Numbered from the stretch's first letter, positions 1 to 64,000 are shown. The stretch: DNA of 64,000 nucleotides from Dimorphilus gyrociliatus (GCA_904063045.1 CAJFCJ010000005.1:1193988-1257987); one strand, 5' to 3'. The notes: a model not told the origin generated them from the sequence alone. Program-made: numbers and translations.

Positions 1-1583
1 TAAACTTTCATGCCTGCAAAATGCCTGCGGTAGTTCCCCAGAACCAAACATTGGCCATAAGAAAGCAGTATTACCGTAGCGTCCAAGCGAACTTACAAAT
101 TTAACAGTCCTATCCAAACCCTAGTCAAAAGCATAGGTAAGTATTCTATATAGGCTGTCAGAACATTTGTACATACAATTAACGTTGATGTTTCATCGTC
201 GACCATAGCTATATTGTATTGTATGAAATGCCTTATGTTATCAGGTAATGACTTCGATATTAAAAATTCCCTAAATGGTCTTTCGGAAAAGGCTAAGGAG
301 AATATTTTCTTTATTACTATGCTATATTAAAATGGAAAGTAATCCTTACAGTTATATTCTTCCGGTTGTTCCTTATATTTTAATGTATTTTGCAAAAATT
401 TCATAAGAATTCTTTTTTCTGCCATACTGATGTCTTTGCTGCTGAAAACATCTGCTCTAGAGCAAGGAACCTAAAAATTTGAAGTAATGAGAAACTTTCT
501 TAAATAAACGTAGTGCAGAAGTACCTTTTTTATTTCATTGTCTTGTAAAGTAAGAATTCTAGTGATGGTTTTAAATTCAACATATTTCGCAACATCAGAT
601 GATATTAGGAGGTCTACCATATCACCACGACAGAATAATAGCTTTTAACAATATTAGCTTTCCATTAGATGTTTTAGATTTAATAAAAAAAAATGTTTTT
701 ATGTACCCTCGGATTTAAATCGAGATTAAAGTGTCTATCCTGTTTTTCCATCTTCTGTTTGGTCCATAGTTTTTTTGACGTTTTCGAGTCTTCTTTTTTC
801 ATTTGATTACATGTAGCTTTTTCTGTCACTTTTTCAATATCTTTTTCGCAAGGTTTACCGTCTTTGTCTGAGTCTATAAAATAATTTTGTCCCAGCTATA
901 TGAAATAATCGCTATTTATTGTAGTTACCAGTGTCTTGAACGCTTGAAGGTTCTCGATTTTCTTTCGGAGAAGATTCAGCATCTAATACACAAAGAATAT
1001 ATAAAGTTAATTTGCTTCCTTGCAAATATAAAGTCTTAAAGAACCTTTATCATCTTGCTCGGTTATTTCTTTCGAATCTTCTTCAGGCTCTTCACTGAAA
1101 TATAGGTCGAAAACAAATTAAATGAAATCAAGTCAGTGTTGTAGAAAATACAAACTCTGGAACGAATATCTGTGATTCATAGTTAGAGAAATTTGGAGAA
1201 TCAATGTTTAACTTGATACATCTCTCTTCCGGAGAGATAAGTTGTTCTGAATCTATAGATTTATCCTCGAGTAGCTTTAAAATGTCAAGAAGAAATATCA
1301 TTTAGTAAATAAGTTTCTTAAAATATGAATTTGTCTATTACTTTTGAACTAAATCGTTCCTGTAGACCTTTGAAAGTGAACGAACCTACATCTGAACCAT
1401 AGTAGCAATTCTTATCCATATGTAGCACCTTATATCCTATTCTGGAGAAGGCAGCAGCTGTTATACTCTCCACCAAACCTTTAGAATTCCAAGAGTGAGT
1501 TTTAAATTAAAAGGCTATTATATGCTGTTACCTGTTCCTAGAATAACTACGTCAAAGTCATCAGGTAACGATGATCCGGCCAT
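1..1583 (-). CDS. CHM: Rab escort protein 1 / choroideremia-like (GDI superfamily), multi-exon, runs off the window start
   Basis: Reverse strand from ATG 1583 reads [17 protein letters not shown]|[28 protein letters not shown], followed by an acidic insert. Near base 1 it reads [25 protein letters not shown], a typical REP/GDI motif. Missed by the ORF track because of short introns. Confidence 0.9.
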
Positions 1584-2059
1584 TTTAGTTTCTATTGAAG
1601 GTAATTATTTAGCTGTTTTGAATTAAACAATCATTTATAGTACAAGGTATTTATTTCGTAATTTTATTGTGGATTATTCATTCTACACTTTCGTGTCTAT
1701 TGACACGTGTGCAAACTGTTTCTCACTTAATTTGATAACGATAATACCTTTATTAATATATTGCCTTATGTAAAGCTCTTGATATCGAAAATGTTGTTTT
1801 AAGGAAGAAATTTAAGTTTTTTCGGGTTACCTATTGTTCAGGACCGAGCATTAGAAATATTGTTCGGTTTACGTGGATCTATCCGGAAAAGGCGGGAAAT
1901 TCAATTTTATTTGATTTCATCTATTATAATATAATGAAAGCTAATTCACATTCCAATCGATAAGCACAGCATGCAGAAAATTCAATTACGCGTTTAGTAA
2001 TTCAGAAAATTATAAAATAACAACTCAGCTGTAGAGAGAATTAATCCATATGCTGTAAA

Positions 2060-2949
2060 ATGGTCAACGTAATGTCTTTAAACCTAAAAGGACGGCTGAA
2101 AATTCGTCAAGAAAAGTCGGAGTACGAAGAGAAATTTCTTAAGAGATTGCTCCACTATTTTGAATATGATATTATCTTTGGGCACGAAGCATCTCAACTG
2201 CCAGATGCCGTATCATCACATCAATCAATTGGAACAGGAGAAGCATTTATCCTTTTCAATAAAAAGAGGTATGCAGTCCTGTCGGAAACTCGATTTCAAC
2301 ATCGATTTTTTCCAATAAAAAACTGTGGCAAGTTTATCGCTTTAGAACTAGAAGATAAACATACTGGAGGAAAATTATTAGCTGTTTCTTGGAAAATTGA
2401 TTCAAGGCTACTAAAACAGAAGTGCATTGAAGTTGTCAACCAGTTAACTGACTTTATATCAAGTGTCAGAATCGTTGATAATATTCCAGTAATTATTGGG
2501 GGCGTTTTTGGGATATCAGTTTTTGATGCACTGGATAACTTACCAGGCGAAGTTTCGTGTCATGGGTATAACCCTCTTACATTCCGGCGTCAAATGCGTG
2601 CCTCGGGTAGCCTATTTTCCATTTTTGCTTTTAAACAATAGAAAACGCCAATTAAATTACAATATACATTTCAGATTTTTTCTTGACGTCAGACAATGTC
2701 GATATGTTTCAAATTCAGCCTTTAATTTTCGAATCGGTAAATTTGAAGCAATTGCATGGAAGGGTGAGGATGAATGCCGAAGACGTTTTCTATTTCGATC
2801 CAGTTATAGCGGAATTTGAGATGGAGAACCTAAGAAAATCTGTCGATCCTACTAAAATACCTATTTCTGCGGAGAAGGAAGAGGAAAATGCAGAAAGTGA
2901 AGAGGTTGAAAGAGAAACTCTCAAGTACGTAAACGTAATTACCATATGA
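2060..2949 (+). CDS. Endonuclease/exonuclease/phosphatase (EEP)-fold protein, catalytically degenerate, 273 aa, 2 exons
   Basis: Exons 2060-2606 and 2675-2949 are joined by a 68-nt GT-AG intron in frame. EEP-like blocks appear in canonical order: VNVMSLN, YDIIFGHE, PVIIGGVFG, ASDFFLTS, FYFDPVIAEF. Confidence 0.65.
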
Positions 2950-3096
2950 AAGCAGCGGATGTCTATAATGTATAAATCTATAGTCACGGAAAATTGCAAA
3001 CAAACTTGTAAGATTGTTGATTATATCATTGATAGAAAAGACTAAAGTAGAATAATAATATTTTATTTGATTAAAACTTCGAAAAAACGAAATTAT

Positions 3097-3681
3097 TCAT
3101 TTAATTTGTTTTAGTATGTCGTTTATAACGAAACGTAATCCTTCTGCCAATTCTGTTATTGTATATGGTTTATTCTCTGGTGGTACGTGAATAAATAAGG
3201 TCCGGCGATCATTTTCACATAATGACATGTAGTAGATATACTCGCATAAATATCTTCCAGCATCATTAGAAATTGTTGCCTTAATTGGATAGTTTTCATT
3301 CATATTGGTACAAATTATTTTCAAGTCAAGTTTAGAATGAATACAATCTTCTCCATTCTCTTTACATACATTACCTTCTGGGAGACTAGAATTTACATCA
3401 CATAAATTATAAGAGCAATTATGAGCACATTCTTCCAATGTAATGCAATTAGCTTTAGCAGAAACTCCCACGTGAATCACTAACTCTGGATTATATTCTT
3501 TCCAAAGCATTGGGACTGTCTTCTTAACTGTTTCATACGAAACTGGCACCTCCTGAATTACAAGCAAGAAGTCATCAGTTTCTATACCCATCTCATGCAA
3601 TTTTTTAACAGCTAGCCAAGACGGATTTTCAACATAATCTCCGAAAGATCCAAAACCAGTTACAAGGATAACTTTCTTCAT
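3097..3681 (-). CDS. PGPEP1: Pyroglutamyl-peptidase I
   Basis: Intronless 194-aa ORF with VTGFGSF, ENPSW, VIHVGV, LEECAHN, DAGRYLCEY (catalytic Cys) and FIHVP (catalytic His). Confidence 0.95.
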   Translation of the reverse strand: MKKVILVTGFGSFGDYVENPSWLAVKKLHEMGIETDDFLLVIQEVPVSYETVKKTVPMLWKEYNPELVIHVGVSAKANCITLEECAHNCSYNLCDVNSSLPEGNVCKENGEDCIHSKLDLKIICTNMNENYPIKATISNDAGRYLCEYIYYMSLCENDRRTLFIHVPPENKPYTITELAEGLRFVINDILKQIK

Positions 3682-3988
3682 TTTCTATTTTCAAACTGTC
3701 AGTTTCAACTTCTTAAAAATATGAAAAATTTGGATATTATATTTCAATTATAAATATAACGTAAACTTTATCATTGTATTTATTTAATGTATTTGTTTAA
3801 CAATAATCAATTGACCTACAATAGTTTGTTTGATTGACTTGATATAGTATGAGAGCGTACTGAAATGAAAAAAACAGTGCACTAAAATACCTAAAATTCA
3901 ATAATAGAAATAAAATACTCCATTCCTAAATGTACTAAGACAATTAAGTATTATTTAAATTCATTGGAATCAAATTTAGAATGCTTGA

Positions 3989-4546
3989 TTATTCGAATTC
4001 TCCCCTGAATACTACGATATTTTTATCGGTCTCATGTAGCTTGATTTCATGAAGCTGAACTCCTTTAGGAATTTCGTTTACTATACTTTTCCATATAAAG
4101 TAGGCAATATTTTCCGCAGTACTTGTATATGTCGCAAAAAAGTCCACTTGTTCGTCCAGATTCTTGTGATCAACGATACACATAACTTTGTTCTGAATAA
4201 TTTCTTTAAGATCAGTAATATTCATCACAAGACCATTTTGGTCTACTGGTCCTTTTACGGTCACTTCAACTGTTTCGTAATAATAAGAAATATAAGCAGC
4301 TAAACGCTTAATTTTTTCAAAAAATTCAGTAATTCAAATTTATTATAGATTTTATTTTATCATTCTCAGTTATTTATTTAACATGATCTTTGTACCTTTG
4401 TAGTTATGGCCATGTCCATATATGTTATTACACTTTCCAAAAAGCTCTTTATTCTCTTCATCGCTCAAACATTTACTATGGAGTCTATGCGAAGAGCTGA
4501 AGCATTCAATTCTTGTTAGGTAAGCGATGGGTCTTTTGGAAGACAT
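3989..4546 (-). CDS. PTS: 6-pyruvoyl-tetrahydropterin synthase, 143 aa, 2 exons
   Basis: Exon 4546-4396 reads [24 protein letters not shown]...[14 protein letters not shown]. Intron 4395-4270. Exon 4269-3989 contains DHKNLD, STAEN and ETDKN. Confidence 0.95.
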
Positions 4547-4760
4547 GTCTTACTGAAAATGATAATACTGTTTGTTCCAGCTATTTATAACTAAAAACTG
4601 AGAATTTCATGCGGGATATAGGGGTGAATTTGATTAAAAGCATTCTAAATTTAAAACCGTTTTAAATAGTTGAAAGAATGCGTAATTTCTCACCTTCAGA
4701 ATTAAGTATTGTGAAAGAACCTATACATTTATTATTCTACAGAGGGCGGGTTTGCTTTGC

Positions 4761-4773
4761 ACTTCCGGTTCCG
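4761..4773. promoter_or_regulatory. ETS/GABP-type element (ACTTCCGGTTCCG) in the PTS/scramblase bidirectional promoter
   Basis: Lies between divergent ATGs at 4546 (-) and 4852 (+), next to a GC box (GGGCGG at 4744). The same core recurs at two other divergent promoters. Confidence 0.5.
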
Positions 4774-4851
4774 CTTACAACAAACTCGAATCCCGCGCTG
4801 CTCAAAGACTCTGTTTAGAATAAAACTGAGAGAAAGGAGTGCATTTTACAA

Positions 4852-6370
4852 ATGGATCATGAAACTGAATTAGAATCGGTTCACCTTACAGAAAAATACC
4901 CAAATAATTGTATTGGTAAGAAAAAATCTCCTCCCTTCTCTTAGGTGGTTTTATTATCGTTACGAAAATATACAAATTTCTTACAATAGAAGGTTTAATT
5001 AAACTTTCCCCCGCAAACCACTTTATTTTAAACAATTTGAGAAGAAACTTCTGTTATCTAAACTTTCCTACCCTCATCATAATTGCAAATTTGTAATATA
5101 ACTTGTATATAATGTAAGAGCAATTATTTCAAAAGTTATTTTAATAAATATTAAAGTGTTATTTAACAATTTAAGGGTAAATAATAATTCAGTTAGAGTA
5201 GTTAAAGTTCTTATTTATATCTTTAATTCTATTCTATTTTTAATTTTTTCAAATAATGACATTTCATTGATTGAAGGATTACTGAAAATGATAATACTGT
5301 TTGTTAAAAACTGAGAATTGGGCTACACATGTTAAAATGCCGTGTGATCGAACTAGGAATAAGTTTGCCATTTCTTTCAGATTCTGACCAACAGGACTCC
5401 ACTAGCCAAACAGCTACAGATGAAGCAATCACCAATCAACCACAGTCATTCATATTGTTAGATCCTTCGATACACGCACTTGAGAATGTTTGGTCTTTAA
5501 CAGACGAAAATCAAGTTGTAATTCATAAATATAATTTGAGGAAGAATGAAAGTTAGGAAGTAATATAATTTTTAATATTTAATTATGCTTAATTATAATA
5601 TCCAGTAATTGACGAAGAGGCTGAGCATAGATATGAAATAATTGATGTTTCAAAAAAAATTCTTATGTATGTAGAAAAGATGCCGTCGCCGTATGATTTT
5701 GTGCCTTCATTTTGTTTTAGATTTTTTAGCCGAGATAAAAAAGTAGGTAAAGCTAGTTATGAATTTTTAAATCATGATAAAAGTAATTTTCTGAATTTTA
5801 CAGCTATTAATTGAAATGATAAATCCTAATAGTAATCTCTTCATGTGCCTTGGAACATCGTGTTCACCTTGTAAACGTTGCAATTTCAAAAGCGTTGTTT
5901 ACTGTCCCCCTGGAAATATAATCGGTTATATTGTTAGGCAAAGATCTTGCTGCTTACAAGAATTTGAATTACTTAACAGTGAAAATAGTCCTTTGCTAAC
6001 AATAAAGGGCTGTCCTAGGGATTTACAAGTATATCCCCCAAACCTTTCTGGAAGCCTTGGTAGGATATCTGCTCGATGGTGGAGAGGTATAATGCACGAG
6101 GTTAGAAGATCTGAAAATGATTTAGGAGTTACTTGTAAGAATTAACGAATTAAATTATTACATTTCGCATTTTATATAAGGTTTCTCGAAATATTAGTTC
6201 CTTTAGATCTTGATATTCGAGTGAAGATACTACTTATTTGCTCTGCATTCTGCATTGACTGGATATATCCAGAGCATACCACAAATCGACATAGGTGGCA
6301 AGATGGAGAAACGATTCCAAAAGTTCAGGAAAATGCGGTTGAAAAGAAAACTGAGGAAACAATTAAATAG
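4852..6370 (+). CDS. Phospholipid scramblase family protein, multi-exon
   Basis: Cys-rich segment, PPGNIIGY, LGRISARWWRG and C-terminal VPLDLDIRVKILLICSAFCIDWIY match the PLSCR pattern. Stop at 6368-6370. Some internal splice sites are approximate. Confidence 0.8.
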
Positions 6371-6926
6371 TTTGTTCTTTTGTCTCAAATTACTGTAAAG
6401 TATAAATACATAAAAATGTGATACCTCCATTTTGATAAGAGATTGAGTCGTATTTATACCATATCAATATATATATATACTGTATATATATCTCACATAA
6501 GGTGAGATTATTGGTTTTTTTAAAACATAATTTTAAGAAGTCCAATGTTAAGTCTTTTAATTGAAAGAAAGCAAAACTTCAATCATGTACCAATATAGAC
6601 ATAGAGAAACAAGCATTTATAGTATATATACAATATACATCATGCGAAAATACATAGAAATACATTTATAAAAAATACATGTATTGAATATGCATTTTCT
6701 TTCACGTCAAGGAATTTTACAGATAAAATACTATATTTAATAAATCAAAATTGCAATTAAATAGCTATTTACGGAATGTGATCACTCAAACCTCACTTCA
6801 AAAAGGAATAGCACAATTTATTACGAGTGAATTCGAACACATGACGTAATTTACACTTTAATGGAATCATCCCTTATGGTTTTATAAAAGTAAGCTCAAT
6901 TCTAAAATGTTATCATAGATATATTT

Positions 6927-9751
6927 CTAGTCGTCCCAATCATCATCTTCTGCGGAACTGTCATCAGCTGTAAAAATAACATTAATGTATTGTCAAGTTG
7001 AAAAAAAGTTAAGGTATTGGATATAAATAACTAATAGGGCAGAAAAAATTAAAAACTTTTGTACTCACATTCATTCTTAGTTTTAGCCATTCGATTTTGT
7101 AGAGCAGTTGCTAATATACCAGCAAGACCTGCAGGTTGCTCAGGTGAAGACACCGGCCTCGATTCATCATCCACATGCTTCAGTGTAAGTCCTGCTCTAA
7201 TTGCACTTAATAGGTTAGCCCTAGGATCTTCCTGTGCAGGCATTGGAGGACGCTCTTCCCTCTTATTTGAGTTTTCTAAAGACACGCCGGACCGTATTTG
7301 CTCCATCAAGTTGGCCCTAGAATTATCTGGAGCAGGTGCCATGGGAGCCGCCGCTGGAGTACCCATCGGCGGAGCAACTGGTGCTGGGGGAGGAGGCGGT
7401 GGTGGAGTTGGAATGTTAGCTGGAGGTGGAGGTGGTGGTGGTGCTGGCGCAGGAGGGGCAGAATACGCATTTCGACTTTCATGTTTCTGCGAAGGTGGAG
7501 GAGGAGGAGGAGGAGCAGGTGTTGGCTTTGGAGGCGTTGGCGGCACAGACTGGGGCAATGTTGGTAATGGTTTGGTCGGTTGTTTCATTTGCGGTGTTGG
7601 TGCCTGAAAAAGAGAACATTTAACATGAGTTATAAACACTGATGTAGCTTTACATACAGGCTGCCTGGGAGGCGGTGGAGGAGGAGCATGTTCTGATTTC
7701 ATACTGGGCATAGGTTGGGGTGGAGGAGGCGGAGCAGCTCTACTGCTACTTGATGTATGCATTGGGACACTCGGAGCTGGTCGGCTTTGATGGTTAGACC
7801 AACTCCCACGCGTTCTATCTATAGCTGGTTCATTAACTCGAGTTTGATACTGAAACTGTTGGTTATCTTTTTGAACAGCATCAAACCCTCCATTTTGCAC
7901 AATGACTTGACAGATTAGTTTTTTGGTGTCAGAATCACAACTGTCAATTGATGTTATTCCAGCCCGCATAAGTAGAGGCCTAATTGCTGGATCATTCAAG
8001 TCAAGTGTTTTCTCACTAATAGTGTCAGTACCAGGAGTACCTCCAAATCCAACATGCTGTACATGCTTGAAGTCAGTTGGATTGCTAATTGATGCCTTGT
8101 CGACTTTTTCTGTTAAATAACAAAGTTAAGTCTAAATAGTACATTAGATGAAAAAGCGATTAACGATTGCCGTTAATTGATCATAGTAATTCAGTTATTA
8201 TTTGCTATAACTTACTGTTTGTTGTATATTTTAGGTTTAGTGAACAGAAATATACCATTATATATTGCATAAATAATTTTAAACACTTACTTCTTCCCTT
8301 GGATTTCTTTTTATCAGCGAATGATGAGCTAGTTGTCATCGTTTGCACTGAAAAATTTACAAAATATTAAACTTGTGCTTATAAAAATTTCAGACTTTTT
8401 TAACTGTTACCAAAACGAAATTTTTGAACAAAAAGTTGTACAAATGCTATTATTAGTTATAAGTAAAATATAATGGATTGATTTAAATCAGCTAAGTTTT
8501 AAAGGGGAAACAACACCGAACAACGCAACACCTTTATCATTCCTACCAGGCTTCAAGTCATTACGGCTAGTTGATCTGACAGGAACTAAAATTTTTTCGA
8601 AATATTTTATAGATCAAAAGACTCTTCCGACTGTCTAGAAGGCATTTTATTACTTACTGGAAGGAGCTGGAGAACTAATAGTCTGCCTCTGAACGCTTCC
8701 GTTTCCCATTTGCTTTCTTCGATCTGAAAAAATTAAAAGTGAATTAACTTTCAAGTGCTGGTATAGTTAATATAACACGAAAAGGAATTTTTATTCCTAA
8801 TAATTGGTTGTAGGAATTAGTTTAAAGCATTATTATATACTGTATGTAATTCACATTCTTATATGTTTATAGATACGAAAAGGTAAATTCACGGGATAGT
8901 ATTCTAAATAAAATACCGAATATTCTAAGTAGAATTTCGTTTATAAACGATATTTTCCAAATTTGTTTGGAGGTTGTATCTTAAATACTGACGGTAATAA
9001 GTAGGATTACAAGCACAATTGTAAAGCATGGATAAATAATTTATAAAATATTTGTCTATTTTTTTATATAACCTCTTTCTTGCTCTAAAAAAATTTTTCG
9101 AAAAATAATATAACTTATATGAGAGGCCAAACAAACAAATACGTACTCTCTTTTCTTTTTCTTTGTTCTTCCACTCTTTTATCAATAGCACTTGCAAAAT
9201 TATTTGCATCGTCTTTATGAGCAAAATTGAATCCAACTGGACAATCTTCTCCAGCAAAATAATGAAATTGATTTCCGTTTTTACTTCTATTAAAGAGAAT
9301 ATTATGAATATATTTTTTTAGCTAATTAACAGTAACTACAGTCGATATCAAATAGTTTTTATATGTGCTATTTAAACACGATATCAGCTAACCTTTGATA
9401 TTCAAATCCTCTATACCATTCCTGTTCAAAAACTACACTTCTAGATTTAAGATCAAGAATGCGAATATAAAAAGATCTCTTGTTAGAATCTTTGATCAGT
9501 GTAGCAACTCCACAACAAAATTTCGTCCATTGCGAGTAACTTGGTGCTGGAGCAATAAAAACTTGAACGACAGCTGATGCTAGACACTAGAAGTAAAAGT
9601 AAAATTTAACTTTAGCTAATACTTAAAATGAATAGATCTATACCTTCCAACCGTCCCTCAAGCACTCTGATAATGATTTCTTATCCATTGTTGATAACAA
9701 TGCAGAAAAAGTATGGGAAGAATTATTATTCAAATGTTGGGGTCCAGTCAT
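6927..9751 (-). CDS. WASL: WASP / N-WASP actin nucleation-promoting factor
   Basis: WH1 exons (CGVATLIKDSNKRSFYIRI), CRIB (ISNPTDFKHVQHVG), polyproline region and two WH2 motifs (RANLMEQIRSG, RANLLSAIRAG). Central helix LAGILATALQNR and acidic end DDSSAEDDDWDD*. Confidence 0.93.
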
Positions 9752-9967
9752 TTTCAGTTATGATTGTACAATACAAAAAGTAGTTTAGTCTAGTAAGTTA
9801 CTTCCTCTGTTCTTGGCTGACGACCCTGTTCACGTCATGTGATATATCCTTTTTTCGTATTTTATTTTTTAATTTTTATGGTTTCTAAGATATTTCTAAG
9901 AAATGTCTTATAACTAAAATGTAAAATATTTAATTCGAAAACAACTTCATAAAAAATTTCAAATCGG

Positions 9968-9980
9968 CTTCCGGTTCCGG
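9968..9980. promoter_or_regulatory. Tandem ETS-type element (CTTCCGGTTCCGG) in the WASP/AP2M1 bidirectional promoter
   Basis: Lies between divergent ATGs 9751 (-) and 10166 (+). Shares the 12-mer CTTCCGGTTCCG with 4762-4773. Confidence 0.5.
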
Positions 9981-10132
9981 TACGTAAAAATTTTAATGCA
10001 TTTTATAATTAAACCTCTTATTTATATAAGTATTTATGGTTTTAACATTTCTTTTTGCTCATGTTGTATAAAATATATTTTAGATACTAAAAGCATATTT
10101 ATTTCAGCGTGTGATATACTATGAAGTTGTAA

Positions 10133-12063
<1,931 letters not shown>

Positions 12064-13234
12064 TCTTGCTTGAAGTTAGAAAGTATACAATTTTTCAGAA
12101 GTTCCTTATATTCTCACTAGTTAGTAACATAGATAGTAAAAATTTAAATAAACAACTAATTAATGTTGTCTACTATTTAAAGCAATACATCTTAGGTTTA
12201 AAGATGACGTGGTGGCTTATATTTATTTTTCGCGATTACAATAAATTTGAAATAGCAAATGCTATTGTAGATCAGGTGCCTTAAACAATTCATGGAATAT
12301 CTTCCGTGTGAACAATAAAATATTTCGCTTTCATCGACATACAAGCTATGATACACTTGATAAATTAATTAAAGCTAGAGATACTGTGAATATGAAAGGA
12401 AAAAATACTTTTGCATGTTTATATTAGAATCGACATAATTGGTTAATCACGTATTTTAAAAACGAAATAGACCAAAACAAGAAAACTAAGCAAGCAAATC
12501 CAAAAGAGGAAAGTGATTTAATTTCTGGACACTATTGATTTCCTACTTGAGTATATAGTAGATAAAAACGAGTTACATACAATAAAAGACATTATTCTGA
12601 GAAAATAACATCCTATTAGTATAGTATCGAAGTTCAGCAATTAATACTAATGTTTATTTATTTGTTTATTAAAAATTCTTTCCTCCTTCCCAAACTTTTG
12701 ACGCATTTATGTAGCTCACAAAGTCTGGATAAAAATTTACACTAACAGTTCCACTAGGATGTAAACTCAAATCGAGACTTTGCGAGCTTCACTTGCAAAG
12801 TCTTTTGTATAGTTCGGAGAGGCAGTTTTATCTTATCTCGTAAGATCTGAAAACTTTCTGAGGTTGTCTTTATCTAGCGTTTTATTATGTAAACAATCAA
12901 CACAAAATTACGCTACGGCAATTTTTCATGTTTCTTTAGCAGCGACATGCCAAGTTGTAAATGAGATAATAAGGAATTTGAGCTGAATACTCTCGATTTA
13001 GATACAAACCTTTTTGATTGATTTATTTAATTAGCTGTTTTTTTTAAAAGATTTACTTTGTAAATTTATCGACTAAATCTTTTAGTTTTATCTGACAGCA
13101 AAGTTAAAAAATTGCTAACTATGATGTTAAAAGTGTTGTAAGAGCTAGGATTGCATAATAATATTAATAAAACTTCTTAAATTGAAGAAATTCAAGAGTC
13201 AATGCTTAAAACTATTAAAAATTAATCATTGTTT

Positions 13235-16200
13235 CTAAACTAGTGTCTCTTTGGTTCTTTCATTCGGATTTTCATTAATGTACCAAATATCTATGAAAAT
13301 ATAAACTTGAGAAGATTTAGCTCTATTTAGTGTTTTATAAATATTTACCAGCGGTCTTACAAGCCTGGTTTGAAGATTCGTTCATCTTATCCTGATAGTT
13401 CTATGTGCGAAAAATTTGTTAAATATTAAACTGGTACAATTTATTATAGCTTACAATAAATTTCGTTATTCGTTCATACTCTTGCTTAGTTTCACGAACA
13501 ATGTCGCTGAAATTCGGTCGATCCTCGGCTTGTGATTCCCAGCAAAATCTCATTAATTCATACAGTTCTTCAGAGGCACAGATTGGTCTAGGGAGTCTTA
13601 CCCCTTTGATGAGTAGTTTTACAAAATCAAAATTTGGTGGTAGATCAGGAAAGGGAACTTTCCCCAAAGTAAAGATTTCCCACAAAACAACTCCGTAGGA
13701 CCAGACATCACTTTTGACTGAATAAATTTTGTGAGTTAAAGATTCTATAGCCATCCATTTGATTGGAATTGGAGTATCAGTTGTTTTTTTATATGTTGCC
13801 TTATCTTCTATATCTCGAGCTAATCCAAAATCAGCTATTTTAATGACTTGATCTTCAGTCAATAAAATATTTCTCGCAGCTAAATCCCGATGGACAAATT
13901 GTAGATTTGATAAATATTCCATTCCTATTAATTATAGAGAACGTCTAGACAATTATGGTTTCTTCTGATTTGAAAAATCTTACCTTTCGCAATCTGAAAA
14001 GCATATGATGTCAAATCGGCTAAAGAGAGAATCTTGTGACACTCGAGTTGACTTTTTTTCCCAATATCTTCATTCATATAATTTTCAAAAGTTTCCTTTT
14101 CCATATAAAATGGCACGTTCTTCAAGTAAGCCGAAAATTTCAATTCCTTTCCTTTTTTTAGTAGATAATTTCGTAAATTCCCGTTAGCGCAATAATCCAT
14201 TACAACGCATAATTTGCCCATATCTAGTTTGTCAGTTACAGCCCCAAGTAGACCAATTATATTTTTATGATTTCCAATGTATTGTAAAATTTTCAGCTCA
14301 TCCAACAAACTCTTTACCTGTTCATAGCTACCTCGATTCTTGACCATCTTTACAGCCACCATCCTCGAGCTATCATCGTCATAAAGACCATCAATTTGTG
14401 CTCGAATAACTTTACCAAAGGCTCCTTCTCCTAAAGCTACATCAAACTTGATTTTCTCCAAGCTTATTTCATAAGATTCTTTCTGATATTCAATACAATC
14501 AACCTGTTGTTGTATTGGTAATTCCGGATTAAAATCTGTTGTCCTTGACAATAAAAGTGCAGCATCGTAAACCTTCTGTTTTTGCTACAAAAATGAATTA
14601 TAAACTTTCTCTAAAAGTTCAAAATAAATAATACCTACTTTCAGATGCCATGTTTTCTTCCATATTTGATGTATCAATATTCCGATAACGACAACTGAAA
14701 TTGATACTGTTAAAGAACTTGAAATGATTAAGGTGATTGATGACGTTTTCTTAGAAATAAGATATTTATCTGTCACTGAACCCACAAAATTAGATGCTTT
14801 ACAAGCGTATTCACCAAATAAATCTGTGTTTGTGCTCGTTAGGGACAAAATATTATTATTACTATCGTTTAATCTAATATTATCTTTAAACCATTCATAA
14901 TTTGGTCTTGGTAATCCTCTAACATCACAGAAAAGAATTAATTTATTCTCACTGACTATATTATGTCTATTCTTCTTAAGAGAGGTTACAATATAGGGCT
15001 TAAGCGGATCTTCTACTTTTAAATTAAGAGTCAATTGTGTGCCTTTAGGCCAAATTTCACACGTGTACACTCCAGAATCATTTTTCGTGGTGTTTTGTAG
15101 TTGTATCCGAGAGCCGATTGAAAATAGAGTATTTGAAGCATTCGAATTTAAAAATCTCCAGCGAGGCCTTAATCCAGTAAATTTATTACAATAGCATCCT
15201 ATTGACAAACTTTCTCCTTCAAATAGAAGCACTTCGGTTGAAGAATCCAAAAAGCATGCTCTATTAGATTCTGTAGATAAGAAACTTTCTAATCTCTTTT
15301 CATTGAGTATGGCTTACATAATTTATGCAATATATCTGAAACTTACCCCCGGGATATACGGTTAATATATCCTCACTTGTTCCTACATCACTTTGCCCTA
15401 AGCATTTGAATTGAATACTAGAATTAGTTTTTGAACTTATTTCCGCCTTAATCGTTAAGTTTGTGGAAAACTTTCTCAAATTCTCATCATAAAGAGACCA
15501 ATCAGTGCCTTTAAAACTCTTGAAAATAGAGAAAAGAGGTTTTGGATGACCTTTGCAATCACAAACTAACTTAAAAAGTTCGTTTGCTGAAACGAAAACA
15601 TGAGCATCTACGTGCTGTTTTTCCAATTGCCAACTACAGTACGGTCGAGCTGAAATACGGTCGAGCTGAAACAATATTCTTTGTTTTCCTACAGTATAAA
15701 ATCAAAACGTACTGAAAAAATCAAATTCAAATTTCTTTGACATTTCATAATTAGAAATAAGAATTGAATAACGTCCTCCCAATTTATAATAGTCCGTCAT
15801 ACTTTCGTTATGCTTTAGGGATATGTTTAGAAATGTTTCACTTGTACTTTCATTCTGTCGTATGCTATATTTTACAAGGATCAAATTTAGTTAAATTATG
15901 TTAATGAAGTAAATAGTTTACTTCATTTTCTCTATCATATGAGAATACTCTCCCAGTTTTTGAGTTTTGAAATTAATCCACTTGGTTTTCGAGAAATTTC
16001 GAGAGAAAATAACCTTGGAATCTTTCATAAACGCTACTTGTTTCATAATTGGAAAAGAGAATATTTCAAGAGATACGTCGAGATAATTCTTATTTAGAAT
16101 CATAGATTTTTTTTTCTTCAGACTTTCATTGTCAAATGTGAGGTCGATCGTAGGGAATTTTACATCTAGCTGATAACTTTTTTCTAGTCTGCCATTCAAG

Positions 16201-17083
16201 TAGCATGAATACAAGCCACTATCTTCAAGTCTAACCTCTTTCAGAACTAATTTCGACGTACAATTAAAAGTTCGATCTATTTAATTAAACAGGTGACTAG
16301 ATAATACTTTTCATACACGAGAATTTCATTTTACCTTTAATATTGTGACACGTTTTATTAGAAAATACTCTTTTACCCGATGGTAATAACCAGTTGAATG
16401 ACTGAGAATTCTCATCGGGTAAATCTTCGCCGATTGTTAACTTTACACCACAAGCTAGCGTCATCTGCCGGCCTTCGAGAACAATTTTATTAGGACGTAC
16501 TTGAATAGTTACTTCTCGGATGTGAGTATTTGCAAAAACATCTGTCAGATATTATTGAGATATAAAATAAATATATACATCTATAATACAAGAGGTTATT
16601 GCACCGAGTACTCTAAATTGGCGGATGTTTTCATGTACGATTTCTTTCTTATTAGGGATCGATCCACAGGATTTGTTTACAGCACAAGCAAAATTACCGC
16701 TTAGCCATTTCATGACGTATTTATTTTTGTTTAATTTAATTTCTTTGGATAAATAACCAATGGATGTGTTGTACGACAAAGGAAAATGATCAACTTCTGT
16801 CCAAGAACTATTCTTATATCAAATAAAAATAAAACACAAAAGTTCCTTATTAAAGCAACATTGTACAAACTTGTGATAGTATTTACACAGGCTAACATTT
16901 GTACTTTTTAAACCGGAGCATGGTATGATAAATGGTCTTCTTGCGTATAAGAAAAGAATTTGCAAAGAATCTGCAAAAGTAATCTGCTAAACCATTTAAT
17001 TGCGCACATGTACTTATCAAACCTCCTTTAAACTTTTCTCCCATCCAGATAATATAAACAATGATTGTTAATCTTGTGAGCAT
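13235..17083 (-). CDS. VEGFR/PDGFR (PVR-like) receptor tyrosine kinase with Ig-like ectodomain
   Basis: Signal peptide MLTRLTIIVYIIWMG, several Ig-like exons (CDVRGLPRPNYEWFKD, GEYACKASN) and a TM helix. Split kinase domain: GEGAFG, VAVK, HRDLAARN, DFGLAR, PIKWMAIES. C-terminus ends ...KETLV* (PDZ-binding type). Confidence 0.88.
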
Positions 17084-17553
17084 ATCCAGTTGCGTATTTG
17101 TAGCTAACAGAAAGTATAGTGAGATGAAACTATTGAACTAATAGCGGACATCCGATTCTTGTTCAGGGATAATCGGATTTTTAACGGTTCGTTTCCTGTA
17201 TAGGCCGATACTTAATAATTATCAATCATTGTAATAGATTCGAAAATAATTATGTGCTCATCGCTTGTATTTCTGACAGACGAACAAGAAAGAATTTAAT
17301 TTATGCCTAATTTTCAAACATTTAATTAACCTAATTACATAACTGAGTACATTGTCATATACATTTAGTCCAAATTCGTTAATTATTTCTTTTATTTGCA
17401 ACTTGGAAATACCGTTCTGATTCATTTTATATGAAATTTTATATCTTGAAGTAAAACTGCGATGGCATATGCTTCTTTTCAGCTCGATCACTTAGCCTAT
17501 GTAATTTTGTAAAGAAGTAGAATCTTTGACTTGAAAGTACTAATTACGATTAG

Positions 17554-18417
17554 CTACAAAGCTCCGTTCAATCGGATTACACCCCAAAAGGATAAGGAGC
17601 TATGAACAGCAATTGATCTATCAGCATAGTAGTTCTTGAGCACGAGAGTATCATTAGTTTCCAATTTCATTATCACGCTTGTGAAACAAGATTGCTCGTT
17701 TCTACTTTTTGAATTAGGACGAAGGTCGCGAAAAAGACATTTCATCAGTGATCTACCGTCTTCCGACGAGAACGTTGTATGTCTCATTCTATCAACATGA
17801 AAACTCCAGCTCTTTGTTCGGTCCAAATAGGTTAATTGTGCATAAACTTGATAAATACCCGGCTTTTTAATTCTTATCTCTCCATTTTCTAAAGAGGCCA
17901 CATTTCCCCACTCAAATTCTTTCTTCCACATTCTCACGGCAATATCAGAACTTGTGACAGATAGAGAAGAGGTGGTCTTGAACTCGACTCTATTTATCAA
18001 ACATCCTCCATACCCTTTCCTGCAAATTCTGTCTTTTGCAATTAAGAACGAAGATTTTGCATCTAGCTGGCTAAATTCGGAAGTCAAGTGTAATCCTCCC
18101 GTTTTCTTAAGCTCCAACTCTTTACGCACCTGTTTTCTCTTTCTTCGACATTTTGCAAACTTTTTTTTCAAAGATTCAAAATATTCTAATCTTAGAGAAT
18201 TAACTCCTCGTCTTGTTCTGTTATTGCTTTTAGGTCTAAAGTCCTTACCACATTGACATTGTTCCTTAACGTTATGGCTTAATTTATCAAATTCATCCAA
18301 TCGATTTTGAAAATCATAAATGTAGAAGGCGAAAATCACTATCAAACACAAAAGCAGAAAATGACTTAGTAAATTTAAAAAACTAGCCAAGTGAAAAGAT
18401 TTTTCTTTTTTTTCCAT
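17554..18417 (-). CDS. TNF-superfamily ligand A (type II membrane, Eiger/EDA-like), intronless, 287 aa
   Basis: N-terminal TM helix, furin site RTRR, and TNF homology domain motifs IRIKKPGIYQVYAQLTY, SCFTSVIMKLETNDTL, SFWGVIRL. Confidence 0.88.
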   Translation of the reverse strand: MEKKEKSFHLASFLNLLSHFLLLCLIVIFAFYIYDFQNRLDEFDKLSHNVKEQCQCGKDFRPKSNNRTRRGVNSLRLEYFESLKKKFAKCRRKRKQVRKELELKKTGGLHLTSEFSQLDAKSSFLIAKDRICRKGYGGCLINRVEFKTTSSLSVTSSDIAVRMWKKEFEWGNVASLENGEIRIKKPGIYQVYAQLTYLDRTKSWSFHVDRMRHTTFSSEDGRSLMKCLFRDLRPNSKSRNEQSCFTSVIMKLETNDTLVLKNYYADRSIAVHSSLSFWGVIRLNGAL

Positions 18418-18587
18418 GAACTTAAAAAGTTTACTTCGAACGAACTGCCGCTAACTCTATAGTAATAAAGCAAGATGCGAATCATTCTAGTTTTGACCGC
18501 TACTAGCGCCATTTTAAAAAAGTACATTTTTTTTGCGTTGTATTTATCATAAGCACGTATATTGTACATAGGCTTGAAATCATTTAG

Positions 18588-19506
18588 TTACAAATTAGAC
18601 ACAAAATATATTCCCCAAAATGACCAATCTTCTTTAGAGTCGGAAATTAAAATATCACACGGCACTAACATGGCAATTTTTTCTCCTTTTCTCAACTTCG
18701 CAACTGTGCTTGTAAAACACATCCTCTCTCTGTTTGCTCGATGATTGTCATCTCCGACACTACACGACACCAGATTCTTTGGATTTTTATCAGAAATTCT
18801 GCTTAAGTTGAATTTAGGTTGCGAATTTCCAATCATATTAAACAATAATTGACCATATAAATAATAGTATCCGTCTTCCGGAATTCTAAATTCATATGGT
18901 TCGCTGTTAGCATACTCTTTATGGTCGTTCAATAGTGGATCAGATTTCCACATTTTAGCTATGGTATTACTCTTTTTGTCCTTACATTCTGAAAAAAAAG
19001 ATAACTCTATCACACATGCACTTAAAGTCGTTTTTTTAAAACCATACGTGTCTTAATGCTGTATTTTAATATGCAACCTCCATATTTTTCTAAATCACAC
19101 TTTGGCTTGCTTGCTGTAAGAAACAAAGTAACGATTCTGTTTTATAAGTTGTATAATAGATAAAAATCTAGTTTACTTACATCGTTTGAAATTGGGATTA
19201 GAGAAGGTTGATATAAAATGATCCTCTAAAAAAGACAAGAGGTGGTAAATTAGTCCATATAATCACCTGTTCATTTAAATAAGACATACTTAAATACTGT
19301 TTACTGCGATAAGGCACTTCGGCTGATCGTTTTCGCCTTTTATTTACGTGGACATCTTCATTATATATCGGATCTATAGTTTTTATGCGAGCTGTTATTA
19401 TGTTAAGGTTTTCGTTCTGTTTTTTAATTTTAAAGAACAGAAAGCCTAGACAAGCCAATACTAATAAGAAGTTTAGACTGATCAAAGGGTACGCTTTTGC
19501 CGCCAT
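18588..19506 (-). CDS. TNF-superfamily ligand B, at least 4 exons; start may lie further upstream
   Basis: TM helix LISLNFLLVLACLGFLFF, polybasic KRRKR cleavage site, and THD motifs FRIPEDGYYYLYGQLLF, MCFTSTVAKLRKGEKI, SFWGIYFV. Confidence 0.85.
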
Positions 19507-21962
19507 ACTAAGAATGCATCTTGGCTGCTTTTTAGTATCGCCATCTATCGTAATTTCTGCAATTATTACATTTTAGCATAGCGGACATGCTGGTAGTAGT
19601 TCTACTCTTTTCTCTTCGGTATCCAACTATTTACTCCCGTAAATATAGATTTTGATGAAAACGTCAAGATGCTTATCGAATAAACACCTATTCGCGCATA
19701 TACACAATTCCCAATTGTGGGAGGTTGCGAAAAGCTTGTTATTACGGTGTTGAACTTTCCAAAAAAATTCCACCCGTGAAAAAAAATTCCATGATAGAGC
19801 AGCTTTAAAAAATAACTTTGGCAAATATACTAAACATATTAGATGCTAGACAATTTAAATAGGGCCCATTGTCACTGGGAAAACAATTAAACAATCAATG
19901 GGTGATTATGAACCCAATTCAATCTTACTCACCTATTATTTATCTATTCTCTTCTAGTTCTTCAACCTCGGGCGCCCTGGCGTTCCTTTAAACGCATAAA
20001 CGACCTTCGAATGCTTCCTCGGTCGCATCAATTACGTATAAACACAGGTGCGTTAATGGAAAATTTACGCCACATTGATTTTATAGTGTATGCGTGCTCA
20101 ATGGACACTACTCCTTATAGTTTATAAGGATAGGCCTAAAACGGGTAAAGGGCGGTATAATGAAGATTTATAGCCTCAACTTTATCTCGACAGTTAGCCC
20201 TTGTTTCTTATGCACGATTTATTTATAGATATTTTTCCACGTAAATTAGCGTGCGGGTAAAAACTGTAATTTTAAAATAAAGACAGTGAAAGTAAAACGA
20301 AAGAAGGAGGCTTTGTAGGCTACATAAGGTATAAGGTATACTATACGTGGTTTACATACATATAAATTAAATGCTATTTAAAACATTGAAATAGTCTCTA
20401 GATAGAATTTTAGGCATAATACCGAAAGTCATTAGTCGTTGGTCTTAATTTAAAGTGTCACACGCTGTTTTGTTTTGTCCTTCCACAGCGACTAATTATC
20501 GCTGATAATTAATGTTGTCGAATCTGCTCTGATAGCTATCTTAACTTTCCGAAGGGAAGTAAAGGAGCGGAGAGATTTGAAACGATGGAAAAAGACAAAC
20601 TTTCCCCTCTTCCACAAGGACTAGAACTTGTATCAATATTTTTAAAAAGTGTTGGGGATGAAAGTAATCGGTTGGGTAACGTTCGTGTCGGTATTTCGCT
20701 TCGTTAAATTAAAGTCGTGATTTTGCAAGTAACGCGTGTATAATAATGAGATAATAACGGAAACGAGTGCTTATCTGACTTGGCCATATCGCGGTGTGTC
20801 ATCAGTTACTTATCTACGAAAGCATCTCTTTTCGGCATAATGAAAAACTGTTTTACTAAGAAATAGCGACCCAAAAGAGACAAGTGAATTGGATGTTCTG
20901 TCGGTGAACAGTAAAAACATAAAAGGCCATCACTGATAAGGGTTATCGGGATCTCAGCTTATATACGGGTAACTGCAAAAATCACAGTCATTTCCAACAC
21001 ACCAGGCGTTGTCAACAAGCACTGCACCTGTCGATTTGCGGTTGCTTTGAGGCATCGTTTACCTACGATGAAAATTACCTAAAAGTCTGTCGCCTTTTCT
21101 TTCTCTTAAAAAATCTTATTTGCGATAAGGGCGCCACTCGGCGGTGGCTGTCAGTGGTTTTTACACTTCTATTTTTTTTACCGTCAAAGACGAAAGTGTG
21201 GCACTGAAGCGCGTGGACAATTACAGACAAGCTGATTGAAAAGGAAAAAGAAACATATACTGTATACTATCGTTTATACAAATTCGAATTTACAGTATTT
21301 ACAATATATACAGTGTATATAAAAAGGGTTAGTTTTTCTTTTCTTAATTTTCTTCTTCAAAGGGTCCGTTTAAGGGCTGTGTACTGATATGGCACGTCCG
21401 TCCGTCGTTACCCAGATACGCCTGCAGGGCCACGTCTTTCCGCCAGCCTGAAATTTTTTCTTAGTATAATTTTCCTACTCTTACGACCTTAGTTGTAATT
21501 TTACGACTTGACGAGGTCGCTTTCCGAACAGCCATCTGCCTACTCATAGGTGACCAAAAACGATATCAAGCTAAGTGGACGAATTTTTCTCATTTTCGTT
21601 CCATCTTTACATTCCCTCCCCCCAAGATTCTTATCTCTTCGCTGAACGCGCCAACGGTAAAACTGAATCGGTGATCCGCTTGACGTCGCCGCTACCTATT
21701 CATATTCCTTGATTAGTTTCGGGCTAGGCGATAAATAAATTTGTTAACCGCCTAAAAGTGGATCAAAGGCAAGCGACAGCCGCCCTTGTTGCGAGGGGTG
21801 CGTGCGAAAGGTTACGGAGTGCGACCGTTAATTATCTTTTCTTCAACGTCCGGGGCCTGGACCAGGTGCTTGGACTTAGTCCCTATAACAACTTCCTTCT
21901 TTCTCACTTCGTGGCTCATCGAGTACTCGAAATCTAGACGACCAACGCCTGAGGGTGTCGGC

Positions 21963-22069
21963 GACCAATTCGGTCAGCCGCTGACTATTGGTGAACGCGA
22001 TCAAACGTCTCTTGTACGTCGTCATTAGACTAACGTTACGCAAATCGTTACAGTCGGCTTTTCTTTGAA
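21963..22069 (+). promoter_or_regulatory. Putative promoter of orphan gene A: inverted CCAAT pair plus TTTGAA (CHR-like)
   Basis: CCAAT 21965-21969, ATTGG 21987-21991 and TTTGAA 22064-22069, followed by a 5'UTR intron 22111-22218 just before ATG 22224. Confidence 0.4.
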
Positions 22070-22223
22070 AGGCGAACCTCAAGACCAGCATAGCACGTTC
22101 ATTCTAATCGGTAAAGAAACGTTGTCGTTGTTTGGCCGCTGGGCCTGCATTACATCATCTTACGTTCTATTCCCTATATATATATATAACAAATTCTTTA
22201 TTCCTTCTCCACTTTCAGACGAG

Positions 22224-23000
22224 ATGACAACTGCCGACAGAAGATTACGGAGTCAAGTTCGCAATCTCAGAGCGCATTTCGAACGTATGCTAGATGATCT
22301 GGACCGTGTTGAGGAGGAGCTGAAAGAAGGCGAAAAGATGAAAAAGAAGCGTAATAACCCAAAAAAAGGTTTAACGCCCAGGTTAAAAGCGTTAGCCTCG
22401 TATTGCATGTCGCCACATACGAGCACTTTTCATCATTCCACTGATAACGATTCGGTCTTGACATTCAATTCAAAGACGGCACGAAGTTGTAGAAGAAAGA
22501 TTGAAGGCAATTTACGAGATGAGATTCGATCCGATGAGGCGTACAATGTGACTGAACTCAGTGCCATCACCAGAGCGTCGTCTAGCAGAAAATTTCAAAT
22601 GAGATCAGATATTAGAAAAAGGCCAAATTTAGGGCTTGCTTCCGTACGATCGAGAAGGAGATCGTCGGCGGTGGGCAATTCGTCAAGAAATAAGGAAAAT
22701 GAATATGGAAGATCGAAATCTTTTAAACCTTGCGCTAGTTCAACGATGCTCGGCGAAATATATGAAGAGGAAGGAGAAGAAGAGGAAGGAGAAGAAACAG
22801 TACAAGAAAAAACAAGGGAGAAGGAAATAGACAACAGGCGACCCACATTTTTATCAGCATCCCCACTGCCAGCAAACTCTTCAATAACTCTGCATCAGAT
22901 GGCGCAGCGAACGGTATGTGGAGTTGATGCCATCTACCGACGTAAAGCGACATCCATCACCGGATCTAGGTCCAAGCGTGGTGTGTTTGAAAAACTTTGA
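22224..23000 (+). CDS. Orphan protein A, about 258 aa, basic/Ser-rich and largely disordered, N-terminal coiled coil, KEN box
   Basis: Long ORF whose first ATG directly follows a strong acceptor (ttccttctccactttcag). An alternative C-terminus is possible via donor 22914 and acceptor 23042. Confidence 0.7.
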   Translation: MTTADRRLRSQVRNLRAHFERMLDDLDRVEEELKEGEKMKKKRNNPKKGLTPRLKALASYCMSPHTSTFHHSTDNDSVLTFNSKTARSCRRKIEGNLRDEIRSDEAYNVTELSAITRASSSRKFQMRSDIRKRPNLGLASVRSRRRSSAVGNSSRNKENEYGRSKSFKPCASSTMLGEIYEEEGEEEEGEETVQEKTREKEIDNRRPTFLSASPLPANSSITLHQMAQRTVCGVDAIYRRKATSITGSRSKRGVFEKL

Positions 23001-26000
23001 TTCTTCCGATTCTTCCTTTTTCTACTTCCGCTTTCGAAACAGGTGCGATTTGTAATCTGCTATTGTTTACATTCGTCTCGCACGCGTTGTTTTTCTTATT
23101 CCGTTACTTTTTTAAAGCTAAACTGAACAGCATTTAAAACGTTAATCCGTATTTATGTACATTTAGTCGAGTGACAAATAAAAATATATTACTGACCTTA
23201 GTAAACTTTATTTTATAGATAACGTTATATTCTATTGTGGTCACTTTTACTTAAAGAGCCAGAAAAAGGAAGCATTAAAAAACGTCCAAAGGAAGAAGCG
23301 TTAAATAGTCGACACTAAACTGCGCATTAAGCATAAAACGATGATGCATTCAGCAGCTTTGATCATCAGCGAGCTGTAACATAGCGCATCGTTTCATCTT
23401 TTACCTCCTTACGTAACCAAGTTGACGCGGCGCGCGCGTCCTGTCGAATATATCCTAACTGTAAATGGAGGAGGAAAAGATGAAAAATTGTCAACGAGTT
23501 TTATCTCTGCGATCGAACGTTTCGGCACCTGTCCGACTTGGTTGTTTACAAAACAGGGAGATTTCAATACATTTGCGTTTAACTGCTTGTACATATGTAA
23601 AGACGTCGTCGACTGGGAAAACATATGTTCCAAGGGCAGAACGCACGCAACCTTATCGGCAATTTAAATAATTTTTTCTATACTTACGGGAATCTTCAAT
23701 TTATTCGATTGAATATGTTTCGACTTGAAGAAGGAAGATGGTCGAATACACTAAAAACAGGTGCAAAAAGCGGAAGTAGAAAGGTGTAGGGACGTCACGC
23801 AGCAACAAGAGCGTCCAACGGTGCAGCCGTCACTCTTAATCCGTAAAAATTTAGCGGTTAATTGGACGTTCGACGTCTCCAGCTGCTCCCTACCGCCTAG
23901 AATAGCCCGAAATCGTCAACTTTCACACATATCCGGCCATAAAGTTCCATAAATTACAGATAGGAAGACGTCACCGAGGCTGAAACGACCTTTCACGAAA
24001 AACGATTAGCATATAGAACAGAACACGCTGGGAACCCTGCCGAGACTATATCACCGCCAAAGCGTCTTCAGGGATGACGCCTTCCCCCCACCTTTCAATG
24101 TTTACGTACAAAGCGTCGACTTCGATCCCTTATATTTATTTTCTCATGGCCGGCTGTCCATTAAGCGGTCGTTTTCGGTGTGTGTGTGAAAGGCCAGACG
24201 TGAATGGATGAAGAGAATTTGGATTCGTTGTGTCTCGAGAGAGAATTCTATAATGGTGAAGGGAAAATTGAAATTTAAACGACTTCTTTTTTTTGTCCGG
24301 AGTCTTTTGCCCCAATTAAATGTTTTAAAGTGTTTAAATGTTCTACTCATATACGAAATCAATAGCTGGTCAACTTTTCAACTAATTATACGTTAGGTGA
24401 TGTAAAACGTAGCAATTTACGTCCGTCAAGAAAGCTAGACAAGGCGACACGCTATAATGTTCCACCATTCCAATCCTTTCTCCCTTCTATATAGATGTCG
24501 ACGAATAGTTTGATTGCTCGTCAAATCCCGTTGATCGTTCCCTAATACTATTTAAACGCTTTTCAGTCGGCGTCCTTTTGAAAGAGGGTGTAAGTGTAAA
24601 CAGATTGAAGAGGGGACGAGGGCGAATGGAGTATTGACTTTATTTTCTATCATCCAATCTGTAGAGAACGATAGTATACACTATATATGTTTCTTTTTCA
24701 GTTGTTGACGATAAACACTTGGCTCTTATCCATTGTAAGATGTAAGGGTTTGTATAAGTAGCCGTACTTGACTACATGACAGTTCTGTTTAGTTTTTTTT
24801 ATCCCACTCTGTAGACTTTCGACTACACGAATTTATTGCCTATCGTACGTATATGCACACTTATATATGGCCATTTTCAAAAGCGTGAAAGGTCTTTGAA
24901 GTATAAGAAATGTGTTAGGATTCATTAGAGCGAGGATGTTTGTGGGGTAGTTTGCCAAAGGGTTTCAGATAACATATACGAACACGTGTCTTATTTTTTT
25001 AAGGAAATTATTTATATATATAAATATCTCAAGTATCGACATCTCACAATAATGGTATACTATTTAGTTCATGTCATAAAAATTTTTGCCTATTCAATTG
25101 AATTTATTCAAAAACCCGCACGTGGAACTTCATCTCGACCGTATCGGTCAGTATTAAAATCGTATTAATATTCGCCCAACTGTCAAAACAAGTCAAAAAA
25201 ATATACAAATGAACTAGACGTGTGTTTACTAATCAATTCAAGATGGTCGTCAGCTAAAATTCCTTCCGTAGTGATTTATAGAACATATGTGTCCTTTCCT
25301 TCTTCATACACAGCTATTAGAGCAAATGTTAGGACAATTTTCGGGAGGAAGAGACCGTTTATCAGCATATCTAAATGGGTTAAAGGGTGGCTTGAGTCGA
25401 GGAATTGAATAGGGACGAGCAACACGTTTCGGCACTTCACGCGTTTCACCTTTCCCTTCTACAAAGTCATTGGGCGCAAATTGATCGGAAATGAACATTT
25501 TTTCGTTGCTTTTCCCGAGAGAGATAGAAAGATAGAGAATTCCATAATCTATGCATATTTTCCTTCTACGACCCCCTGCCGTTATTAATTCTTCTACTTC
25601 TTTTATAACACCTTATTTCCCACACATTTAGGTAAATAAGGAAAAACAAGTCATTAAGCCTTTCTTTTGGTAATTAGTTGTCCATGGTCGGCATAGAGAA
25701 GATGAAAGAAGGAATCGAAGAGAAATTCGATCGACAATGAAAAGACGCGCTTTGGGGCAGCATGTGGCCCGATTGCCGTTGGCATTCCACTCTGGTATGT
25801 ACCCGTCGCAGATTATTGAACCGTTCTGCTTTGATTAACGCGCTGTTTAAGTATCAATTAACCTAATTACGCGGTCACGAGAAGAAATTCTATACTTTTT
25901 TTCGTTATAGGTATGTATAATAATGTTGTATTGCATTTTGTTAATAACCAAACATACGTACAATTAATAAAAAAAAGATTGCGAGAACGAGAACAATAAA

Positions 26001-26027
26001 TAAAAAAATAAATAAATACGAGAAAGT

Positions 26028-27691
26028 TTATAAACGAGCGAGAGTCTGCATATGTGTGCGCCGGCGCCTTCGGGATGAACAGTATGAACTGGCTGGGGTT
26101 CCTCTGCAAGATGCCCCTGTGCCAAGACTTCGTAAGTCACACTTACGGAGGGGAGACCTTCGGGCAACAATTGTTGATTCTAGGTCTTCAAAGGCAGGCG
26201 GAGAGGAACGAGTTGCGTTTATCGAAGCGTTGTTAACGCGTTCTGTCAGATCGTAGATTCGAAGTTCGTCTTCGTCGTCTGTTTCAACTATGTCGGTTCT
26301 TCTGAGAGATTTACACCTGTGCCTTATTTCATCAGTGCCGAAACACTTTCGTTTCCTCTGCCGAACTACCGGCTGTCCGCTTACGGACTTCTTAACGGGC
26401 GTAACATTTTCACAACCTTCCGGTTCTCCCCTTTGACTGAGGGGCGGTAGGAAACTAGGAGGATCGAAATCAATTCGAGTACTATTTTGAGGATAAGCGA
26501 GAGTAGAATGTAGAGGATAACTGAAAGTAGAACACATTCTTCCAGTAGCGTCTAAGACTGATTTCTGCTGGCGGTTAGTTTCTGTAGATTGCTTAGATAT
26601 GGCACTAATATTATCAATATTAACACGGAATGTCGTATCCTCATCTTCATCTTCTGTGGCCGTCCAAACGGATGTGTCGTTTATCACTTTCGAACTTTTT
26701 GCCACATTTTGAAGAACTTGACGAGAGAGAGAAACAGGAGACGGAGCGCTTTTCTTCAAACTTGTTTTAATGCCTTTCGACTTCTGAGACTTAGACGATC
26801 GGGGCGTAATATTTTCCTTATTTTCTTTTCCTGAAGTTCGGATTCTCAATGGTGATTTCAATCGCTCTTTCAAGCCCATAGCTGCTCGTCGCACAATCGA
26901 TCCTTTCTTTTCACTTCCTTTCAAAATATCGTTAAGTTGTTCTTTCATATTTGCCACTTGGTTCGACAATTGTTCGCCCTGTTGAACGAGATGAGCCTGA
27001 AAGCGGAATGATACGATGTGTGGGAGGGATTTAAAAAGAGAGAAAGTTGGTAATTAAGCGCGCAAGCAAGCAAAGAAGCTAATGTTTATTCGGCACTTTG
27101 CTTTTCGACTTTGATCGCCGACGATTCTTCTATAAATGTTTAGACAAACTCTTCGTTTCTGATCGCTCTTCGAAAACAGCTTGCTTTTCGGTATAATTTA
27201 CTATAATTCTTCGGCGCCAAACGATAAACTGACGTAATTTTAGTCCATTCCACAATTATTCTGCGCAATTTCACTGCACCTGGACTAGTGACGTAACTGA
27301 CGTACATAGGTAAGATATTTTATATATATATATCTGGTCAGTTAGATAGCGAAAAGTAAAGCTCAATGGTTTTATTATATGACCCTTAAAACAATAAGAA
27401 GACAGGTGCAGGAATTTATATATAAAAGGGTCAAGGTTAAACGAATAGTCGTTCATCTGAATTCCAATCAAACGACGGCCAATTACCGCGTTTTTTCGAT
27501 CTACGATCCGATTGCGACCGAACATAAATCACGTTTATTACTGTATAATTACACGGCTCCTATTCTATATATTTGCTTTTCTCGCCGAAGCAGCTGAGTA
27601 TTTAGCCTATATACATTCATTTAACGAATATATATAAAGAATGTTTATTACAAGGCGGCCGCATAGCTACAAAGATTGTAAAACTTACCAT
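26028..27691 (-). CDS. Orphan protein B, about 323 aa, basic/Ser-rich, N-terminal coiled coil, double KEN box
   Basis: ATG 27691-27689 is followed by a GTAAGT donor. Intron 27688-26997 ends in ctttcag and joins in frame to AHLVQQGEQLSNQVANMKEQL and the 313-codon ORF. Confidence 0.72.
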
Positions 27692-29641
27692 TTTGGAAGA
27701 GAGCTCTTTCTTCTTTCTATTAACACCCGTAGCAGACCTGAAACACAAACGGACCAGATTACGCAAGTATAACGCAATTAGCGGACGGGATGAAAGGTTG
27801 TACTAATTAGGAGAACCGCACGACCCAACGCCTTTCGCAAACAACCTGTATACAGTTTTGCAGCTGTTCGAACGCATATATTACGTAATGTCAGTTAAAT
27901 CGAAACAGTGAAATTTGATTAAGCGTTCGTCATTAGGCTAATCTCCTAAAAATCTCGCTTACAGGTTTTACAGGAGATTAGAAAGTCGTTAGGATGCAAT
28001 TAAACGGTAGACGCCGGTTAAAAATATGATGCAACCAAATGGCGAAACGATGACAAGAGTAAAACAGAAAGTGCAATGAACGTGAAAATGAATTTAGAAC
28101 GCAATTATATAATTGTACAGGATTGCATCTGTTTCAAGTAACATCATCCATTTCGACGAATTCTTTGTATAGATAAAACAATGCCGAATCCTTTTCAAGG
28201 CAAAATCGATTACAGAAATCAGAGTAATATTTGCAGTCTCGTGACTTCTAGGAACACCAGGTGTTTGTTTTTTGTATATTTAACTTTGACAGATGGCAGA
28301 CGTTCGAGGAAATGCAGGTATTTTGACTGCTAAACACACTAAAGCTACCGTGTCCGTAAAAAAGGCACTTTGACGTATTAAAGGCCTAAGTCGATCCGAC
28401 AGCCTGGTCAGAAATTAGACAGTTGAGGAGATTGTATGGAGGCGGCCTCGTTTGAAGTGTGGCAGGCACGTGAACATCCTGAACTCTCACCTTGACAGGT
28501 AAGATTATAGGCCGGGTCTGAGATTCTTACTGGTCTTCCTCTTGTTTAATAACTAATACCCAAATTTGTTTGCACCTGTTCAATTCTATTTTACATCAAA
28601 GAATGTCTTACACTTTCGATGCGAAGCAACAGGCCTTCAGGGCGTCATTCTCTTATACGTTTGGGACGCTACACCTGTATACTTCAGTATGTAATATTCT
28701 TTAATTTCCCAACAACACGTGTCCTGTTCGCACCGGCCGCTGCGTGCCAACTAGACGTCGCGTGCCACGCGTCAGGATTAGGGCGTCTACGGGGCGTCAA
28801 ACTGGGTTAGAACAGTCGTCACTTCATAACTGCAGTTGTTGTCTGCCAATTATCGCATCGAGACCCTCACGTCGGCCCGTGCATAACTTAAATCTTCTCG
28901 CATACGATAACACTTCGTTTAATCTCTAACGCTTCTTGCTTTAGGCCTATAAAATTTATGCGCGCAATCATGACATGGCGTCGGGTCTCTCGGGAGAAAT
29001 ATCGGTGAATCTGGTCAAGTTTGGCGGCTTTGAAGCAGCTATTAGAACGTTTTTTCGTTGCTAGCAGCTGCCGACACGCGCGTACATTTTCGCATTATTT
29101 TTCACCGTAATGCATGCATGTGTAAATTAACCGCTTTTCTTCCACATTGGCTGACATGCAGGTGTACATCGTAACACACATATCTTATATATATAATATC
29201 ATATATATCTATAATATTATTAAATGCACACAGCAAAAATCATTCAAGTTGACAACCTCTTCTACAACGCCCCTGTCGTTATCCGAACATAAGCGCTATG
29301 TGAGGGTGACGTACGGCAATAAGTAATAAAAGAACGCCTTTGGCTAGGGTAGCGCGCAAAATATCGCAAGATTGCACAACAACGACCGTCTTACGAAATT
29401 AATAGTCAAATACTTACTTGTGAGTAGAAAGTGCTTGCATGACGATTCGGACAGTTAAAATGAGGATGCAGGCCGAAGAGGTCGGGCTTTGATGCAGGCA
29501 GTTGAATGAATCCGTTGACCCGCGTCCCTACCGCTTGCTGTTGACAATTTTGGCAGTGGCGTGTACTATGTGCCTTCTATAATAATCGAGTGTCAAGCCG
29601 CTTCGTGACAGCGCCGGTTACTAGCGAGTACAACCGTGTTC

Positions 29642-29697
29642 TGACGTCGTATCGATGGAAGGACTTGACCAATGGGCGGAGCCACGTTCTTATTGGT
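29642..29697 (-). promoter_or_regulatory. Putative promoter of orphan gene B: CRE-like TGACGTC, inverted CCAAT pair and GC box
   Basis: CCAAT 29669-29673, GGGCGG 29674-29679 and ATTGG 29692-29696. A perfect minus-strand donor (GTAAGT at 29417) downstream fits a non-coding first exon. Confidence 0.4.
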
Positions 29698-30744
29698 TGA
29701 TTGTATAGTCGGTAGTTTCGAAATCGCAGCAGAGTGGTCTAACACTCTAATCTATTGTCGAAATGATTTGCGCCTATATACCTTTATACATAAAGTTGGC
29801 TAAAGGCAAAAATAAGACGCGTCACGGTATCTTCTTTCCTCTTACAAAGTTTGCACTACTGTTATCTGACCGTCGCCTTCAGCAAATCGTTGAACTGACA
29901 TTTAAATTTCCCAAACTCATGAGACCTGTTCGCCGGGAGCCAATGAGGAAAAGAGAATGAAAACAAGTCTTTAAGTAATAGTTAATTGTTGACATGTTGT
30001 AAATGACGCTGTAGGTAGGACACGTAATTTGTTAAGAATAGTCTTAGACAAGCCCGCCGGCCTATCGGAAGCATCTTAATCGTATTATCTTCCAAAAGTC
30101 GTACGTTTTACAGCGTCTAAATCGGCGTCCAATAGAGATATACTCTCGGACCGTCTTGACACACAAGTTTGTCTAAACAACATAGGATGGTGCCGAGCTT
30201 ATCTTCTATTTTTATTCAATTACTCTTTCGTAAATTCAGATACACAACAGTCCACACCCCATGACTTTCTCTCTATCTTAGTATCTCTATTATAAGCACT
30301 CGAAAAAGAATATACTATAGCTTCAATAGCGTTTTTGAAGCTGGCTAAAATGTCGGGGCTAGCGTGAGCTATTTAATAACAACGACATACAACACTTTCG
30401 GGGCGTCCAGCGTCTAATCAAGTCAACATGTGGGCCATAGGCTGTGCGTTATTGGGCTATTTAAAAACCTACTATATTACATCACCCTAAAACCGTCCGC
30501 CTACAGCAAAGCGACGCCCATAAGTACTTTTCCCAAAAATTATCCCGGGGAGGCAAATTTCCCTATAAATTACAACCAGTGGCGACATCTTATGGACTAA
30601 CAATTGGCAAAATCATATATTGTTTATTTTTCAAGCACTAAGATAAAACATATAAAGCAGAGTAAACTCACAGAAAAGAAAAGCACAAAAATTAAACCAA
30701 CTGATTCAATCTAAGCGCTATGTAAAAAGCCCTTTGCAAATACA

Positions 30745-32353
30745 TTAATTCGTGATATTTCTTCTACCTCCTATATGCATTCCCTTTTGACTGTCACCAG
30801 CAGTGGATCCATATTGCAAGTTAACCACACCCTTACTTGCTTGATCCATGTCGGATATTTTCATATCAGCAACCCCTCTTGCAGCTCCCATGGCCATTCC
30901 ACTCTGACTCGCGCCTTTGTTAGTTCCCATCTGAAGTCCAATTACTGTCTGTCCCTCCTAATTAATTGTGAATAGTTTAATGAATGGTTAAAGAAATACG
31001 TACATTGTTTAATTAACCATTTACCTTACTCATTTCACCGACTTTACTGTCGGCAATGTGTCTACTTCCGCCGAAATTCATTCCACTTTGACTTGCTCCT
31101 TTATTTGAGCCAGCTTGCAATCCGATGACAGCCTGACCCTCTCTAGACATAGCATTAGAGGAAATATCGCCAGCATGTCTAGTCCCTCCGAAAGACATAC
31201 CAGATTGACTTGCACCCTTATTACTACCAGATTGAAGGCCAATTACTGATTGTCCTTCTCTGGACATTTCACCCGCTGAAATATCAGCCACATGTCTAGT
31301 TCCTCCAATTTTCATGCCTGATTGAGATGCTCCCTTGTTACTTCCTGCTTGTAAGCCTATAACTCCTTGGCCTTCTTTCGACATATCGTCCGCTCGAATA
31401 TCAGCCACATGCCTTGCCCCGCCTATCTTCATGCCTGCTTGAGACGCTCCTTTATTGCTACCCGCTTGTAGCCCAATAACACCTTGACCCTCCTTCGACA
31501 TGTCATCAGCTCGGATATCCGCCACGTGTCTAGCTCCTCCAATTTTCATACCGGCTTGGGAAGCACCTTTGTTAGTACCAGCCTGTAAACCAATGATAGA
31601 TTGACCAGCTCTCAGTTGCTCTTCAGTAAACTCTACGACGTGTTTTTCAGTAGGTTTCGGACCAATTGTAGCTTTAGTGAAGCCATTTCTCTGGCATTCT
31701 GTTCCCAATTGCTGAATGCAGGATAGGACTTGAGCCATATTATGACCCTCATAAAGATCGATGGTTTGGAAAAGGCTGGTATTCGACATTCCGTATTTTT
31801 CACAAAAGGATACAAATTGTTGAATATTCTCCCTTTGCTTAAATGGTGCGGCCATTGTGTTAGGCTTTAGACGCAACTTTTTAGCAGCGGGTGGTGGGTT
31901 TGGCGTGTGTTCTTGTATGAATAAAGCCAATCTGTTGTTTTAAGGAAACATTTCTCTGATAAAAGTATACTAGAAAAAATAAATCAAAGTACCCACTTCA
32001 CAAGATGAACTCCACTTCTCAACTCCTTTTCAACATTTCTCATTCCTGGTGCTATTTCAATGTCCAATAGAGTCTTAAACCACCCAATGACTTCTGCCTC
32101 CATACTTGAATCATAGCGAGCTGCTAGCTAGATATAGAAAAGGCGAAATTTACACAGAAGCCGGGAGGCTCTGCTTATCTAATTTTTACAGACTCGGCAG
32201 ATGTATCTTTTAAAACGCTTGCCCTACTTTAATTAGTTGAAAACTTTCTTTATTCAACAAGAGTTACTCAGGTTATTACACGATTTTATTTTACTTTTTG
32301 GTACTAACCTTTCCAGCAATAGCTCTTTGATCTCCTGCAAGCTCAGTTGGCAT
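30745..32353 (-). CDS. Calponin/myophilin-like protein: CH domain plus seven calponin (CLIK) repeats
   Basis: CH motifs FKQRENIQQFVSFCEKYG and LFQTIDLYEG, plus GPK. Repeats of IGLQAGxNKGASQxGM occur at a 39-aa (117-nt) period. First exon 32353-32309 encodes MPTELAGDQRAIAGK. Confidence 0.92.
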
Positions 32354-32795
32354 TCTTCCTGGTATGTATTCACTGAACGCTCTGCAAACTCAGAAGGCAA
32401 GAAACAGTGATTCACCGTACTAAATATACACTAGACCATACAGCGACATCTACATATACTATAAACATTCCATTCGTCCGAGCAAGCATCTAAAGTTTGC
32501 AGTTTTCGAGTAGCATTTAGTTCGATTTTGCTCTTAAATCATGGAATTCCATTCGTGAAAATGCACTATCTGAATGTTTAGTTAAGTTGCTTCATACCAA
32601 CTGGTTATATATTCGTTGCTAGAATTTCTAGATATATTAAGTTATATTCAAAATAAAAGTTAAAAGGCCTAGATTGAACGTTTATTGCAGTATATATAAA
32701 TTATTATTAGCTTATTTCATTTAGAGATCAACACGTAAAGCGTTTCATTAAAATGCATTAGCATAACAGCTGAAAGCAGTTTCTGAGCAGAAGAA

Positions 32796-34957
32796 TTAAT
32801 TATGAATATGCGTGTTTACATCTTCATCATCATTCTCATCCTCGTCTATAGCCTCTTCACTACCGCTTTCAGAAGGGGTTTGATCAGTGGGGAATGAATA
32901 AATCAGTCTTTCGCACTCTCTTGTTTTCTTCATATTCATAAAAGTTTTTATCACTGTTTGGCGGTAGGCGGCGCACTGACCAAGAATATGCAAGCAGAAA
33001 ATGCCGTCCGAATCGTAAAGTTCTTGATATAGTTTTTCTTTATCCTCAATTTTTAATGAAAAATTTTCAACAGATTCTACCCAGACAGATATTAAATCAG
33101 ATCCGAATTTGCTACGGAGCTGCTTTGCTAATTTGCGTTGTTTTGTAGCATATTTTATATAAAAGGTTTCAACATTTTGTTGATTGGATAGTGTTAGATC
33201 TGCTGAATCCAGAGTACCTCTACCAGAGTCAATTGTCATACTACAAGTATCTTTGGGTAATTGAAAGTCATCTTCAAAATCCAGTGGCTCCAATACCGGT
33301 AAACCATTGACAAATAATCGAACTAATGAGATAATAACTTCGTTCTCGGAGCATACTTTGTTGAGTTGCTCTTGAACTGCACCTTGAGCCATATTCCCTA
33401 AAACCCACAGAGCCTCTCTTTGAACATTTTTCGGACCATTCAATAAATGATGTAGCACTTTAGGTATCAAATTTGCATCCAAAACTTCCTGAATTTGTTG
33501 AGGTGTGCCTGCCGTCATATTAGACACGCACCAGAGTGCCTCCCTTCTTAAATTATCTGGCACTTGGTCCGATAGTAAGTTAGAAAATTTCTCTATTAAA
33601 CCCGCATCAAGAACGTGCTGTGTTTGTTGATCTGACCCAGTAATTAGATTACCAATTGTTCGTAAAGTGGGAACAATAATCCTTGGTTGATTTCCTGGAC
33701 TTAAATATGGCAACAATATAGGTACTAGACCCATGTCAAGAATATCTTGAATGCTAGTACTGTGCAGGTCAGCAACATAGCTTAATGACCATATAGTATC
33801 CAGCATAACTTGGAAATCACTATCACCAAGAAGGAAGTAGATAACAGGTAAGAGTTTCCGAATTCTTTCTTGTGTTAATGCATCAACTGACTTGTTGCGA
33901 ACTAAATTTATGATACACCATGATAAATCTCGCTTTTCACTAAGTGTAGATGCTCTGCATATAACACCCATAAGCATTTCTATAAAGCCTTCCCGTATTA
34001 TAAAGTTTGTTATATTAGGGGATTTATCACCTGTAAAAATATCACTCATAAAAATTTTGCCAGAACTATTTCTATTAAATTTTTACCCATTAAATTTCCT
34101 AAAGTCCATATACATTGATCCCTAACATTTGATTTTGTAGACTTTTTCAGCAGCTCCAATAAAACTGGAACCGCACCTGCCTCAAATACTGCATGCGTTT
34201 GCTCTGGAGAACCAGCAGCTATATTTGTTAAAACCCATGCTGCTTCAAACTGAATTGTCCTGTATATAAAAAGAAACACCTTTAACCCGTGGAACTATAT
34301 GAAATAAACTGCACTAGAGTATATTAATACATCTCAACTATAGTGTGCTTACTATGCAGTTCTAAGAATGAATAATTATATAAGCATTTCTCACGTGTCA
34401 GAGTCGGCCAAGCAGTCAATTATTATGGGAATAGCTCCTGCATTAACGTATTTCTGTATGGGTGGCTCTATTTCGTTAGATAAATCTCGTCTGAAACAGT
34501 TGATTTTTATAATTAAACCAAGTTTTAGCACTACGTGGGTTACTTAATTACCTGATGAACATGATCGCATTGCATCTATCTTTGACGCTGGAGGCATTTT
34601 GAATAATGCGCAGTAATCTTTTTGCAGAAGTATTCTCCTCTTCGTCTTCTGAATCCTCCTCTTTAGCAGTTGATTCCTTCTCATCTTCTTCTATCGTTGG
34701 TGGTGTTTCTGCTACCTCTCTCTAAAATTAGTAGATTATAGGATGTAAAATTAAAAGCAAATATTTACCTCTTTCTCAACTTTGGTATCAACCAATAAAT
34801 GGTTGCGTCTAAAGTCGTACAATTTATTAGCGATATATGTAATAGGATCAGCTGGTCTAGCATCACAAACACCAGCAACTGCTTCAACTAATGCTTCTCC
34901 AACCTCTTCCTTTAAATATGAATTATCAACACTGTCAGTCTCAGATGCCTCGGCCAT
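32796..34957 (-). CDS. Importin-alpha-derived ARM-repeat protein with N-terminal Dpy-30-type domain and C-terminal TIR/SEFIR-like domain, 620 aa, 5 exons
   Basis: Exons 34957-34769, 34721-34552, 34490-34395, 34259-34087 and 34030-32796 are all GT-AG, in frame and total 1863 nt. Importin-alpha motifs: [42 protein letters not shown]. No IBB domain. Confidence 0.8.
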
Positions 34958-35766
34958 TCTGTAGGTTTTATAAATTTCCAATATTATTTGCGATAAAAGA
35001 TATTCAATACAGTCATTACGTTAGTGATTCATAATTGATCTTGTTTCGTCATTTAATGTTTGGAATTAATATTGTTAGATTAGACCAAACAAAGTAGAGT
35101 TTCTTATTGAATGTAATGAAACTTCTTCCAACTGTAAATATTGTCTAATTTCTTTTCCAAGGAGCAAATAACCCGGCGTTACTAATGCGGGCGGACACTT
35201 TCATTGTTTACGTTGTCAGGCTTTATAACCTTCACCTTGAAACTATGACTAATAATCAGAACGAAATCCGTATTCAACTTGATATTAGGAATTATAGAGA
35301 AACGATATAAAATCAAAAAGTCTCGATATTTAGCATATCGTGCTTGTTTTAAAACCAAAATATCTCGAATCAATAATTCGCTTTCCAAAGGCTGACATTT
35401 AAGACGATTAAGTAAACTAATTTTTCATTGATTTGAGAAAACGAAAAGTGTTCCTCAGTACATCATCCACAGTAACTGCTGTGGCGCGATTTTAATGTTG
35501 CTTGTGGATTTGCTTCCTGCCAATGTTTAATTTCTACCACAAAAATAAATATTTTTTCTGGATAATTAGAGAAAGAGAAAGAGAAAGAAGGGGGAAGTTT
35601 ATAGACTCTAAAAATATTATTTTAATTGCTATGAAGGAAACGAGAACATTAAAATCAATAGCCGCGAGATGGCGACCCTATCACCAAAAGCGTTTGAATA
35701 ATCTACATGCTTGAAGGCCGCTGAAAGGAAATAATACTGTTTAAAGAATATTAATATGTTAGAATC

Positions 35767-36348
35767 ATGACAGTTCGACATCCAACCTTAGCTTTTCCAG
35801 CCGATTTGACGGGTGTATGCGCATCATTGAACGACACTTTAGGATGTTGCAGAATTTGCAGCTGGTCTTCGAAAGATATGGACTTAATGTGCTCGTCCCC
35901 TCTTAATAGGCCCGTCAGGTGTGCTGACGAGGAGAGTGTATATCCGTCCTTTATTATTAGAATATGGTCTCGATCTTCCAGAAGATATCTAAGTGTGCTA
36001 AATCCTGGAGCATTGGTTTATGGTCGGAATCCATTTGGTGAATCCGGACAATTTCGAATCATTGTATTAAGGGAAGATATTGTCATACTACAGAGTACCG
36101 CCTGTTCAGACAACCATTTAGCTATAAGAAGTGGCCTTATTGTTGGAAATGGGGAAGGGGGAGAAGATTGTGAATGGTTCTTACGACAAAATGAGAATGG
36201 GTCTTGCTCTTTCGAAAATGTTATGTTTCCTGGATGCTTTTTGGGGGTTCGAAAAAATGGAAACGTGATTAATTTAGCGATAAATGTTGAAAAAGACTCT
36301 TTAGAAGCTAGCTTTGTTATACAGTTAGCTGCAATGGTTGTGCAGTGA
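35767..36348 (+). CDS. Leaderless beta-trefoil protein (IL-1/FGF/fascin-like superfamily), intronless, 193 aa
   Basis: Three-fold pattern IRIWSRSSRRYLSV / VILQSTACSDNHLAI / SFENVMFPGCFLGV, with GxGGxDCEW and GQF turns. No hydrophobic signal peptide. Confidence 0.6.
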   Translation: MTVRHPTLAFPADLTGVCASLNDTLGCCRICSWSSKDMDLMCSSPLNRPVRCADEESVYPSFIIRIWSRSSRRYLSVLNPGALVYGRNPFGESGQFRIIVLREDIVILQSTACSDNHLAIRSGLIVGNGEGGEDCEWFLRQNENGSCSFENVMFPGCFLGVRKNGNVINLAINVEKDSLEASFVIQLAAMVVQ

Positions 36349-37070
36349 AAAAACGTACTTTTAGTGCAGTTACTCGTACACTTCTAAAAAAAGCAACTAA
36401 TCTGCAACGCATTAAACTTAGTATATGATTTAAAAACAAATTCTTTTCGCATTCTCGGCTAATTTAGAGATTAGGCATGCTCCTATATTAGCCTACAGTA
36501 TATATTATACCAGAAGAGTATAAAACTGAATATATTGATTTTATCGTAATATCTCACAGATGGCGAGTTCAAAATACAAACTATAGATGTCAGTGTTTGC
36601 AATCACGTGCTTTTATTTTTCTACATGTTAACTTTGTGAAAACTCACTCACTATTAACTGATCTCTTTATAGGCCAAACTGTTATATTTCTTACTTTACT
36701 GATTTAAACAACTTTCGATAGATATTTCCAGTTAGTTGCTAGTCAAACTATGAAATATTAAACAAATTTTGAACAGTGTAATTTGAAAGAAAAGGAAAGA
36801 AAAATAGACTTCTTTTAGAGCCATCAATCGGAATGTATGCTCTCTGTACAGTATACTTCAGCATAATGTATTTACACCATATAAATATCGCATACGCCTA
36901 GCGGGATGTGTAGGCAATGAATATTCATTTTCTACTGCAAACTCTTTCATAGATAGGCGGAGCGCTAGCGCAACTCCGCCTACAATTGTGAATATTTACA
37001 AAAGTCTTTTTCGTCGGCAGTCAGTTTGCGGTTCTCGTCAGCGGTAGCAGTATTAAACAGAGTCGGAAAA

Positions 37071-40000
37071 ATGTCTTCAACCCAAAAGGATACAACTTTT
37101 ACAAAAATTTTTGTCGGAGGCTTGCCTTATCATACGACTGATGAAACTTTACGAGATTTCTTTATCCAATTCGGAGAAATAGAAGAGGCAGTAGTGATCA
37201 CAGAACGGTCAACTTCAAAAAGTCGCGGTTATGGTTTCGTGAGTGAAATCTATTTATTAAAAATATGCTCAGTTTTTTATAATATCAATCTTATAGGTGA
37301 CAATGGCTGATAGACTTGGCGCAGAGAGAGCTTGTAAAGACCCTAACCCGATTATCGATGGTCGAAAGGCAAATGTGAATTTAGCTTATCTAGGTGCCAA
37401 ACCTCGTGTAGTAGCAGGTATTTCTTATTAAATAATTTTATATTTTGCTATTTATCCTACAACACTGCGGTATAGTCAACGATTAGCCAATTGTGGCTTT
37501 ATGTAGGTCGGTTCTTTTGTCCGACAAATTCCTTCAATATCGTTCGCCGTCAGCTAAGCAACTACTATTTGCGATTAATGGTAAAATCAAAATATCAATA
37601 TAAACAAGTAAATAAGTTATAAAAATAAGATTACAATATTTAAATAAAAATAAATCTAAAAATTTAGTACTAATTAGTTAGCACAGGTTACGTTTATTGA
37701 ATGTCTTATAACTGCAAAAAAGAATAAGGTACTTGAATATTAGGCCAATTTGGGTGCTGTCTAGATAAAGACGCGACACACGTGTTCAACAGATTTTTGT
37801 ATAGGTAGTATATAACCGGAAACGAAGCCCCTTATGTGCAGTATAGACAATGACTGCGTCAATGATAGGGACGAGAGCGTTTGAAAAATATATTGATCAA
37901 CGTCGCGTCAATTGATTTAGCCGTCCCATTGTTATATATACTGTGTACCTACTACGTTGTCTATAATCCATGTATACAGTTATATATATATATATATATA
38001 AAGATCCAAATATAAATACTCCTATTTAAGGTAGTGTGTATGTACAAGAGAGAAATACAGGGTGTAGAGTAGTTCTTCGTCGAGTATAAGAATAGAGAGT
38101 AGATATTTCGTATTACAAAATGTACCACGTGAAATTTATTAGTCTCAGATCCTTTACAGTTAAATATTCAAATTTTTATATGTATGTAGTTCTCTCTTGT
38201 TATGTGTGACTTATCTTGGTCGTAAAACGTCGCCCTTAAGTTTTTCACGCGGTCGCTCCTTGAACGTGATTGAAAGGCGACAAAGAGTTAGGTCAATCGC
38301 ATATGTATATACCAGCTGACGAGTTTGAACACGTTCGCATACAACGCATTGAAGAAAGCATTAAAATCGCCTCGGCCTTATTATTACTTGAGGATGTTTT
38401 AATCCACACACGCCTCAACAGGTTCTCCACTCGCCCTCGCCGCCGCCGCAGCCAAGCTAAACTATCCTACTTTACACTCTCAAATTGTCGCTGGGTAAGT
38501 TTTTTAATTGAGAAATATTCTCTTCACATCAACAGTATATAAATTATCAATTTAAAACTATTATTATATTATATACAGTAGTATACGTATATGATATATA
38601 AATCAACATTGCCAGATAAAGTGTCAGGGAGGCGTCTAAAATTAGACGGTAATTTTCAGAGTGTTAGTGTGCGTGTGGCGTTTATACATATGCAGTCACA
38701 TATATTATATTTCTTTTTTTCTCTCCTGTATCAATTACGCCATCAAGTCTTCAATTTTCTTACATACTAACTAACCCCCAGTCAACCGTCTACGTTCAAA
38801 TTGCCCAAATAATCAATGCGACTATTCGTATTTTTCAATAGCTAATCCACTAAGATAATCCTTCTAATCCATCGAAGGAGAGATCGTATTGACGACGCTT
38901 TTTCTGCTGATAGAAAACATGTGCCTTCTTAGTGAGCTATTTCAGGCAGCATCTCGGTCTGTTCTAAAAATACATTCCTCGAAATCTTAGCTGGTGAAAC
39001 CTGAAACGGACCGCCAGCTCTTCTTATCGCATACTCGCCGCACCTACACAAACAATTTCGCCTTCTGCGCAGCTCACAAAATACTATATATATATATATT
39101 TTAACCTCGTATAATTTTATATACATAATAGTTTTAAATGCCTTAATCGCTCATGGATACTGTTTATTTTTCCTATAACTGGGTTCATAAGCAGTATTCA
39201 ACAAAAACAGTATTTTTCCCCAAGCAAAGTATTTTAAGCGCTAGCCGTAAAAGTGTAAGACTAAATTTAGAAGTATAACCGAAAGCGTACACCGTATATC
39301 CCCTTCACATACCTGCAACTCGATAATTTATCAGCCGCGGTTTCTCATCAAATAATCATGCACGCGCTGAAAGCTACAGTTCATTTCTTTGTCTATATAT
39401 TCATCTGTAACACCAAATAGTCTATTTTTTCGTATAATGTGTTTTAAGTGTTTTTAATTTGAACGAGAGCCTTGTAGTTTTATACATTTACATTGTACAT
39501 CTTTATATATATATATACACTTATACATAAAGTATGTATAATTGCATATGCATATCCCGTATATATATATTAATATAATATATATAAATAAATATATATA
39601 TATATATATAAATGTATTTGTATATATTTACATTTTATAACTCACTTTCCTGACATAACGAAAAATCATGACTTAAAGCGTAAAAGTTTACTTTTTACGA
39701 ATATCGTATTTTTTCAATAAAAGTAAAGTTTGAGTCAAGATATGACGGGGCAAAAAGATGCTGTAACTTTTATATACTCTACAATACTAGAATGATTTTT
39801 GCTGTGCATTGATTTCTACGTTACAAAAGCTTGATAGTGGTGAAGTGAGAAGACTACCATGAGTTTCTGACTTTCAAATTATAAGAAATTCTTATTTCTG
39901 CTCACAGTTTACCGCAATACTTCTACGCTGCGTCATCACCTTATGTTACAACGCCAGGAATTTTGTCTGTAGCGCCCCATTCGCCACTCTCGCCAACTGC

Positions 40001-40292
40001 AACAGCAACAAGTCCTCTCCTGGAATATTCAGGTGTTGCTGCTGCTGCTGCTGCGGCTAATGCTTCGTCTTTGAACACAACAGCAGCTACAGCTTCTCAA
40101 CTTCCTACAGGATATGAGGCCGCTGCAGCTGCATATCAATACGCATACGCAGCTCCTTATACTTATGCAACTGTACCACAACAACTGACTGCTGCTGCCG
40201 CACTTCCAACAGCCTACCAAGCACAAGCAGCAGTGAATTTGGCTGCCGCTCATTCTCAAGCAGCCGCTGCGGCAACCGACAGAATTCAGTAA
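37071..40292 (+). CDS. RBM24: RNA-binding protein RBM24/RBM38 (SUP-12) family, 4 exons
   Basis: [27 protein letters not shown] and [28 protein letters not shown] 73-nt exon at 38422-38494 restores the frame into the Ala-rich last exon. RBM24 versus RBM38 cannot be distinguished. Confidence 0.92.
37981..38000. repeat. (TA)10 microsatellite in an RBM24/38 intron
   Basis: Perfect TA run read directly. Confidence 0.95.
39480..39630. repeat. TA-rich low-complexity tract in the last RBM24/38 intron
   Basis: Interrupted (TA)n runs. Confidence 0.85.
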
Positions 40293-40702
40293 AAGAAATA
40301 CCTATTATAGTGCCATATGGACACGCTACAGTGGTAGATATTAGACACATGCTAAATTGCTAATCTTTGTTGTTTTATTTTCTCTAATCATCCAAATTTC
40401 ATAATTCTTTAGCGACATTCAGTTACAGTTAAATATTATTGAAAGTTGTACTTAAAGTTTTTACAAGTGATGTATGTATAATATAATATATATAATTTAG
40501 CATATTGTTAACAGTTATGAAACATGTAATTTATTAAATATTGCTATGCAAGAAATTGTGTCTTAATGAAAAATTGTATGAAGCCTCATTGTAAGAGAAA
40601 GTATAAATGTAGCTATTCTTTAAATATGCAGTTACCATTTGAATGCTGTAGATAGTTTTGGTTGTAAGAAGTATTTAATATCAAATATATGCAGTACATA
40701 TA

Positions 40703-40709
<7 letters not shown>

Positions 40710-40736
<27 letters not shown>
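40710..40736. repeat. (TA)13 microsatellite, probable RBM24/38 3'UTR
   Basis: Perfect TA run read directly. Confidence 0.95.
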
Positions 40737-42693
40737 TGTATATTAACTTTAAGTCTAACTCTAGCTATTTATTGGTGCGATTCATGTATAATTATATGTT
40801 ATAGTCTGTTTATAATCTAGTATTGAATCTCTAAACATTTTTATTCTATTCATAAATGTGCCGTATCGCATAAAAATGTATTGTAAGATGACTAGAGGAT
40901 TATGGTATTTCAGTAAAAGTCAAACCTTGTACAGATATAATGCGCAACGTGCCTTCCAAACAATGTAACGTTAAGAATTTATATGATACAATACAATCAG
41001 CAAGCTATCAAAAGATGTTTCTTCGATTTTCCACTTTTTAATTCTTCTCGTGAATGTACAACTAGAAAATTCTCTTTGTTATTTACTTCAATTTATCTGA
41101 CTTCAATTTTTTTCATTTTATATATATTTGAATATCAATTTGATATATAGAAACAAAGCCGTTTAAAATTATCCCAATATCCTTATTATTTACCTGTTTG
41201 CTTGAAAAATTCTTGACAATATTCACGAACAATTTCTTTTGAAATTACAAAGCACTACAATCGTTTTTGTCTTATTACAATTCAACAACTGACGCATACG
41301 CTACTGAAACTTTGTAGTTGCCGAACGAATAATCAGTTGATTGACTAGTCAATACATCTCAGGATTCATAATGGTCTAAGTTTATATATACATATATAAT
41401 AGTTAGTTGTTTATTACTTTAGGATATACGCTTGACAAACGATACCCATACTGGGCATGCATTTTACATGATAGTCACTTGTTTGTCGCCAGGTGAGTAT
41501 TAGGGTAATAAGGAGCTATCCTATGTAATCGAATAAAGTATGTTAATGCATCCTAGCTCCCTTTAACGAAATTGATGGAAAGTTTGTGTTTGAATGTCGA
41601 GCGGTGTTTTTAAAGTCAATAAATGAATAGGATTTTCTGCATCTGTACACAGGTGGATGAGCGTGGCAAACAATTTGACATTATTTGCTGTATTAGGGTG
41701 TGGTTGTCTAACTTTTTATCCAGTTATAAATTGATTCATATTTGGATAAAATAAAAAATGAAGTCTGGCGCAAATTGATGATTGCTTTTTAATAAGTGCT
41801 CAATATTGTGTTGATTTCGTGCACTTGTTGGCCATTGCGCTATTACGTATGCTCAGAATCAATCTTTGTTCAGCAGGTAAATCGATAAAATTGTTCAATG
41901 ATCTTGTCGTAAATTATTTCGAAACCGCCTCTATAGTATGAATTATTCATCGACTCCTCCCAATTTGCTGTCAATTTTCTTCATGACTGACAGCAGTTTT
42001 CTTCAACTCTAAATTCGATAGGATTTTACGATTTTTTTGTGGCTTTTACTCTTTGAGAGTTTACTTAAACAGCTTTAAATATTCTCAATTATCTGTGATC
42101 TGCCAATATATCAGTAGTACAGATTTTAAAATATAATATTCTGGGTTCAGATTAAGATATTTGAACTATGTTTTCTCGATTGTTTGAACAGAGCAAATCA
42201 TTAAGGTAATTATCCATTGTTCAGTTATTAAAGAATAAAGTAGGCGATTCCTTTGTCCTATAACGAGAACAATGGAAAGACGACTGTCCAACTGAATGAG
42301 GACATATTTCTTCATACAATAACTTGTATCTATTATTAAAGCGACCGTGTGGTATAAGTAAACATGCAGCAACAAGTTTTCATTCGTCGAACTGAACAAC
42401 AATGCAAAGACTTTAATCAGTTTAATACTTATTGCTTCGATTTTGAATGGACATTAGTTACGAGGCGATTATCATGCTATAAATCTTGTGTAGACATGAA
42501 ATAACCCCTAAATAGTCTCAAATCTTCCAAATTAGAAATGTAGACAACTATGAAAACTTATCAGCGTCAAAAATTTTTGCTAATAAAAATTTAAATAAGT
42601 GTAAATAGTAAGACTAATAACAATGCATAACAATTTAACAAACATGTTTTGTTGATTGTTTAAAGAAACACTTAATAGGAAATATATTATAGA

Positions 42694-44482
42694 TTATGCT
42701 ACTTCATCTTCGCTTGGATCAGTTGAAGCTGTAGTAAAGCCTTTCAAACTTGACGATCTGGAAGATTGAAGGGAGGCATTCCCACATAGTATTCTAAACA
42801 ATTTGGAAATTAATTTGCTTAGGTCTAAAACAAAATTATTTATATTACTTTGATTCCAAATGCTTCACTTGAACTTGTAGATTTTCAACTTGAACTTGTA
42901 ATTCGTCGTTTGTACTTTGTAGCCTTCGAACCTGATTTGATTGCATATCAACCTAAAATTAAGGAGAGTATTAGCTTTATGTATGAGTACTTTGTTTTAC
43001 AAACATCGCTTTGTGATTGTGACAATTCTATCTTAAGTTCGTCTACACGTAAACGTAGATGTTTAACTTCAGTTTCATATTGTTCTGCACGCTTATTAGA
43101 ATGCTCAAGATCCTGTTTTTTCTCTTGCAAGGAGGATTTCAACTTTGAATTTGAATGTTTTAATTGAGCGTTGTCCTAAGAGAAAAATTGTATATTCTTA
43201 TACACAATAAATTAATATGATAATCAATTGACCCACTTTGGCTTTTGTGTTGAGTTCTTCTGTTAATGATTGGATTTGCTTGTCATGATTTTCAGACAAG
43301 GAAATACGACGTTGAAGGCTCTCCTCGAGTGCGGATACATCATTCAGTAATTGTTTATTTTTTCGTTCGATTGCTATTTTTTCACTTTCCAGTCGCTCAC
43401 GCTTGCTATATTCATCAGCACTCTCTTTTTGAGCAGCAACAAGCTGTTTATTTTTTAAATAGAATATATAAAATCTGTATTCATTTATTTAGGTAGAACC
43501 TGTTCTCGTAAAATATTAATTTTTTCCTCTGTCTTTTGCAAGTCGCTTTCATTGTCGGTGGACGTTTCAGAAAATTTATCGATATTTGTTTTCTGCAGTA
43601 TAATAAATTAACTATTTAGAAATTTTTAAAAAAACATGTCAAATCAACGTTACTTGGTTGTTATGCTTTAAATCTTCATATTTTTTCTTTAAAGCAATCA
43701 GGTCTTTCTGTAAAGTACTAATAGTTGTTGTAAGAATTTCCTTTTCTCTGAAAAATATTTCTGTAAGCAAATTTCAAAACACATGCAGAGCTAAGTTACC
43801 GTTGGTCTGCTTCTAATAATCGTTCAGCTTGATCCAATTTTACTTTTAGCTGAGAAAAATCATCATTACTATTTTTTTTATCAGAAAATTCTGATTTAGA
43901 GCTTGATTTCGAGCTATCGGTTCTACTTTCTCTACTGCGACTTCTGTGCGACGGACTAGTGGTTTCTGGTTTAGGATCAGTAGGTAGATCTTCAAGAGAT
44001 TTCAAAGAGCTTTTTGAGATTCTGTCTACGTTTTCTTCGTCTTTATGCAAACTCCTTCCAGTGGAAGTGTTTAACACATTAACAGAGCTGTTTGATAAAT
44101 CCTGCTTGAATTTGTTGTCTTTGGTGACTGCTTCATATCTAGCCCTTAACTTTTTATAGTCATCCTTTAATTTTTTATAATCAGAATGCTTACGTGACCA
44201 TTTTGAACGCCACTGATTGGTACAATCAGCCCACCACTTCATGGTCTTTTCCATTTGATTAGCTCGAGTTCTTGTTTCCTCTAATTCTGTTAGGAGAATA
44301 TTTTCTTTAACTGAACATTCATCAGATCTAGATTCCCTCGGAGGTAGAGGAGGTGGCTTTCGTCTCTCTGGTGTCAACGGGTGATTCCTTTCTTTTTCTA
44401 AGACAGGAGGAGCTGATATTCTTGAAGATCTTGGTAAGGGTTGACTATAAGCATCAGGTTTTGGTGGGATAACAGGATTCAT
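42694..44482 (-). CDS. CCDC102: Coiled-coil domain-containing protein 102-like
   Basis: Diagnostic EKTMKWWADCTNQWRSKWS motif followed by coiled-coil exons (EVKHLRLRVDELKIEL). Last exon ends ...DPSEDEVA*. Confidence 0.85.
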
Positions 44483-44601
44483 AGTAGTTACAAATATTTT
44501 AGTTCGTTTAGAAAAAAGCTATTGCATCTTATAGCAAATAAAAATCGATGTAAATTTGGAAAATATTAAGTAATTTCAGTGAAATTTGGCCGATCATAAT
44601 T

Positions 44602-44998
44602 AACCGGAAGTTTGATAGGGCGCTGCCATAATTCTTTGCCTGTATATTGTGGCTCTTCATGTGAACAATATAACTGCTGTCATCTATTGGACTTTTCAAA
44701 ATAAATATTTTAGTTATTCGAACTTGTTTTTTAATAAAAATAATTGTTTAATTACTATCCCATTTTAATAGAATATTTTAATATTTTATACTATAAAAGA
44801 AAGTATTTAAAAAATTCCATTTCAACTTTTTCAGACTTTCTATAAAGTTTTTCGGTCAAAAATACCACTGAGAAAATAACCCTATATATAATAAAATTAG
44901 ATGATCTTCATCTCTAAAAATTGACTAAATATACTAAAATATATCTTTCAATATAATATAGATTTACTGTAGATGGCGACATTTTTGGTGCGCATGCG
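44602..44998. promoter_or_regulatory. Bidirectional promoter region of CCDC102 / mei-P26 with ETS, YY1-like and NRF1-like motifs
   Basis: AACCGGAAGT 44602-44611, AGATGGCG 44971-44978 and TGCGCATGCG 44989-44998 lie between divergent genes. Confidence 0.5.
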
Positions 44999-45608
44999 TA
45001 TAATGAATCAGGCTTTTGCCTTTTCATTTTCCTCGAAAAATTAAGCGTTTTTTGACTATATTTTGCATTGCTGTGTTATGGTATAGAAATAGATCTGATA
45101 ACTGGTGCGTATTTATTCTATTGCGATAAAAAATTTTAATCCAAGTAATTTTTATACGACTTATTCCGATGCAATTGAAGGGCGTATGATTTTGAGCAAT
45201 TTTTTACTTGATTTAATTAGTACATGCAATGACGAAAAAGATGTTATTTAATTTAAACATCAACAAAATACTCTCAACTGATATACATTTAGTTTTGGCT
45301 CTTGGACGTCATAATTTTTAGATTGTAAAGCGAAAGGAAGCAGCTAAAACGCATTCTCTTTCCAAGTATATTAGTCGCCATTTTGGTAGAGAATTTGCGG
45401 CACACGTGTTTTGTCCCAAAAGATACCTTTTAGTGACAAGCTTGTTGGTTTAAATTAAAGCTTTAAATTATGTTATGCTAGTCGGGCAGATAATTGCATT
45501 TATTAATTTTTCTAATTTTAGCTGGTTATATGTAACGTGTAAACTCCTGCGTCGTATATCAGTCTATAACCATGACACTTTTGCAATTTTTGCAGCTAAC
45601 CGTCCACC

Positions 45609-48600
45609 ATGTCTGAAAGCATACGTAGTCTTGAAGAAACGTTCGGTAAGCTAGACGCTCAAGAATTAGAGACGATTGAAAAGCTGAATTGTTCTGAACC
45701 GGAAACAACTATCAATGGCGAAGATTACGACCGTTCGTCAACTCCAACCGATGACAGTGGAACGGGTAGTCAGAATAATAATGTGAATCCACAGTTCCGA
45801 TGTGAACTTTGTCATGAAACACTAGTTTCTCCTAGAATTCTATTGTGTTTACATGAATTCTGCTCAGCTTGCTTGGAAAAGAAAGCGAAAGAGACGCAAG
45901 ATGAAGATTGTACTTTGAGTCTACAGGTTTGTTTCAAGACAATTATTTTGAATTGAAATTTTATTATTGCTTTTACAGTTGTTGGAATGTCCAGAGTGCG
46001 GTCAGACGACGCCACTCGGAGAACGAGGGGTGTCGGGACTAGAATTAGATCACGTGATATCTATGCTAATAGATATTGACGGAATTAAGGAAGGACGGAA
46101 ATTGTTATGCACAAGTTGCAAGTTTAAAGAAAATGCGGTTGCAAGATGCAATGACTGTGCAACTTTTCTCTGTGCAAATTGCGTTACTGCTCATAACTAT
46201 ATGAGGTGTTTTGAAAAGCACCAAGTCGTTGCTATCAACGAATTACAAAGTTTGTGCGATGACCATCTAAAAAATAAACCGCTAGCGTGCCAAGTTCATC
46301 CCGCCGATTCATTGCAATATTTTTGCAGTAGTTGCCAAGTGCTTGCCTGTACTGAATGCTTGTACAGCCAGCACAAGGATCATCCTTGTGACAGAGTACA
46401 AGATGTGGCTGGTCGGTATTCATCTGAACTTCAGCAAATGATAACTCAAGGGCAGTCGAAGCTCTCTGTATGTCAGACCACAGCGGATCAGCTTATGGGT
46501 CAATTACAACAATTGGAAGAAGAAAGACAAGATGCTAAGAGTGCCATTAACGAGGCATTCCATAGTTACAAAGCTATTATAAAAGAGATAGAAGAGCAAA
46601 CCCTAAAGGAATTAGAAGAACTCCATCAAGCTCAGAGATCAGCTATAATGGAGGCAGTAGAAAAAGTGAATAAAACGCAGGAGAGATTGGAACATGCTTA
46701 TAAATTCACTGAACGGACTCTGACAATGGGTAGCGGTGCTCAGGTAATTTATTTGAGATATATTAATGCATACTTTCTGTTATATTAGCAATTCACAACT
46801 TGAGCAACTCACAAACCACGTCAGTAAAATGCATCACTTTTGAGTACTTTTCTAATTTCTTTCGAAAAGTGCCAAGCGGTGGTGCTAAATAGACTACATA
46901 AATTTATCATTTTGTTATATATAATATTTTATAATAATTTAAATGGATGTAACATCTCTTTAGATGCTGGCGTTACGACATGTTATAACATCTCAGCTAC
47001 TAACATTAATAAACAACACCCCTGCACCCGATGTGAGCGTTAGCATTAAATTCTCGTGCAACATCGATGAGTTTCGTCAAGCCGTTAAGGCCAATTTTGG
47101 AACATTCAGCGAAGCTCAAAAACCAATCAAGAAAACTACTCCACCTCCAGTCAATTCATCTAATCAGGAGGAAAAAGCGATTTCACGTCAAATGTCAATT
47201 CCTAGATCTTACAAGGAAGATATTGCAACCACATTCGTTCCATCATCAGGTGTTCGACCTGTTCAAGGAATCGGTAGCTTGAGCATGACCACACCTTCTT
47301 CAACTGTGGTTCCGGAGCCAATTGGTCATTTTAATCCAGACTATTTGAATGAGTAAGTTCATTATGCTTTAATTCAATAAATATTATATTCTGTCCAAAT
47401 TACAGAGTAAACAGTACTACTTACACGAAAGCTAATAGTCTGGGGCCGATAGGTTCCAATCTTATGAATTCTGCAGTAGGTGGTGATAGAGCTCCCCCAC
47501 CTGGACTAGGATCTCGTTCCTCGAGCAGAAATTCGTTTAGTCCAACTATGTGTGATAGTGGAATTAGCATGGAAGCGGCAGCAAATTCAGTCGCAAATGG
47601 AACTAATACTTTTGCTCAAGCTTTAACAAAGCAAATTAGTTCAAATGTGCCTTCCACCGATTCATTCTCAACAAGTCATTGGACAAATGCCTTTGACTCC
47701 ACTGGTTCTGTTACATCCAGTTCGAAATTATATTCAATTGACATGCCGGGTTGGTATTCTTTAATTCTCTTTCGTCATGACAGATAACTGAAGTAATTTT
47801 TATCTAGGTTTTGATTATCTGCAATCTAATAATAATCCGTTTGGAGGAACCCGAAGTTCTTCTTCTTCAACTTTATTCAACAATCTTGATACCGTTGGAA
47901 CCTCTTTCAACACGCGGGCAACAAATTCTGTTCTCAACAGTCAGGCTTCCAGTTTTATACCGACGTCGTATAGCGCGTCTTCCGATTCTGCTGCTTTGCC
48001 CGCGAGGTCTCAATCGAGAATGTCTACTATGCAAATTCGATGGAAATTCGGCCAATTGGGTCCATCAAAGTCGCAGTTCAATTCTCCCCACGGTTTTTGC
48101 TTGGGTGTTGATGAAGAAATTGTTGTTGCTGACACTAATAATCATAGAGTTCAGATTTTCGACAAAAGTGGAGAGTTTATGTACCAGTTTGGAACTCCTG
48201 GTAGAGATGAAGGTCAATTGTGGTATCCAAGAAAGGTAGCCGTGATAAAGAATATGGGAAAGTTTGTTGTCTGTGACAGAGGATCAGAGAGATCTAGAAT
48301 GCAAATTTTCACGAAGACTGGCCACTTCATGAAGAAGATAGCAATTCGGTATATTGATATTGTGGCTGGCTTAGCGATCAAGCCAGATGGATCAATTGTT
48401 GCTGTTGACTCTGTCTCACCCACTGTTTTTGTTATCAGTGACAACGGAGATTTAGAGAAGTGGTTTGATTGCAGTAATTATATGCGAGAACCAAGCGATA
48501 TCGCTGTAAATTCAACGGAATTTTTTGTGTGCGATTTTAAGGGTCACTGTGTCGTTGTCTTTAACTTTCAAGGAGAGTTTCAAAGACGAATTGGTTGTGA

Positions 48601-48917
48601 AAGCATTACCAACTTTCCAAATGGTATCGATATATCTTCAAGTGGAGATATCCTTGTGGGAGATTCCCATGGAAATAGATTTCATGTGGCCATTTTCCAA
48701 AAAGATGGAACTCTAATTGGTGAATTTGAGTGCCCATATGTTAAAGTATCAAGATGCTGTGGGCTCAAAGTGACTTCTGAGGGTTACGTTGTTACGTAAG
48801 TAATGCAATATTTCAATAATGAATAGTCGTTTTAGAAAAAATTTACACTTCTTCAACAGTTTGGCGAAAAACAACCATCATGTACTGGTTCTGAACACCC
48901 TGTACCTTCCTCCTTAA
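45609..48917 (+). CDS. mei-P26: TRIM-NHL protein of the mei-P26/NHL-2 type (RING, two B-boxes, coiled coil, NHL propeller)
   Basis: RING CELC...[12 protein letters not shown]...CPEC, B-boxes, and NHL signature [36 protein letters not shown]. Ends VVT|[18 protein letters not shown]. Confidence 0.9.
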
Positions 48918-49399
48918 AGAAGATCAATAAATCTCGCATTTTTTATAACAATCGAATTATCCACCTACGAAAAATCGTAAGTTGTGATTGTATCAAAGAG
49001 CTTGAAACAACGACTAGTTGTACAGATCCTGTGCTGCTGAGTTGTGATCAAAGTATTTGTTTTATTCCTCTTAGCCAAAACAACTAAATTCGTAATAGTT
49101 GTTCAGTCGAAGACTTTAACGAATCAGTCTTATACTGTTTACCTTTTTTTCTATACGTGTACAATAATCACATTCCTGCATGTTTTTTGTAAAGAAAGAA
49201 ATTTCGCGAGTTGATCGATTCGATGCTTATTTTTGACTAAAGTTCCATACATTTACTGGCATCGTGTCATTTGTTTTTATCGTTATTTTTTTCCGTTTTA
49301 TTTCGTACATTTACCGCGTACTATTGTACTGTAAGCTGTTATTTTGTAGATTGCTTTATTGCTATATTTTTGTAACGTTTTATATACGCCATTTAGGAG

Positions 49400-49590
49400 A
49401 CTTTTTCTATTTAAATATGCATGTATATATCTATTTATATACATTCATATATATGTATATATATATATATTTATATATTTATACCTTCATATATATAAAT
49501 GCATGCATATATATATTCATGCGTAGATATATATGTAATTATTTTCATATAGATATATGTATTATGTATATATATTATATATTTATTGAC
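49400..49590. repeat. TA-rich low-complexity block in the probable mei-P26 3'UTR
   Basis: About 190 nt dominated by TATA/ATAT runs. Confidence 0.85.
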
Positions 49591-50964
49591 AAATTCTAAA
49601 GAAATTTCGGCTCGAAACGAAGATTTTTTTTAAATACTTACATATTTGGAAAAGCAGCCGAGGTCATTATATATATTTGAAAGGATGAAAAGTAAATGTT
49701 AATAAGCTGTTCTTTGCACCGAAAAGGTGATTGGTGCTGTTTGAAAATGTTCACAGTGTATACACTTTAAATGTATATACGTATATATATTTATATATAA
49801 GTATATATACATATTTATAAATATATACGTTTTGTAAATTCCGTAACTCTTTTTATTCTTTGTGAACTGTAACTGCTCACTTTACCGTTTTAATTCTTTA
49901 AACTACTACAGCCTGATATGTTGACTGGTAAAGGCTATCATTAATGAAACAGTCTGCATATATTGTTGTATTTTTTTTTTTTTAATTTTTGCCATTTCAA
50001 TTAACATGCAGTATAATTATACAATGTAACGAATTACCTTCGTTACAAATCTAGCCGCTCAATTCAATATATATATATATATATATACGGATGTGTTTAT
50101 TGAGTGTATTATCTTAAATGTAATATGGTCCGAGTCTGTATGTATGTGTTGTTCACTAGTCAATTTGGTTTGTACGATGACGTGATACGTGCCTTAAAAG
50201 GATGCTTTGATTACGCCATCTGATACAAAACAATTGCCTGATTTACCATGTTGATATTTTTTGTAGAAATTCCAATCATAAGTACTGTTGAGTCATAATT
50301 TTTTGCTTTTGCTATGTATATTTCCTCTAACTTAGCTCCGACGGTTCGGATTATATATCGTATTATAATTTTTTTTGTAGTCGTTTTACTTTAAACGTTC
50401 ACTTTATCTGTCTGGACTTTTACAGTACTGTCATATATATCTCATTTTTTTTTCTGCGCGACTTATTGTTGAAGCATTTACTGTCTATATATTCTTTATT
50501 ATAAATGTATACTCTATAGCAATAGTGTGCATTCGCGATCCCCTTTTGGGGTCAACCAAAAAAAATTGAAAAAAAAAACATTTATTGAATGCTTTATCAC
50601 AATAATGTAATTTAAGAGTAAAGTCAGTATTGCAAACAATGATTTTTTTATGTTGATGTTTGTGAGACTATGCATCGTTTTAATGCAGGGTGATCTTTTT
50701 GTATTTATGATCCCCAAAATTATTCTTACTGTACTTTCGTATATAGTATATTCAAGTTTACATTGCGCACCGGTTCGGAAGGTGAAGAGCAACGAGGGCC
50801 GTTTTTTTTCTATACATTTTGCAGTGTTCAGGTGCAGCGCCCTTCCTTGCCCTTCTACTTCTAAACGATTATTACTATGTATATTATTCGGTATATGTTG
50901 TGGTTTTTTTATCGAAATAAAAGTGGAGTTTTCTCTACCAATTTCTGCTTTTTTTTATTTAAAC

Positions 50965-51372
50965 TCATTTACAAACACTATCCAATTTGACAGGTATGTT
51001 GCCAGGAGGTGCAACATAATAATCATTCTCTGTTGCAGCTGCCATCTGTAGGAGACTATCTTTACTGTCGCCTTCAGTGACGTAATCCTTGCGCAAGAAC
51101 AAACTTTCTTCTTCCAAAATATTGCTTAAAGGCTTTATGTCTTCAGTATTAACAATGGACAATCTATCAGCCAAACTAATGGAATCCTCTAATCGACGTA
51201 CGCCGTCCTCATCACCCAATTGCACAAGTGACAATCGTTCTAAATATTGAATAGTCTTTTTATCAATTTTTGTTTTAGGAGGTAATTTGGAATCATCGAT
51301 CACTTTCCAGGTCGGCTGTTGTGGTACTTTAGAAGAAAAACACCGATAGCAGGATCTTGCTAAACGAAGCAT
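50965..51372 (-). CDS. GATC: Mitochondrial glutamyl-tRNA(Gln) amidotransferase subunit C
   Basis: Arg-rich transit-like N-terminus, then IQYLERLSLV, LRKDYVTEG and YYVAPPGNIP. Confidence 0.92.
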   Translation of the reverse strand: MLRLARSCYRCFSSKVPQQPTWKVIDDSKLPPKTKIDKKTIQYLERLSLVQLGDEDGVRRLEDSISLADRLSIVNTEDIKPLSNILEEESLFLRKDYVTEGDSKDSLLQMAAATENDYYVAPPGNIPVKLDSVCK

Positions 51373-52020
51373 CTGAAAGATTTATAGTAAATCAAAGTAA
51401 AATTTATTGTGTACTGAAAAATAAAATTTAATTTAAAAAAAGTAGTAAAAAAGCTTTAAGAAAATAAACAGTTCAAATTTTGCTTTATGATAAGAAAATA
51501 AATAACTATTCATTCATTTCCTTACAACACGTTACACTCCTTTCTCAATCATACTATAGTTATTACAGCCTTTTGACCCCTTAGAATAGAATTTTAAATT
51601 CTTAAACAAGGTTTTTGTTGTTTGACTTTATGGCATCAACAACAATTCTTTGATACGCAGTAAATTATAAGAGGTAAGCAATTTTGTTGAATACAAAAAG
51701 ATTTCTGTAGCTTGCATACATTTCTAATAAGTAAATAAACTGTAAAACAAGAACTAAAATTAATCGGGCGTAAATCAATAAATTCCCCACCCCCCAGGAG
51801 GAGAAGTACGTACTCTAACAATCTTTCACTAACAAATTTTAATTAATATATGTGGTATTTATATATATTTTCCACTGTGTGAGTTCGCTAAAATAAAATG
51901 TATTAATCATTATTATAATGAAATTAATCTAATATCAGACCCACCCCCTTCCTTTTAGCCCTCGAGAATGAGACATATTTATAAATAGAGCCCACATGAC
52001 GAATATAAATAATAGTCACC

Positions 52021-52376
52021 TTAATTTGTTTCAAATACTTTTTTTGACGGTAGTCTAACTTCTTCGCCTTTCATAAAGTCCTCCTAAACATTTTATTGTT
52101 CGAATCATCAGTATTAAAACCAAATATTAAAATTTAAACTAACAGGATTATAAATTACTTTAACAATTAGCGAACAACTGGGACAGCCTGCTTCCTCTTC
52201 ACCGTTTTCTAACTGTTCCTGAATACAAATCGAAATTAAATTTGAACAGCTCACAAGCACATGCTTACTTTAGTTATTTCAAATTTGTCTCCACAAGGGC
52301 AAGGGTAATAATATGTTTCAGACTCCTCGTCGTACTCGAAATCTTCTATTTCAACCTCGTCATGAAATATAGACAT
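52021..52376 (-). CDS. DPH3: Diphthamide biosynthesis protein 3 (CSL zinc finger), 81 aa, 3 exons; absent from the ORF track
   Basis: Exons 52376-52269, 52218-52144 and 52083-52021 read [36 protein letters not shown]|[25 protein letters not shown]|EDFMKG...*. Confidence 0.95.
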
Positions 52377-52771
52377 AACAAGCTATAATATGAATATTTG
52401 AGCTTCTTTTTGGTTATCGTATCCCAATTGTCTTAATATCGCTCAACAACGCTTATGAGTGGTTCAGTATTCCATCTTTCAATAACCACTCTATAGAAGT
52501 TGAATATTTGTAATTCGAACTATACTTTGAAAAGAACAATTTCTGTGAAAATTCTTATTTTAAAAAGAGTCCAGTAGATTAAGAAAGACTTCTTTGAGAA
52601 ATGGACTTAGCAAGCAATCAAAAGTTAGGGTTTTTTTAAACTATTGTCGTCTTGCAGCACTTAATTAGCATATTTTTCGTTTGTATGAAGGGTTGAAAAA
52701 AAATAAGATCAGTAGGACAATGCAAGAAAATAAAAAAATTCTATATAGAAGACTATGATACCAGCTGGCGC

Positions 52772-52817
52772 CGGCCAATCAGCATGCAAGTTTCCATTCA
52801 AGAAAGGCCCCTTTGAA
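52772..52817 (+). promoter_or_regulatory. CCAAT box plus TTTGAA (CHR-like) between divergent DPH3 and formin
   Basis: GGCCAATCAG matches the NF-Y consensus (CCAAT 52775-52779); TTTGAA at 52812-52817. Confidence 0.4.
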
Positions 52818-52942
52818 TTTCAGTAGCAACGTCTCGTTTATATTGTTATAATACTTTGCCTCTGTTCAAAGCTTTAAATTTTATACATAAAGGAAAATCT
52901 ACCTATTTTAATGGATTGGCAACAACATTCGTTTTTTTAACG

Positions 52943-55900
52943 ATGGACTTGAATAGTTTGGAATACTTGATAGACGGTTAGCATATACAGTATTTTATCA
53001 AAATTTTAATTGAATAAATAGATTTAATATTCACTTTTGGCGGTTTGTTGGCTAAATCATGAAACTCTCTTAATAAATAATTTTTAGGTTACCTATTCTT
53101 TTTTAAGTACTACTTGCACGACTATCTTAGTTTTAAAACTGAGTTAACGTATATAAGAAATACTGCATTTTACCCGTAATCTCTCTTTACACTTTAATAC
53201 GCCTTTTGTAAATATTATTATTCTTATTATTTACCTTTAGTTATTTTGTTGTTAAGGTGTCGGTTTATATATGTTTTTATTTTTTCTAATTAGTAACTTA
53301 TTAATTGATCAATCCTTTAGATCTCGTTTTGGGCAAACGCATCCAGGTTATCGAATCATTGACTAAATCCTTAGACGCTAGTGAACATTCCTTTGTATTG
53401 AAAGTTCTCGAAAAATATCAGGTAAATTCAAGATTTAATTGATAAACATTGCAAATTATGAGTATAAAATATTACTTTTAATCTTTGTCATGAAAGATCT
53501 ACCAACTTACTCTAAATACATTTAAGAGAAGCTTAAAGATTGAATAAAGTTTTTTCAGTTGTGTCTCGTCTTGTAAACAGACAATCTAAAAAAAGGTTAT
53601 AATATGAAGGGGATTAGACAATGGTTGAGATGACGGTTGCTGATTCATGCGGTTTTTTTGCCTTTTCTACTATACATGTGACACTCAAAGGGCACAATTA
53701 AAAATTTGAAATACGTAGATTCACTTTACAACGAATAACCTATCGTTGCAAAATGTTAGCCTATTTAGAATTCTGAACTTGCCACAGAGAAACATAAAGA
53801 AAAGATAATATTGCGCTTTTGAAATGCAATTTTAATGTTCCATTTCATTGACTTCAGCAACAACGAAATATTGAATACAAGTATTCATGGATACTAGAAG
53901 AGCTGAGAAAGGACAATGTAACGTCTTACGAAACATGTTTGCTATTTATCAATAAGCTGCTTTTATCGCAATCATCTCTTCATGATCGAGTGGCTTTGAG
54001 GAATGAGTTGATAGGTTAGTATCATTTTCTATCTTCGGGATTATCGATCGTGCCACCCGCACCTTGCGAAGATTTTAACATTAAGGATCTAAGGCGTTTG
54101 ATTGAATATAATGGGTATGCCATATGTATGATTAGTTCTTAACAAGGTCAACTATGTTTTAACTGCGTCGAGAGCTTGTAAACAATTTTGGTTGTAAATC
54201 TTATATATTTTCCCATGACCACGTTTTAAGTTCATTCACTTATATTTCTTTCATTTCTAGGTCTTGGTATTTTAAAGAGGTTCGCTGAAATTAGGTAAAC
54301 AAAACTAATAACTCGAAATATTTATGCATTTTCTAAGCATAATTTTATATAACTTTTCATTCTTTATGCTAAACAGTATTTTATAGAAATTCTTTTCTGT
54401 ATTCTTAGAAATTCATCGTCATACCGGGAGAATGTCATTCAACTTATAGACGAATTTGATTCTTTATATGAATCTGATAGAAATGCTGTTGAAGCTAACC
54501 ACACGGATTTGGGAACTCCCATCGAGATACTCAGTGCTATTCTAGAAAAGGTAAATTTACGAATGACAAATAATGCTTAAGTGAAAATTGCTTAAGGAAT
54601 TAAGTATTCGCTGCGGGAGAAAAAACTTACGCTATGCAAATAGAGTAAGACCTGTTAGGTAAACAAGTATGTCGCTTAAACAATTGCCCTTCAAATTTCT
54701 CAAACTGATAATTTTCATGCAATGTATTATATAACGTTATCTTTAGTGCCATTTACTTAAAGACCGTTATCTCTCGGGTCATGTAATCAGAAACTAAATT
54801 ATCAAAACATCGTATAACAATAAAAAAGCACGTGTTCAAGCGGAAGTAAACGCTGCTTGTGGTCAGAAAACGGGATTGAACACGTCTAACGCCGCGCCTT
54901 CCGTTTCTTTATTTTCTTTAAACAAATCAATTGACACACTGCATCGTATACAGTTAAGAGATTCTCCGGCTGAGACTCATTTTGTTGCTGCCTTAAATTA
55001 TTTCCTTCTCATCGCTAACGTTTCATCACCAACTCGAATTACTTGGCCTCTGCTCGAAAGAATTATCGGTGAAGCCTACAGCGTTCGAGGAATAGAAGAA
55101 GCCGAAAGACATAGACAAAAATCAAAATTTGATCTTGAAAAAGCTGTAAAGAGTGAAACAGCTCAAGTCTGTTCGTCTTGCGGGAAAAACTTGGAGGGAA
55201 ACTGGGATAAGATGACTCCCACTTCTGGCGTTCCATCTCCTTCACTCCCTCCACAATTTGAAAGTGCACCTGCGCCTGCGCCTCCACCTCCCGCCCCAGC
55301 TCCACCTGCACCTCCCCCTCAACCTCCTCAGTCATGTCCAAATAGTCTCATTATTCCACCTCCACCTCCACCTCCCCCTCCAGCTCTCAATTTTAATTCA
55401 TCTTTATCTCTACCCAAGCAACCGACGAAAAAGCTTAAATCGCTTTTATGGAATAAATTACCCCCCGCAAAAATATCGACAACTGTTAATGTCTTTAATA
55501 GACTGACTGACTTTCAAATTGATGTTGATTTTAATAAAATGGAAGAAATTTTTGCACTTGACAACAAATCTCTGATTAAAACCGATCCCTCTTCCGAAAA
55601 AAAGAAATCAGATGAGGTTAGTGCAAGTTTTTATTCGTTTTAATTGATCCTGACTGAAAAACCCTAGCCTTTTGTAAGACCTCGTAAAATATTTAAACTG
55701 TTATGTGTAACGTTGAATAGACGTATGATAATTGCTAGAATATTATGTAATTCAAATATCGAACTGTCAAGCATTTAACAACTCACAACAAAATAATTTC
55801 ACACAGGTGTCATTATTAGATGGCAAAAGAAGTTTAAACATCAGCATTTTTTTGAGGCAATTCAAAAGGGACAATGCTGAAATAGTACGCTTAATAGCTA

Positions 55901-58609
55901 AGAATGATAAATGTTTGGGAGCTGAGAAGTTAAAGGGTTTACTGAAATTGCTACCCGATTCAACAGAGGTTTGTTTGAATTTCTTAAAGTATATAGTGTT
56001 TCGGAATTATTTGCATAAACGTAGCTGTCTTAAGCACTTGAGTTAAGCTTGAAAAAGTCTTTTTTTACTGTACCAACTTCCGATTGCTAACACTCTGACC
56101 TTCAGTTGACATGTGAACATTAAACAAAGTTTCCTTTAACATTTGTTCAATCTAGCTTCTACCTCTTTGAACATTGAATTCTTTGTTTACAGATAGAAAT
56201 CCTTTCATCTTTTAACGGAGATATGTCAAAATTAGGAAATGCAGAAAAATTTCTTCTTGAACTGATGCAATTACCAAAGTAGGCAATAAATATAATTGAA
56301 AACTAAACTTCTTAACAGACGAGTTTGCTCTTTCAAGCTATAAATGCCGATTAGAATCAATGGCAATGCTTGAAGACTTCAAACAGCAATTCAACTATTT
56401 ATCGCACGTTCTTGAAGTAACAATTACAACAGCTGCTGGTAGGCAAATTTTTATACACACTCCTTTTTCAACTATGTAATTTAACACGATTTTTTTTTAC
56501 AATAGAAATAAGAAGTAGCTCCTTGTTTCCTGAGTTTATACGCATAGTTACCGTTATAGGTAACCGATTAAATGCCGGAAGTTATCAAGGAAATGCTAGT
56601 GGTTTCAAGATATCCTCACTTTTAAAGTTAACGGAAGTTAAGGCGACCGGTAGCAAGATAAACCTTTTGCATTTTGTTATTGAAGAAATCGAAAAGAAAT
56701 ACAGTCACTTGCTATCTTTACCTAATGACTTTAACAATCTACACTACGCTTGTCAGTAAGTACTCCTCGATTAATAGAACTTGAAAAAAGGTAAAAATTG
56801 ATATTTTTCAGAATGGATGAAGAGGCTTGTTTAAAGGATGTAACCAATTTTAAAAGAAAAATACAACAGATGAATAATTACTTGCAAACCACAGATCAGC
56901 AAGTGCATAAAATATTTGATCAAGATTTTCAAGTAGCCCTTGAGAGATTAAAATATTTACAAAATCAGATTGAGAAATTAGAAGATGTTAAACTAGATTT
57001 GTGCACATATCTTTGCGAAGATGCATCCACTTTCAAATTTCAAGAGTGCTTTTCAGCACTAAATAATTTCGTTGAAAAATTTCGTAAGTCTAATGAAGAG
57101 AATATAAAAAGAAGAGAATGGGATAAGAAATCTGAAGAAAGAAAGAGTCGAAAACTTTCAATTCCCAATATTTCCACTGCTCCTATTGAGCTTGGAGGAA
57201 AGAGTGAGCTAGAGCATGTACTTGAATCTTCCAACTTCTCCAGGACATCTAGCATGAGGGGTTCTCTCAATAGAAGGAAAAAATTAAGTGATCGCGAGAG
57301 GAGCTGCTCCCCAGGAGCTTCCCCTTCACCCTTACCTGTAATCACACAGCCCTCAGTTGCTGCTTTGATAGCAGGAAGCAGAAGTTCTGTTGCTTCCACT
57401 ACTTCACACGATTCTGGTATAGATTGTGAAAACACAGCATTCAGTCGAATGTCTATTGCTTCGAACAGCAGCTCAGGTAGTGATGATTCTTCAATTCCTG
57501 TTTTTTTGCGAAATCACAATCTCAGAAATAAACAAACAGGTTGCATTGAACAGTCACTAGATAGACAGAGGAAAATATCACCTCTTTCTGATGATGCTTT
57601 TTTGAGAAATGCCTCCGAAAGAAGATCTCAGAGAGGAATCCGAAATCATGTCAATGTCGAAGATGTAAAATCTGCCATTCAAGCTACAACAACAAAAAAA
57701 GAAACTAGTCAGAAGCCATTAAAAGACGATGACATTGAAACATCGATATCGGAAAAAGCCTTACTGAATCATTTAAGTCAGCCGAAAAAGAAATATCTGG
57801 ACAAAACACCAGCTAGTCATAAGCAATCGTCAATACCTGATGAAATATCTAAAACAAATTCAGATTCTCTAATTAGTGGAATTCCCCGACATAATTCTAT
57901 TAAGGATAGAAGAGAACGAGATAGTCGGTGCTTTGGTCAAATCTTACACGAAGAATCCAATTCGGAACCTGGTCCTGTAGCGGGTGTGACCAAAGAGAGG
58001 CTTCAGCGAAGACTTAGTGGTTTGTCAATGCTCTACTCAGACATAGATCACGCTCAGCTAATGGGTAGAGGTACATCTGTTGAGAGTATTCGATGTAAGA
58101 ATGATCTTGAAGTCGTCTGCAATATTGATTTGGAACAGCAGTCGTCAGGTTCTAGTACACCAACTTTGGTTAGATCAGGCCCATTGAGATCATCTGCGGA
58201 GCCAACTAAAAAGCCTACTGTCTTTGAGAGAGGAGGAGCAGGGCGGAAAACTATAGGGGCAAGTGCGTTCAGAGAAAATAAAAAAGTGGCGAATGAGCGA
58301 TCAACGAATACTTCCAAATTAGCAAGTAGACGAAATGCTATATCTCCGAAAGAATCAAAACAACCAACTACTAAATCTTTTACACCGACGAAGAGTCCAA
58401 AATCAGTTGGAAACGAAGTTAAGAGATCTTTTTCAGTTCAAAGATCCGTATCCGATTCGGCTCCAAAAACGGACGTCTTTTCAAGATTAACTGCATCAAC
58501 TTCTTCATCTAGATCCAGATCGAAGCCCACCTCAATAGAGAGTTCAAGAGCATCTAAAGTTAATAGAACGAATGCTTTAAACAAACAAGTAAAAAAGTCG
58601 AAACAATAA
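52943..58609 (+). CDS. Inverted formin (INF2/FHDC1 family): DID/FH3, FH1, FH2 and long disordered tail
   Basis: DID-like LFINKLL...RVALRNELIG and polyproline FH1. FH2 motifs KLKSLLWNKLP, LLDGKRSLNISIFLRQFK and GNRLNAG...GFKISSLLKL. The N-terminal exons are less certain. Confidence 0.85.
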
Positions 58610-59593
58610 GACTTGATCGTAATTTATTATTTGCAATCTAGCGGCAGGTATATATATGTACAGTATATGCTTGTATATATAGATATAGGTGCCATTTATA
58701 TAATATTTAGAAATATTTATACATTTTTAGTGATTATTTCTATATAAAATACTTTACAAATACGTGCAAATATATATTAAGGTATGTACCTATCGTTTTG
58801 TTTCTAAAGAATGTTTTATTACTCTTGTTAAATGTTAAAAGTAAAAAAATTGTTTTTCTAAATTTTAATTTATACATTTTAAAAGTCTTTCTTGACAAGT
58901 TGGCTATAAAATATAATGCCGTGCTTTTTTTTCTTACAATCAAATGTTCGTTTGTAGTATATAAATAAATTTTATGAACTTATAATTACTCCTTTTAAAC
59001 CTACCAATCTTTCAGCCAAAAATAAAAGTGTACGCACATTTGCAAGTATCTGCCATTAGCTGGATTTAAAAAATTTGTTATTTTTCAGGTGGATACTGTT
59101 TCAAAATATTTTATTGAATACTATTGAATTAATTAGTTCAAACAGTTCATCAAGTATCATAGAATGTAAATCTTATTGTATTTATTTTATTTCATTCAAA
59201 GATAACAAATATTTCTTCATAAACGTTTCGAAGACACATTGCAATATATATATTTATTGCGCTAAAATCAAAAATTTATATAGGGTCTAGCTAGCAGCCT
59301 ACATAGAGAGTAACGGCCAAAGAAAAGTATGTTTTGCATGAGCAAAAATACTAAACAGAATATGATTGTTCTGTAAGAAAAGATCTTAAATCCTTTTTTG
59401 GAAAAATGGAAAGAAAAGGTTATTATATATTCCGTGAGCAATTCACATTTATTTATAAGGGATCGTTGATCACACAATATATTACTAGAGAATGAGCGAT
59501 AATAGATTACATCCGAAAGTGTTGTGATCTTATTTTTTTTTATGAAGCTAGAGTTTACTATGTCTCCTTTTATGTAAATTCTGCGATGTAAAA

Positions 59594-60295
59594 TTGTGTT
59601 TTTACGTTTTAGATTTATTCATCAGACAACTGTCAAGAGGGAATGATGTAATTCTGGAGATTGAAGAGGATGGAGTGATAATACATGTACTTGTTCCTCT
59701 AAATGTGGATAGAGTCCTACAGCCCATAAAAAATTGCATTCATATTCGGCCGAAAGTCACTCCACCAACCTCTGTCTCTAATAACTTTATTCGACTAGCT
59801 CATCCAGGATTTGAAGTTGTTCGAATTCCTACATCAGCTTTAACCGTCACAAATTCTTCTAATTTCGTATCAAGAACTATCCCGATACTGCCTAGGCCTG
59901 TTGAAATGATCAGCTCAAATGTTTCTCTTGTTCAAAAGTCTGATAACAGTTGTTTACAGTTATCAGATCGTTTAAATTTTGCCCAAAATATTATAGAAAA
60001 GCCAAACGAACCGTTGTTGGGCAGCAACTTTCCCATTAATCTTCATTCTTATTCAAAGACATTCCTTTCCAGAGCAGAATCTATGTGCAATTACAAAAAA
60101 CGAGGAAGAGGAAGGCCAAGGAAATTTCATTCTGGAAAGATTATCGATAGTAATCAGATCAGTCAGAAAAGAGAAAATGATAGGAAAAGTACTGATGAAA
60201 TGTTGCGTCAAGAATGTTTAAAGAAAGTTTGCAAAGTCAGATTGATTAAGTTATCGGAAGATACAATTAAGTTTTATACAGTGAAGAAACTATAA
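59594..60295 (+). CDS. AT-hook-containing nuclear protein, start not resolved
   Basis: Long ORF (acceptor ttag near 59611) with canonical AT-hook KRGRGRPRK and C-terminal VCKVRLIKL. Confidence 0.55.
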   Translation: MCFYVLDLFIRQLSRGNDVILEIEEDGVIIHVLVPLNVDRVLQPIKNCIHIRPKVTPPTSVSNNFIRLAHPGFEVVRIPTSALTVTNSSNFVSRTIPILPRPVEMISSNVSLVQKSDNSCLQLSDRLNFAQNIIEKPNEPLLGSNFPINLHSYSKTFLSRAESMCNYKKRGRGRPRKFHSGKIIDSNQISQKRENDRKSTDEMLRQECLKKVCKVRLIKLSEDTIKFYTVKKL

Positions 60296-60477
60296 GAAAA
60301 TTTTAAAATATTCAATGAGACTTTTTATTAAAGAGTATATTTTATTGTATTAATATTTCTTTTTTGTTGAAAATAAACTAACAAATTCTTTTCAATACAT
60401 TTAATAAAAAAGGTATATGACTGATTTGATAATGGAATCTTGTTGAAACTGTTCATTTTTTCATTTTGTTAAAGCAG

Positions 60478-60715
60478 CTACCCGTCGTCCCCAAAGTCAA
60501 GAGATTTTTCAAGTCTTTTCTTTTGTTTCCACAGTTTACTTAACCATATAGACCACATAAGTATAACAATTATGAAGAGAACACATCCCATTGCCCACCA
60601 CACATCATCTGGTCTGTGTATCGATACTATAGTTTAAAACGAAAATAAAGATCCTATCAAACCTTTGCCTAGTCTTGACCATACTTCTATTCTTTATGGG
60701 TTGATCTGTTGCCAT
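60478..60715 (-). CDS. Small single-pass membrane protein, 59 aa, 2 exons; absent from the ORF track
   Basis: Exons 60715-60685 and 60626-60478 are joined by a 58-nt GTATGG...TATAG intron. Product: MATDQPIKNRISIHRPDDVWWAMGCVLFIIVILMWSIWLSKLWKQKKRLEKSLDFGDDG*. Confidence 0.65.
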
Positions 60716-60899
60716 TCTAATGATGGTGATACTTTGAACTTTTTTAATAATTTTCTAAAAGAAATTGCTCGAAACTTCATTAGAAATATTGAAGTATTAT
60801 GAAAATTAACACAAATGCTGGGTTATGTCTAAAAGATGGATTACAAGAACTATGGTACAACTAATAAGAAAGTTATCTTTCATGTATTTTTCCCGCGAT

Positions 60900-62761
60900 G
60901 TGAAATGTAAAGTATTAGCGAATTGCTCAAACAATCTCTTGTTTTGAATAAAACAATTATCACTCATTTGGCATATGGTGTTTAGATGGTCACAGATGAT
61001 AAAATTATATTCACGTGAATGTAATTTTTAAAAGTATTTTAGTATCATAAAGTTAAATTAAAAAAATGATGTTTGATAGTCTCATTACAAGCTGTGCTAT
61101 TAAAAATATTATTCCCCGTCAAACCCAAATATGAGTGTGCAGGGCAAACATCTAGAGTTATTTATTTTTACTGTAGTCTCTATCCATTCTATGAGCCTAT
61201 GGCTAAAAAGAATACTGCTACCGGTGAGATAAATTTTTTTGCTTTTGCTATTCGGCAATAAAATGAAGTAATTAACAGATGATATTAATGAGACAAGACT
61301 TTAGTATGTTGATATTCTGTTCTCTTGAAGCATTAAATGCATTCCTAGGAAATTTTGATGTTTTTTTCGATAAACTGGAATTTAACCGCGGAGCCCAAAT
61401 GTCAATAGTTTTGGCTTTAACTGGGATGTCTATTCAAGCTTACATTGTTTCAGAAAAATTTAGTCTCTTTCTGTTGTTTCTTTCTGAGTTACCAAACATT
61501 TTTTCAATAAAGGGTAAGAAGAAATTGGTATAAAAGTATTCTTTAGTGAAATTTCCTCACAGTGTCAAGGAAACTATTTTCTGGAAATGAAAAGGAAAAT
61601 AAAAGTATGTTTGAATTTGCTTGCCTTATTGGATTAATCATTGGAGCACCTATAAGCTGTTCACTAGCCGAATTGTATGGGTGAGTTTATATGTTCTCCA
61701 TCCATGCTAAAGTAGTAATTTCATAACTATTCTAAGATTAACCTCTAATTTGAATTTTAGAAACGAAAATTTGCTAAAGATGTGCTGCTATCTCAATTTT
61801 TTCGCTGCAGTGTTGGTTATTATTGTAAGTTGGAACTATTCTCCAGCTGTGAAGTATGGTAATATAAATTATATTAAAAGAAGTTTGTGTAATTAACTCG
61901 TGAGGATGTAGAACTAGATGAGAAGAGAGTAAAAATGCCTTCCGAACAGGAAAATAATAAAACAACAAATCAATGGCCCATTGTATCCATTATAACAGGT
62001 AATTAGAAACTTAGTTTACAAAATTTGTCAATTTTATAATTTAATTTTGCTTTTTTCTACAAGATTTATCTTCTTCTGTTATGGAAATAACAACCATAGT
62101 TTCAATTTCTACCAATCAAGATATTACGATAAAAGAGAAAGGTCAATTCTTAGCAATATTAGGAGCAACTATATTGGTAAATGTCTAATTTTCTGTAGTA
62201 TGCACTTGAAAGCTATCTCCCTCTCCAGATTTCGTCAACAACGGTCTATAAAAATTTAAGCGCGACGTTTTCCGAGAAGCATCTCTTGATAATTTCAATT
62301 GTAGGCTCCATTATATCGCAGACTGCCTTGGTAAATATCCTCCTTTAGATGTATTTGTTTAGTAATATTATGTTCAATTCACTACAGATACTCTATTCTA
62401 ATATTTTACTGATGATAGCAATTGTATGCAGCAGTCAAATAACTCATTTACTCACACAACAAGATCATAATATGAGACATGGTTTTTTCCAAATGCAGTG
62501 GATTATAAAAATTATATCTTCAATGATTGCCACCTTTTTACTCTCTTTCAACAATGAGATGTACACTGGACTCTTTGGTCTGTCAGTGAACACCCTGGCC
62601 CTGATAAAACTTCTCCAATATTAGAAAAGCATGTGGAATCTAGGAAAAGCTTCAAAGAATCTTTAATCCAGTAGGTGGCAGAAAATGCCACAATGTTAAA
62701 GGATTGTATCAATGAACTAAGTTATTTGTTATTGAAGCAAGACATGTATCGTCAACCTTAA
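60900..62761 (+). CDS. Multi-pass membrane protein, possibly MFS transporter-like; exon structure not resolved
   Basis: Several short hydrophobic exons with splice signals, e.g. FACLIGLIIGAPISCSLAELYG and IISSMIATFLLSF. Boundaries are approximate. Confidence 0.4.
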
Positions 62762-63365
62762 ACAATACACAGAGCAGAAGTTTTACTTAAAAAAAAAGTA
62801 ATATCATAAACAAATGATAATCAATTTCCACTATATGGAAGAAATCCCCACGGTCGACATTTTCTTTTACAAACAAAAGCCTATAAAAGGTAATTGACTA
62901 TATTAGACCGAAATAAAAACTCCGTAGATGCAATTCAGTGCTATAAAAAATAATAAGACATGATTTTTAAAAGTCCATTGAGTGAATTATAAATCAAAGA
63001 ATAAGTTTCCACTTATTGAAACAAAGAAATTGAAAAAGTATATTCCATATTATTCACAGACGTTTTGCGGTGAAAATATTATTTTTATAAAATAAGTATC
63101 AGCTATGTATAACGATTTAAAAGAAAAATGCATAATATTAAAATGGACACCATATATGTAGATTATTCATTGACTAGTGTTGTTTGAACAAAAAAAATTT
63201 TAATCAGGGAAATGGTATCAGTGATATGATGCTGTTATTTAGAGAATAATCGAAAAGAACTATTTTTACTGGTATGTATTAGAGAGTAAAGGAAATTTCT
63301 TATAACTACATGTTCGAATTGGTAAATCCATGTGTAATGTTCTTTTTGGAACTTAGTAATGTTAA

Positions 63366-63835
63366 TTATCCCATTCGAAGCATAGACATAGCACCTCTCT
63401 TTCCCATTCGAAGCATAGACATATGCCTTTTATTGTCCGAATCGTCTCTTGATGAAAATCTTTTATTTGGAACATTTCTTCCCATTCTAAGCATCGACAT
63501 CATTCTCTTTTCTAGTTCTGGTGAATCTCTTTTACCCATTCTCAACATGCTCCTTTTACCCATTCTCAGATCACTCATTCCTCTCCCCATACGAAGCATT
63601 ATGTTTTTCTCATCATCATCGTCGGTAAAGTCTGTTTCTCTTTTACCCATTCTCAGCATAGCGGCTCTTTTATTATTACTATTCTCTTCTTCTCTTCTAT
63701 CTAAATATTCTAGGTATTTTCCGATTCTTGGCAAGGGAGGAAGAAAATTTGATGACGACTCATCAGCGAAAGAAGAAACAGCATCTCGTTTACCCATTCT
63801 TAGCATAGCCAAGTCCTTTTTCGCGATTTTCTCGC
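63366..63835 (-). CDS. Myomodulin-type neuropeptide precursor, last exon; 5' part upstream or off-window
   Basis: Eight ...LRMG(KR/R/*) amidated peptides (DLAMLRM, AAMLRM, NIMLRM, GMSDLRM, SMLRM, MMSMLRM, HMSMLRM, GAMSMLRM) with dibasic sites and acidic spacers. Acceptor at 63836, candidate upstream exon near 63949-63980. Confidence 0.88.
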
Positions 63836-64000
63836 CTGGTTAATATGCAGAAAATTGTAATGATTTATCACTTAAATCGTAATTTTCCGATAAAATTTAC
63901 GGAATTAAATAAAATATGTATTTTGCTGGCAAAACAGAATTTACTTACATTTCCCTAAAGTAAACAATAAGCTTTTTACACTGGTATATTTTATTATTAA

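Follow-up and report, generated by a model that had tools for sequence, protein, structure and literature searches.

The minus-strand feature at 32796-34030 of the window, the 64,000-nucleotide stretch of Dimorphilus gyrociliatus DNA that was analysed, is the last exon and 3' end of an annotated gene, DgyrCDS3371, which is a diverged importin-alpha paralogue confined to dinophilid annelids. Its product contains a Dpy-30 motif, an acidic linker, an ARM array that runs from ARM1 to the middle of ARM9, and a conserved tail of ~170 residues that is without detectable relatives. The reading that we favour, with a probability of about 0.58, is that the protein is an importin-alpha paralogue that has lost both the IBB and ARM10, carries a Dpy-30 N-terminus and a mainly helical, dinophilid-specific tail, and serves as a stationary scaffold that binds NLS peptides. 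The existing annotation of the gene assigns it no function, and a limited text search returned no paper on it.

A public protein search identified the 620-residue DgyrCDS3371 protein (referred to as P0001), which is 100% identical to the tail of the window ORF. All protein-level work used this public sequence, and the exons of the window were not joined into a separate model. The ORF that is listed at 32796-34049 on the minus strand begins with an ATG that is present by chance; the true start of the exon is position 34030, which follows an AG acceptor, and its first nucleotides complete a Gly codon that is opened in the preceding exon (the GT donor of that exon is located at 34085-34086). A 4487-nt spliced contig from a public run (contig X2) skips five segments, all of which are bounded by CT..AC on the plus strand, i.e. 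by GT..AG in the direction of DgyrCDS3371, and is colinear with the window from 34028 down to 32500, beyond the stop codon at 32796-32798. In a marine metatranscriptome, a 469-nt contig (contig X1) aligns without gaps over 33009-33477, a region that contains the ARM/tail junction, and differs from the window at 8 positions, 6 of which are synonymous. As neither contig shows a gap where it covers the last exon, this exon is uninterrupted in RNA. This bears out an earlier, sequence-only reading of the window in which the ARM repeats and the tail were proposed to be encoded by one continuous exon; the transcripts neither splice out the tail nor terminate before it. Table 1 lists the exons and the parts of the last exon.

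Table 1. Exons of DgyrCDS3371 and parts of its last exon, in window coordinates.
Feature	Coordinates	Strand	Evidence
First coding exon: start codon 34955-34957 and Dpy-30 (P0001 residues 13-50)	34769..34958	-	Pfam; spliced contig
Exon: acidic linker and start of ARM region	34552..34721	-	Spliced contig; P0001 sequence; pLDDT
Exon: ARM1	34394..34490	-	Spliced contig; ORF translation
Exon: ARM2-3, with WVLTN and WTLGN; major NLS site	34087..34258	-	Pfam Arm, E 6e-17; GT donor 34085-34086; spliced contig joint
Last exon, first part: end of ARM3 to first two helices of ARM9 (P0001 residues 211-450), with WCIIN, WCVSN and WVLGN	33309..34030	-	PDB; AlphaFold; Foldseek; dN/dS
Conserved linker (residues 451-495), predicted disordered	33174..33308	-	P0001/P0002 alignment; pLDDT 26-38; dN/dS
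Candidate TIR-like segment (residues 496-590)	32889..33173	-	Pfam TIR_2; HMM versus shuffles; end-to-end alignment; AlphaFold; dN/dS
Acidic Ser/Asp/Glu-rich C-terminal end (residues 591-620) and stop codon 32796-32798	32796..32888	-	Translation; dN/dS 0.27; pLDDT ~37

Contig X2 overshoots DgyrCDS3371 into the neighbouring genes, by ~1.4 kb upstream of 35100 and by ~0.85 kb downstream of 32500, which suggests either that transcription units are tightly packed or overlapping, or that the contig is an assembly merge. A further GT-AG intron (34959-35019) is located immediately upstream of the DgyrCDS3371 start codon. The neighbour on the downstream side (31013-32103, minus strand) is of the calponin/myophilin type and encodes a CH domain (E 6e-9) and five calponin repeats (E 1e-51); it is syntenic in locus L001, the orthologous locus described below. 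On the plus strand, positions 35767-36348 hold a divergent 193-aa ORF with a sub-threshold match to the FGF family (22.4 bits versus a cut-off of 24), and a 193-aa ORF occupies the equivalent relative position and orientation in both L001 and a further locus, L002. An RRM-domain gene (RRM_1, E 4e-14) that is interrupted by a short intron follows at 37026-37431 (plus strand).

P0001 contains an importin-alpha-type ARM superhelix that extends from ARM1 to mid-ARM9 only. Pfam Arm matches the full protein with an E of 7e-45 and the last exon with an E of 3e-22. Apart from designed ARM proteins, the top PDB sequence match is human importin alpha-3 (E 1.9e-52), and this match spans only residues 10-238 of the ORF, ending at approximately residue 413 of the 521-residue chain. 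In an AlphaFold model that was based on a 52-sequence alignment, residues 90-450 of P0001 have pLDDT values of 78-98 and the acidic linker (residues 55-83) has values below 50, and a Foldseek search with the modelled ARM array retrieved importin alpha-3 (4uae_A, E 3e-20, TM 0.82). In the 52-sequence importin-alpha alignment, the columns that hold W160/N164, W203/N207, W247/N251, W290, R333/N337, W376/N380 and W418/N422 are invariant or nearly so, such that both NLS sites, the major one (ARM2-4) and the minor one (ARM6-8), have their Trp/Asn positions intact. The sequence-only reading had placed all of its WxxxN-type motifs in the last exon; WCIIN, WCVSN and WVLGN are indeed encoded there, whereas WVLTN and WTLGN belong to the preceding exon (34087-34258). 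Overall, ARM1-8 is 31-38% identical to importin alpha-3/alpha-4 (human KPNA4/KPNA3; PDB 4uae, 5xzx), with which P0001 shares the superhelical fold and the Trp/Asn residues of both NLS sites. Between P0001 and its orthologue P0002, dN/dS is 0.064 for ARM residues 211-434.

Importin-alpha proteins combine three couplings: the IBB with importin-beta, the groove with the NLS, and ARM10 with CAS. Both ends of P0001 differ from those of importin alpha-3/alpha-4. At the N-terminus, where importin alpha-3/alpha-4 contain an IBB, P0001 instead contains a Dpy-30 motif at residues 13-50 (PF05186, 31.3 bits versus a Pfam cut-off of 22), and the full protein has no Pfam match to the IBB (PF01749) at E values up to 1. 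At the C-terminus, importin alpha-3/alpha-4 contain ARM10/Arm_3 and a CAS/Nup50-binding end, whereas in P0001 ARM9 is cut after two helices and is followed by the ~170-residue tail. Pfam finds no Arm_3 (PF16186) in the full protein, and an HMM of the importin-alpha C-terminus gives the tails of P0001 and P0002 scores that fall within the shuffled range, in agreement with the proposal that the CAS-binding C-terminus had been dropped. Most of the importin-alpha proteins that were retrieved with the whole of P0001 carry PF01749 and PF16186, and none carries Dpy-30. The orthologous locus also contains a Dpy-30 exon (L001:4996-5235). Thus, the architecture originally proposed for the gene was correct in its ARM part and missed the Dpy-30 motif that takes the place of the IBB, which alters the functional picture. 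P0001 has in common with DPY30 and the radial-spoke Dpy-30 proteins a Dpy-30 motif that scores above the Pfam threshold. In COMPASS and in ciliary radial spokes, for example, Dpy-30 domains form dimers and dock on amphipathic helices. In a limited text search, which was not a census of architectures, no paper mentioned both Dpy-30 and an ARM array of the importin-alpha type.

Transcription and purifying selection both extend to the tail. The only relative of P0001 residues 435-620 is P0002, which was recovered from Logan assemblies of two runs and is encoded by a syntenic locus (L001) that has the Dpy-30 exon upstream, shares the intron position before DKSP, and is followed downstream by a calponin-repeat ORF with a weak Pfam match. 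A word-index search with the tail and a HMMER search of 1.84 billion representative proteins with a profile of the two tails returned only P0002 and the 1151-aa P0058; the latter was rejected as a relative, as it is a translated tandem satellite repeat that matches 13 times at a QEVIKTF-like word and is a database artefact. The two tails are 70% identical in amino-acid sequence. Synonymous sites in P0001 and P0002 are saturated (dS ~1.7), and dN/dS is 0.09 for linker residues 435-495, 0.12 for residues 496-590 and 0.27 for the acidic end. Residues 451-495 of the linker form the most conserved part of the tail (79% identity) and are predicted to be disordered; they include an acidic-aromatic motif and a 13-residue stretch, both of which are identical in P0001 and P0002. 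The FEDDF core of this motif fits the FxDxF pattern for binding the AP-2 appendage, a fit that may be due to chance. With no more than two tail sequences in existence, the power of all profile and fold methods applied to them is limited.

Residues 496-590 contain the motifs from which the sequence-only reading had derived a TIR/SEFIR-like domain, at the positions given for them (32889-33173), and consist of four short hydrophobic stretches that alternate with amphipathic segments. It is conceivable, albeit rather unlikely, that this segment is a genuine TIR-like alpha/beta module that has diverged extremely and been truncated (betaA-alphaA-betaB-alphaB-betaC-alphaC-betaD), which would lack the catalytic Glu and provide an adaptor or oligomerisation surface, making the protein a fusion of an importin-alpha ARM array and a TIR. 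Positions 1-57 of the Pfam TIR_2 profile align to the P0001 tail with 13.7 bits (E 0.09), but this is less than half of the gathering score (cut-off 28), the P0002 tail has no Pfam match at E values up to 1, and Condensin2nSMC, an unrelated helical family, outscores TIR_2 in the same scan (E 0.02); SEFIR, TIR and ThsB_TIR are not among the Pfam matches at E values up to 1. Similarly, the ESM-feature clusters that are nearest to P0001 residues 490-620 are bacterial TIR, TIR_2 and ThsB_TIR (score 0.90, 117-131 of 256 features shared), whereas the clusters nearest to the P0002 tail are helical and ARM-like (V-ATPase H, ZER1-like/Arm, BAF250_C, TMCO6 and Arm_3, with 130-161 shared features). Because a ThsB-type alignment (at least 70% identity) is too narrow for a profile of TIR domains in general, a second profile was built from 15 natural bacterial TIR domains, namely TcpC of E. 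coli CFT073 and 14 plasmid homologues. The resulting HMM gives the P0001 tail 4.8 bits in the expected place (FYIKYA, helix, SVWVES), a value that is reached by 5 of 1000 shuffles, and the P0002 tail 0.2 bits in the same site, which is reached by 88 of 1000. A purpose-written end-to-end ("glocal") profile alignment, which forces the match from betaA through betaD, yields 22.0 bits for P0001 and 19.0 bits for P0002; among 1275 windows of natural E. coli proteins used as decoys, and over five gap settings, these scores rank in the top 0.3-0.6% and the top 0.5-3%, respectively. The corresponding z values are 2.8 and 2.25 against the TcpC-type profile (1.35 and -0.4 for the reversed tails), and 2.3 and 2.0 against the ThsB-type profile (0.8 and 0.7 when reversed). 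ThsB proteins that were run as a positive control scored like the tails but in alignments that looked structurally wrong, and thus provide no calibration of these values; moreover, as the TIR hypothesis was drawn from the same sequence, the p of ~0.005 is not an independent confirmation. The weak, direction-specific similarity of the tail to bacterial TIR profiles is real and reproducible, but it is sub-threshold and concentrated in the first 40 residues. Comparison of the two-tail profile with the TIR alignment by hhalign gives a probability of 0.5% over 22 columns, which is no better than for importin-alpha C-termini or ThsB, a PDB profile search at E values up to 10 returns no TIR chain and instead finds the helical CNOT1 (E 0.024) and cullin-5, and neither PADLOC (no TIR model at E values up to 10) nor NCBIfam gives anything relevant for the tails. 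We consider the matches of the tails in the Pfam, PADLOC, NCBIfam and PDB profile searches (Condensin2nSMC, CERLI1 PH, TIR_2, CNOT1, cullin-5, E1-E2 and PD-DExK) to be at noise level.

Structural considerations also argue against a TIR or SEFIR domain. The consensus TIR fold comprises five parallel beta-strands that alternate with five helices, with a Box 1 consensus of Y-D-V-F-I-S-Y and a BB loop that reads RDxxPG, or GDSL in bacterial TIRs (PMC7075850). The tail has at most four strand-like stretches, and as only the 30-residue acidic end follows them, alphaD-betaE-alphaE is impossible. Its Box 1 candidate is consensus-like in D. gyrociliatus (TFYIKYA) and reads TFYIRNS in P0002, the middle of the betaD candidate strand is occupied by a Lys, and in both species the segment after the VW stretch contains no Gly/Pro motif of the BB-loop kind. 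Compared with bacterial TcpC/TIR_2 domains (E. coli CFT073 TcpC, locus L004), the tail resembles them in its Box-1-like FYIKYA followed by an amphipathic helix, in a VW-x-E stretch corresponding to the VWYD/VWFxE motif that follows betaB, and in the spacing of the four hydrophobic stretches, which by eye equals that of TcpC to within 1-2 residues; it differs in having no GDSL/PG BB loop, no W-x-x-E-L catalytic helix and no alphaD-betaE-alphaE, and in statistical terms the similarity is marginal, and less pronounced in P0002. The catalytic E-L position of the profile falls in a gap of the P0001 alignment and in a deletion run of the P0002 alignment, and neither protein has a Glu at the catalytic position, as had been anticipated when no obvious NADase Glu was seen. 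SARM1, whose ARM region is not of the importin-alpha type, has a TIR that passes family thresholds and keeps its catalytic Glu, and its SAM domains mediate assembly. The likeness of P0001 to SARM1, an ARM-repeat region coupled to a TIR-type module, exists only on the TIR hypothesis, and P0001 contrasts with it in having no SAM domains (no Pfam match), no catalytic Glu and no above-threshold TIR match. AlphaFold, which the sequence-only reading had named among the checks on its proposal, gave low-confidence helices and no beta-sheet in two runs (tail alone, pLDDT 41.7; tail within the full protein, 26-58, with 42-58 for residues 496-590), and the ESM Atlas model, likewise without a beta-sheet, has no structural neighbours that resemble a TIR (TM 0.43 or less). 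With pLDDT below 60, the confidence of the models is too low to rule out a beta-sheet, yet they lend it no support. Every standard test of a TIR/SEFIR domain thus falls below threshold, leaving the idea unproven rather than refuted, and no finding speaks for the role in sensing NLS-bearing cargo and signalling that the sequence-only reading had attached to it. We regard it as quite improbable that dinophilids evolved or captured a minimal TIR-like fold, four-stranded and non-catalytic, that comprises residues 496-590 and became fused to an NLS groove and a Dpy-30 dimeriser. The tail could also be a degenerate ARM9-10, which a MAFFT alignment suggests by eye, with a 12-residue stretch placed opposite the last ARM10 helix (IYKLAYEIIDQYF). 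This idea has no statistical support: hhalign against importin-alpha C-termini gives a probability of 0.2%, and reversed tails come close to the forward ones in the end-to-end alignment (z 2.4 and 1.7 versus 2.8 and 1.4), so that the match reflects generic amphipathic-helix character, and descent from ARM9-10 is neither demonstrated nor refuted. Finally, the tail may be a largely disordered regulatory region without an autonomous domain. Its short linear motifs, namely the acidic-aromatic DFEDDF stretch (invariant), a KxRK helix of basic character and the Ser/Asp/Glu-rich end, would then fold onto the NLS groove or recruit partners. The pLDDT values of 26-45 over residues 458-508 and 550-620, the low-complexity acidic composition from residue 591 onwards and the fact that conservation within the tail peaks in the linker predicted to be disordered are consistent with such a region; however, residues 496-590 contain several long hydrophobic stretches (e.g. 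IFCLHIL) that are unusual for disorder and evolve under constraint, and low pLDDT is in any case expected with a two-sequence alignment. We consider a largely disordered tail to be a doubtful explanation.

Our preferred reading of DgyrCDS3371 as a stationary, NLS-binding scaffold builds on the couplings that the protein has kept and lost. By comparison with importin-alpha, the ARM groove is predicted to still bind basic NLS-like peptides. With the IBB missing, there would be neither hand-over of cargo to importin-beta nor auto-inhibition, and with ARM10 missing, there would be no recycling or export by CAS; as a result of both losses, the groove would hold NLS-like peptides without shuttling. 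The protein is probably dimerised or docked through its Dpy-30 motif, and may tether or sequester NLS-bearing proteins. We infer its NLS binding, dimerisation and localisation from these features. The most likely identity of the tail is that of a mainly helical element specific to this lineage, either remodelled from ARM9-10 or new, that could present a partner-binding or regulatory surface, and its acidic-aromatic stretch, basic KxRK helix and acidic end may bind partners or fold onto the groove.

The gene is limited to one small annelid family. If the tail were TIR-like, which is a minority possibility, the protein would link NLS recognition to TIR-type signalling, a connection that has not been described previously, and the four-stranded version of this idea, if true, would define a new kind of cytosolic receptor in which recognition of NLS proteins leads to TIR-type assembly. 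On the scaffold reading, of the three couplings of importin-alpha DgyrCDS3371 keeps only that of the groove, yet it is expressed and under purifying selection. It would then be a natural case of an NLS-binding module that has found another use beyond the transport cycle, apparently as a scaffold docked through Dpy-30, and could reveal non-transport functions of importin-alpha in a form that is separated from transport.
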